From the NCBI GenBank assembly GCA_965220745.1, contig CBDCQT010000004.1, forward strand, positions 1-39,173: 39,173 nt of DNA, given 5' to 3'. This stretch comes from Alphaproteobacteria bacterium (lineage in GTDB: Bacteria > Pseudomonadota > Alphaproteobacteria > UBA828). A program made the translations under genes and the position numbers. This document shows, one piece after another, positions 1-39,173 of the stretch; the stretch's first letter is position 1, and each line of letters opens with the position of its first letter. A model generated the notes under the pieces. That model did not search any database. It saw nothing but the letters and a program-made list of their open reading frames with translations, and was not told the origin of the DNA.

Positions 1-19
1 CTTCGGCCCGAATCCCGCC

Positions 20-28
20 TGCTATCAT
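20..28 (+). promoter_or_regulatory. Extended -10 (TGcTATCAT) 6 nt before ATG; likely leaderless promoter, repeated before each Uma2 copy
   Basis: TGCTATCAT-gcagcc-ATG in copies 1 and 3, TGTTATCAT in copy 2; no Shine-Dalgarno. Confidence 0.6.
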
Positions 29-34
29 GCAGCC

Positions 35-769
35 ATGGCCGCTCCGGGCACGCTTGTGGAAGCCCTCACCGAACCGGACGCAGGACAACCGGTGGAGTAC
101 CCGTACTCCGACGGCAAGGTCCTGATGGAGACGGACCCGCATGCGCGGTCGATCATTGACATGCGTTGTCAGCTGGACACGCATTTCCAGGCCCGGCAAG
201 ACGCCTATGTGGCAGGCAGCATGGCGCTGTACTACCGCCAAGGCGACCCCGCGGCCGTGGTAGTGCCGGACGTGTTCGTCGTGCTGGGCGCTTTGCACAA
301 GGAGGCGCGCAAGTCGTATCTGCTCTGGGAAGAGGGCGGCGTGGCACCGAGCTTCGTGGTGGAGGTGGCGTCGCAGTCCACGAGCCGTCGCGACGCGACA
401 AGCAAGCGCGCCACGTACGAGCGGATGGGGGTGCATGAATACTGGCGCTTCGACCCGCTGGGCGAGTTGATCGCGGGGCGGCTGGCGGGCTGGCGGCTGG
501 CCAGTGGTCGCTACGAGCGGGTGCGGGCTGTGCGAGCGGAAGGCTGGCACCGGAGCGAGGCACTGGGGCTGGAGTTGCGGGCGGAGCGGTGGCTGCTGCG
601 CTTCCATGATCCACGGCTGGGGCGGGACATGCCGACGCACGCAGAAGCGGTGCGGGAGCGGGATGAGGCGGTTCTGGCGCGCGACAGAGTGGTGCGGGAG
701 CGCGACGAGGCGAATCAACGGATCCGCGAATTGGAAGCGCGACTGCGGTTGTCCGACAAATCCGCATAG
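35..769 (+). CDS. Uma2 family (DUF820) PD-(D/E)xK endonuclease, copy 1, 244 aa
   Basis: YPYSDG..METDPH N-terminus, VPDVFVV, VVEVAS.ST...D...K...Y..MGV.EYWRFDP motifs, C-terminal coiled coil. Confidence 0.9.
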   Translation: MAAPGTLVEALTEPDAGQPVEYPYSDGKVLMETDPHARSIIDMRCQLDTHFQARQDAYVAGSMALYYRQGDPAAVVVPDVFVVLGALHKEARKSYLLWEEGGVAPSFVVEVASQSTSRRDATSKRATYERMGVHEYWRFDPLGELIAGRLAGWRLASGRYERVRAVRAEGWHRSEALGLELRAERWLLRFHDPRLGRDMPTHAEAVRERDEAVLARDRVVRERDEANQRIRELEARLRLSDKSA

Positions 770-821
770 GATACCAGCGTTCGGCGCGGTCTCCGGCCAA
801 CCGCCTAGCGACTGGACATAC

Positions 822-851
822 TTGACACAGGCACGGTGTTCTGTGTAGAAC
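822..851 (+). promoter_or_regulatory. Putative sigma70 promoter of the transposase gene
   Basis: TTGACA (822-827), 18 nt, TAGAAC (846-851) preceded by TGTG; overlapped by inverted repeat ACACAG/CTGTGT. Confidence 0.5.
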
Positions 852-858
852 GGGAGTA

Positions 859-1569
859 GTGCGGGTAGGGCTCCGCATCTTCCGTCCGAAGACGATCACT
901 TGGCTGCGCGAGGCCTTGCTGCAGGGCCAGCTGTCGCGGGCGGCCTTGGGGCGCGGGGTCTGCGAGCAGGACGACTGGCGCAATCCCAAGGGCGAGTATT
1001 GCACGGCCTCGGCGCGCAAGGCGCTGCCCGAGTTGGCCGCCCAGCTGGGCCTGCCGCTGCCGGCCGCCCAGCCGGGGCCGCCCGCCGGCGGCCCACGCTC
1101 CAGCGCGGACCCGTCATTGCCAGCGGCCAGCTTCCGCGGCTCGCTGCAGGAACTCGGCAAGGTGCGCGTGAGTCTGGCCAGTTCCGCCGAGCAGCGGCGG
1201 CAGTGCGCCGCCCTGCTCGACCAGCACCATCCGCTGGGCTCGGCCCGCGCTCCCGGCTGTCGGCTGAGCTATCTGCTCAGCGCCGCGTGCGGGCCGCTGG
1301 GCGTGCTCTCGTTCGTGGCGGCGCCGTTCCGGCTGGGGCCGCGCGATGCCTTCCTGCAGTGGGACGAGCGCACGCGCGGAGCGCACATCGAACGCGTCCT
1401 GAACAACGATCGCTTCCTGCTCGTGCCGGGCGTGCAGGTGCCGCACCTGGCCTCGCACGTGCTGGGCCGGGCCATCCGGGCGCTGGCCCGGGACTGGCAG
1501 CAGGCGCACGGGGTGTTGCCTTGGCTGGTGGAAACGTGCGTGGACAGCGCGCGCCCGGGCACGAGTTAA
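859..1569 (+). CDS. DUF4338 (PF14236, DruA-like) N-terminal portion
   Basis: SRAALGRGVCEQDDWRNPKG, HHPLG, RDAFLQW, NNDRFLLVP.V.VPHLASHVLG, DWQQAHG..PWLVETCVD motifs. Confidence 0.75.
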   Translation: MRVGLRIFRPKTITWLREALLQGQLSRAALGRGVCEQDDWRNPKGEYCTASARKALPELAAQLGLPLPAAQPGPPAGGPRSSADPSLPAASFRGSLQELGKVRVSLASSAEQRRQCAALLDQHHPLGSARAPGCRLSYLLSAACGPLGVLSFVAAPFRLGPRDAFLQWDERTRGAHIERVLNNDRFLLVPGVQVPHLASHVLGRAIRALARDWQQAHGVLPWLVETCVDSARPGTS

Positions 1570-1590
1570 AAGGCGGCCGGCTGGCAGTGC

Positions 1591-3162
1591 GTGGGACACA
1601 CACAGGGGCAGCCGCCGGGAGCGGGCGCGGCGGGCGCGGCGAAGGCGGTCTGGCTGCTCGGTTTGGAGCCGGACTGGCAGCCCAAGCTGAGCCAGCAGCC
1701 GCAGCGCAAGCTGGGCCAGTACCCGGAGCTGGTGCTGGAGGAGGAGGCCAACTGGGCGCGCAGGGAGTACCTGCGTTCGGACCTGCCGGACGGGCGCTTG
1801 CGACAGCGGCTGGAGCAGATGGGGCAGAGCTGGGAGCGGCACCCGGGCGAGGCTCTGCCGGCGATCTTTCCGCACGAGGCCGAACTGCGGGCGGCGACGC
1901 GCCTGCTGCACAATGGCAGGGTGAGCGACAAGGACATTCTGCAACCGCATCGGGAGGCCTTGCTGGAGCGGGTGCAGGAGGAGTCGACGGTGTTGCTGGT
2001 GCAGGACACCACGACGCTGAACTACACGCAGCTGAAGGATTGCACGAGCGGGTTGGGGCCGTTAAAGGACCGCGCCAGCAGTGCGCGCGGGCTGTTCGTG
2101 CACGCGGCGGTGGGATTCACCGCAGGCGGGCGTCCGCTGGGGGTGAGCGGTCTGGAGCAGTGGGCGCGGCCGTTGCAGGACCCGGGCCGGGAGGCGGAGC
2201 GCGAGAAGGAGAGCCAGCGCTGGTTCCGGGGGTTGGAGCAGGGCCAGGAACTGGGGCGCTGCAGTCCGCAGACGCGGGTGGTGGTGGTGGGCGACCGCGA
2301 GAGCGACATTTTCGGTTTGTTCGAGCAACAGGCGGAACGTCGGCAGGAGGCCGGGTTGCTGGTGCGGGTGCATTTGGGGCGGCAGCGCAAGGTACGGGCG
2401 TGGGACGCGGCGTTCGCGGCGGAGATGATCCGGCCGATCGAGGCGCAGCCGGACTTTGAAGAGGTGCTGGTGAGTGGCCGCAAGGTGGAGATCGACTCGC
2501 AAGGGGGGCAGCGGGCGCGGGAAAAGCGCACGGCCGTGACGGAGATCCGGATCGGGCGGGTGGAGTTGCTGCCGCCGCAGGGGCAGGCCGGGCAGGCGCA
2601 GCCGTTGCCAGTGTGGCTGGTGCGGGTGCTGGAGCCGGACCCGCCAGCCGGGGAAGATGGCTTGGAGTGGCTGCTGCTGTGCAGCGAGGGGGCGGCGACA
2701 GCACAGTGGGCCGAGCGGATCGTGGGCTGGTACGAGCGGCGCTGGGCGATCGAGGAGTATTTCCGGCTGCTCAAGAGCGGCACGCGCATTGAGGACCGGC
2801 GCTTGCGGGACGCGGAGGCGCTGGGCAAGTGCTTGGTGTTCGACGCGATCACGGCCTGGAGAGTGTTCAGCTTGGAGCGCTACGCGCGGGACGCGCCGGA
2901 CACGCCGGCTCAGGAGGTGCTCACGGCGGACGAGCTGGCCGTGATCGAGGCCGTGACGGAGGCGGAGCGCTTGCGACCGCCGCGGGAACGCGGCCAGCCG
3001 GTGGGAGCGGGCATTCGCAGCTGGGTGCTGCTGCTGGCGCGCATGCGGGGCTGGCGTCCGAAGAAACACCGGGAACTGCCGGGCAACGAAGTGCTGTGGC
3101 AGGCGTACCGGCAGCTGCAAACGATGGTGCGCTACCGGCAGACGCTGCGGGGGCCGCCGTAG
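1591..3162 (+). CDS. IS4/Tn5-type DDE transposase portion
   Basis: N-terminal WA..E...DLPDGRL..RL DNA-binding region, VQDTT, EKESQRW, VGDRESD, IS4 YREK signature Y-ER-R-WAI-E-EYFRLL-K, C-terminal LARMRGW...PG..VLW dimerisation motif; independent start doubtful. Confidence 0.85.
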   Translation: MGHTQGQPPGAGAAGAAKAVWLLGLEPDWQPKLSQQPQRKLGQYPELVLEEEANWARREYLRSDLPDGRLRQRLEQMGQSWERHPGEALPAIFPHEAELRAATRLLHNGRVSDKDILQPHREALLERVQEESTVLLVQDTTTLNYTQLKDCTSGLGPLKDRASSARGLFVHAAVGFTAGGRPLGVSGLEQWARPLQDPGREAEREKESQRWFRGLEQGQELGRCSPQTRVVVVGDRESDIFGLFEQQAERRQEAGLLVRVHLGRQRKVRAWDAAFAAEMIRPIEAQPDFEEVLVSGRKVEIDSQGGQRAREKRTAVTEIRIGRVELLPPQGQAGQAQPLPVWLVRVLEPDPPAGEDGLEWLLLCSEGAATAQWAERIVGWYERRWAIEEYFRLLKSGTRIEDRRLRDAEALGKCLVFDAITAWRVFSLERYARDAPDTPAQEVLTADELAVIEAVTEAERLRPPRERGQPVGAGIRSWVLLLARMRGWRPKKHRELPGNEVLWQAYRQLQTMVRYRQTLRGPP

Positions 3163-3750
3163 GGATCGTCAGCGGGAGTGCAGAACGCTCTCCTGGATGC
3201 ACTGTCGCGGGTCGGGAATCCTCTCGCCGGCCTTGCTGCGGGCCGCGTCGGGAACCGCTCCTTGGCGCAACTCGAAGCCTGTCCGATGGTCGCCGGTGAT
3301 CCGTGTTCCCATCCATTGCGTGACAGCCGCACGGGGCCCCTGCGCAACGCAATGACCGGCCCGGCAACGCTTGCCGGGTGCCCCAACCCGGTGCCGCCAG
3401 ATGCCTGCGTCTGCCGCACTGCGCCGGTCTGCCTCTTCTCGCTCTGCAGTATTCGGTATTCGGACGGTCCATCCGGCATCATCTAGACCGAATGTGAGCA
3501 GCAGCCCGCCAATGTCTCCAATCTCCCAGCATTAACAATGTCCGCTCGCTAGGCCAACCGCTGAGACAACACCGCGCAGGACTTGGTGGCCCAAATTGTG
3601 GCTACGCTTCCTAGGCAGACGGCGACCGGTTGCCGCCTTCTTTGGCGAAAGACGCTAGATCTCAGCCTCCTGCTCCGAGGGAAGCGGACCTGGCCACCAT
3701 GCCCGAACTGGCTGCGCTCCGGCCCCAATCCCGCCTGTTATCATGCAGCC

Positions 3751-4443
3751 ATGGCCGGTCCCGGCACGCTTGTGGAAGCCCTCACCGAACCGGACGCGGG
3801 ACAACCGGTGGAGTACCCCTACTCCGACGGCAAGGTCCTGATGGAGACCGACCCGCATGCGCGGTCGATCATCGAGATGCGTTGTCAGCTGGATACGCAT
3901 TTCAAGGCCCGGCAAGACGCCTATGTGGCCGGCAGCATGGCGCTGTACTACCGCCAAGGCGACCCCGCGGCCGTGGTGGTGCCGGACGTGTTCGTGGTGC
4001 TGGGCGCTTTGCACAAGCAGGCGCGCAAGTCGTATCTGCTCTGGGAGGAGGGCGGCGTGGTGCCGAGCTTCGTGGTGGAGGTGGCGTCGCGATCCACGAG
4101 CCGACGCGACGCGACCACCAAGCGCGCCACGTACGAGCGGATGGGGGTGCACGAATACTGGCGCTTCGACCCGCTGGGCGAGCTGATCGCGGGGCGGCTG
4201 GAGGGCTGGCGGCTGGCCGGTGGCCGCTACGAGCGGGTGCGGGCTGTGCGAGCGGCTGGCTGGCACCGCAGCGAGGCGCTGGGGCTGGAGTTGCGGGCCG
4301 AGCGGTGGCTGCTGCGCTTTCATGATCCACGGCAGGGGCGGGACCTGCCGACGCACGCAGAAGCGGTGCGGGAGCGGGATGAGGCGAATCAACGGATCCG
4401 CGCATTGGAAGCGCGACTGCGGTTGTCCGACAAGTCCGCATAG
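3751..4443 (+). CDS. Uma2 family endonuclease, copy 2, 230 aa
   Basis: Near-identical to copy 1; start set by homology rather than the ORF-track start at 3583. Confidence 0.9.
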   Translation: MAGPGTLVEALTEPDAGQPVEYPYSDGKVLMETDPHARSIIEMRCQLDTHFKARQDAYVAGSMALYYRQGDPAAVVVPDVFVVLGALHKQARKSYLLWEEGGVVPSFVVEVASRSTSRRDATTKRATYERMGVHEYWRFDPLGELIAGRLEGWRLAGGRYERVRAVRAAGWHRSEALGLELRAERWLLRFHDPRQGRDLPTHAEAVRERDEANQRIRALEARLRLSDKSA

Positions 4444-4667
4444 GATTCCAGCGTTCGGCGCGGTCTCCGGCCAACCGCTGAGACAACACCGCGCAGGACT
4501 CGGTGGCCCAAATTACGGCTACGCTTCCTAGGCAGACAGCGACCGGTTGCCGCGTTCTTTGGCGCAAGACGCTAGATCTCAGCCGCCTGCTCCGAGGGAA
4601 CCGGACCTGGCCAGCAGGCCCGAACTGGCTGCGCTCCGGCCCCAATCCCGCCTGCTATCATGCAGCC

Positions 4668-5381
4668 ATGGCCGGTCCCGGCACGCTTGTGGAAGCCTTC
4701 ACCGAACCGGACGCGGGACAACCGGTGGAGTACCCCTACTCCGACGGCAAGGTCCTGATGGAGACCGACCCGCATGCGCGGTCGATCATCGAGATGCGTT
4801 GTCAGCTGGATACGCATTTCAAGGCCCGGCGAGACGCCTATGTGGCCGGCAGCATGGCGCTGTACTACCGCCAAGGCGACCCCGCGACCGTGGTGGTGCC
4901 GGACGTGTTCGTGGTGCTGGGCGCTTTGCACAAGCAGGCGCGCAAGTCGTATCTGCTCTGGGAGGAGGGCGGCGTGGCACCGAGCTTCGTGGTGGAGGTG
5001 GCGTCGCCGTCCACGAGCCGACGCGACGCGACGGGCAAGCGCGCGATTTACGAGCGGATGGGGGTGCATGAATACTGGCGCTTCGACCCGCTGGGCGAGT
5101 TGATCGCGGGGCGGCTGGCGGGCTGGCGGCTGGCCGGTGGTCGCTACGAGCGGGTGCGGGCTGTGCGAGCGGAAGGCTGGCACCGGAGCGAGGCACTGGG
5201 GCTGGAGTTGCGGGCGGAGCGCTGGCTGCTGCGCTTCCATGATCCACGGCAGGGGCGGGACATGCTGACGCACTCGGAGCTCGGCGAGGCCCTCGAGGCA
5301 GCCGCGAGCGAGCGCGACGAAGCGAATCGACGGGTCCGCGAATTGGAAGCGCGACTGCGGTTGTCCGACAAGTCCGCTTAG
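4668..5381 (+). CDS. Uma2 family endonuclease, copy 3, 237 aa
   Basis: Near-identical to copies 1 and 2, with a different C-terminal heptad. Confidence 0.9.
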   Translation: MAGPGTLVEAFTEPDAGQPVEYPYSDGKVLMETDPHARSIIEMRCQLDTHFKARRDAYVAGSMALYYRQGDPATVVVPDVFVVLGALHKQARKSYLLWEEGGVAPSFVVEVASPSTSRRDATGKRAIYERMGVHEYWRFDPLGELIAGRLAGWRLAGGRYERVRAVRAEGWHRSEALGLELRAERWLLRFHDPRQGRDMLTHSELGEALEAAASERDEANRRVRELEARLRLSDKSA

Positions 5382-5406
5382 GATTCCAGCGTTCGGCGCG
5401 GTCTCC

Positions 5407-5555
5407 GGCCGACCCCGCACTCGATCTGCTTGGGTCGGCCTCAAGACTCTTACGACATCGGAGCTTAAACAGTGTCGCAGCGGCCATTGTCGTCGTGACC
5501 TCAGCAGGTTTGGATAAGCTGGAACCAGTCTCGGGCTTGAGGCCGAGCAGCGTGC
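5407..5555. other. Structured intergenic element with nested and alternative inverted repeats
   Basis: TCGGCCTCAAG (5435-5445) / CTTGAGGCCGA (5536-5546) perfect 11-bp IR; GGCCGACCC (5407-5415) / GGGTCGGCC (5432-5440). Confidence 0.45.
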
Positions 5556-5565
5556 CTACAGGATC

Positions 5566-6288
5566 ATGATCATTCCCTGTATCGACCTGATGGGTGGGAA
5601 GGTCGTCCAGCTTGTCCGGGGCCGCGAGAAGGCCCTTGAGGGCGAGTCCCCGGACGCCATGCTGGAGCGCTTTTCGGCGTTCCCAGTAATCCAAGTCATC
5701 GATCTGGACCAAGCCATCGGGCAGGGTTCAAACCTGCCCATCGTGCGGAGCATCGCTGGCCGAGCGCGCACCTGGGTGGGTGGCGGCGTCAGGACGCTGG
5801 AACGTGCCGAAGACTTGGTCCGCAGCGGCGCCGAGCGGGTCATCGTCGGCACAGCCGCCTTTTGTGACAACGGCCCGAACAGCGATTTCCTCGAAGCGCT
5901 AGCCCGAAACATCGGGCGCGAGCGACTGATCATTTCTCTGGATTCCATGAACGGTCGCATCGTGATCAAGGGCTGGCGCGAATCCACGGACCTGGCGGCT
6001 GAAGAGGTCATTTCCCGCTTTGAGCCGTACTGCGGCGCGTTCCTGTGCACCTACGTCGACAAAGAGGGCACGATGCAGGGCACTGACTTGGACTGGTACC
6101 GGCGGTTGCGGGCGGCAACAGACCACGAGATCACGGCCGCAGGAGGGATCGCCAGCATCTCGGAGATCCGCACACTTGTGGATATCGGCGTGCATGCAGC
6201 CTTGGGCATGGCGGTCTATACCGGACATCTCAAGCTTGAGAAACTGGCCGAGCTGCAGCGCCTCAGCACCAGCTCGGCAGCCGGTTGA
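5566..6288 (+). CDS. hisA: HisA-family phosphoribosylformimino-5-aminoimidazole carboxamide ribotide isomerase
   Basis: IIPCIDLMGGKVVQL, IDLD.A, VGGGVR, IVGTAA, T.VDKEGTMQG.D, AAGGI, LGMAVYTG. Confidence 0.88.
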   Translation: MIIPCIDLMGGKVVQLVRGREKALEGESPDAMLERFSAFPVIQVIDLDQAIGQGSNLPIVRSIAGRARTWVGGGVRTLERAEDLVRSGAERVIVGTAAFCDNGPNSDFLEALARNIGRERLIISLDSMNGRIVIKGWRESTDLAAEEVISRFEPYCGAFLCTYVDKEGTMQGTDLDWYRRLRAATDHEITAAGGIASISEIRTLVDIGVHAALGMAVYTGHLKLEKLAELQRLSTSSAAG

Positions 6289-6430
6289 TCCGGCCGCGCC
6301 GCGGCGAGTCGGAGAGCGCGGCGCAGCCCGCTCACTGTGTTCGTGCAATTGTCGTAACCTGAATTGCTACGGTTGCGCCTAAATGCTTGGAGCAAACAAC
6401 ACAGGCGCCGCTCGCAACGGCTGCCCCTGA

Positions 6431-7048
6431 ATGCTGGTTGAACCCGAGACAATCGAGAGGGCTCAGTCGGGCGACGACGAGGCTTTCGGCGAGATCATCC
6501 GAGCGTACAGGAAGCGAATTCTGGGTACGGTCTACAGGATGATCAGTCGCGGGGACGACGTCGAAGATGTCGGGCAGGAGGTATTCGTCCGACTCTACGA
6601 CTCGATCGGCCAGCTGAGGACGCCGCAGGTGTTCGAGCCGTGGCTCTACCGCCTGACCGTCAACGCCTGCTACGATTACCTGCGCCGCAAGCGCAGGGAG
6701 ATCGACGTCAGGATGGCGGACCTGAGCGAGGAGCAGATCGTCGCGATCGACGCTGCGTTGAGCGGACGGAGGGCGATCGACGACAGTCAAAAAGCGGGCG
6801 CCAAGGAGTTGCTGGAGGTGGTGCTTGGCCGGGTTTCGAAAGAAGACCGGCTCTTGCTCGTACTCAAGGAAATCGAGGGCCTGTCCCTCAAGGAGTTGAG
6901 CAGCGTGTACAAGGTCAACACCAACGTCCTCAAGGTGCGGCTCTTCCGTGCCCGCAAGCGCGCGCTGAAAGCGTACGGGAAGATTACCGAGGAAGCCAAC
7001 CAACGCTTGGCGCGACAGGAGGGAGACAGACATGAAGGCCAGTCATGA
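6431..7048 (+). CDS. ECF sigma-70 family RNA polymerase sigma factor
   Basis: GDDEAF, DVEDVGQEVF, F..WLYRLTVN..YDYLRR, EGLS.KEL....V..NVLKVRLFRARK. Confidence 0.92.
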   Translation: MLVEPETIERAQSGDDEAFGEIIRAYRKRILGTVYRMISRGDDVEDVGQEVFVRLYDSIGQLRTPQVFEPWLYRLTVNACYDYLRRKRREIDVRMADLSEEQIVAIDAALSGRRAIDDSQKAGAKELLEVVLGRVSKEDRLLLVLKEIEGLSLKELSSVYKVNTNVLKVRLFRARKRALKAYGKITEEANQRLARQEGDRHEGQS

Positions 7049-7376
7049 TGAGCTATTGGAGCGCTTGTTCTCCATTTACCGCGAGATGATTGTGGCTTTT
7101 GAGCCCAGCCCCTCATTCGTCGCCGAAGTCTGGGACAAAATCAGGGCGCGGCACGAGGAACAGAGCGGCTGGGCCGCCGACCTAGTCGCGTGGGCCCCGC
7201 GCTTGGCGCTCTCGGCAGTGGCCATCGCCGGCCTGCTGGTCGGCTTCCACTGGACGCAGGCCAGCCAGCGTGACGAGTCCGAGTTGCTTAACGCGACCTA
7301 CGTGGACACGCTCGCCCTCGAATCTATGGACGAGCACGACGGCGCGGTGTGGGTGGTTGCCAGGTACGGTCAATGA
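7032..7376 (+). CDS. Probable single-pass membrane anti-sigma factor-like protein
   Basis: Overlaps sigma stop, GGAG RBS, PSPSF..EVW..I motif, one hydrophobic helix; function inferred from context. Confidence 0.55.
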   Translation: MKASHDELLERLFSIYREMIVAFEPSPSFVAEVWDKIRARHEEQSGWAADLVAWAPRLALSAVAIAGLLVGFHWTQASQRDESELLNATYVDTLALESMDEHDGAVWVVARYGQ

Positions 7377-7792
7377 CGCTTCAGCAGCCTAAGAGGCGGG
7401 CGCTCCTCGCGCTCGCTTCAGTATGCTTGGCCGGCGCAGCTCTCGGAGCTGCCGGGGTGTACTCGTACACGGTGCATGGCGGCCCCGGCCGGAACCTCGC
7501 GCCCGCCGAGTACCGCACGCGCCTGCTAAACCACCTGACCGAGGACCTGGAACTTGACATCGAGCAGCGCCAGCAAATCGCCGCCATCTTGGATGAAATC
7601 GGCGAGCGCTACCAGTCTGTCAGGGAAGCGATCGAGCCCGAGCTGGAGGCGATCCGCCGGCAGCGCGCCGACCGCATCATGTCAGTGCTCTACGAAGACC
7701 AGCAGGTCAAGTACGAGAAGATTCTCGAAGAGCGCAGGCGCAGGCGCGAGCAAAGCAACGCCGACGCCCTCCGCCAGCTCCGCAGGCACTGA
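7373..7792 (+). CDS. Periplasmic helical sensor/chaperone-like protein (Spy/CpxP/heavy-metal-sensor-like)
   Basis: ATGA overlap with upstream gene, N-terminal TM/signal, L.L..EQ.QQI..IL and I..VL..DQ..KY motifs. Confidence 0.55.
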   Translation: MTLQQPKRRALLALASVCLAGAALGAAGVYSYTVHGGPGRNLAPAEYRTRLLNHLTEDLELDIEQRQQIAAILDEIGERYQSVREAIEPELEAIRRQRADRIMSVLYEDQQVKYEKILEERRRRREQSNADALRQLRRH

Positions 7793-7803
7793 GCCCGGCC
7801 GGT

Positions 7804-8223
7804 TCAGATTCGCTCGAGGAACTCGCGGAGCAGCTCGCGCTCGCCTTCGTGAGCGAGCTCGTCAAGGGCTTCAGGCGGCTTGAGCCAGGCCATCTTGGTC
7901 ACTTCCTGCGAAGGCAGGAACGTCCCTTCGGCGACAGCGAACATGTCGAAGTAGACGACGACCTTGGGCCGCTTGCCGACGTGATAGTGGAGCAGTCCGG
8001 CAAAGCCGGCGATCTCGGCCGCGCAGCCGGTCTCCTCGAGTACCTCGCGAACGGCCGCCTCCTCCCAGCCTTCCGGCGGGTCCAGCTTGCCCTTGGGCAA
8101 GCAGCACTCGCCCGGCGCGTAACGATCCCGGTAGATGACCGCGAGTTCGCTGCGGTCGCGATCGCGCCACACGATCCCGCCTGCCGCGCGGACCGGGCCG
8201 GCCGTCTTGGATCCGTTCGGCAT
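7804..8223 (-). CDS. NUDIX hydrolase
   Basis: AAGGIV, LPKGKLDPPEGWEEAAVREVLEETG Nudix box. Confidence 0.9.
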   Translation of the reverse strand: MPNGSKTAGPVRAAGGIVWRDRDRSELAVIYRDRYAPGECCLPKGKLDPPEGWEEAAVREVLEETGCAAEIAGFAGLLHYHVGKRPKVVVYFDMFAVAEGTFLPSQEVTKMAWLKPPEALDELAHEGERELLREFLERI

Positions 8224-8230
8224 GCGCGAG

Positions 8231-9772
8231 TCAGTCTCCCCCGCGCAGGTCGCGGCCAGTCATTTCGGCCGGCCGGTCGACGCCGAGGCACGCCAGGATG
8301 GTGGGAGAGATATCGCGCAGAGAGCCCCCTTCCGAGAGCCCCCCGCGATGATTGCCAACCAAGATCAGCGGCACCGGGAACGTGGTGTGATACGTGTGCG
8401 GGGCGCCCGTCTCCGGATCGACCATCAGGTCCGCATTGCCGTGGTCGGCTGTCACGATCCACTGTCCGCCGCGGATCTTGAGCGCATGCTCGATCCGATC
8501 CAGGCAGCCATCGACAGTCTCGCAGGCGCGCACCGCGGCCTCGATCACGCCCGTGTGCCCGACCATGTCGCCGTTGGCGAAATTGACCACGATGAGTTCG
8601 AACGAGCCGCCCTCGATGCCGCGCACGACCGCATCGCAGACACCGGCAGCGCTCATTTCGGGTTGCAGGTCGTAGGTCGCCACCTTCGGCGACGGCACCA
8701 GCTCCCGCTCCTCGCCGTCATAGGGCTGTTCGCGGCCGCCGTTGAAGAAGTAGGTCACGTGGGGGTATTTCTCGGTCTCCGCCACGCGCAGGTTCCTCCA
8801 GCCCAGGTCCGCGCAGACCTCGCCCAGGATGCGATCGGGAAACTGCGGCTCGAGGACCGTGTCATAGGGGTAGTCCTTCGCGTACTTGGTCATCGTTACG
8901 AACACGAGGTCCGCAGGCAGGCCGGCACGACTGATGCCTTCGAGCCGGGGGTCGTTGAGCGCACTTGTCAGCTGTCGCGCCCGGTCGGCCCGGAAATTGA
9001 AGAAAACGGCGGCCTGACGGCTGCCGATCCGTCCGGCCGGAGCGCCTTGGGCGTCTGTCACGACGATCGGCTCTATGAATTCATCGGTTACGCCGGACGC
9101 ATAGGAGGCCTCGAGGCCCGCTATAGGATCCTGAGTCCTGTGCCCCAGTCCGTCCAGCAACGCGCGCATGGCTCGCTCGGTGCGCTCCCAGCGCCGGTCT
9201 CGATCCATTGCGTAGTAACGCCCGCAGACGGTGGCCAGGCGCCCGCAGCCCAAGCGCTCCATGAAGGCCAGCAGTTGAGCGACGTGGCCCACGCCGCTCT
9301 GAGGGGGGGTGTCGCGCCCGTCGGTGAAAGCGTGTACGAAGACATTCTTGACGCGCTGGCGCTTGGCCGCCTCCAGCAGGGCGTACAAGTGGCTGGCCTG
9401 GGAGTGGACGCCGCCATCGCTTAGCAACCCCATCAGGTGCAGCGCGCCGCCGCTGCGAGATCGGTCCCAAACCGCCGCCAGGGCAGGGTTGCGGTCGAAC
9501 GCGCCGAGCTGCGCCATTTCGTCGATGCGGGTGATGTCCATCTGGACGATGCGCCCGGAACCGATGTTGAGGTGCCCAACTTCGCTGTTGCCCATCTGTC
9601 CCGCGGGCAGGCCCACGTAGGGCCCGTCGGTGCGGATGTACGTGTGGGGGTTCTCCGCCCAGAGGCGGTCGAACGTCGGCGTGCGCGCCATCGCGACCGC
9701 ATTGTTGGCGGGGTCGGGGTTGTGGCCCCAACCGTCCATGATCGTCAGCACCAGTGGCTTGGAGAATCCCAT
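8231..9772 (-). CDS. gpmI: 2,3-bisphosphoglycerate-independent phosphoglycerate mutase
   Basis: MDGWG, GLP.GQMGNSEVGH, SDGGVHS, GRYYAMDRD, NFRADRAR, AETEKYPHVT, N.DMVGHTG, TADHGN. Confidence 0.97.
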   Translation of the reverse strand: MGFSKPLVLTIMDGWGHNPDPANNAVAMARTPTFDRLWAENPHTYIRTDGPYVGLPAGQMGNSEVGHLNIGSGRIVQMDITRIDEMAQLGAFDRNPALAAVWDRSRSGGALHLMGLLSDGGVHSQASHLYALLEAAKRQRVKNVFVHAFTDGRDTPPQSGVGHVAQLLAFMERLGCGRLATVCGRYYAMDRDRRWERTERAMRALLDGLGHRTQDPIAGLEASYASGVTDEFIEPIVVTDAQGAPAGRIGSRQAAVFFNFRADRARQLTSALNDPRLEGISRAGLPADLVFVTMTKYAKDYPYDTVLEPQFPDRILGEVCADLGWRNLRVAETEKYPHVTYFFNGGREQPYDGEERELVPSPKVATYDLQPEMSAAGVCDAVVRGIEGGSFELIVVNFANGDMVGHTGVIEAAVRACETVDGCLDRIEHALKIRGGQWIVTADHGNADLMVDPETGAPHTYHTTFPVPLILVGNHRGGLSEGGSLRDISPTILACLGVDRPAEMTGRDLRGGD

Positions 9773-9865
9773 CGAACCCCTTTGACTCGATTATGCCCCA
9801 GTGCGGATCGCGGACTTGGGGGCCTGAGGAGCGTCTCGCGCGCGGTCTGCCCGCCGCGGACAGCG

Positions 9866-10918
9866 TCAGGCCTTTCGTCGCAGCATGCGATCCAGCGCGT
9901 CCGATGTCTGGTAGATCAGCGCCTCGGGATAGTGCTGGTGCGGGTGGAAGTACTCGAAGGTGAGATAGCCGTCGTAGCCAATCCCCTCCAGCGCGGCGAT
10001 CACTGCCGGCCAGTTGGTCGTGCCGTCGAGCAGCGTGCGGAAGGTGTGGAGGTTGAACTCCTGGGTGCGCTTGTCCCACTCCTTGAGGTGAATGTTCTTG
10101 ATGCGCTTGCCCAAGATCGGGATCCAGTGCTCCGGGAACTGGTACTGCATGATGTTGCCGGTATCGAAGTGCACCTTCACCGTGTCGCTGTCGAAGCCGT
10201 CGACGAACGCTGCGACCTCCTGCGGGCTGAACAGGAAGCCGTTGGCGAAGATGTTCTCGATGTTGATCGACACCCCGGCGCGCTCCGCGGCCGGGATCAG
10301 TTCCCGCACGGCCTGCTTGGCGTAGCGTTCGCAGACGTCATTGGAAACCGGGACGGGATCCTCGAGCCACGGAGCGTACACCGCTCCGGGCACCACCAGC
10401 AGGTTGTCCGTGCCCAGCAGGGCGGCCGCTTCCGCCATCCGGCTCGCCAGCTCGATGCCCTTGGCGCGCCGCCCGGCATCCGGGTGCGTCATCGAGTAGG
10501 GCCAGAACAGGAACGAGCAGACGCCGCTGATGGCGATTCCCGCCTCGTCGGCCATGCGCTTGACCGCGCGGATCTCGTCATCGGACGATTCCGCCGAGAA
10601 CTCTCCCTCCAGGTTGAAGTTCGGCTCGACCGCGTCGAAGCCGGCATCGGCCGCGATCTGGAAGCACTCCCGCAAGGACCACTTGTCCGGGTAGGGGAAG
10701 GCCCACAGGTTGATCGACTTCTTCATTCCGGGCACGGGATCGCTCGGCGAAGATGCTTGGGCAGCCGGCGCGAGAGTGCCGGCCAGGCCCTGACGGGCCA
10801 AGAAGGCGGGCCCGAAGAAGGCCGAGTAGGCGAGCAGCTCGCGACGGCCGGGAGCGCTGCTGCCGAGATCTCGCTTCGACGTTGCGCGCTGGATTCGATC
10901 TGAAGGTCTCACAGCCAT
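9866..10918 (-). CDS. Sugar phosphate isomerase/epimerase (xylose isomerase-like TIM barrel), possible Tat signal
   Basis: GFDAVE, IEN, HFDTGN, IHLKE, GYDGYLTFE; RRELL near N-terminus; start uncertain. Confidence 0.82.
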   Translation of the reverse strand: MAVRPSDRIQRATSKRDLGSSAPGRRELLAYSAFFGPAFLARQGLAGTLAPAAQASSPSDPVPGMKKSINLWAFPYPDKWSLRECFQIAADAGFDAVEPNFNLEGEFSAESSDDEIRAVKRMADEAGIAISGVCSFLFWPYSMTHPDAGRRAKGIELASRMAEAAALLGTDNLLVVPGAVYAPWLEDPVPVSNDVCERYAKQAVRELIPAAERAGVSINIENIFANGFLFSPQEVAAFVDGFDSDTVKVHFDTGNIMQYQFPEHWIPILGKRIKNIHLKEWDKRTQEFNLHTFRTLLDGTTNWPAVIAALEGIGYDGYLTFEYFHPHQHYPEALIYQTSDALDRMLRRKA

Positions 10919-10924
10919 CGTCCC

Positions 10925-12316
10925 TTACTCCTCCGCCAGCCGGTCGCCCGCTGCGCGCATCCGCTCCAGCAGCCGCTTGCCGAGCTTGGCGACCACCGGC
11001 TTGACCGTGGGATGCCGGATCAGGTTGGTGGTCTCTTCCGGATCGGCCGCGAGGTCGTAGAACTCGTCGCGCTCGGGGTTGAGGAAGTCCCGCACGAGCT
11101 TCCACTTCGGAGTGCGCAGCATCCGCATGTGCGTGCGGCTCTGGTGGTGCGTCGAGTATTCGCCATACAGTTCGTTGCTCCAATCGCCGGCGGTTCCGCG
11201 CAGCAGCGGCAACAGGTTGCGGCCCCGCACGATCGTACCGGCCGGAATTTCCGCCCCAGCGATCGCCACCATCGTCGGCAGCCAGTCAAGGTTCGAGACC
11301 GTGCCCTCGATCACGGTCCCGGCCCCGACTTCTCCGGGCCACACAACCGCGGTCGGCACGCGTATCGAGCGATCCCACATGTTCGGTCGCTGGCCGTCTG
11401 GGATGTTGGCCGTGGCCGGCGGGTTGCGGGTCAGCACGTAGTGACCGTTCCCCTTGTGCCAGACGCCGCTCTCCCCCATGTTGTAGCCGTGATCGCTGGT
11501 GTATACGATCACCGTGCTTTCGGCAAGGCCCAGCTCGTCAAGCTTGGCCAGCAGGCGCCCGATGTTGCGGTCGACGCTCTTGGTGCTGGCGAGGTACTCG
11601 CGCGTCATGCGGCGCACGCGCTCCAGATCCAAGTACGGGAAGCCGGGATTGGGAATGATCGGGTTGAGGCCGTCGAACGGCGCCCAATCCTCGGGCGCTA
11701 CCGGAAGCCAGCGCGCGTGCGGGGCGCGGTAGTGCAGCGATAGCAGGAAGGTCTCGTCGCGGACTCGCTCGATGTACTCCAAGGCGTCCGCGGTCAGGAT
11801 GTCCGCGGTCAGGCCGTTGAACTGGCGCTGTTTGCCACCCTTCTCAAGGACGGGATCCGCGGGCGTCGTCCCGCCTCCCCGAAATCCCATGAAGTACTCG
11901 TAGCCCCTCTGCGTCGGGTGCTGCTCGTCCAGCAAGCCCAGATGCCACTTGCCCACGAGCCCGGTGCGGTATCCCGCATCCTTGAGCAGCCGCGGCCAGG
12001 TGAGGATGTCGGCGCCCAAGCCCATGTACGGCTCGCGCCTGGGATTGAGCCAGTCCGTGAGGCCAACCTCGCTCCCGTAACGGCTCGAGATCAGGCTTGC
12101 CCTAGAGGGCGAGCAGACCGGCGTGACCGTGAAGGAGTTCGGCAGGTAGGCCCCGCGGCGGAACAGCTTGTCCATGTTGGGCGTGGACGCGTGGGGGTGC
12201 CCGGCCAAACCCAACGCCCAGCCGGCTTGGTCATCGGTGTAGACAAAGACTATATTCGGCCTTTGCGCAGCGTAGAGATGCGCGGCCACCAGGACCGCGA
12301 GAAGCAATCGGAACAC
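10925..12316 (-). CDS. Secreted sulfatase (FGly-dependent)
   Basis: Signal peptide, RPNIVFVYTDD, CSPSRASL, GKWHLG, SDHG, EFYDL..DP.E..NL. Confidence 0.93.
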   Translation of the reverse strand: MFRLLLAVLVAAHLYAAQRPNIVFVYTDDQAGWALGLAGHPHASTPNMDKLFRRGAYLPNSFTVTPVCSPSRASLISSRYGSEVGLTDWLNPRREPYMGLGADILTWPRLLKDAGYRTGLVGKWHLGLLDEQHPTQRGYEYFMGFRGGGTTPADPVLEKGGKQRQFNGLTADILTADALEYIERVRDETFLLSLHYRAPHARWLPVAPEDWAPFDGLNPIIPNPGFPYLDLERVRRMTREYLASTKSVDRNIGRLLAKLDELGLAESTVIVYTSDHGYNMGESGVWHKGNGHYVLTRNPPATANIPDGQRPNMWDRSIRVPTAVVWPGEVGAGTVIEGTVSNLDWLPTMVAIAGAEIPAGTIVRGRNLLPLLRGTAGDWSNELYGEYSTHHQSRTHMRMLRTPKWKLVRDFLNPERDEFYDLAADPEETTNLIRHPTVKPVVAKLGKRLLERMRAAGDRLAEE

Positions 12317-12378
12317 GCAAGCTAGTTTAGCGACAGCGGTGCAGAGTTGGGGCCGGGCGTTGGGCTATGATGCATCGT

Positions 12379-12783
12379 ATGAGACGCTCTACGTTGCTTT
12401 GCTCCGCGCTGCTGGTCATGCTAGCGCTGCTGCCCGCCGATGCATTCGCGGGCGAGAAGAAGCTGATGCACTGCTTCGCTTTCACCGAGATCGAGACTGC
12501 CACCGACGCCGACTGGTCCGCCTTCATGAAGGCTACCAACGAGCTGCCCGACAGGATCGAGGGGCTGGACAGAGTTTGGGTGGGCAAGCTGCGGCGACCG
12601 CTGCGGCAATTCGGGCGCAACCAAGACGAGCCTATGCTGCGCCAGTCCGGCGTCTGCATGGAGATGGCCGACGAAGCCGCGCTCGAGGTCTATGCCGAGC
12701 ACCCCGCCCACACGGAATGGGTCAAGGTGTACGCGAAGGTGCGCGTAGCCGGCACGACGACGTTCGACATCCTCGGGCGCTAG
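12379..12783 (+). CDS. Dabb (stress-responsive A/B barrel) family protein with signal peptide
   Basis: H.F.F, LP..I.G, AL..YAEHPAH..W motif; start 12367 or 12379. Confidence 0.75.
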   Translation: MRRSTLLCSALLVMLALLPADAFAGEKKLMHCFAFTEIETATDADWSAFMKATNELPDRIEGLDRVWVGKLRRPLRQFGRNQDEPMLRQSGVCMEMADEAALEVYAEHPAHTEWVKVYAKVRVAGTTTFDILGR

Positions 12784-12801
12784 CGGGCTGACAGACGATT
12801 C

Positions 12802-13635
12802 GTGATCCTGCTCTCGGGCGGGCCATCGCTCTCTTCCGAGCATGGCTCCGGACTCTGCTACCGTTGCGCCCTGAAGCGAGGCGGGCCCGTGCGTTGGGCG
12901 TGGGCCGCCGACACCCATATCTGCGGCGACGCCGACGCCAGCCAAAGCGGCTTCCAGCCAGCCCGCCAGCTCGAGCGAGCGGTTGCGGAAATGCGGCAGT
13001 TCCGACCTTCGGGCGTTCTGGTCAACGGAGACCTGGCCTGGTCGCTCGGCCAGAGCGTCGACTACGAGCGCTTTCTCGGCATCATGCATCCGCTGGCCAG
13101 GCAGACGGCGCTGGTGCTGGCGGCGGGCAACCACGACGACCGGGGCAACCTGCTGGCCTGTCTTGCCAATCGCAGCGGCCCGGCTCCGCAGTGGCTGGCC
13201 GCGGTCGTGGAGCAGCCGCCGTTTCGCCTGGTCGCCCTCGATTCGAGCATCGACGCTCAGACCGTGGGCGGGGAGATCGGCGGCGCGCAGCTCGCATGGC
13301 TGGAAGGCGAGCTGGAGGCGGAGCCGCGCGCACCCACGATCATCTTCCTCCATCACCCGGGCGAATCCAGCAGCGAGGGCTGCAGCGACTTCTCCGACTT
13401 GGTTCGGCTCGTCCGGCGCCGGCGGTGCGTCCAAGCGGTTGTCACAGCGCACGATCACGAGTACTGCGTGGGCCAAGTCGGAGGAGTGCCCCATGTCCGC
13501 CTGCCCGCGGTGGGATTCCCGTTCGAGGAGCACACGCCGACCGGATGGATCGCTGCTGTGCCGGGCCGGGCCGGCATCGAATTGCAACTGCAGGGATCTG
13601 GGAACCCGGCCGCGACTCACCTGCCGTGGCGGTGA
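12802..13635 (+). CDS. Calcineurin-like metallophosphoesterase (Icc/CpdA-like)
   Basis: ADTH, NGDL, GNHD, LHHP, AHDH metal-binding motifs; start uncertain. Confidence 0.85.
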   Translation: MILLSGGPSLSSEHGSGLCYRCALKRGGPVRWAWAADTHICGDADASQSGFQPARQLERAVAEMRQFRPSGVLVNGDLAWSLGQSVDYERFLGIMHPLARQTALVLAAGNHDDRGNLLACLANRSGPAPQWLAAVVEQPPFRLVALDSSIDAQTVGGEIGGAQLAWLEGELEAEPRAPTIIFLHHPGESSSEGCSDFSDLVRLVRRRRCVQAVVTAHDHEYCVGQVGGVPHVRLPAVGFPFEEHTPTGWIAAVPGRAGIELQLQGSGNPAATHLPWR

Positions 13636-13755
13636 CGCAACCCCGGCGAGCCGGAGCCGGCAGGCCCGCGGGCTCGTTTCGGCTTGATTTGATTCGTTGC
13701 GGCTTGATTTGAAACCGCAATTCACAATATGATGATGTGTTCACGGAGATCCATC

Positions 13756-14901
13756 ATGAAGTCCCGTTTCGCACTCCTTTTGGCACTGTCGGTGTGCGCG
13801 TCGGCGCTGTTCGCGCAGGCCACGCTAGAGATCCGAGATGTCGAGATCGACTCCCAATCGCCCGAAGGCGCAGTCCTGACCGAGGCGGGCATCGCCGAAG
13901 AGGCTGACGAGCGGATCGCGATCCTCGAGGGGTTCCTGAACGACTACCCGGAGAGCAGCTATCTGGGATACGTGCTGCTCCAGTTGCAGGGCTTGTACAC
14001 CCAGACCCAGCGCTGGTCGGACGCTGCCACGGTCGGAGCGCGGCTGCTCGAATACGTGCCCGAGGATCTGGAGGTGCGCCACAACCAGAACCAGGCGCTG
14101 CTCAACGCCATGCAGTGGGCCGAGCTCTTGAATGGCCTGTCCGTAACCAAGCCGATGGCCGACAAGGAAGCGGCCGCGCCAATGCCGGACGATCCTACCG
14201 AGGATGAAGAAATACTCCACGAGAGCTCGGTGGACTACGCCAATGGCGTGGTGCAGTACACCGAGTGGGCGCTCAATGTCGGGATCACGCAGAGCGCGCC
14301 GACCCAACAGATTCAATTCATGGACAAGCTGCTGGAACTCTACCCCGAGAGCCAGTACGCGGCCGGCATCGAGGACAAGTACGTAATCGCTTACCAGCAG
14401 GCCGGCGACGTCGCGGGCATGGTCGGCGCCATGGAACGGGCACTGGAAAAGAATCCCGGCAACGAGCAGTACCTCTTCACGCTTGCCGAGATCGCCCTGA
14501 GCCAAAAGAACTACGACGAGGTCGACGCCCGCTCCGAGCAGCTGATCAAGCTGATGGAAGAGAAGCCGGCGCCGGAGGGAGTCACCGGCGAGGCCTGGGA
14601 CGCGAACAAGAAGAAGTTCACCGCCCTGGCCCACTACGTGGCCGGCACGGGGCAGTTCCAGAAGGGGGCTTGGCGCACCGCGCGCCGGCACCTGCTCCAA
14701 ACCGTCGACGCCATCAAGGCCGAGGGCGGCGAGCGCTACGGAATCCTTTCCTACATGCTGGGATTCTGCTACGTCAAGCTGGACATCGCCGGCGACAACA
14801 TCGCCCAGGCCTCGCGCTGGATGGGCGAGGCTGCGCGCGTCCCGAACCCGATGCAGGCGCAGGCCGCGCAGACTCTCGAGGCCATCAAAGCCGCACAGTA
14901 G
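13756..14901 (+). CDS. Secreted tetratricopeptide-repeat protein
   Basis: GGAGA RBS, signal peptide, helical repeats with YPES turns. Confidence 0.7.
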   Translation: MKSRFALLLALSVCASALFAQATLEIRDVEIDSQSPEGAVLTEAGIAEEADERIAILEGFLNDYPESSYLGYVLLQLQGLYTQTQRWSDAATVGARLLEYVPEDLEVRHNQNQALLNAMQWAELLNGLSVTKPMADKEAAAPMPDDPTEDEEILHESSVDYANGVVQYTEWALNVGITQSAPTQQIQFMDKLLELYPESQYAAGIEDKYVIAYQQAGDVAGMVGAMERALEKNPGNEQYLFTLAEIALSQKNYDEVDARSEQLIKLMEEKPAPEGVTGEAWDANKKKFTALAHYVAGTGQFQKGAWRTARRHLLQTVDAIKAEGGERYGILSYMLGFCYVKLDIAGDNIAQASRWMGEAARVPNPMQAQAAQTLEAIKAAQ

Positions 14902-14904
14902 CGT

Positions 14905-15921
14905 TCACGGCACCAAGCCCTCCAACGCCCGTTCGGCGTGTCCGAGCGTTGCGTCCAAGCTGCCCGGCTCCGCATCGATCAAGCGCAGGGCCAGGCGGCG
15001 CACGGCCTCGCGTTTCCCCTCATCCAGATACTCGGCCGGAGACTTGCCGTCAACCCGCGCCAGCATCAAGAAGGCGAGATGCCGGACGCTGGCCGCCTCG
15101 AACCAGCTCAGTCCCGCCGGCGGCAGCATCGCGAGCGTCCAACAGAACGCCGCGCGTGCCAGGCCGAGATAGCTTCCAGCGATCGCCGGCCGGTGAAACG
15201 CCTTCAGGATGAGATGGTTCAGCAAGAACCCGGCGTCGTAGCTGGGATCGCCGAAATGGGCGCACTCGAAGTCGATGCACACGATGCCCGCCTCGCTGAC
15301 GAGCAGGTTTTTCGGGCTCCAGTCGCCATGCACCATCGCCACGTTCCGCATGGCGCTCTCCGCGATCCACCGCTCGACGCGCCCCGCCAGGCACGGATGG
15401 CGCCGAGCGATCGTGCGGTAGTACGGATCGGTGCGCAGCTGGTTGAACGCCGTCCGGTCCGAGAAGGATCGCTCGAATGCCCCTGCGCCCCACGTCGCGC
15501 GCGCTGCCAGTCCCAGCGTCGCCCCGGCCTGACGGGCCGTCGCGCCATCACAGCGGCCCGCCAAGAGGACGGTCTTCCAGTCCGCGCTGCCCGCCGGCGC
15601 GGCTCGCATCGCGTACAGGAAGTTGGATTCGTCGCAAAACAGCAGCTCAGGCAGCCGCCCCTTCGGCAGAACCGCGCCAAGCGCGTTCATAACCTCCCAT
15701 TCCCGCAGGACGCGCGCGCGATCCGCCAGCCATTCATCGCGCACACGCAGGCGCGGCAAGGACTGTTTGAGCACGATTCTCTGGTCGCCGTCCTCGACCA
15801 GCACGACCGTGTTAGAGACACCGCCCGCCAGAAGGCCTGCCGTCGCCGCCTGCGACAGCTCGAGGCGCCCATCGAGGAATCCGATGGCACTGCCAGCGTT
15901 GAGGTCTGTCGGCGCCGCCAT
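14905..15921 (-). CDS. Aminoglycoside phosphotransferase / methylthioribose kinase-like protein
   Basis: L.GGVSN, VLKQSLP.LRV..EW, QLRTDPYY, HGDWSPKN, IDFE.AH.GDP.YD; start overlaps the mlaD stop. Confidence 0.8.
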   Translation of the reverse strand: MAAPTDLNAGSAIGFLDGRLELSQAATAGLLAGGVSNTVVLVEDGDQRIVLKQSLPRLRVRDEWLADRARVLREWEVMNALGAVLPKGRLPELLFCDESNFLYAMRAAPAGSADWKTVLLAGRCDGATARQAGATLGLAARATWGAGAFERSFSDRTAFNQLRTDPYYRTIARRHPCLAGRVERWIAESAMRNVAMVHGDWSPKNLLVSEAGIVCIDFECAHFGDPSYDAGFLLNHLILKAFHRPAIAGSYLGLARAAFCWTLAMLPPAGLSWFEAASVRHLAFLMLARVDGKSPAEYLDEGKREAVRRLALRLIDAEPGSLDATLGHAERALEGLVP

Positions 15922-16907
15922 CAATTGCCGGGCACGCCCGAGACCGGAGGCACCTCGCGGTCCGGCCGCGGCTTGCCCCGCAGGATCGACCATGGCCGCT
16001 GGCGCAAATCGGAACTCAGCGCCTCGATATTCTCCGAGGTGGCGCGAAAGTTCTCGATGACCTCGCTGATGTTTCCTTCGTTGACCAGCAGCAGGGCCCG
16101 GGCGTCCTTCAAGAGCAGCTGCGCATCGCGCAGGGCGCCCTCGAGCTCGTTCAAGCTGCTCTGGAGCGGTTCCCGGGTCTCGTCCACGCTGCGGTTGATG
16201 TTGAGCACGGTGTCGTCTGCATCCAGCGCCAGCCGCTGGAAGTCGGCCGCCAGTTCCTCGACCCGCGTCAGGGTGTGGCCGAGCTGAGTCGTCAGGCCGT
16301 CTATCTTCGGCGTTTGCGTCTCCAGAAATTCGTTCGTGTTTTCCAGCATCCGCGCGACATTGCGCTGGTTCCGCTCGCCGGTCAGCTCCTGCAGGTTTCC
16401 CAACAGGACGTGCAGGTCGTCAATCACCGTGGTAATTCTGGCGTCCATGCGCGCCATCAGCTCGACTGCGTCATCGGCGACCATCGCCACCTTGCGCGTC
16501 AGGTCCGTAAAGGTCAGCGCCTCGACGGACGGAACCACTCCGCCGGGCTCGATGCGCGGCGCCGATATCGATCCGGGCGCGACCTCCAAGTAGTTCTGGC
16601 CCAAGGCGTTCAAGCTTGCGATTGTGGCAACCGACTGCTCGTTGATGGGAATCTCCGTCAACAGCTCGAACACCACCTCGGTCTTGGTCATGTCTTCGGC
16701 CCAAGGCTCCACGGACTGAATCGTGCCGGCCTTGCGACCGCCGAAGCGCACCACGTTCCCGGCATCCAGGCCGCCGATGTAGCTGAAGTACGTTCGGTAG
16801 GTATGGGTCCGGCCTGTGAAATGGGCGTTGGCCACGATCAGGAACGTGGTGACCGAGATCGCGAGCGCCGCGATCACCAGCAGTCCGACTTTGGCTTCGT
16901 TCGTCAA
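15921..16907 (-). CDS. MlaD/MCE family protein with long helical extension
   Basis: EAKVGL TM anchor, F..IGGL..G..V.FGG.K.G.I, LG..YLEV.PG, C-terminal R.RPWSILRG. Confidence 0.88.
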   Translation of the reverse strand: MTNEAKVGLLVIAALAISVTTFLIVANAHFTGRTHTYRTYFSYIGGLDAGNVVRFGGRKAGTIQSVEPWAEDMTKTEVVFELLTEIPINEQSVATIASLNALGQNYLEVAPGSISAPRIEPGGVVPSVEALTFTDLTRKVAMVADDAVELMARMDARITTVIDDLHVLLGNLQELTGERNQRNVARMLENTNEFLETQTPKIDGLTTQLGHTLTRVEELAADFQRLALDADDTVLNINRSVDETREPLQSSLNELEGALRDAQLLLKDARALLLVNEGNISEVIENFRATSENIEALSSDLRQRPWSILRGKPRPDREVPPVSGVPGN

Positions 16908-17741
16908 TCAGGCCCCCATGATGTAGCTGCTTGACGCCTCGCTGGGCTCGTCCGCCTCGCGGCGTATGAACTGCTGGACGCGCGGATCGGGGTTGCGGCG
17001 AATCTCGTCCACCGTGCCGACAGCCAAGATCTTGCCCTCGTTGATCATACACATGCGGTCAGCGATCAGGAACGCGCTGGTCAACTCGTGCGTTACGACA
17101 ACAATCGTGATCGGATAGGCGGACTTCAAATGCAGGATCAGGCCGTCGAGTCCGGCCGCGATGATCGGGTCCAAGCCTGCCGAAGGCTCGTCGAAGAACA
17201 GTATCTCCGGATCCAGTGCCAAGGCGCGCGCCAGCGACGCCCGCTTGCGCATTCCGCCCGACAGCTGCGTCGGGTAGAGATCCTCGACATGAGTGAGGCC
17301 GACCTGTTGCAACTTGATGCGGACCATGACCCGAATCGTGGACTCCGCCAGCGTGGTGTGCTCGAGCAGCGGCAGCGCCACGTTGTCGCCGACTGTCATT
17401 GAGTTGAACATGGCGGCGCTCTGGAACGACACGCCCATCGACCGGCGCAGCGCGGTCAGTGTCGCGCGCGATACAGTGGCCAGGTCGACTCCCTTCACGG
17501 TCACGCTGCCCTCGGCCGGGCGCTCCAGTCCCTCCATGTGCCTCAGCAAGGTAGTCTTGCCAGAGCCGGAGCCCCCCAAGATCACCATGGTCTCGCCGCG
17601 ATAGATGTCGAGGCTGACACTGTCAAGCACGGTGCGCTCGCCATAGCGGACCTTCAAGTCGCGGACCGAGATCACCGGCTCACGGCTAGCTTGGCGGCGC
17701 AGCGCGCGCAGCTCGGTCGTCGATCCAGTCGATTCAGTCAT
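16908..17741 (-). CDS. MlaF-like ABC transporter ATP-binding protein
   Basis: GGSGSGKT, FQSAAMFNSMTVGDNVALPL, LSGGMRKR, FFDEPSAGLDP, VTH; start overlaps the mlaE stop. Confidence 0.92.
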   Translation of the reverse strand: MTESTGSTTELRALRRQASREPVISVRDLKVRYGERTVLDSVSLDIYRGETMVILGGSGSGKTTLLRHMEGLERPAEGSVTVKGVDLATVSRATLTALRRSMGVSFQSAAMFNSMTVGDNVALPLLEHTTLAESTIRVMVRIKLQQVGLTHVEDLYPTQLSGGMRKRASLARALALDPEILFFDEPSAGLDPIIAAGLDGLILHLKSAYPITIVVVTHELTSAFLIADRMCMINEGKILAVGTVDEIRRNPDPRVQQFIRREADEPSEASSSYIMGA

Positions 17742-18535
17742 CGCCAGAAGAAATAGAAGAACGTCGTGCAGAGCAGGTCTGCCAGCACGACCAAGAAGAT
17801 GGATTTCACCACCGCGTTGGTCGTGGAGTGGCCGACGCCCACCGGTCCGCCGCTGACCGTAAAGCCCTCCAAGCAACTCACATGCACGATGATCGAGCCG
17901 AAGATCACGGCCTTGACCAAGCCGCTGACGATATCGCGCATGAGGAGGATCTCAGCTGTGCGCGACAGGTATGCCAGCAACGTCAGGTCCAGCGTGAAAT
18001 ACGCGAACACACCACCCGCCAAAATTCCGGAAAACACGCTCATCACGGTGAGGCAGGGCAGCATCACCAGCATCGCCAGATACTTGGGCACGAGAACGAA
18101 GTCGATCGGGTCGAGGGCCATGGCTCGTAGGGCGTCAAGTTCCTCGGTGACCGCCATCGTGGCCACCTCGGCCGAGATCGCGGACCCGGATCGGCCGATC
18201 ACCACGATCGCGGCCATCAGGGGTCCGAGTTCGCGCGTCATCGTGGTGCCGACCATGGTGACGATGGCTTCCATGGCCCCGAAGCGGCGCAACTCCGCGC
18301 CCGCTTGCAGGGCCATGATCAGGCCGGTGGCGCCCGCCACCAAACACAGCACGGGCAGGGATCGGACCCCGATGTCACCCATCTGAAGCAGCGTGCGCTG
18401 CCAACGCAGGCCGCGCCCCTTGAACGGGCTGGCACGCACCGAGAAGCGCAAGCAGTACCAGAACTGAATGGCCAAGCGGCCGACGTACTCGGCCTGCCGG
18501 ATCGAGAAACGACCGACGGATTCAAGCAACACCAT
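17738..18535 (-). CDS. MlaE-like ABC transporter permease
   Basis: GV.SLP, RELGPL.AAI...GRSGSA..AE.ATM.VTEELDAL..M, GG..GVG.STT.AVV. Confidence 0.92.
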   Translation of the reverse strand: MVLLESVGRFSIRQAEYVGRLAIQFWYCLRFSVRASPFKGRGLRWQRTLLQMGDIGVRSLPVLCLVAGATGLIMALQAGAELRRFGAMEAIVTMVGTTMTRELGPLMAAIVVIGRSGSAISAEVATMAVTEELDALRAMALDPIDFVLVPKYLAMLVMLPCLTVMSVFSGILAGGVFAYFTLDLTLLAYLSRTAEILLMRDIVSGLVKAVIFGSIIVHVSCLEGFTVSGGPVGVGHSTTNAVVKSIFLVVLADLLCTTFFYFFWR

Positions 18536-18558
18536 GCCGCGCGAGCGCTCCGGCCAAC

Positions 18559-18894
18559 TCAGGCCTTCAATGCATCCTCCTCCGAGTCGTGCATTTCGAA
18601 GACATCGATCAGGCGGGTGCTGCGCAACACCTGGAGCGGCCCCTCTCTCACGCCAGCAAGCCCGAATCTGACTCTCCGCCGCGTGGCGAGCTGAAGGCCC
18701 TCGACCAGGCTCGCCACGGCGGAGCTGTCGATGTAGCTCGCTTCCGACATGCTCACGATAACCCGGCCCTGTGAGCAGTTCTCCAGCAGGCCGAGGACAG
18801 CGTCCCGCAACTGCGTAGAAGACGCCATGTCGGCGTCGCCCGCAACGCGCACAACGGCTGCCTCTGCCAACTGCTCGATGTCTATCCGCAGCAT
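18559..18894 (-). CDS. STAS-domain anti-sigma factor antagonist (RsbV/SpoIIAA-like)
   Basis: V.GD.D, YIDSSAVASLV with conserved phospho-Ser, V...T.L..VF. Confidence 0.88.
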   Translation of the reverse strand: MLRIDIEQLAEAAVVRVAGDADMASSTQLRDAVLGLLENCSQGRVIVSMSEASYIDSSAVASLVEGLQLATRRRVRFGLAGVREGPLQVLRSTRLIDVFEMHDSEEDALKA

Positions 18895-18912
18895 TTCGGT
18901 TGAACCCTCCCC

Positions 18913-19335
18913 TCAAGACTCGGCGACAGGCTGCAGCAAGCGCTTTCTCAAGTACATGCGATTCTGACCGTCCTCGCGCCGGTACTCGATCTCGTCCATC
19001 AGCGTGCGGATCATGTACAGGCCCCGCCCTCCGGCGCGCAACTCGTCAGGCGGGAGAAGCTCGCGCGACAGAAATTCGGCCTCTATGCCATGGTCGCAGA
19101 TGCGCACTTCGATCATCTCGCCGTCCCGTCGGCATGCGATCCGGATAGGACGCGTGGTGTCGCCATCGTAACCGTGGCGCATCACATTCGACACCGCTTC
19201 ATTGACGGCTAGCACCACCGCCGTTGCCGACTCCTCGCCGGCACCGAATCCGAGACAGCTCTGCTCGACCACTCCCCGAACCAAGCGCAGCCACTTCGGA
19301 TCGCTCACGATCCGCACAGCAACTTCCCCGAACAT
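18913..19335 (-). CDS. RsbW/SpoIIAB-like anti-sigma factor Ser kinase (HATPase_c_2)
   Basis: LAVNEAVSNVMRHGY, I.DHG, GGRGLYMIRTLMDE..Y. Confidence 0.88.
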   Translation of the reverse strand: MFGEVAVRIVSDPKWLRLVRGVVEQSCLGFGAGEESATAVVLAVNEAVSNVMRHGYDGDTTRPIRIACRRDGEMIEVRICDHGIEAEFLSRELLPPDELRAGGRGLYMIRTLMDEIEYRREDGQNRMYLRKRLLQPVAES

Positions 19336-19457
19336 GACTTGCCCCGCCCGACGCCTGGAAGACTTAGGAAGCCCCGACCGGCGTGGCGGATTTTAGCACG
19401 GGCCATGGGTTCCCCAAGGTCCAGGACCCGCGGCCGGCTCTGCTATCGTGGCTAGGC

Positions 19458-20687
19458 GTGGCGGTCGTGGAGGCGCGGAGGCTGGCCTTCGACCTGCTTT
19501 TGCGTGTCGAGCGGGACGGGGCTTATTCAGATGAGCTGCTGCATTCACGACGCCTGGAGGGAATCGGCGCCCGCGCAAAGGCATTCGTCACCAAGACGGT
19601 GCTTGGCTGCCTGAGGCGGCAGGGCGAGCTCGACCATTTGATTGCCTCCAGAACGAGCCGGTCCGTCGGAACCATGGATGCGGAAGTGCTGGTCGCCCTG
19701 CGGCTCGGGGCGTATCAGATGCGCCACATGGACGGCATTCCGGACCATGCCGCGGTTTCTCAATCCGTTGAACTAGTGCGGCAAGCACGCAAGCGATCGG
19801 CCGCGGGACTGGTAAACGCGGTCCTGCGCCACCTGCCCCCGGTTCCGCCAACGGCCGAATCCGCGCGCCTGTGCCATCCCGGCTGGCTGCTGCGACGCTG
19901 GGAGAAAGCGTTCGATGCCGGCACGTGCGAGGCGCTGATGCAAGCCAACCTGCAGCAGCCCGCGACGTACTTCCGCCTGCGGCCGTCGGCAGACGCGGCT
20001 GAAGTGCTGTCCCGCCTGGAGAGTGCGGGACTGTCGCCAGAGCCGACTGATCTGGCCCGCGCCTATCGTCTCGCGAAGGGGAGCGTGCCGGCCGCCCGCC
20101 AGGCAGCCGGCGACGCGCTCGTCTTTCGAGACATCAATTCCCAGCGCGTGGCCGAGTTGCTGGCAGATTCGCCGGGCTCGCCGGTGCTGGACGTTTGCGC
20201 GGCCCCGGGAGGCAAGTCCCGCCAGCTTGCCGAAGGCGCGGCGGTGGTGGCGGGCGACCGGCGCGTGAAGCGGCTGCACTCGATGCGCCGGCTGGGCAGC
20301 CATGGGATTCAACTGCTGGCCATGGATGCCGAGCGCCCGCTGCCGTTTCGGCGGCAATTCGACCGCATACTGGTCGACGCCCCATGTTCCGGCACCGGCA
20401 CGCTGGCCCGCAATCCGGAAATCAAGTGGCGCCTCCAGCCGGACGATCTCAATGCGCTCAGCGCTCGACAAGGGCGCATTCTGGACAATGCCATGGACGC
20501 GCTGGCGCCCGGCGGGCAGCTGGTCTACGCGACCTGCTCGCTGGAACCGGAGGAGAACCAACATGTCGTCGCTAAGGCCGTCGCAGCGCGAGCGGGCTGG
20601 AAAGCCACCCAGGCCCTGTCGACTGTCCCAGGCACGGACCCTGGTGACGGGTTTCAGGCGTGGCGCATTCTGCGGCCGGCTGCCTAG
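19458..20687 (+). CDS. rsmB: 16S rRNA m5C967 methyltransferase RsmB/Sun (NusB-like + NOL1/NOP2 domains)
   Basis: LRLGAYQ, AAVSQSVEL, LVNAVLR, DVCAAPGGKS, LVDAPCSGTG, YATCSLEPEEN; start inferred. Confidence 0.85.
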   Translation: MAVVEARRLAFDLLLRVERDGAYSDELLHSRRLEGIGARAKAFVTKTVLGCLRRQGELDHLIASRTSRSVGTMDAEVLVALRLGAYQMRHMDGIPDHAAVSQSVELVRQARKRSAAGLVNAVLRHLPPVPPTAESARLCHPGWLLRRWEKAFDAGTCEALMQANLQQPATYFRLRPSADAAEVLSRLESAGLSPEPTDLARAYRLAKGSVPAARQAAGDALVFRDINSQRVAELLADSPGSPVLDVCAAPGGKSRQLAEGAAVVAGDRRVKRLHSMRRLGSHGIQLLAMDAERPLPFRRQFDRILVDAPCSGTGTLARNPEIKWRLQPDDLNALSARQGRILDNAMDALAPGGQLVYATCSLEPEENQHVVAKAVAARAGWKATQALSTVPGTDPGDGFQAWRILRPAA

Positions 20688-22473
20688 CGCCCGGCTTCAC
20701 GGCTGGCTTGTCGTGGCGGTAGCCGGGATCGCCTTCCTGGGCACGATCTCGAGCCCTCCGTCCCTGCTCGACGACGTGGACTCCGCCTACGCCCAGGTCG
20801 CGCGCGACATGCTGGAGTCCGGGGACTGGGTAACCGCGCGTCTCAACGGAGTGCCGTACTTCGACAAGCCGCCGGGCCAGGTGTGGGCGATCGCGCTGTC
20901 ATTCGCGATGTTCGGCGTGCACGACTGGGCGGCCCGCCTGCCCGCGGCTCTAGCGGCCATGCTGCTGTGCTGGCTTGCGTGGCGTGTCGGGCGCTGGTCG
21001 CTTGGCGAGCTGGGCGGACTCTACGCCGGCATCGGCCTGGCCACGTGTTGCGGGCTGTTCTTGTTCACCAGGGTGCGGATTCCCGACGTGTACGTGGCTT
21101 GCACGACGCTTCTCGTGCTCGCGTGTTTCCTGCGCTCGCAAGAGGGCTCGCTGCGACAGGCGCGAGCCCACATGCGCCGGGCCGGCGCGGCGCTGGGTGT
21201 CGGACTGCTGTTCAAGGGCCTAGTGGCAGTGGCGCTGCCGGTGGGCGCCATCGCGCTCTATATGCTGGCGGTCGGCAAATGGCGCTCGGGCGATGCGTGG
21301 CGCCGGCTCGGCCTGCCCGGCGCCTTCGCAATCGCGCTGCTGGTCGCTGCGCCATGGCATGTGCTCGCGATCCTGCGCCACCCTCCGCTGTTCGAGTTCG
21401 CGCTGGACAGCGGGCCGGGAATGTACCGGGGCTTCTTCTGGCGCTACTTCATCAACGAGCACCTGCTGCGCTACCTAGGGCTGCGCTACCCGGCCGACTA
21501 CAACCGCGTGAACATCGCGTGGCTGTGGTTGGGGCACATCGTTTGGCTGTTCCCCTGGAGCGGCCTGCTCGTGGGCTTGCGCAAGCTCGGCCTCGGCACA
21601 GCTGACCGCAAGCGTCGAACGCACTCGCTCATGCTGTGCGCTTGCGGCTTCACGCTGCTGTTCTTCTCCGCCTCGACCACCCAGGAGTACTACACCTTGC
21701 CCGCCTACGCGCCCGCCGCGCTGCTGTTTGCCAGCGCAGCCAGTTCGTCCGCCCCGCTCCTGCGATGGTGTACTCGCGCCGCGGCGACAGTCTTCGGGTG
21801 TGCGTCGGCAGCCGCCCTGGCGGTGCTCGTCGCGGTCCGGAGTCTTCCGGCCGAGGGCGACATTGCCTCCGCTCTGACCAGCAACCCGGGAGCTTACACG
21901 CTGGCTCTGGGGCATTTCCACGACCTAACGCTCGCCGCGTTCGCCTACTTGCGCGGGCCGCTCGCGCTCGCCGCGCTCGCGCTGGCGATCGGGGCGCTCG
22001 GGGGCTGGCTGCTGCGACAGAGCTGGGCGCCCGCCGCCCTGGCATGCGCCGCCTTGCTGTTCTTGCATGCTGCTCATTGGGCCATGGGAGCATTCGACCC
22101 ATACCTGTCATCCCGGCCGCTGGCCGACGCCTACCTGCGCTCTCCTCCGGGACAGCTGATCTTGGATCGGGAGTACTACGCATTCTCCTCGCTGGCCTAC
22201 TACACCGATCAGCCGGTCTTGCTGCTCAACGGACGCAAGAACAACATCGAATACGGCTCCAACGCGCCCGGGGCGCCTGACGTATTCCTCGCCGACTCGG
22301 ACCTGCCCGGCCTCTGGGCTCAGCAACGACCCGTGTATCTCGCGGCATACGAGGAGGATCGCGACCGCTTCAAGCGACTGCTAGGGGCAGGTCGGTTGCA
22401 TACTCTGGCCGCTGCCGGGGGCAAGGTCCTGATCTCAAATCGCTCCGTTCCGTCCGAGAGCCCTGCCAACTAG
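20644..22473 (+). CDS. ArnT/PMT-like glycosyltransferase (GT39/GT83)
   Basis: [17 protein letters not shown]...LNG..YFDKPP, WAARLP, KG.VA..LP, PW; multi-pass membrane; start uncertain. Confidence 0.85.
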
Positions 22474-22576
22474 CCAAGGAGCGGCTGCGCGGGCCGATCG
22501 GCCCGGGAGCAGGAGACCCGAATCAATCTCGAAGCTGGGGGCACGGGCAGGCTGGCCGGGCGAGAACGCGTTCCGC

Positions 22577-22651
22577 TATAGTGAAGTCATACGGGCACCG
22601 GACGGATCGCTCTTTGCCACCGGTACCGAGGCGCCGGTCCGCGATCGCCCG
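22577..22651 (+). promoter_or_regulatory. -10 box TATAGT followed by a long 5'UTR hairpin, candidate L31 leader
   Basis: TATAGT 22577-22582; nested stems CGGGC/GCCCG, GATCGC/GCGATC, ACCGG/CCGGT. Confidence 0.4.
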
Positions 22652-22664
22652 CAGGGGACACCCG

Positions 22665-22919
22665 ATGAAACCAGGCATCCATCCCGAGGACTACAGAGAG
22701 GTCGTCTTCCGCGACGTCACCACCAACACCGAGTGGATTACCCGCTCGACGGCCAAGACCGACAAGACCACCACGATTGACGGCAAGGAATACCCTCTTT
22801 ACGACCTAGCGATCTCTTCGCACTCCCATCCCTTCTACACGGGCAAGCGCAAGCTCGTCGACTCCGAGGGCCGGATCGAGCGCTTCAACAAGAAGTACGG
22901 GCGCAAGACTGCTGTCTGA
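22665..22919 (+). CDS. rpmE2: 50S ribosomal protein L31 type B
   Basis: MKPGIHP..Y..VVF.D, YPL....[24 protein letters not shown]; no zinc-binding Cys. Confidence 0.93.
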
Positions 22920-23008
22920 AGCGAACGGGGACACCGCGCTGCCGCCAAGCCGTCCGTCCGCGCGGCCTCGTGCGTCGGGGCAGCATGTCGCGCGCGCATG
23001 AGCTGTGC

Positions 23009-23410
23009 ATGTCCGTCGACACACGCCGCCGAGCATGCCTGGCCGCCGCGTTGGCCGCACTCGCCACGCTGGGCGAAGCAGCAATCGCGCAAAAGCGCCC
23101 TCCAGAGCAAGCCCTGCTGTTCGGCACGGTCTTCCGAGGTTCGTACCTCGCCTTGGAAGGGGCGCGCGTCGTCGCCTACGATGAGGGCAAGCCGAAGAAG
23201 AAGTACCGAGCGACCACGAACTACCGCGGCGAGTACAGGATCCGCGTGCCGGCCGGAGACGCCACCTACGTGGTCACAGCGAGCGCGCCGAGATTCGTCC
23301 AAGGCCAGCGCACCGTGAGAGTCTACGGCATCGAGAAGTCGACCGCCAACCTGGTCCTCGAACCGCGCAAGAAGGCCGGCAGAGCCAAAAACCGGCCTGA
23401 TTCGCTGTAG
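23009..23410 (+). CDS. Carboxypeptidase regulatory-like domain protein
   Basis: Signal-like N-terminus, G.V....AL.GA.V, TTN.RGEY, Y.V.ASA..F; start uncertain. Confidence 0.65.
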   Translation: MSVDTRRRACLAAALAALATLGEAAIAQKRPPEQALLFGTVFRGSYLALEGARVVAYDEGKPKKKYRATTNYRGEYRIRVPAGDATYVVTASAPRFVQGQRTVRVYGIEKSTANLVLEPRKKAGRAKNRPDSL

Positions 23411-23423
23411 GATAGGGGGAGAC

Positions 23424-23792
23424 ATGCAACGCACACGCCGCAGCCTGCTGTTGCTGGGCACTGTCGCGGTGGTCCCGCTCGCCCATGCCCAGTTCACGGG
23501 TTTCAAGAAAAAGAAGAAAGTGGACCCGACCCGCTCGGTCAAGGGCCAGGTCACTGACGAACACGAGGAGGGCATCCGCGGCATCGTGCAGCTGAAGCAC
23601 ACGCGGACGCTGGAAGTGAAATCATTCCACACCAACGACAACGGCGACTACTACTTTCACGGCCTCGACTTGAACGTGGACTACGAACTCAAGGCCCTCG
23701 CCGAAGGAAGGCAAAGCAAGACACGCACAGTGTCAAGTTTTGACAGCCGCAACGAGCTGATCTACAACTTCAAGCTCAAGTCCGAGAACTGA
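23424..23792 (+). CDS. Carboxypeptidase regulatory-like domain protein
   Basis: GGGGAGA RBS, RSV.G.VTD, VQLK..RTL.V.SF.T...G.Y.F.GL....DYELKA. Confidence 0.75.
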   Translation: MQRTRRSLLLLGTVAVVPLAHAQFTGFKKKKKVDPTRSVKGQVTDEHEEGIRGIVQLKHTRTLEVKSFHTNDNGDYYFHGLDLNVDYELKALAEGRQSKTRTVSSFDSRNELIYNFKLKSEN

Positions 23793-24135
23793 ATCGCGGC
23801 ACCGCAGGGGAAACTGCCGCCGGTCCTGCTAGCCGCAGCAGTTGCACCAAGCTGACGCCGCGCTCCGGCGCTCCTTGGCCTGCGCCGGCGGCGCAGCACG
23901 GCCCTGCCAGAGGACTGAATGCCGCGGTCACGCGGGCGACGCTCCGGGAATGCCTGCGCGATGTGATCGCCGCCGATCACCGGTCCCGTTCGGCCATCGC
24001 TGCAATTCATATCCGCAAAAAGCAGCCTGTCGGAAGCTCGGCGCCCGGACTTGCGCGGCAATGGGAGTTACCATTAGTTTGTCCGGTTCGTCGAAGATAA
24101 TGAGCCGGCGCACCAGCAGATCAGGGAATACAACG

Positions 24136-25302
24136 ATGCGGCATTGCAAGCTCCACTTACTCAAGGCGGTCGCGCTGCTCGGCACTCTGGCGTTGCTGGC
24201 ACCGGCCGTTGCCACGCTGCAGGCCCAAGGCCCGATCGGCGACCAGCCGCGGAGGCCGCGGACCGACGCCCCGCGCAGGCCGGGAACCCTTCCCGGGCCA
24301 GGGGTGCCCCCCGATGCGCCCTCGGATATACCGCGCGTGGAAACCCGCGCGCCGCAGCGGACACCGGAGCAGCAGCCCCTGTTCACTGCCGACACCAACG
24401 TGGTCACCGTGGATATCGCGGTGCTGGACAACAAGGGGCAGTTCATCCCCAGCATCCCGCCCGGCAACTTCCAAATCTTGGAGGACGGCGTCCCGCAGAA
24501 GATCATCAGCGTGGGTCCGACCCAATCCCCTGCCACGGTGGCGCTGCTGATCGAGTTCAGCAACCGCTGGCAGAGCTACTGGAGCGAGACCTGGTACCAG
24601 ACCCTCACCGCGACCTACGGCTTTGTCGAGACGCTGCGCCCGGAAGACTGGGTCGCCGTGATCGCCTACGACCTGCGGCCGGAAATCCTGGCCGACTTCA
24701 CCCAAGACCGGCGGGAGATCAACAACGCCCTGCAGCGGCTCCGCATCGCCGCCTACAGCGAGTCCAACCTCTTCGACGCGCTGACCGATACCGTCCAGCG
24801 CATGTCCGAGATCGAGGGGCGAAAGGCTGTTGTCCTGCTCTCCAGCGGCGAGGACACCTTCAGCCGGCTGAACTTTTCGCAAGCTCGCAAGATCGTGCAG
24901 GAGGCCGGCGTCACGGTCCACGCCATCGGCTTGGGCCAGATGCTCAAGGAGATGCTGGATTCCTACGGCTATGTCGGGGGAGCGACTCGCATCGGCTGGC
25001 TGCAAGCGGACAACCAGCTGCGGACGTTCACCAGGGAAACGGGCGGCTTCTCGTTCTTCCCGCGCTTCTACGGGGAGTTCCCGACGATCTTCCAGAGCCT
25101 GAACTACCTGATGCGCAACCAGTACACGGCGGTCTACCAGCCCTCCAACACCAAGCGTGACGGCACGTTCCGCAAGATTACCGTGCGCTTGGTGGACCCC
25201 AACACGAACAAGGAGCTGCGAATCACCGGCCAGAAGAACAAGCGCATCAAGTACCGGATCGTCGCGCGCACCGGCTACACGGCGCCCCGCGAGGTGGAAT
25301 AG
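24136..25302 (+). CDS. VWA domain protein, Acidobacterial type
   Basis: Signal peptide, VVTVD..V.D.KG.FI, F.I.EDG.PQ, GRKA..L.S.GEDT.S, ETGG..F.P, R.QY...Y.P.N..RDG.FRKI.V. Confidence 0.85.
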   Translation: MRHCKLHLLKAVALLGTLALLAPAVATLQAQGPIGDQPRRPRTDAPRRPGTLPGPGVPPDAPSDIPRVETRAPQRTPEQQPLFTADTNVVTVDIAVLDNKGQFIPSIPPGNFQILEDGVPQKIISVGPTQSPATVALLIEFSNRWQSYWSETWYQTLTATYGFVETLRPEDWVAVIAYDLRPEILADFTQDRREINNALQRLRIAAYSESNLFDALTDTVQRMSEIEGRKAVVLLSSGEDTFSRLNFSQARKIVQEAGVTVHAIGLGQMLKEMLDSYGYVGGATRIGWLQADNQLRTFTRETGGFSFFPRFYGEFPTIFQSLNYLMRNQYTAVYQPSNTKRDGTFRKITVRLVDPNTNKELRITGQKNKRIKYRIVARTGYTAPREVE

Positions 25303-25417
25303 GCACCGCCAGCCGCGGCCGCCGAAGCCCGACGTCCGGCGCGCCGCCTCGCATTCTGTCCGGCCTTCGCGAGGGTGTTGAGGCTCTTCTTTTGGCGTTT
25401 GCTATAGTCTCCGAAAT

Positions 25418-25894
25418 ATGGCTCGCGTCCCCGACCGCCCGAAGGTCTTGCTCATCGACGACAATCGCTTCGGGTCTCGGGCGCGCCAGGCGATCCTGGC
25501 AGATCTGGGGTATGAGGTCGAAGTCTCAGAGAGCGGCGCGGCCGGCTTGGAGCGCTTTCAGGCATGTGCCGAGGACGCCCCCTTCAGCGTCGTCGTCACC
25601 GACTATCGGATGCCCGGCATGCGGGGCGACGAGGTAGTCCGGCGGCTTCGGGAGCTGGCCCCGGACGTGCCGGTTGTGATCCTCTCCGGCCACGTGCGGA
25701 CCTTCGCGCTGACCTCGGAGTCCACGGGAGCGGATGTCGTGCTCGAAAAGGGGCCGCGCGAGCAGCACGATCTGGCGGGCACAATCCAGAGGCTCGCCCC
25801 GAGCGCCACTCCTCGCAAGCCGCTCGGACATGCGACCGAGTCCGGTCGCGCCATGCGGCAAGCCCCGTCGCGCAGACGGGCCCGCAACGAGTGA
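25418..25894 (+). CDS. Single-domain response regulator (receiver)
   Basis: VLLIDDN, VVTDYRMPGM.G, VILSG, LEK. Confidence 0.88.
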   Translation: MARVPDRPKVLLIDDNRFGSRARQAILADLGYEVEVSESGAAGLERFQACAEDAPFSVVVTDYRMPGMRGDEVVRRLRELAPDVPVVILSGHVRTFALTSESTGADVVLEKGPREQHDLAGTIQRLAPSATPRKPLGHATESGRAMRQAPSRRRARNE

Positions 25895-25934
25895 TAAGAT
25901 CGGGCAACGCCCGCCGACGCCGGGCACATCGTCA

Positions 25935-26639
25935 ATGACAAGCTTTACTTGGCTGGGCCACTCGACCGTTCATGTCAGGGTCGCGGACGGTCCGGCGATC
26001 CTGATCGATCCTTGGCTGAAAGGCAACCCCGCTTTCCCGTCCGGCTACGATGTCGCGCCCGTCGACCTCGTGCTGATCACTCACGGACACTTCGACCACC
26101 TGGACTTGGGAGATCTGCGGGCGCTGGTCGCGAGGTTCGAGCCCGAGATCGTTTGCAACGCCGAGATTTCGATGTGGCTGGGCTCGAAGGACGTTCCGAA
26201 CGTGGTCGGCATGAACAAGGGCGGCTGCTACCACAGCAAGGGCGTGCGGATCTCGATGACACAAGCCCAGCACAGCAGCTCGATCCTAGAGGACGGCAAG
26301 ATCGTCTATGCCGGCGAGCCTGCCGGCCTAGTCGTCCGCCAGCCCGACGGCCGTGCGTTCTATCATGCCGGCGACACCAACGTGTTCAGCGACATGAGCC
26401 TGATCCAGCGCCTCTACGAGCCCGAACTGGCCATGCTGCCCATCGGAGACCTGTTCACCATGGGACCCAAGGAGGCAGCCTTGGCCTGTGAATTCCTGCA
26501 GCCGAAGCTTGTGATCCCCATCCACTACAAGACGTTCCCGCTGCTGACGGGGACCGCGGCCAAGCTCAGGGAGGAACTTGGCGCCGAGTCCGGGGTAGAG
26601 GTGCGCGAGTTGGAGCCCGGCGTGGCCTTCAACTGGTGA
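25935..26639 (+). CDS. Metal-dependent hydrolase (UPF0173, metallo-beta-lactamase fold)
   Basis: TWLGHS, IDPW..GNP, THGHFDH, MNKGG, HSSS, YHAGDT, LPIGD.FTMGP, IPIHY.TF. Confidence 0.9.
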   Translation: MTSFTWLGHSTVHVRVADGPAILIDPWLKGNPAFPSGYDVAPVDLVLITHGHFDHLDLGDLRALVARFEPEIVCNAEISMWLGSKDVPNVVGMNKGGCYHSKGVRISMTQAQHSSSILEDGKIVYAGEPAGLVVRQPDGRAFYHAGDTNVFSDMSLIQRLYEPELAMLPIGDLFTMGPKEAALACEFLQPKLVIPIHYKTFPLLTGTAAKLREELGAESGVEVRELEPGVAFNW

Positions 26640-26654
26640 GCCAGGCGGCGACTC

Positions 26655-27086
26655 TCAGGGCTTGGAGAGCCCTGAGTAGGTCTCGTCGTCCGTCGCCTCG
26701 GTCGTGACCGGCAGCCCGCGCCGAGCCCAGCCGTCGTACACGATCTGTCCCATCGGATTGGATTCGCCATCGAATCCGCCGCGCATGTCGACGACATTGG
26801 TAAAGCCGTTCGCCTGCAGCACTTGCGCGGCACGCATCGATCGCCCACCCTTCAGGCAAGCGGTGATGATCTTGGCATCCTTGCCCAGCGCCCGGTCGCA
26901 GACGTCTACGAATTCCTCGTTCGGCTGCATGCCCATCGCAGTCCGATGCAGTAGCGGGATGTTCTTGGCTCCGGGCGCGTGTCCCTGCTCGAATTCCGGG
27001 ATCGAGCGCACGTCCAAGTAGATGTAGCCCTCCTCCGACTGCAGCAGGTCGCGGGCCTCGTCCGGTGATATGCGCTTCAGTGCCAT
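26655..27086 (-). CDS. Rhodanese-like domain protein
   Basis: YLDVRS..EF..GH.PGA.NIP, C..GGRS..AA..L...GF.NV..M.GG. Confidence 0.9.
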   Translation of the reverse strand: MALKRISPDEARDLLQSEEGYIYLDVRSIPEFEQGHAPGAKNIPLLHRTAMGMQPNEEFVDVCDRALGKDAKIITACLKGGRSMRAAQVLQANGFTNVVDMRGGFDGESNPMGQIVYDGWARRGLPVTTEATDDETYSGLSKP

Positions 27087-27329
27087 AGTTGCCTACGCTT
27101 CACGCTCGCTGATTCGGTCATGCAATGTCAAATCACCCACCGGCAATATCGGCGCAGCCCGCAAGCGGCGCGGCATCCACCCGAGTGAACTCGCGACGCA
27201 AACTTACCGTTTCGGGCCCTTCGCGGGAGGCGGCGCGAGCCTCTGTGCGAGCCAACTTGCCATCGCGCGGTTCGCTCATGATCTTGCCCGACGCTGGTCG
27301 GACTCGCTATGATCGGCCATTCGCCGACC

Positions 27330-28256
27330 ATGCCCGCCAATCCTGAAATCTCGGTGGTGATCCCCGTCCGCAACGAAGAGGAATCCGTCGAGGAACTGGC
27401 GCGGCAGCTGCAGGCCGCGCTGCCAGAAGACCACGAAATCTTGTTTGTCGACGACGGCAGCACCGACAACACCTGGCAACGCTTGACGGGGCTGCACTCC
27501 CCCGGACGCATTCGTCTGGTCAAGTTCCGCGCCCACGCCGGCAAGTCGGCCGCGCTGATGGCGGGCTTCGCGCGCTGCACGGCGCCGGTGGTCTTCACGA
27601 TGGACGGTGACCTGCAAGACGACCCGGCCGAAATCCCGGCCTTTCGCTCCAAGCTCGCCGAGGGCTATGACCTGGTCTCGGGCTGGAAGAAAGTACGCCA
27701 CGACCCACTTCACAAGGTCGCCGCATCGCGCCTCTTCAATTGCGTGATGCGCAGCGCCACGGGCCTTGGGCTGCATGACATGAACTGCGGATTCAAGTGC
27801 TACCGGGCGGAAGTGGTCAAGAGCCTGAGGATCTACGGGGACCAGCACCGTTTCATCCCCGTCTTTGCCGCGCACCAAGGCTACCGCGTCACCGAGATCG
27901 TGGTGCGGCACCGAGCGCGTCGCTACGGCCGCTCGAAGTACGGCCTCAGCCGCCTAGCCAAGGGCTTTGTCGATCTGGGCACGGTGCTGCTTAGAACTCG
28001 GTTTCACGACCGTCCGGCACACGCATTCGGATATCTGGCCCTGTGCTGCGGCTTGGGTGGAGCTGGGTTGCTCGGCCTGGCCTTGTCGCCGTGGCTTCAC
28101 CCCGCCGCGTCGTGGGCGGCCGCAGCCGTGGCCGTCGCCCTGGGAAGCGGCGCGCTGGCCCTTCTGGCCTTGGGCTGGCTTGCGGAGTGCATGCTCCACG
28201 GCGCGGCGGATCCGTCACCGCTGCTCGCGCCGGCGATCGAGGATATACGTGATTAA
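27330..28256 (+). CDS. Glycosyltransferase family 2 (ArnC/DPM synthase-like)
   Basis: SVVIP..NEE, VDDGSTD, GKSAAL.AG, MDGDLQDDP, D.NCGFK.YR, HRFIP, two C-terminal TMs. Confidence 0.9.
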   Translation: MPANPEISVVIPVRNEEESVEELARQLQAALPEDHEILFVDDGSTDNTWQRLTGLHSPGRIRLVKFRAHAGKSAALMAGFARCTAPVVFTMDGDLQDDPAEIPAFRSKLAEGYDLVSGWKKVRHDPLHKVAASRLFNCVMRSATGLGLHDMNCGFKCYRAEVVKSLRIYGDQHRFIPVFAAHQGYRVTEIVVRHRARRYGRSKYGLSRLAKGFVDLGTVLLRTRFHDRPAHAFGYLALCCGLGGAGLLGLALSPWLHPAASWAAAAVAVALGSGALALLALGWLAECMLHGAADPSPLLAPAIEDIRD

Positions 28257-29169
28257 GCGCGCGCTGCCCGTCGTCAAGGCCCTCGTGCCCCTAGTCCTGG
28301 CCTGGTTCATCGGCCGCATGATCTACGGCAATTGGCAGCAAGTGCGGTCGGAGCCATGGCGGCTCGACCTGCCATGGCTCGCGGTGTCGTTCGCTCTTGG
28401 AGCCGCGTGGCATCTGGTCCGACCGTTTGGCTGGACGCGCCTGCTAGGGGGCTTCGACCACGTCGTGCCGTACTGGGAGATCTACCGCATCTACCGCAAG
28501 TCCGAGCTAAGCCGCTATGTTCCTGGCGGCATCTGGCAATTCGCCGCCCGCATCTACCTCACGCGCCGCCACGGCGTGAGCGCGGCGGCCTGCCTAGCTG
28601 CGACGATCCTCGACATGACCCTGGCCGCGCTCGCTGCGATGGTCGTGGCCGCTTGGCTTGGCGGTGTCGCAGCCTCTTCGCTAGCCCAGTGGCAGCGCTA
28701 CACCCTGTTTGCGTTCCCCCTGTTCGCCTGCGCGGTCGTCTACCCCCCGGTATTCAACGCCTGGGCGGTGCGCTTGGCTCGCTTGCTCAAGCAGCCGTTC
28801 CGGCCGCTTGAGATCCGCACGGCCCGCATGCTGGGCATCTGGGCCCTGTACGTCGTGATGTGGGCGCTGCTGGCGTTTGCCATGGCCAGCTTCGCGCGCG
28901 CCCTGCTGCCCGGCCTAGACACCGAGCGCTTCGCCCATATCGCGGGTTCTTACGCCCTAGCGTGGCTAACGGCGCTGCTCACCATGGTGGCACCTGCGGG
29001 AATGGGCGTCCGCGAAGGCATACTCGGGCTGCTGCTGTCCCAAGCGATCGCCGCGGGCACGGCGATGACTCTGGCCGTCGCGATGCGCTTGTGGGTCGTG
29101 ACCATGGAATTGGCCTGGCTGGCGATCGGGCTGCTGATGCCCCGAACCGCCCAGCCCGATCGAGCCTAG
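28249..29169 (+). CDS. Lysylphosphatidylglycerol synthase TM-domain / flippase-like membrane protein
   Basis: S.L.RYVPGG.W, P.G.GVREG, A...RLW; GTG start overlapping the GT2 end. Confidence 0.75.
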   Translation: MIKRALPVVKALVPLVLAWFIGRMIYGNWQQVRSEPWRLDLPWLAVSFALGAAWHLVRPFGWTRLLGGFDHVVPYWEIYRIYRKSELSRYVPGGIWQFAARIYLTRRHGVSAAACLAATILDMTLAALAAMVVAAWLGGVAASSLAQWQRYTLFAFPLFACAVVYPPVFNAWAVRLARLLKQPFRPLEIRTARMLGIWALYVVMWALLAFAMASFARALLPGLDTERFAHIAGSYALAWLTALLTMVAPAGMGVREGILGLLLSQAIAAGTAMTLAVAMRLWVVTMELAWLAIGLLMPRTAQPDRA

Positions 29170-29819
29170 AGCTCGCGGACCGCGATGTTGCGGAAGCGGT
29201 GCTCCAAGCCCGGGCTGCAGCGATCGCCGCCGTGAACCTGCACGGCGATAGCTCCCTCGGTGGCACCCCGCGGAAGGTGGTTCTCGGTGTCCTTGAAGTC
29301 CGTGATCTTCGAGCCGTTGAGCCACACTTCGATGCGGGGCGCCTCGCCTTGGATGCGGGCGCGCAGCGAATTCCAATCATCCTTCTTCCACACCCTCTCC
29401 CAGCCATCCGACCGGTGCTCGCCGGGGCTTTGCAATTGCTCCCCGAAGACGCCCCCTAGGTTCCCGCCGGCGAGGTAGTCGAGCATGACTTGGTAGGCCT
29501 GCCCGCTGCCACTAGAACGCAGGAAGACGCCGCCATCGCAGCCGAAGTCGGGCTTGATCTCCAGGTAGACCTCGAAGTCGCCGAACGTCTCGTCCGTCAG
29601 CAAGATGCCGCCGTTTCCTACCCGGTCCTGCTTGCCGACCAATGCGCCTTCAAACACGCGCCACTCCTTGGTGTCACCATGATGGTTGGTCAGGCTCATG
29701 TGCCAGCCGGCAAGGTTCTGGCCGTTGAAAATCGGCCGGAATCCTTCGGGCACCTCGGCGCCGAGCGATAGCGGCAGCAAGGCCAGGAGCAAGCGTCCGC
29801 GAAACATCCATCCAGTCAT
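29166..29819 (-). CDS. DUF1080 (3-keto-disaccharide hydrolase) family protein
   Basis: IFNG.NL.GW, L.T...FGDF, DGGVFLR, YQV..D, WN, V.LNG, G.IA.QVH, FRNI. Confidence 0.85.
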   Translation of the reverse strand: MTGWMFRGRLLLALLPLSLGAEVPEGFRPIFNGQNLAGWHMSLTNHHGDTKEWRVFEGALVGKQDRVGNGGILLTDETFGDFEVYLEIKPDFGCDGGVFLRSSGSGQAYQVMLDYLAGGNLGGVFGEQLQSPGEHRSDGWERVWKKDDWNSLRARIQGEAPRIEVWLNGSKITDFKDTENHLPRGATEGAIAVQVHGGDRCSPGLEHRFRNIAVREL

Positions 29820-29951
29820 ATTCCCGGCCAGCGTAGCATTTTCCCGGGAGGCTTCCCGGACCCGCTCGCCCGTCGCCGAGACGGATGGCAGCAAGCACAG
29901 CCCCTATACTTGATTAACTCGGCCGAGTGCCGAAAGAGGGGATCGCGAGCA

Positions 29952-30284
29952 ATGGACGGATACTATGATCCAGAAGACCTGCCCCGCTTTGCCGAGATGG
30001 GCAATGACGCGCCGGAACTGTGGGACAAGTTCAACTCTTGGTACGGAGCTGTCTTCCAGCCGGGCGCGCTGAGCGAGCGCGAGAAGAACCTGATCGCCTT
30101 GGCGGTGGCCCACGCCGTGCAGTGCCCCTACTGCATCGACGCGTACACGCAGGGCTGCCTTGCACAGGGCTCCAATCTGGAACAGATGACCGAGGCCGTT
30201 CATGTGGCTTCGGCGATCAAGGGAGGATCCGCGCTAGTGCACGGCTTGCAAATGCGCAACGTCGCCTCCAAGATCAGCATGTAG
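29952..30284 (+). CDS. Carboxymuconolactone decarboxylase/AhpD-like protein of the type found with ArsS-like radical SAM genes
   Basis: YY.PEDL..F, GALS.REK.LIALAVAHAVQCPYCIDAY, EAVHVA.AI.GG..LVHG.QM. Confidence 0.85.
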   Translation: MDGYYDPEDLPRFAEMGNDAPELWDKFNSWYGAVFQPGALSEREKNLIALAVAHAVQCPYCIDAYTQGCLAQGSNLEQMTEAVHVASAIKGGSALVHGLQMRNVASKISM

Positions 30285-30290
30285 CGATCA

Positions 30291-31337
30291 ATGGGAAATT
30301 CCCTTCCAGCAGAGCGTCGTCCCCCTCCAGACGCCGACCAGCAATTCCGCATCCTCCAACTGGACGGCGAAGCTGCATTCCAGCCCTTCGACTCGCGCCT
30401 GGCCCAAGCGGGCGTCGGACCGCTGGTTGCCGGCGGCATAGACGTCGTCCAGATCAATGTCGGCAAGTTTTGCAACCAAACCTGCAAGCACTGCCATGTC
30501 GACGCGGGCCCGGATCGCACGCAGGAAAACATGTCGCGGGAGACGTTCGAGCTGTGCCTCGACGCGATCAAGCGAATCGGCCGGCCCGATGTGGATCTAA
30601 CGGGGGGAGCGCCCGAACTAAACCCGAGCTTCCGCTGGTTCGTCGAGCAAGTTCGCGGGCTGGGCTGCAAGGTGATCGACCGCTGCAATCTGACCGTGCT
30701 GGTCATGCGTTCACAGGCCGGGCTGGCCCCCTTCCTAGCCCTGCACCGCGTCCAGATCGTTGCCAGCCTGCCATACTTTCTCGGCAGCCGGACCGACGCC
30801 CAGCGCGGCGACGGCGTGTTCGACAAGTCCATCCTGGGCCTTCGCAAGCTCAACGAGCTGGGCTACGGCAGGCCTGGCAGCGGATTGGAGCTGAACCTGG
30901 TCTACAACCCTACCGGGGCCTTCTTGCCGCCGGACCAAGACGCCATCGAGGCCGATTTCCGACGGGAACTCAGCAGCCGCTATCACATTGAGTTCAATTC
31001 GCTGTACACGATCACGAACATGCCCATTGGCCGCTATCGCGACTATCTGGTCCGCAGCGGCAACCACAGGCGCTACATGGAGCAGCTGGTCGACGCGTTC
31101 AATCCGGCCGCCGCGTCGGGGGTGATGTGTCGATCGATGATCTCGGTGGGCTGGGACGGGCGTCTCTACGACTGCGATTTCAATCAGATGCTGGAACTGG
31201 AGCTGGGTTTCGGAGCTCCGCGGCATATTCGCGATTTCGACCCGGAGCGGATCGCGGCCCGGCGAATCGTCAGCGGGCAGCACTGCTACGGCTGCACGGC
31301 CGGCTCGGGCTCAAGCTGCGGAGGCCGGATCTCCTGA
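30291..31337 (+). CDS. arsS: Arsenosugar-biosynthesis-type radical SAM protein (radical SAM/Cys-rich, DUF3641 C-terminus)
   Basis: Q.NVGK.CNQTCKHCHVDAGP, D.TGGAPE, DRCNLT, L.LVYNP.G..LPP, NMPI.R, YDCDFNQML, HCYGCTAG.GSSCGG. Confidence 0.82.
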   Translation: MGNSLPAERRPPPDADQQFRILQLDGEAAFQPFDSRLAQAGVGPLVAGGIDVVQINVGKFCNQTCKHCHVDAGPDRTQENMSRETFELCLDAIKRIGRPDVDLTGGAPELNPSFRWFVEQVRGLGCKVIDRCNLTVLVMRSQAGLAPFLALHRVQIVASLPYFLGSRTDAQRGDGVFDKSILGLRKLNELGYGRPGSGLELNLVYNPTGAFLPPDQDAIEADFRRELSSRYHIEFNSLYTITNMPIGRYRDYLVRSGNHRRYMEQLVDAFNPAAASGVMCRSMISVGWDGRLYDCDFNQMLELELGFGAPRHIRDFDPERIAARRIVSGQHCYGCTAGSGSSCGGRIS

Positions 31338-31433
31338 GCAGGCCGGAGCAGCTCGAGCCTCCGGCACCGGCAGGCCCTGATGTACACTGGGGTGTCTGGT
31401 GCCGGTCGCCGGTCGCACCGAAGGAACACTGAC

Positions 31434-32138
31434 ATGCTCATCAAGCTAGCCCTTATCCTGCTCGTGGCCGCAGTGACGTTGCTGTTGGCCGGCTGTGGCG
31501 GCGGCGACGCACCGCCCGAATCGCCGCCACCGGAGGAGCCGGCCGAGGCCCAAGAGGCCCCGTCGGCACCGGAGCCCGAACCAGAGCCTGAGCCGGAAGC
31601 GAAGGCCGAGCCCGAGCCGGCGCCGCCGGAAGAGCCCGCCGGGCCCCCGCGCGTTCGCATGGAAACCGACAAGGGCACGCTGGTCTTGGAGCTCTATCCC
31701 GATCGCGCGCCGGAAACAGTCGCCAACTTCCTGCAGTACGTCGACGACGGGTTCTATGACGGCACCATCTTTCACCGCGTGATTCCCAACTTCATGATCC
31801 AAGGCGGGGGGTTCGTTCCGGAAATGCAAGAAAAGTCGACCCGGCCGCCGGTCAAGAACGAATCCGGCTCGATGGCGAATACGAAGTACACGATCGCGAT
31901 GGCGAGAACAGCCAATCCGCACAGCGCATCGGCGCAGTTCTTCATCAACCACCAGACCAATCAATTCCTCGACAAGGAGCACGCGCGCGATGGCTGGGGC
32001 TATTGCGTGTTCGGTAAGGTGGTCGACGGCACGGATGTGATAGAAGCCATCGCGGAGGTGGCGACCGGAAGCAAGATGGGACACCAAGACGTCCCGCTGA
32101 CGCCGGTGGTCATCAAGTCCGCGCGGCGCGCTGGCTAG
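31434..32138 (+). CDS. Cyclophilin-type peptidyl-prolyl isomerase, lipoprotein with Pro/Glu linker
   Basis: Lipobox LAGC, PE repeats, AP.TV.NF..YV..GFYDGTIFHRVI..FMIQGGG, AMART..P.SA..QFFIN, GY.VFGKV. Confidence 0.93.
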   Translation: MLIKLALILLVAAVTLLLAGCGGGDAPPESPPPEEPAEAQEAPSAPEPEPEPEPEAKAEPEPAPPEEPAGPPRVRMETDKGTLVLELYPDRAPETVANFLQYVDDGFYDGTIFHRVIPNFMIQGGGFVPEMQEKSTRPPVKNESGSMANTKYTIAMARTANPHSASAQFFINHQTNQFLDKEHARDGWGYCVFGKVVDGTDVIEAIAEVATGSKMGHQDVPLTPVVIKSARRAG

Positions 32139-32327
32139 GCGCCCAAGCTTCGAGCCTACAGCCGTTCCGGCCCGTGCAGCTGCGGGCTGGCGGAATGCCC
32201 TCGCTTGGCCCCGTCCGCCGAGGCCACGATTCGCCCGCGCGGCCGATCCATCAGGGCCGCGCCCCGGCCCTGCGGCCGCCGGCTGCAACGCTTGTCTGCC
32301 GCGCCTGTCAGAGTCGCCTTTGAGCGG

Positions 32328-33590
32328 TCAATCGCGCCGCCTGCGAGGCAGCAGCCCGATCGCCACGGCCCCCAGCGCCGCCAGTCCGAACACAGCCCAC
32401 AGCGCCTGCGAGTAGCCCGCCAAGCGGCCCGCTAGCACGGCGATGAAGCGCGGCGTCCAGAACTGCAAGATCGTGTCGCTCGGCAAGATCGCGGACATGG
32501 CCTTGCCCAGCGAGCGCAGGCCGAACTGGTCCGCAGCCATCAGCGGGATCAGCATGTAGTCGGCACCCATCGCGAGGCCGAATACGATCGCGAACAGGAA
32601 AACCATGTTGGGCTGCTCCGGCGTCACCAGAAACAGCAACGGAATCGCGAGCGCCACGATGATATACGTGGCAAGCATGACGTATTTTCGCGGCAGCTTG
32701 TCGGCAAGCCAGCCAGCCAGCAGCCGGCCCGAGATGCTGGACAACAGATAGGTGAACGAAGCCCTTGCCCATACGTTGTCCCGCATGACCTGGTCGGTGA
32801 ACCCCTGTTCTTCATATACGAACTTCATCAGAAAGTTGACCGCGGCGATCGACCCGATCGACGCGGCGCTGCCTACCAATAGCAACCAGAACGCGGGGCT
32901 GCTGGAAAGCTGCCCGAAGGTCTTCGCGGACTCTGCCTGGGCCGGCTCCTTGACAGCCTCCGCTACCTCGACGTCGCCCGCGCTTTCTGCGCCATCGGGC
33001 AACTGGCCCATGTCTTCGGGCTTGTCCCGGATCACGAAGAACGCCAGCGGCCAGGCGATCATCATCAGGAAACTCAAGGCCCGGAGGGCATCGGTGTAGT
33101 GGTCCAGGGTTCTGGCAAGGTAAGGCGTGAGCAGGTTACATAGCGCACCGATCACGGCCACGCCCACGTACGCGATCCCCATGGCCGTACCTCGACGGCG
33201 CTTGTACCAGTTCGAAATGATGATCTGGTGCGGGATCGGGCCTGACAAGAAGTACCCCGCCATGTAAACGCACCACGCGCCGTAGTACTCGTACTGGTTG
33301 CCGCTCAGCCGGCCGAACCACTGGAACGAGAGGAAGGTCAGGAAGGTGCCGACCAGGATCAGCTTGCGCGGCGAGGTCTTGGGCACGATCACGGGCCCGA
33401 TCCAGATCGTCAGCAGCACGGCGATCGGGGCGCCCAGCGTCACCAGCTCCACCGGCCATGAGTGGCCGTCGCGGAAGTAGTCAAAGAAGAAGGCAATGTT
33501 GTAGTAGGGAAATCCCGTGGACAGGCCGAACGTAACGAAGCAGCTGGCAATGATCCACGGGCCGAAGAATTTCTTGCTGGAAGATTCCAT
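32328..33590 (-). CDS. MFS transporter
   Basis: About 12 hydrophobic segments, W...RRG.A.G, GRL..GWLAD; GGAG upstream of the chosen start. Confidence 0.85.
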   Translation of the reverse strand: MESSSKKFFGPWIIASCFVTFGLSTGFPYYNIAFFFDYFRDGHSWPVELVTLGAPIAVLLTIWIGPVIVPKTSPRKLILVGTFLTFLSFQWFGRLSGNQYEYYGAWCVYMAGYFLSGPIPHQIIISNWYKRRRGTAMGIAYVGVAVIGALCNLLTPYLARTLDHYTDALRALSFLMMIAWPLAFFVIRDKPEDMGQLPDGAESAGDVEVAEAVKEPAQAESAKTFGQLSSSPAFWLLLVGSAASIGSIAAVNFLMKFVYEEQGFTDQVMRDNVWARASFTYLLSSISGRLLAGWLADKLPRKYVMLATYIIVALAIPLLFLVTPEQPNMVFLFAIVFGLAMGADYMLIPLMAADQFGLRSLGKAMSAILPSDTILQFWTPRFIAVLAGRLAGYSQALWAVFGLAALGAVAIGLLPRRRRD

Positions 33591-33737
33591 GAAGTTCTCG
33601 CCTCCGGGGCGAACTAGCCAGTGTATCCGATACGGCGGGGCCGGGATAGCGATTCGCTCCTTGCGCAAGGGTTATCCTGAAATTGTGGTCGCTGCCTGCC
33701 TTTGCGCCGGAGGTCATGCGCCGCTGCAAGATCGACC

Positions 33738-34787
33738 GTGCAAGAACGCGGCCCCAGTATTTCGAACGCGCTGCTAGCCATGGCGGCATTCGCCGTCGTG
33801 GCTGCGGGCATCAAGCTCGCAGCGGTGATCGTGGTCCCGTTCTTGCTCTCGGTCTTTCTCGCCATATTGGCCGGGCCGCCAGTGTTCTGGCTGCGTCGCA
33901 AGCGCGTGCCCCGCTGGCTCGCGATCCTGACGGTGATTTTCGGCATCGGCGGCTTCGTGGGTTTGGTCGGCGTGCTCGCGGCAGCCTCTCTCAGCGATTT
34001 CGCGAACAGCCTGCCGGGCTACCAAGCGCGCCTGCTGAGCCAATGGGAACAGGCGCTGGTGAGCTTGGAAGACTTGCTTGCGAGGCTTGGCATCCAGCAG
34101 ATTTCCGACAGTGTTTGGGATCAATCGGATCTGAGCCGGATTTTCGGCACGACGGCTCAGTTCGCCGGAGCGACTCTGTTGCAGTTCGGGAATATCGTCA
34201 CCAAGTCGTTGATGGTCGTGCTGACCGTGACCTTCATGTTGTTGGAGGCATTCCGGCTCCCCAAGAAGCTCCAGCCGCTGCTGGACGAATCCGACCGGAA
34301 GTGGGAACACTTCGAAGGGTTTGCGAGATCGGTGCAGAAGTACATTGCCATCAAGACACTGACCAGCCTGGCGACCGGGATCGCGATCACGCTGTGGGTC
34401 TGGGTGCTGGGCGTAGACTACGCGATCTTCTGGGGCCTGCTCGGTTTCTTGCTCAATTTCATCCCCAACATTGGCTCCTTCATCGCCGCGATTCCGGCCG
34501 TATTGATGGCGGCAGTGCAGTATGGGGGAGGCACTGCACTTGTCGTTGCCCTGGGCTATGTCGGGATCAACGTCGTCATAGGCGGCCTGATCGAGCCGCA
34601 GTTCATGGGGGACGGTGTCGGCCTGTCGCCGCTGGTAGTGTTCATGTCATTGGTGTTCTGGGGCTTCCTGCTCGGCCCGATCGGCATGCTGCTCTCCACG
34701 CCCTTGACGATCAGCGTGAAGCTCGCGCTGGAGGGCTACCCGGACGCTCGCTGGATCGCCACCCTGATCGATTCGGGCAAGACCTGA
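33738..34787 (+). CDS. AI-2E family transporter
   Basis: P.LLS.FLAI...P, Y..IKT..SL.TG, LNFIPNIGS, IEP..MG...GLSPLVV..SL.FWG.LLG..G.LL..PLT; start uncertain. Confidence 0.88.
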   Translation: MQERGPSISNALLAMAAFAVVAAGIKLAAVIVVPFLLSVFLAILAGPPVFWLRRKRVPRWLAILTVIFGIGGFVGLVGVLAAASLSDFANSLPGYQARLLSQWEQALVSLEDLLARLGIQQISDSVWDQSDLSRIFGTTAQFAGATLLQFGNIVTKSLMVVLTVTFMLLEAFRLPKKLQPLLDESDRKWEHFEGFARSVQKYIAIKTLTSLATGIAITLWVWVLGVDYAIFWGLLGFLLNFIPNIGSFIAAIPAVLMAAVQYGGGTALVVALGYVGINVVIGGLIEPQFMGDGVGLSPLVVFMSLVFWGFLLGPIGMLLSTPLTISVKLALEGYPDARWIATLIDSGKT

Positions 34788-34829
34788 TCGCGGCCGCTGT
34801 CGGGTACAATTGTTGCGGGCTTCCCGCCG

Positions 34830-36812
34830 ATGAGACTTGTATCCGCGATCTTGCTGCTAGCGGTTCCGTTGACGCTGGCGGCAGCCGAGTATAGCGACAG
34901 CGAGCGCAGCTTTTGGTCGTTCCAGCCGCGCCAAGCTACCGCCGCGCCGGCCGTGGACTCCGACTGGGCTTCAAGCCCTGTCGACGCCTTCGTCTGGAGC
35001 CGGCTTGCGGCTGCGGGGCTGCGGCCAGCGCCGCAGGCCCGGCCCGCCGAGCTCGCTCGTCGAGCGTACTTTGACACCACCGGCTTGCCGCCAACTCCCG
35101 CGGAGCTGGAGGCATTCGTAAGCGACCGGTCGCCCGGCGCTTGGGAGCGGCTGGTGGACCGGCTGATGTCCAGCCCGCGCTGGGGCGAGCGCGCCGCCCA
35201 GCGCTGGCTGGACGTGGTGCGATTCGCGGAGACCGAAGGGTTCGAATACGACCGCTACCTGCCCGGACTGTGGCGCTACCGCGACTACGTGATCGAGTCG
35301 TTCAACCGGGACAAGCCGCTGGACCGCTTCATCGCGGAACAGCTCGCCGGCGATGAGATGGCCGCGGAGGCGCCGCAGTCGGACGCGGACCGGGAGCTGC
35401 TGGCCGCGGCAGGATTCCACCGCCTCGGGCCAGTCCGCCGCAATGCCGGCAACCAAGAGGTGGCCTCGAGCCGCAACGAAGTCCTTACCGAGCGGACCGA
35501 TATCGTCGGGACGGCGCTGCTCGGCATGACCGTCGGCTGCGCGCGCTGTCACGACCACATGTTCGACCCCATCCGCCAGGTCGACTACTACCGGTTGCAA
35601 GCGTACTTCGGCGCGTCGCGCGAAGCGAATCTGGTGTTCGATTCGGACTCCACCATAGAAGACTGGCAGAAGGCGACCAAGGAAATCGCCACGAAGATGA
35701 AGTCCTTGCGCGGGGAGATCAAGCTGGCCGAGGGCGAGGAGCGGCTGCGCCTGCAAGCCGAGCATGACGCCCTCGAGTCGCAACTGCCGGCACCGCCGCC
35801 GACGCTGGCCACGGTGCAGAACGATCCCGAGAACCCCAATCAGGTTCACCTGCTCGCCCGGGGCGACCATACCAAGCCTCTCCAGCCGGTCGATCCCCGC
35901 CCCCTGGGAGTGCTGCTTCCCGAGGACGCCCCGACGCTCCCGCCGGATGCAGAGGACCCGCGCTCGCGACTGGCCGGGTGGATCACGTCTCCCGAGCACC
36001 CCCTGACGGCGCGCGTGGCGGTCAACCGGATCTGGCAAGGCTACTTCGGCCAGGGCATCGTCGACACCCCGAACGATTTCGGCGCCATGGGCGGACGCCC
36101 GAGCCATCCGGCTTTGCTCGACTTCCTCGCCAACGAACTCGTCGAGTCCGGTTGGAGCGCGAAGCACGTGCATCGGCTGATTCTGACCAGCAGCGCGTAT
36201 CGGCAGGCATCTCACAACCCGGCGCAGGAACAGCGCGGAATGCAGCAGGACGCGTCCAATCGACTCCTGTGGCGCGGTCCGCGCCGTCGCCTCGGTGCCG
36301 AGGAAGTGCGCGACGCAATGCTTGCGGCCGCTGGCGAACTTAATCTCGCGTACGGCGGCAAGAGCGTCATGCTGCCCGTCGAAGACGCCTTGGTGGACCT
36401 GTTGTACGACCCGACCCAGTGGCGCGTGCCCGCGGACCAGGCCCAGCACCGCCGCCGATCGATCTACCTGCTCGCGAAACGCAACCTGCGCCTGCCGTTC
36501 ATGGAAGTGTTCGACCAGCCGGCACTGCTCACAAGCTGCGCCCGCCGGGAGTCGAGCACCCACGCGCCGCAATCTCTGGAACTGCTCAACGGCCCGATCT
36601 CGAACGAGCTTGCCGCGCGGTTTGCCGCCCGGCTCGACCGGGAAGCCGGTCGCGACCTGGACAGTATCGTTGGCCAAGCTTACCTGCTTGCCGCCGGCAG
36701 GCCTCCGACCGAAGATGAGGCTCTGATCGCGCGCAACTTCCTGGCCGACAATTCGCTGCGCGAATTCGCCCTGGCCATGTTCAACCTCAATTCGTTCCTG
36801 TACCTGAACTGA
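34830..36812 (+). CDS. DUF1549/DUF1553 (PSCyt2/PSD1) domain protein
   Basis: WSFQP, P.DAF, RR...D.TGLPPT, GE..A..WLD..RFAET, QLAGD, CARCHDH.FDP, HPLTARV.VNRIW..FG.G.V.TP.DFG, PSHP.LLD.LA. Confidence 0.9.
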   Translation: MRLVSAILLLAVPLTLAAAEYSDSERSFWSFQPRQATAAPAVDSDWASSPVDAFVWSRLAAAGLRPAPQARPAELARRAYFDTTGLPPTPAELEAFVSDRSPGAWERLVDRLMSSPRWGERAAQRWLDVVRFAETEGFEYDRYLPGLWRYRDYVIESFNRDKPLDRFIAEQLAGDEMAAEAPQSDADRELLAAAGFHRLGPVRRNAGNQEVASSRNEVLTERTDIVGTALLGMTVGCARCHDHMFDPIRQVDYYRLQAYFGASREANLVFDSDSTIEDWQKATKEIATKMKSLRGEIKLAEGEERLRLQAEHDALESQLPAPPPTLATVQNDPENPNQVHLLARGDHTKPLQPVDPRPLGVLLPEDAPTLPPDAEDPRSRLAGWITSPEHPLTARVAVNRIWQGYFGQGIVDTPNDFGAMGGRPSHPALLDFLANELVESGWSAKHVHRLILTSSAYRQASHNPAQEQRGMQQDASNRLLWRGPRRRLGAEEVRDAMLAAAGELNLAYGGKSVMLPVEDALVDLLYDPTQWRVPADQAQHRRRSIYLLAKRNLRLPFMEVFDQPALLTSCARRESSTHAPQSLELLNGPISNELAARFAARLDREAGRDLDSIVGQAYLLAAGRPPTEDEALIARNFLADNSLREFALAMFNLNSFLYLN

Positions 36813-36853
36813 TCCGGGCGCACGGTATATCCAGTTCCAGGCCGCATCTGCCC

Positions 36854-38374
36854 GTGTTCCGCAAGATCTTGGTAGCCAACCGCGGCGAGATCGCAGTGCG
36901 GATCATCCGCACCTGCCGCGAGATGGGCATCGCAACCGTCGCGATCTATTCGGACGTCGACCGCGAGGCGAAGCATGTCCGATTGGCCGATGAGGCCTGC
37001 GCTGTCGGCGCGGCGCCTCCGGCCGAGAGCTACCTCAACATCGGCCGCGTCTTGGACGCGGCCAGCTCGGCGGGAGCGGATGCCATCCACCCAGGCTATG
37101 GCTTCCTCAGCGAGAACGCGGAGTTCGCCCAAGCCTGCGAGCGCAAGGGGATCAAGTTCATCGGGCCGTCCGCAGCGGCGATTCGCTCCATGGGAATCAA
37201 GACTCGCGCCCGCGAGCTAATGTCGCAGGCCGGAGTCCCAGTCGTTCCCGGCACGCCAGAAGCAACGGACGCTCGCCAAGCTGCGGCCTTCGCCAGCCGG
37301 GTCGGCTACCCGGTCATGCTCAAGGCTTCCGCTGGCGGCGGCGGAAAGGGGATGCGCCTTGTAGAGTCGGCTGCACAGCTCGAGAGCGCCTGGGAACAAG
37401 CGCGGGGCGAAGCTCTCGAAGCGTTCGGCGACGCTGCAGTGTACGTGGAGAAGGCGATCCTTCGCCCGCACCACGTCGAGGTCCAGATTCTGGCCGACGA
37501 GCACGGGACGGTGGTCCATCTGGGCGAGCGCGAATGTAGCCTGCAGCGGCGGCACCAGAAGGTGGTCGAAGAGAGCCCCTCGCCGCTAGTAGAGGCCAAC
37601 CCTGGTGTCCGCGAACAGCTCTATTCGGCCGCCATTGCAGCAGCCAGCGCCATCGGCTACGCCAACGCGGGCACGATCGAGTTCCTCATGGACGCCGACG
37701 CCCGCTTCTACTTCCTGGAAATGAACACCCGCCTGCAGGTCGAGCATCCTGTCACCGAGCTGGTGACAGGAATGGATCTCGTCAAGCAGCAGATCCGCGT
37801 AGCTGCCGGCGAGAGGCTGGGCTTCTCCCAAGAGGCGGTCCGGTTTCGCGGCCACGCACTGGAATGCCGCGTGTATGCGGAAGACCCCAGCGCCAACTTC
37901 ATGCCTTCTCCCGGCCTGATCCGGCGCATGGCAATGCCCGACGGCCCGGGCATCCGGATCGATTCCGGCGCAGACGAAGGCTGGACCGTCCCGATCCACT
38001 ACGACCCGTTGATCGCCAAGCTCTGCGCTTGGGCGCCCACCAGGCCGGAAGCCATCGACAAGCTGCGCGGCGCGCTGAGCGAAGCCACCATCAGCGGCAT
38101 CGCCACGACCCTGGGCTTCTTTCGCGACTTGATGGAGGATCCACAGTTCCAAGCCGGCGACATCGACACCGGGTTCCTGGCGCGCGGCCTCGACCCGGCT
38201 GCGGGCGCGGCCTCGACCCCTTCATCCGAGGCGCGCCTAGCAGCCATCCTCGCGGTCATCCAAGCCGAACAGGGCCGCGCGGCCGATCAACCTTCGGCGG
38301 CCCTGCCGCCAAGCTCGGCGTGGAAGCGCAACGGGCGAATCGAGAACATCGCGGCCCGGGACACGGATCGATGA
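36854..38374 (+). CDS. accC: Acetyl/propionyl-CoA carboxylase biotin carboxylase subunit
   Basis: KILVANRGEIA, HPGYGFLSEN, GGGGKGM, ERECSLQRRHQK, EMNTRLQVEHPVTE, YDPLIAKL. Confidence 0.92.
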   Translation: MFRKILVANRGEIAVRIIRTCREMGIATVAIYSDVDREAKHVRLADEACAVGAAPPAESYLNIGRVLDAASSAGADAIHPGYGFLSENAEFAQACERKGIKFIGPSAAAIRSMGIKTRARELMSQAGVPVVPGTPEATDARQAAAFASRVGYPVMLKASAGGGGKGMRLVESAAQLESAWEQARGEALEAFGDAAVYVEKAILRPHHVEVQILADEHGTVVHLGERECSLQRRHQKVVEESPSPLVEANPGVREQLYSAAIAAASAIGYANAGTIEFLMDADARFYFLEMNTRLQVEHPVTELVTGMDLVKQQIRVAAGERLGFSQEAVRFRGHALECRVYAEDPSANFMPSPGLIRRMAMPDGPGIRIDSGADEGWTVPIHYDPLIAKLCAWAPTRPEAIDKLRGALSEATISGIATTLGFFRDLMEDPQFQAGDIDTGFLARGLDPAAGAASTPSSEARLAAILAVIQAEQGRAADQPSAALPPSSAWKRNGRIENIAARDTDR

Positions 38375-38859
38375 AGAAGTTCGACCTCGTCGTAGACGGC
38401 ACCCCGTGCAGCCTGCGCATTGGCGCGGATTCGTGCGAGATGGACGGGCGTCGTTCGGCGACGGACATTCGCTGCACAGGCCCGGGCAGCTACTCCGTGA
38501 TCGTGGACGGGAACCAGCACACCGTCGTTGTCAATCGGTCCGCCCAGGGCTCCTATGAGGCCCATGTATCCGGAACGGCGCTTGCCATCGAGATTCGCGA
38601 CCCGCGGCGCCTTTCAGGCCACATGGATGGACCGGCGGCCGGCGGCTCGCAGGCAGTGCGCACGCCGATGCCCGGCAAGGTGCTGTCCGTGCGAGTGCGG
38701 GTCGGCGACGAAGTTCGCAGCGAGCAGGGCCTGTTGGTGGTGGAAGCGATGAAGATGCAGAATGAACTGCGCGCCCCCTGCGCCGGAAGGGTCACGGCCG
38801 TCAACGTCAGCGCAGGCGATTCGGTCTCGTCAGGGGACACCTTGGTGGTGGTTGAATAG
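38371..38859 (+). CDS. Biotin carboxyl carrier / biotin-lipoyl attachment protein
   Basis: ATGA overlap with accC; PMPGKV, EAMKMQNE biotinylation motif. Confidence 0.9.
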   Translation: MKKFDLVVDGTPCSLRIGADSCEMDGRRSATDIRCTGPGSYSVIVDGNQHTVVVNRSAQGSYEAHVSGTALAIEIRDPRRLSGHMDGPAAGGSQAVRTPMPGKVLSVRVRVGDEVRSEQGLLVVEAMKMQNELRAPCAGRVTAVNVSAGDSVSSGDTLVVVE

Positions 38860-38899
38860 GATAGAGATACGGGCTTCGTCCGGATTCCCGGCAACTACG

Positions 38900-39173
38900 A
38901 TGTGCAGCGAATGCCGAAATACGGGCTGGTTGCAAGAGCGGCTGCCGGGAGGCTTCACTGCGTCGAAGCGGTGCCACTGCCACGAGGGCGGCCGAGGCGC
39001 TTCGCAGTACGGCCCGCTGCGCTTGCCGCCTCGCTTTGCCGACGCCACATTTGACAACTTCAGCGCCGGGGTCTATGCCAAGGAGCCCCAGAAGCACCAA
39101 GTCCTGACCGCGGCGATGGCCAAGGGCATGCTGTTCGCTGACGGCTTCCCGATCGAGCCGTCCAAAGGGCTGC
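38900..39173 (+). CDS. DnaC/IstB-like ATP-binding protein, N-terminal part, runs off the window (absent from ORF track)
   Basis: Own translation: MCSECRNTGW...KRCHC...LPPRFADATFDNF...PSKGL, i.e. CxxC..CxC zinc finger and P.RF..ATFDNF preceding the Walker A region. Confidence 0.72.
   Translation, partial: MCSECRNTGWLQERLPGGFTASKRCHCHEGGRGASQYGPLRLPPRFADATFDNFSAGVYAKEPQKHQVLTAAMAKGMLFADGFPIEPSKGL

What the first reader, a model, noticed from the sequence alone, without database searches (positions are those of the whole stretch)
629..5381. C-terminal coiled coil varies in exact heptads and begins at a possible internal start (Rpn-like intragenic antitoxin?)
Seen: lengths 244/230/237 aa differ by multiples of 7. 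Copy 1 reads AVRERDE-AVLARDR-VVRERDE-ANQRIRE-LEARLRL, copy 2 AVRERDE-ANQRIRA-LEARLRL, copy 3 LGEALEA-AASERDE-ANRRVRE-LEARLRL. The variable tail starts at an in-frame ATG (629, 5262; CTG at 4345) preceded by (A/T)GGGGCGGGAC, giving potential 46/32/39-aa peptides. Known: Rpn-family PD-(D/E)xK toxins are neutralised by separately translated, variable C-terminal peptides. Inference: an analogous toxin/internal-antitoxin or oligomer-specificity code in Uma2 proteins, which I do not know to have been described.
Basis: partly seen in the sequence, partly recalled or inferred. Interest (0 to 1): 0.8.

Follow-up and report, generated by a model that had tools for sequence, protein, structure and literature searches.

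The report
Uma2 nuclease genes with heptad-stepped tails
Three neighbouring copies of an uncharacterised nuclease-like gene end in one long helix whose length changes only in whole seven-residue steps, most likely a pairing stalk, and nothing yet shows that the helix is also made on its own as an antidote.

Summary
The window carries three Uma2 (PF05685) paralogues of 244, 230 and 237 aa. Their tails differ by 14 and 7 residues and start at ATG 629, CTG 4345 and ATG 5262.

In relatives, the spacing between two conserved anchors is a multiple of 7 in 77 of 77 proteins. Tail length falls in one residue class in 34 of 38 and 14 of 14 DNA-derived tails. Every tail repeat found in 72 of 150 distant representatives has period 7, 14 or 21.

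AlphaFold2 models the tail as one helix (202-242; 202-284 in a longer relative). A homodimer model pairs the two tails as a parallel, in-register coiled coil (score 0.81, best control 0.00).

The Rpn-like internal antitoxin idea is not supported, but it is not excluded:
- The Met replaces a conserved structural Leu (0 Met in 83 distant relatives).
- The codon is CTG in 5 of 52 clade members.
- I found no synonymous constraint, accessible-RNA dip or promoter match upstream.
- The SD-like run is matched or beaten by 12-20% of internal background sites.

This scan had already noted heptad-stepped Uma2 tails on other DNA. My literature searches found no description of them.

The parts
35..769 (+). 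Uma2 copy 1, 244 aa. It lies 34 nt from the start of the contig, so the array may continue upstream.
   Evidence: the window is all of contig C4. AlphaFold2 model: pLDDT 93, globular domain plus helix 202-242.
629..769 (+). Tail of copy 1: in-frame ATG 629, then 46 codons. M-P-T, then a helix of four variable heptads plus the conserved cap ANQRIRELEARLRLSDKSA.
642..712 (+). Degenerate 21-nt tandem repeat (3.4 copies, 67% matches) that encodes the heptads of copy 1. The 42-nt stretch absent from copy 2 lies between two similar 24-nt segments.
803..3554 (+). IS4-family insertion sequence that splits the array about 40 nt after the stop of copy 1. It has 17-nt terminal inverted repeats at 803-819 and 3538-3554, a DruA-like (PF14236) ORF at 859-1569 and a transposase at 1591-3162.
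   Evidence: NF033590, 286.7 bits against a cut-off of 160; the sequence after 3552 resumes the family's 3' flank.
3751..4443 (+). Uma2 copy 2, 230 aa
4345..4443 (+). Tail of copy 2 (32 codons). The codon at the tail start is CTG, not a usual start codon.
4455..4470 (+). Small hairpin just after the stop codon, inside a 3' flank that is conserved among dispersed family copies.
   Evidence: 6 predicted pairs, 3 of them with compensatory changes, in 19 sequences. One search shows the flank conservation.
4668..5381 (+). Uma2 copy 3, 237 aa
5262..5381 (+). Tail of copy 3: in-frame ATG 5262, then 39 codons.

Best explanation
The three genes are tandem paralogues of the Uma2/DUF820 predicted PD-(D/E)xK nuclease family. 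Each protein has a globular nuclease-fold domain (residues about 20-198) followed by one long C-terminal helix.

Proposed mechanism:
- Two chains dimerise through the globular domain, and their helices zip into a parallel, in-register two-stranded coiled coil.
- The coil is made of weak, highly charged heptads (mostly Arg at position a and Ala at position d).
- It is closed by a conserved canonical zipper cap (I230, L233, L237).
- New lengths arise when whole 21-nt units are gained or lost by unequal recombination or slippage.
- Only multiples of seven survive, because the register must fit both the globular dimer at one end and the cap at the other.

Met199 sits in the loop just before the helix. 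It is a clade-specific substitute for a conserved Leu, not a conserved internal start.

What is shown and what is inferred:
- Shown by computation: family membership, the heptad quantisation, the helix prediction and the dimer model.
- Inferred: that selection and not only mutation enforces the sevens. I infer this because repeat units of unrelated sequence in distant subfamilies are all 7, 14 or 21 aa.
- Also inferred: that differing heptad counts keep co-resident paralogues, whose globular domains are nearly identical, from forming mixed dimers.
For: Family and fold:
- Pfam Uma2 at E 1.7e-24 to 3e-23.
- Foldseek top hits are the Uma2-type structures 6okh, 9y1l, 1wdj, 3ot2 and 3ijm (E 5.6e-8 to 6.5e-4). 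All are 146-186 residues, too short to hold such a tail.

Heptad rule:
- 77 of 77 anchored proteins, 34 of 38 genome tails and 14 of 14 metagenome tails.
- The second array in contig C6 has tails of 87, 87 and 101 aa.
- Tail repeats were detected in 74 of 120 close proteins and 72 of 150 representatives that are at most 50% identical to each other. Every detected period is 7, 14, 21 or 28. The shuffled control gave 0 of 150.

Structure models:
- AlphaFold2 gives copy 1 mean pLDDT 93.0 with a single helix 202-242.
- A 286-aa relative has mean pLDDT 90.9 with a single helix 202-284.
- The homodimer model scored 0.77, 0.82 and 0.81 (median 0.81). The best of 3 controls scored 0.00.
- The three runs share at least 91% of their contacts, and the partner's pLDDT is at least 83.
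- In the tool's calibration, 20 of 30 proteins solved as pairs of one chain reached the mark, against 1 of 23 solved as single chains.
- Self-contacts fall at 202, 205, 209, 212, 216, 219, 223, 226, 230 and 233, which is an a/d ladder.
- The profile of 498 heptads from 77 proteins gives position a = R 56%, L 22%, H 15% and position d = A 67%.

Stability: orthologues whose flanking DNA is 95% identical keep the tail length. L028 has 39 aa like copy 3.
Against: - The dimer is a model, not a measurement. The tool warns that a pass can come from likeness to solved complexes. Uma2 structures are deposited with A and B chains, though none of the matched chains is long enough to hold such a tail.
- Arg at position a and Ala at position d make a weak core. 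The repeat part might be a single stable helix in solution, with only the cap pairing.
- Quantisation could come from the 21-nt mutational unit alone, without selection on register.
- Within genomes, tail lengths are not clearly over-dispersed. One chromosome has 7 copies with 6 distinct lengths, and another has 8 with 6. That is close to what random draws from about ten classes would give.
- No function is known for any Uma2 protein, so what the stalk is for remains open.
Confidence: 0.7

Rival explanations
1. Rpn-like gene within a gene. The tail is also translated on its own from the ATG or TTG at the start of the helix. The free 32-95 aa peptide pairs with the tail of the full-length nuclease and holds it inactive, and the heptad number makes the pairing cognate-specific.
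For: - The codon at the tail start is ATG or TTG in 47 of 52 clade members.
- The repeats begin 6-20 residues after it. In RpnS they begin 8 to 20 residues after the start (PMC10400941 section 12).
- Both families are PD-(D/E)xK proteins with a helix whose short, charged repeats vary in number.
- Makarova et al. 2009 call Uma2 a likely solo toxin found in cassettes of paralogues (PMC2701414, passage read).
- Knizewski et al. 2007 report a STRING neighbourhood and fusion link between YhgA-like COG5464 and COG4636/DUF820 (PMC1913061, passage read). That YhgA is RpnA is my recall.
- The Uma2 core hits PADLOC phage-defence candidate PDC-S03 at E 4e-16 to 2e-15.
- The tail-to-tail pairing in the dimer model would also allow a free tail to bind.
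Against: - CTG occupies the site in 5 of 52, including copy 2 of this window, in about four lineages.
- There is no Met in 83 distant relatives. The column is a conserved hydrophobic residue.
- The C6 array of the same genome has ACC or TTC there.
- No synonymous constraint appears upstream.
- The SD-like energy is unremarkable: 12-20% of background sites are as strong.
- TTG is kept just as well at an unrelated Leu codon 18 codons upstream, in 23 of 25 genes.
- There is no dip in local RNA structure and no sigma-70-type match.
- Only 2 tail-only ORFs were found in 5.8 billion proteins. One is identical in sequence to the tail read from locus L019, and the other reads on past the usual stop.
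Confidence: 0.1
2. Single-helix spacer or ruler. The charged heptads form a stiff single alpha helix that sets a distance between the nuclease domain and the conserved C-terminal tip. The tip binds some partner, and the helix length tunes the reach.
For: - Each heptad holds about two Arg and three acidic residues and has only a weak hydrophobic seam.
- AlphaFold2 keeps the helix straight and confident in a single chain.
- The last 20 residues are far more conserved than the repeats.
Against: - A single helix has no need for exact sevens, yet periods of 7, 14 or 21 hold in 72 of the 72 distant representatives that have repeats.
- The dimer model places the a and d positions in contact along the whole tail.
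- No partner gene travels with the family in the loci I looked at.
Confidence: 0.12
3. Neutral or contingency-type repeat instability. The 21-nt units slip often, and length is free to drift without functional meaning.
For: - Lengths span 32 to 95 aa within one clade.
- The copy 1 versus copy 2 indel is flanked by similar 24-nt segments.
Against: - The DNA repeats are degenerate, with 67% matches.
- Orthologues at 95% flank identity keep their length.
- Repeat units of unrelated sequence in distant subfamilies all obey the sevens. This points to a structural filter, not one unstable unit.
Confidence: 0.06

Closest known systems
Uma2 / DUF820 / COG4636 / TT1808 family (Pfam PF05685; structures 1wdj, 3ot2, 6okh, 9y1l, 3ijm)
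   Same: - The domain is above the Pfam cut-off and has the same fold.
- The conserved acidic residues, Ser and Lys are kept (D79, E100, E110, S113, K124).
- The genes occur as cassettes of paralogues, as described by Makarova et al. 2009.
   Different: The matched chains of the solved members are 146-186 residues, too short to hold such a tail. The rule that the tail changes in whole heptads was not found in the papers my two searches returned.
Rpn (YhgA-like) genes-within-genes toxin-antitoxin systems of E. coli and others (Zhong et al. 2023, PMC10400941)
   Same: - Both are PD-(D/E)xK-superfamily proteins.
- Both have a C-terminal helix that carries short, mostly charged repeats of variable number.
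- In Rpn the helix is a dimerisation surface. Here a model predicts the same.
- A candidate in-frame start lies a few residues before the repeats.
   Different: - The Pfam family is different. Only PF05685 matched.
- The repeat unit is 7 aa, not 4.
- The tail is one helix and not a three-helix bundle.
- The internal start is not conserved and has no supporting signal.
- Neither toxicity nor a small product has been shown.
Coiled-coil stalks whose length changes by whole heptads, as in other variable-length coiled-coil proteins (general knowledge, recalled)
   Same: Indels are restricted to multiples of seven, which keeps the a/d register continuous.
   Different: The stalk is short (27-90 residues), cytoplasmic and attached to a nuclease-fold dimer. 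Arg occupies most a positions.

Membership tests
Uma2 / DUF820 (PF05685) | Match to the family profile above the curated cut-off | tested here: met
   82.6, 83.8 and 86.7 bits against a cut-off of 27
Uma2 / DUF820 (PF05685) | Restriction-endonuclease-like fold of TT1808 type | tested here: met
   Foldseek against PDB: 6okh_A at 5.6e-8, 9y1l_A at 1.2e-7, 1wdj_A at 4.3e-6, 3ot2_A at 5.5e-6, using a model with pLDDT 93
Uma2 / DUF820 (PF05685) | Conserved putative active-site residues | tested here: met
   D79 and S113 are invariant. E100, E110, D120 and K124 are at least 90% conserved in 124 sequences and are present in all three copies. Nuclease activity itself cannot be tested here.
Uma2 / DUF820 (PF05685) | Occurrence as cassettes of paralogues | tested here: met
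   Three copies in this window and three more in contig C6. The description is in PMC2701414.
Rpn genes-within-genes toxin-antitoxin | Rpn / YhgA-like nuclease domain | tested here: not met
   The Pfam scan returned only PF05685 for all three copies
Rpn genes-within-genes toxin-antitoxin | Internal translation start with a ribosome-binding site that yields the C-terminal small protein | tested here: inconclusive
   ATG or TTG in 47 of 52 and CTG in 5. Not conserved outside the clade. The SD-like energy is within the background. No constraint or accessibility signal was found. The product itself cannot be tested with these tools.
Rpn genes-within-genes toxin-antitoxin | Internal promoter for a short transcript | tested here: inconclusive
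   No sigma-70-type match anywhere in 1-5700. The scan covers one promoter type only. The RNA runs were available only as contigs, which cannot show transcript starts.
Rpn genes-within-genes toxin-antitoxin | Variable number of short repeats in a helix shared by the long and short forms | tested here: met
   The repeats are variable and helical, but the unit is 7 aa and not 4
Rpn genes-within-genes toxin-antitoxin | Long form toxic, short form neutralises it | not testable with these tools
   Needs expression experiments
Parallel two-stranded coiled coil | Heptad periodicity with a continuous a/d seam | tested here: inconclusive
   The periodicity is strict. The seam is R/L/H at position a and A at position d in the repeats, and canonical I-L-L only in the cap.
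Parallel two-stranded coiled coil | Two chains pair in register | tested here: met
   By model only: score 0.81 against a best control of 0.00, with i-to-i contacts at the a and d positions
PADLOC phage-defence candidate PDC-S03 | Match to the candidate's profiles | tested here: met
   E 4.4e-16 to 2.1e-15 over residues 17-146. That library has no curated cut-off, and a defence function has not been shown.

The most novel reading that the evidence does not exclude
Uma2 cassettes may be self-neutralising nuclease toxins of the Rpn kind. In that case the helical tail, made on its own from the ATG or TTG at the helix start, would pair with the tail of the full-length enzyme. The number of heptads would act as a lock that lets each paralogue be silenced only by its own tail. 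That would explain why this long-suspected 'solo toxin' family has no separate antitoxin gene.
Probability: 0.1. Interest if true: 0.85.

Novelty: new variant of a known kind. Interest (0 to 1): 0.5.

Why it matters
Uma2/DUF820 is a very large family. Its members are highly expanded in cyanobacteria and occur in Thermus, and here they appear in sponge-associated Acidobacteria. No function has been demonstrated for any member. A 2009 survey called it a likely solo toxin, and PADLOC lists a relative as a defence candidate.

A strict, family-wide rule that the C-terminal helix changes only in sevens gives a concrete structural handle. It predicts a dimeric stalk whose length is under selection. 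It also suggests simple experiments, such as adding or removing one heptad, or mixing paralogues, that could show whether the tail sets partner specificity.

If the tail were also made separately, the Rpn principle of an antitoxin inside a toxin would extend to a second, much larger nuclease family.

Tried and rejected
- RNA evidence. Nine RNA runs held small shares of the stretch (0.06-0.15). I laid four metatranscriptome runs from two studies. They are stored as contigs and gave short pieces 90-99% like the genes. Some contigs run on from about 5278 (just after the tail start) into letters unlike copy 3. I take these for other tail variants but did not translate them. Contigs cannot show a transcript start, strand or level, so this says nothing about an internal start.
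- Tail-only genes. A search of 25-81 aa proteins with the 46-aa tail found 2. One is identical in sequence to the tail read from locus L019. The other reads on past the usual stop. I did not take them as free-standing antitoxin genes.
- TTG excess at the tail-start codon. TTG is used in 14 of 19 Leu cases against 21% gene-wide. I rejected this as evidence because the cases fall into about four TTG and four CTG lineages. Another TTG, 18 codons upstream, is equally conserved (23 of 25).
- Over-dispersion of tail lengths among paralogues of one genome. The counts are close to random draws, so this argues neither way.
- Rfam scan of 1-6000 at E up to 1 gave no match. The consensus scan found no promoter-like site and one terminator-like site, at 3620-3635, fewer than in shuffles.
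- A bZIP-like DNA-binding reading of the tail was rejected. The repeats carry more acidic than basic residues.
- One paper look-up failed on a term format and was not repeated.


Full report
**What is there**

The window is the whole of contig C4 of a 4.8-Mb, 13-contig genome. Its relatives in public collections are labelled Bryobacterales or Terriglobia, which are Acidobacteria.

The first 5.4 kb hold three same-strand paralogues of the Uma2 family (PF05685, 82.6-86.7 bits against a cut-off of 27):
- copy 1 at 35-769, 244 aa
- copy 2 at 3751-4443, 230 aa
- copy 3 at 4668-5381, 237 aa

They are 89-94% identical. All length differences fall in one block of the C-terminal tail.

An IS4-family element splits copy 1 from copy 2, about 40 nt after the stop of copy 1. 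It has 17-nt inverted ends at 803-819 and 3538-3554, a DruA-like ORF and a transposase. After the element the family's usual 3' flank resumes, so the three genes were once a plain tandem array.

Copy 1 begins 34 nt from the contig end, so more copies may lie beyond it. A second array of three more distant Uma2 genes (about 40% identity) lies in contig C6.

**The observation**

- the three heptad strings
- ATG at 629 and 5262 and CTG at 4345
- the run (T/A)GGGGCGGGAC before them
- implied peptides of 46, 32 and 39 aa

The 14-residue difference between copies 1 and 2 is a 42-nt stretch lying between two similar 24-nt segments. Tandem Repeats Finder sees a degenerate 21-nt repeat at 642-712 (3.4 copies, 67% matches).

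**The rule is general**

Among the 120 best of 476 homologues, 105 lengths fall in three classes mod 7. Both conserved anchors (LRF(H/W)DP and IRELEARLR) were matched by my patterns in 77 of those 120. In all 77 the spacing is a multiple of seven, from 21 to 98 residues. The other 43 were not counted.

From DNA, 34 of 38 tails in genome contigs and 14 of 14 in metagenome contigs have length 4 mod 7. The four exceptions are:
- the same 49-aa tail in two assemblies, which is a 4-residue shift
- one early stop three codons before the usual end
- one frameshifted end

A search of 1.84 billion cluster representatives gave 5604 relatives. Of the best 150, which are at most 50% identical to each other, 72 have a detectable tandem repeat in the last 110 residues. 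All 72 have period 7, 14 or 21, and shuffled tails gave none.

The units differ in sequence between subfamilies; examples are AERQRAE, EQKRLES, QGRLAEQ and a 14-mer AEEQAQREADARRL. The sevens therefore arose many times. That is why I think a structural filter is at work, and not just one unstable DNA unit.

The C6 array of this genome obeys the same rule, with tails of 87, 87 and 101 aa.

**What the tail is**

AlphaFold2 with a 124-row alignment gives copy 1 a mean pLDDT of 93.0. The model has a globular domain and a single helix from 202 to 242. A 286-aa relative gives the same domain and a single helix from 202 to 284 (pLDDT 90.9). Extra heptads therefore lengthen one helix.

Foldseek places the domain with the Uma2-type structures 6okh, 9y1l, 1wdj, 3ot2 and 3ijm. 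These are 146-186 residues long, too short to hold such a tail.

A homodimer model scored 0.77, 0.82 and 0.81 (median 0.81) against 0.00 for the best of three controls:
- The three runs share at least 91% of their contacts.
- The partner's pLDDT is at least 83.
- In the tool's calibration the mark was reached by 20 of 30 proteins solved as pairs of one chain and by 1 of 23 solved as single chains.
- The tool stresses that this supports binding without showing it, and that a pass can reflect likeness to solved complexes.

The interface has two parts. One is a patch of the globular domain (residues 23-64, 91-94, 113-115). The other is a ladder of same-residue contacts at 202, 205, 209, 212, 216, 219, 223, 226, 230 and 233. 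That ladder is the a/d pattern of a parallel in-register coiled coil.

I phased 498 heptads from 77 proteins in this register. Position a is R 56%, L 22%, H 15%, and position d is A 67%. Only the conserved cap has a classical I-L-L seam.

**How it most likely works**

A globular dimer sits at one end and a strong short zipper at the other. Weak charged heptads lie between them. Any insertion that is not a multiple of seven would break the register between the two fixed ends, so only whole heptads persist.

Whole units are supplied by unequal recombination or slippage among 21-nt repeats. The repeats are now degenerate. Two orthologous loci whose flanks are 95% identical to the window keep their tail length (L028, 39 aa, like copy 3). 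So this is not a fast contingency locus.

The globular domains of the three copies are nearly identical. I infer that the count may keep co-resident paralogues from mixing.

I could not test this. Tail lengths within genomes are not clearly more different than chance.

**The internal-antitoxin idea**

In Rpn proteins a small C-terminal protein is translated from an internal start and blocks the toxic long form. It carries 4-aa repeats that begin 8-20 residues after its Met. Adding one repeat breaks cross-neutralisation (PMC10400941; abstract and sections 6 and 12 read).

Three further points make the analogy worth taking seriously:
- Makarova et al. 2009 call Uma2 a likely solo toxin that forms cassettes of paralogues (passage read).
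- Knizewski et al. 2007 note a STRING neighbourhood and fusion link between YhgA-like COG5464 and COG4636/DUF820 (passage read). That YhgA is RpnA is my recall.
- The Uma2 core hits PADLOC defence candidate PDC-S03 at about 1e-15.

The tests I could run gave no positive signal:
- The codon is ATG 33, TTG 14 and CTG 5 of 52. The Leu cases fall into about four TTG and four CTG lineages. A TTG 18 codons upstream is conserved just as well.
- In a 124-row alignment the column is L 92, M 16, V 9, I 6, S 1, with no Met in 83 distant rows.
- The C6 paralogues have ACC or TTC at the equivalent codon.
- Synonymous diversity in the 15 codons before the site is 0.17-0.24 against a gene mean of 0.21. Other stretches fall to 0.06-0.09.
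- Pairing of the upstream 20 nt with the 16S 3' tail of this genome is -7.3 to -8.7 kcal/mol.
- That energy is matched or beaten by 12-20% of 1500 sampled internal in-frame ATG/TTG sites and by 23-33% of 682 crude gene starts.
- Local RNA folding energy at the site equals the gene average (-20.2 against -20.9).
- No sigma-70-type promoter match was found.
- Only two tail-only ORFs exist among 5.8 billion proteins. One matches the tail of a full-length locus and the other reads past the usual stop.

I put this reading at about one in ten. It can only be settled at the bench.

**Comparison and novelty**

The genes are members of Uma2/DUF820 by profile, fold, conserved residues and cassette habit. 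They are not members of the Rpn family, whose domain was not found. They may still work in a similar way.

My searches returned no paper that describes the tail or its heptad rule:
- One search used 'Uma2' with 'endonuclease' (25 papers held both terms and 20 were listed).
- The other asked for at least two of 'Uma2', 'DUF820', 'COG4636', 'coiled-coil' and 'heptad'.
- I read only the passages named above. Subscription journals are not covered by these searches.

This scan has already noted heptad-stepped Uma2 tails in two other genomes (e1-3556100 and e1-4727506), so the rule is not new to the scan. What this finding adds is the Rpn analogy and its test.

**Verdict**

The structural explanation is well supported by models. 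The antitoxin reading is unsupported but remains open. Interest is moderate.

Noticed in passing
window 803-3554: An IS4-family insertion sequence whose transposase ORF (1591-3162) is preceded by a separate ORF with a DruA-like domain (859-1569, PF14236, E 5.7e-17). It has 17-nt terminal inverted repeats. PADLOC gave no hit for either ORF.
   Followed up: partly
G000 contig C8, 745-2376 (-) and 14744-16375 (+): Two identical, inverted copies of a 543-codon open frame that I read as a lipoprotein (an N-terminal hydrophobic stretch ending in a Cys). It has nine tandem EDRDEAI heptads before a beta-rich domain. The same RDEA-type heptad therefore occurs in an unrelated, apparently exported protein of this genome.
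   Followed up: no
G000 contig C6, about 98265-101911 (-): A second tandem array of three Uma2 genes, about 40% identical to the window's copies. Their tails use other heptad units (AVREKQA, AEERANA) and are 87, 87 and 101 aa from the shared anchor.
   Followed up: partly
window 3555-3750 and 4444-4667; loci L007-L037: About 190 nt upstream and at least 95-130 nt downstream of the gene are conserved among copies dispersed around several Bryobacterales chromosomes. They include a small hairpin with compensatory changes right after the stop. Many copies sit at contig ends in fragmented assemblies. The gene thus travels as a unit of about 1.2 kb, whose means of spread is unknown.
   Followed up: partly
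window 15-37, 3731-3753, 4648-4670: The main ATG of all three copies has no SD-like pairing (-1.1 to -2.2 kcal/mol). It is preceded by TATCAT six bases upstream, which could mean a leaderless transcript. I did not test this.
   Followed up: no
L010 3595-3744 and L048 200-349: The only in-frame exception to the heptad rule is a 49-aa tail found in two assemblies. It looks like a 4-residue deletion relative to the 53-aa form, the kind of shift that coiled coils are known to tolerate.
   Followed up: no
window 3500-5500 against runs X1, X2, X5, X6: Short contigs 90-99% like these genes occur in marine and sponge metatranscriptome assemblies from two studies. Some run on from about 5278 into letters unlike copy 3, which I take for other tail variants in those communities.
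   Followed up: partly
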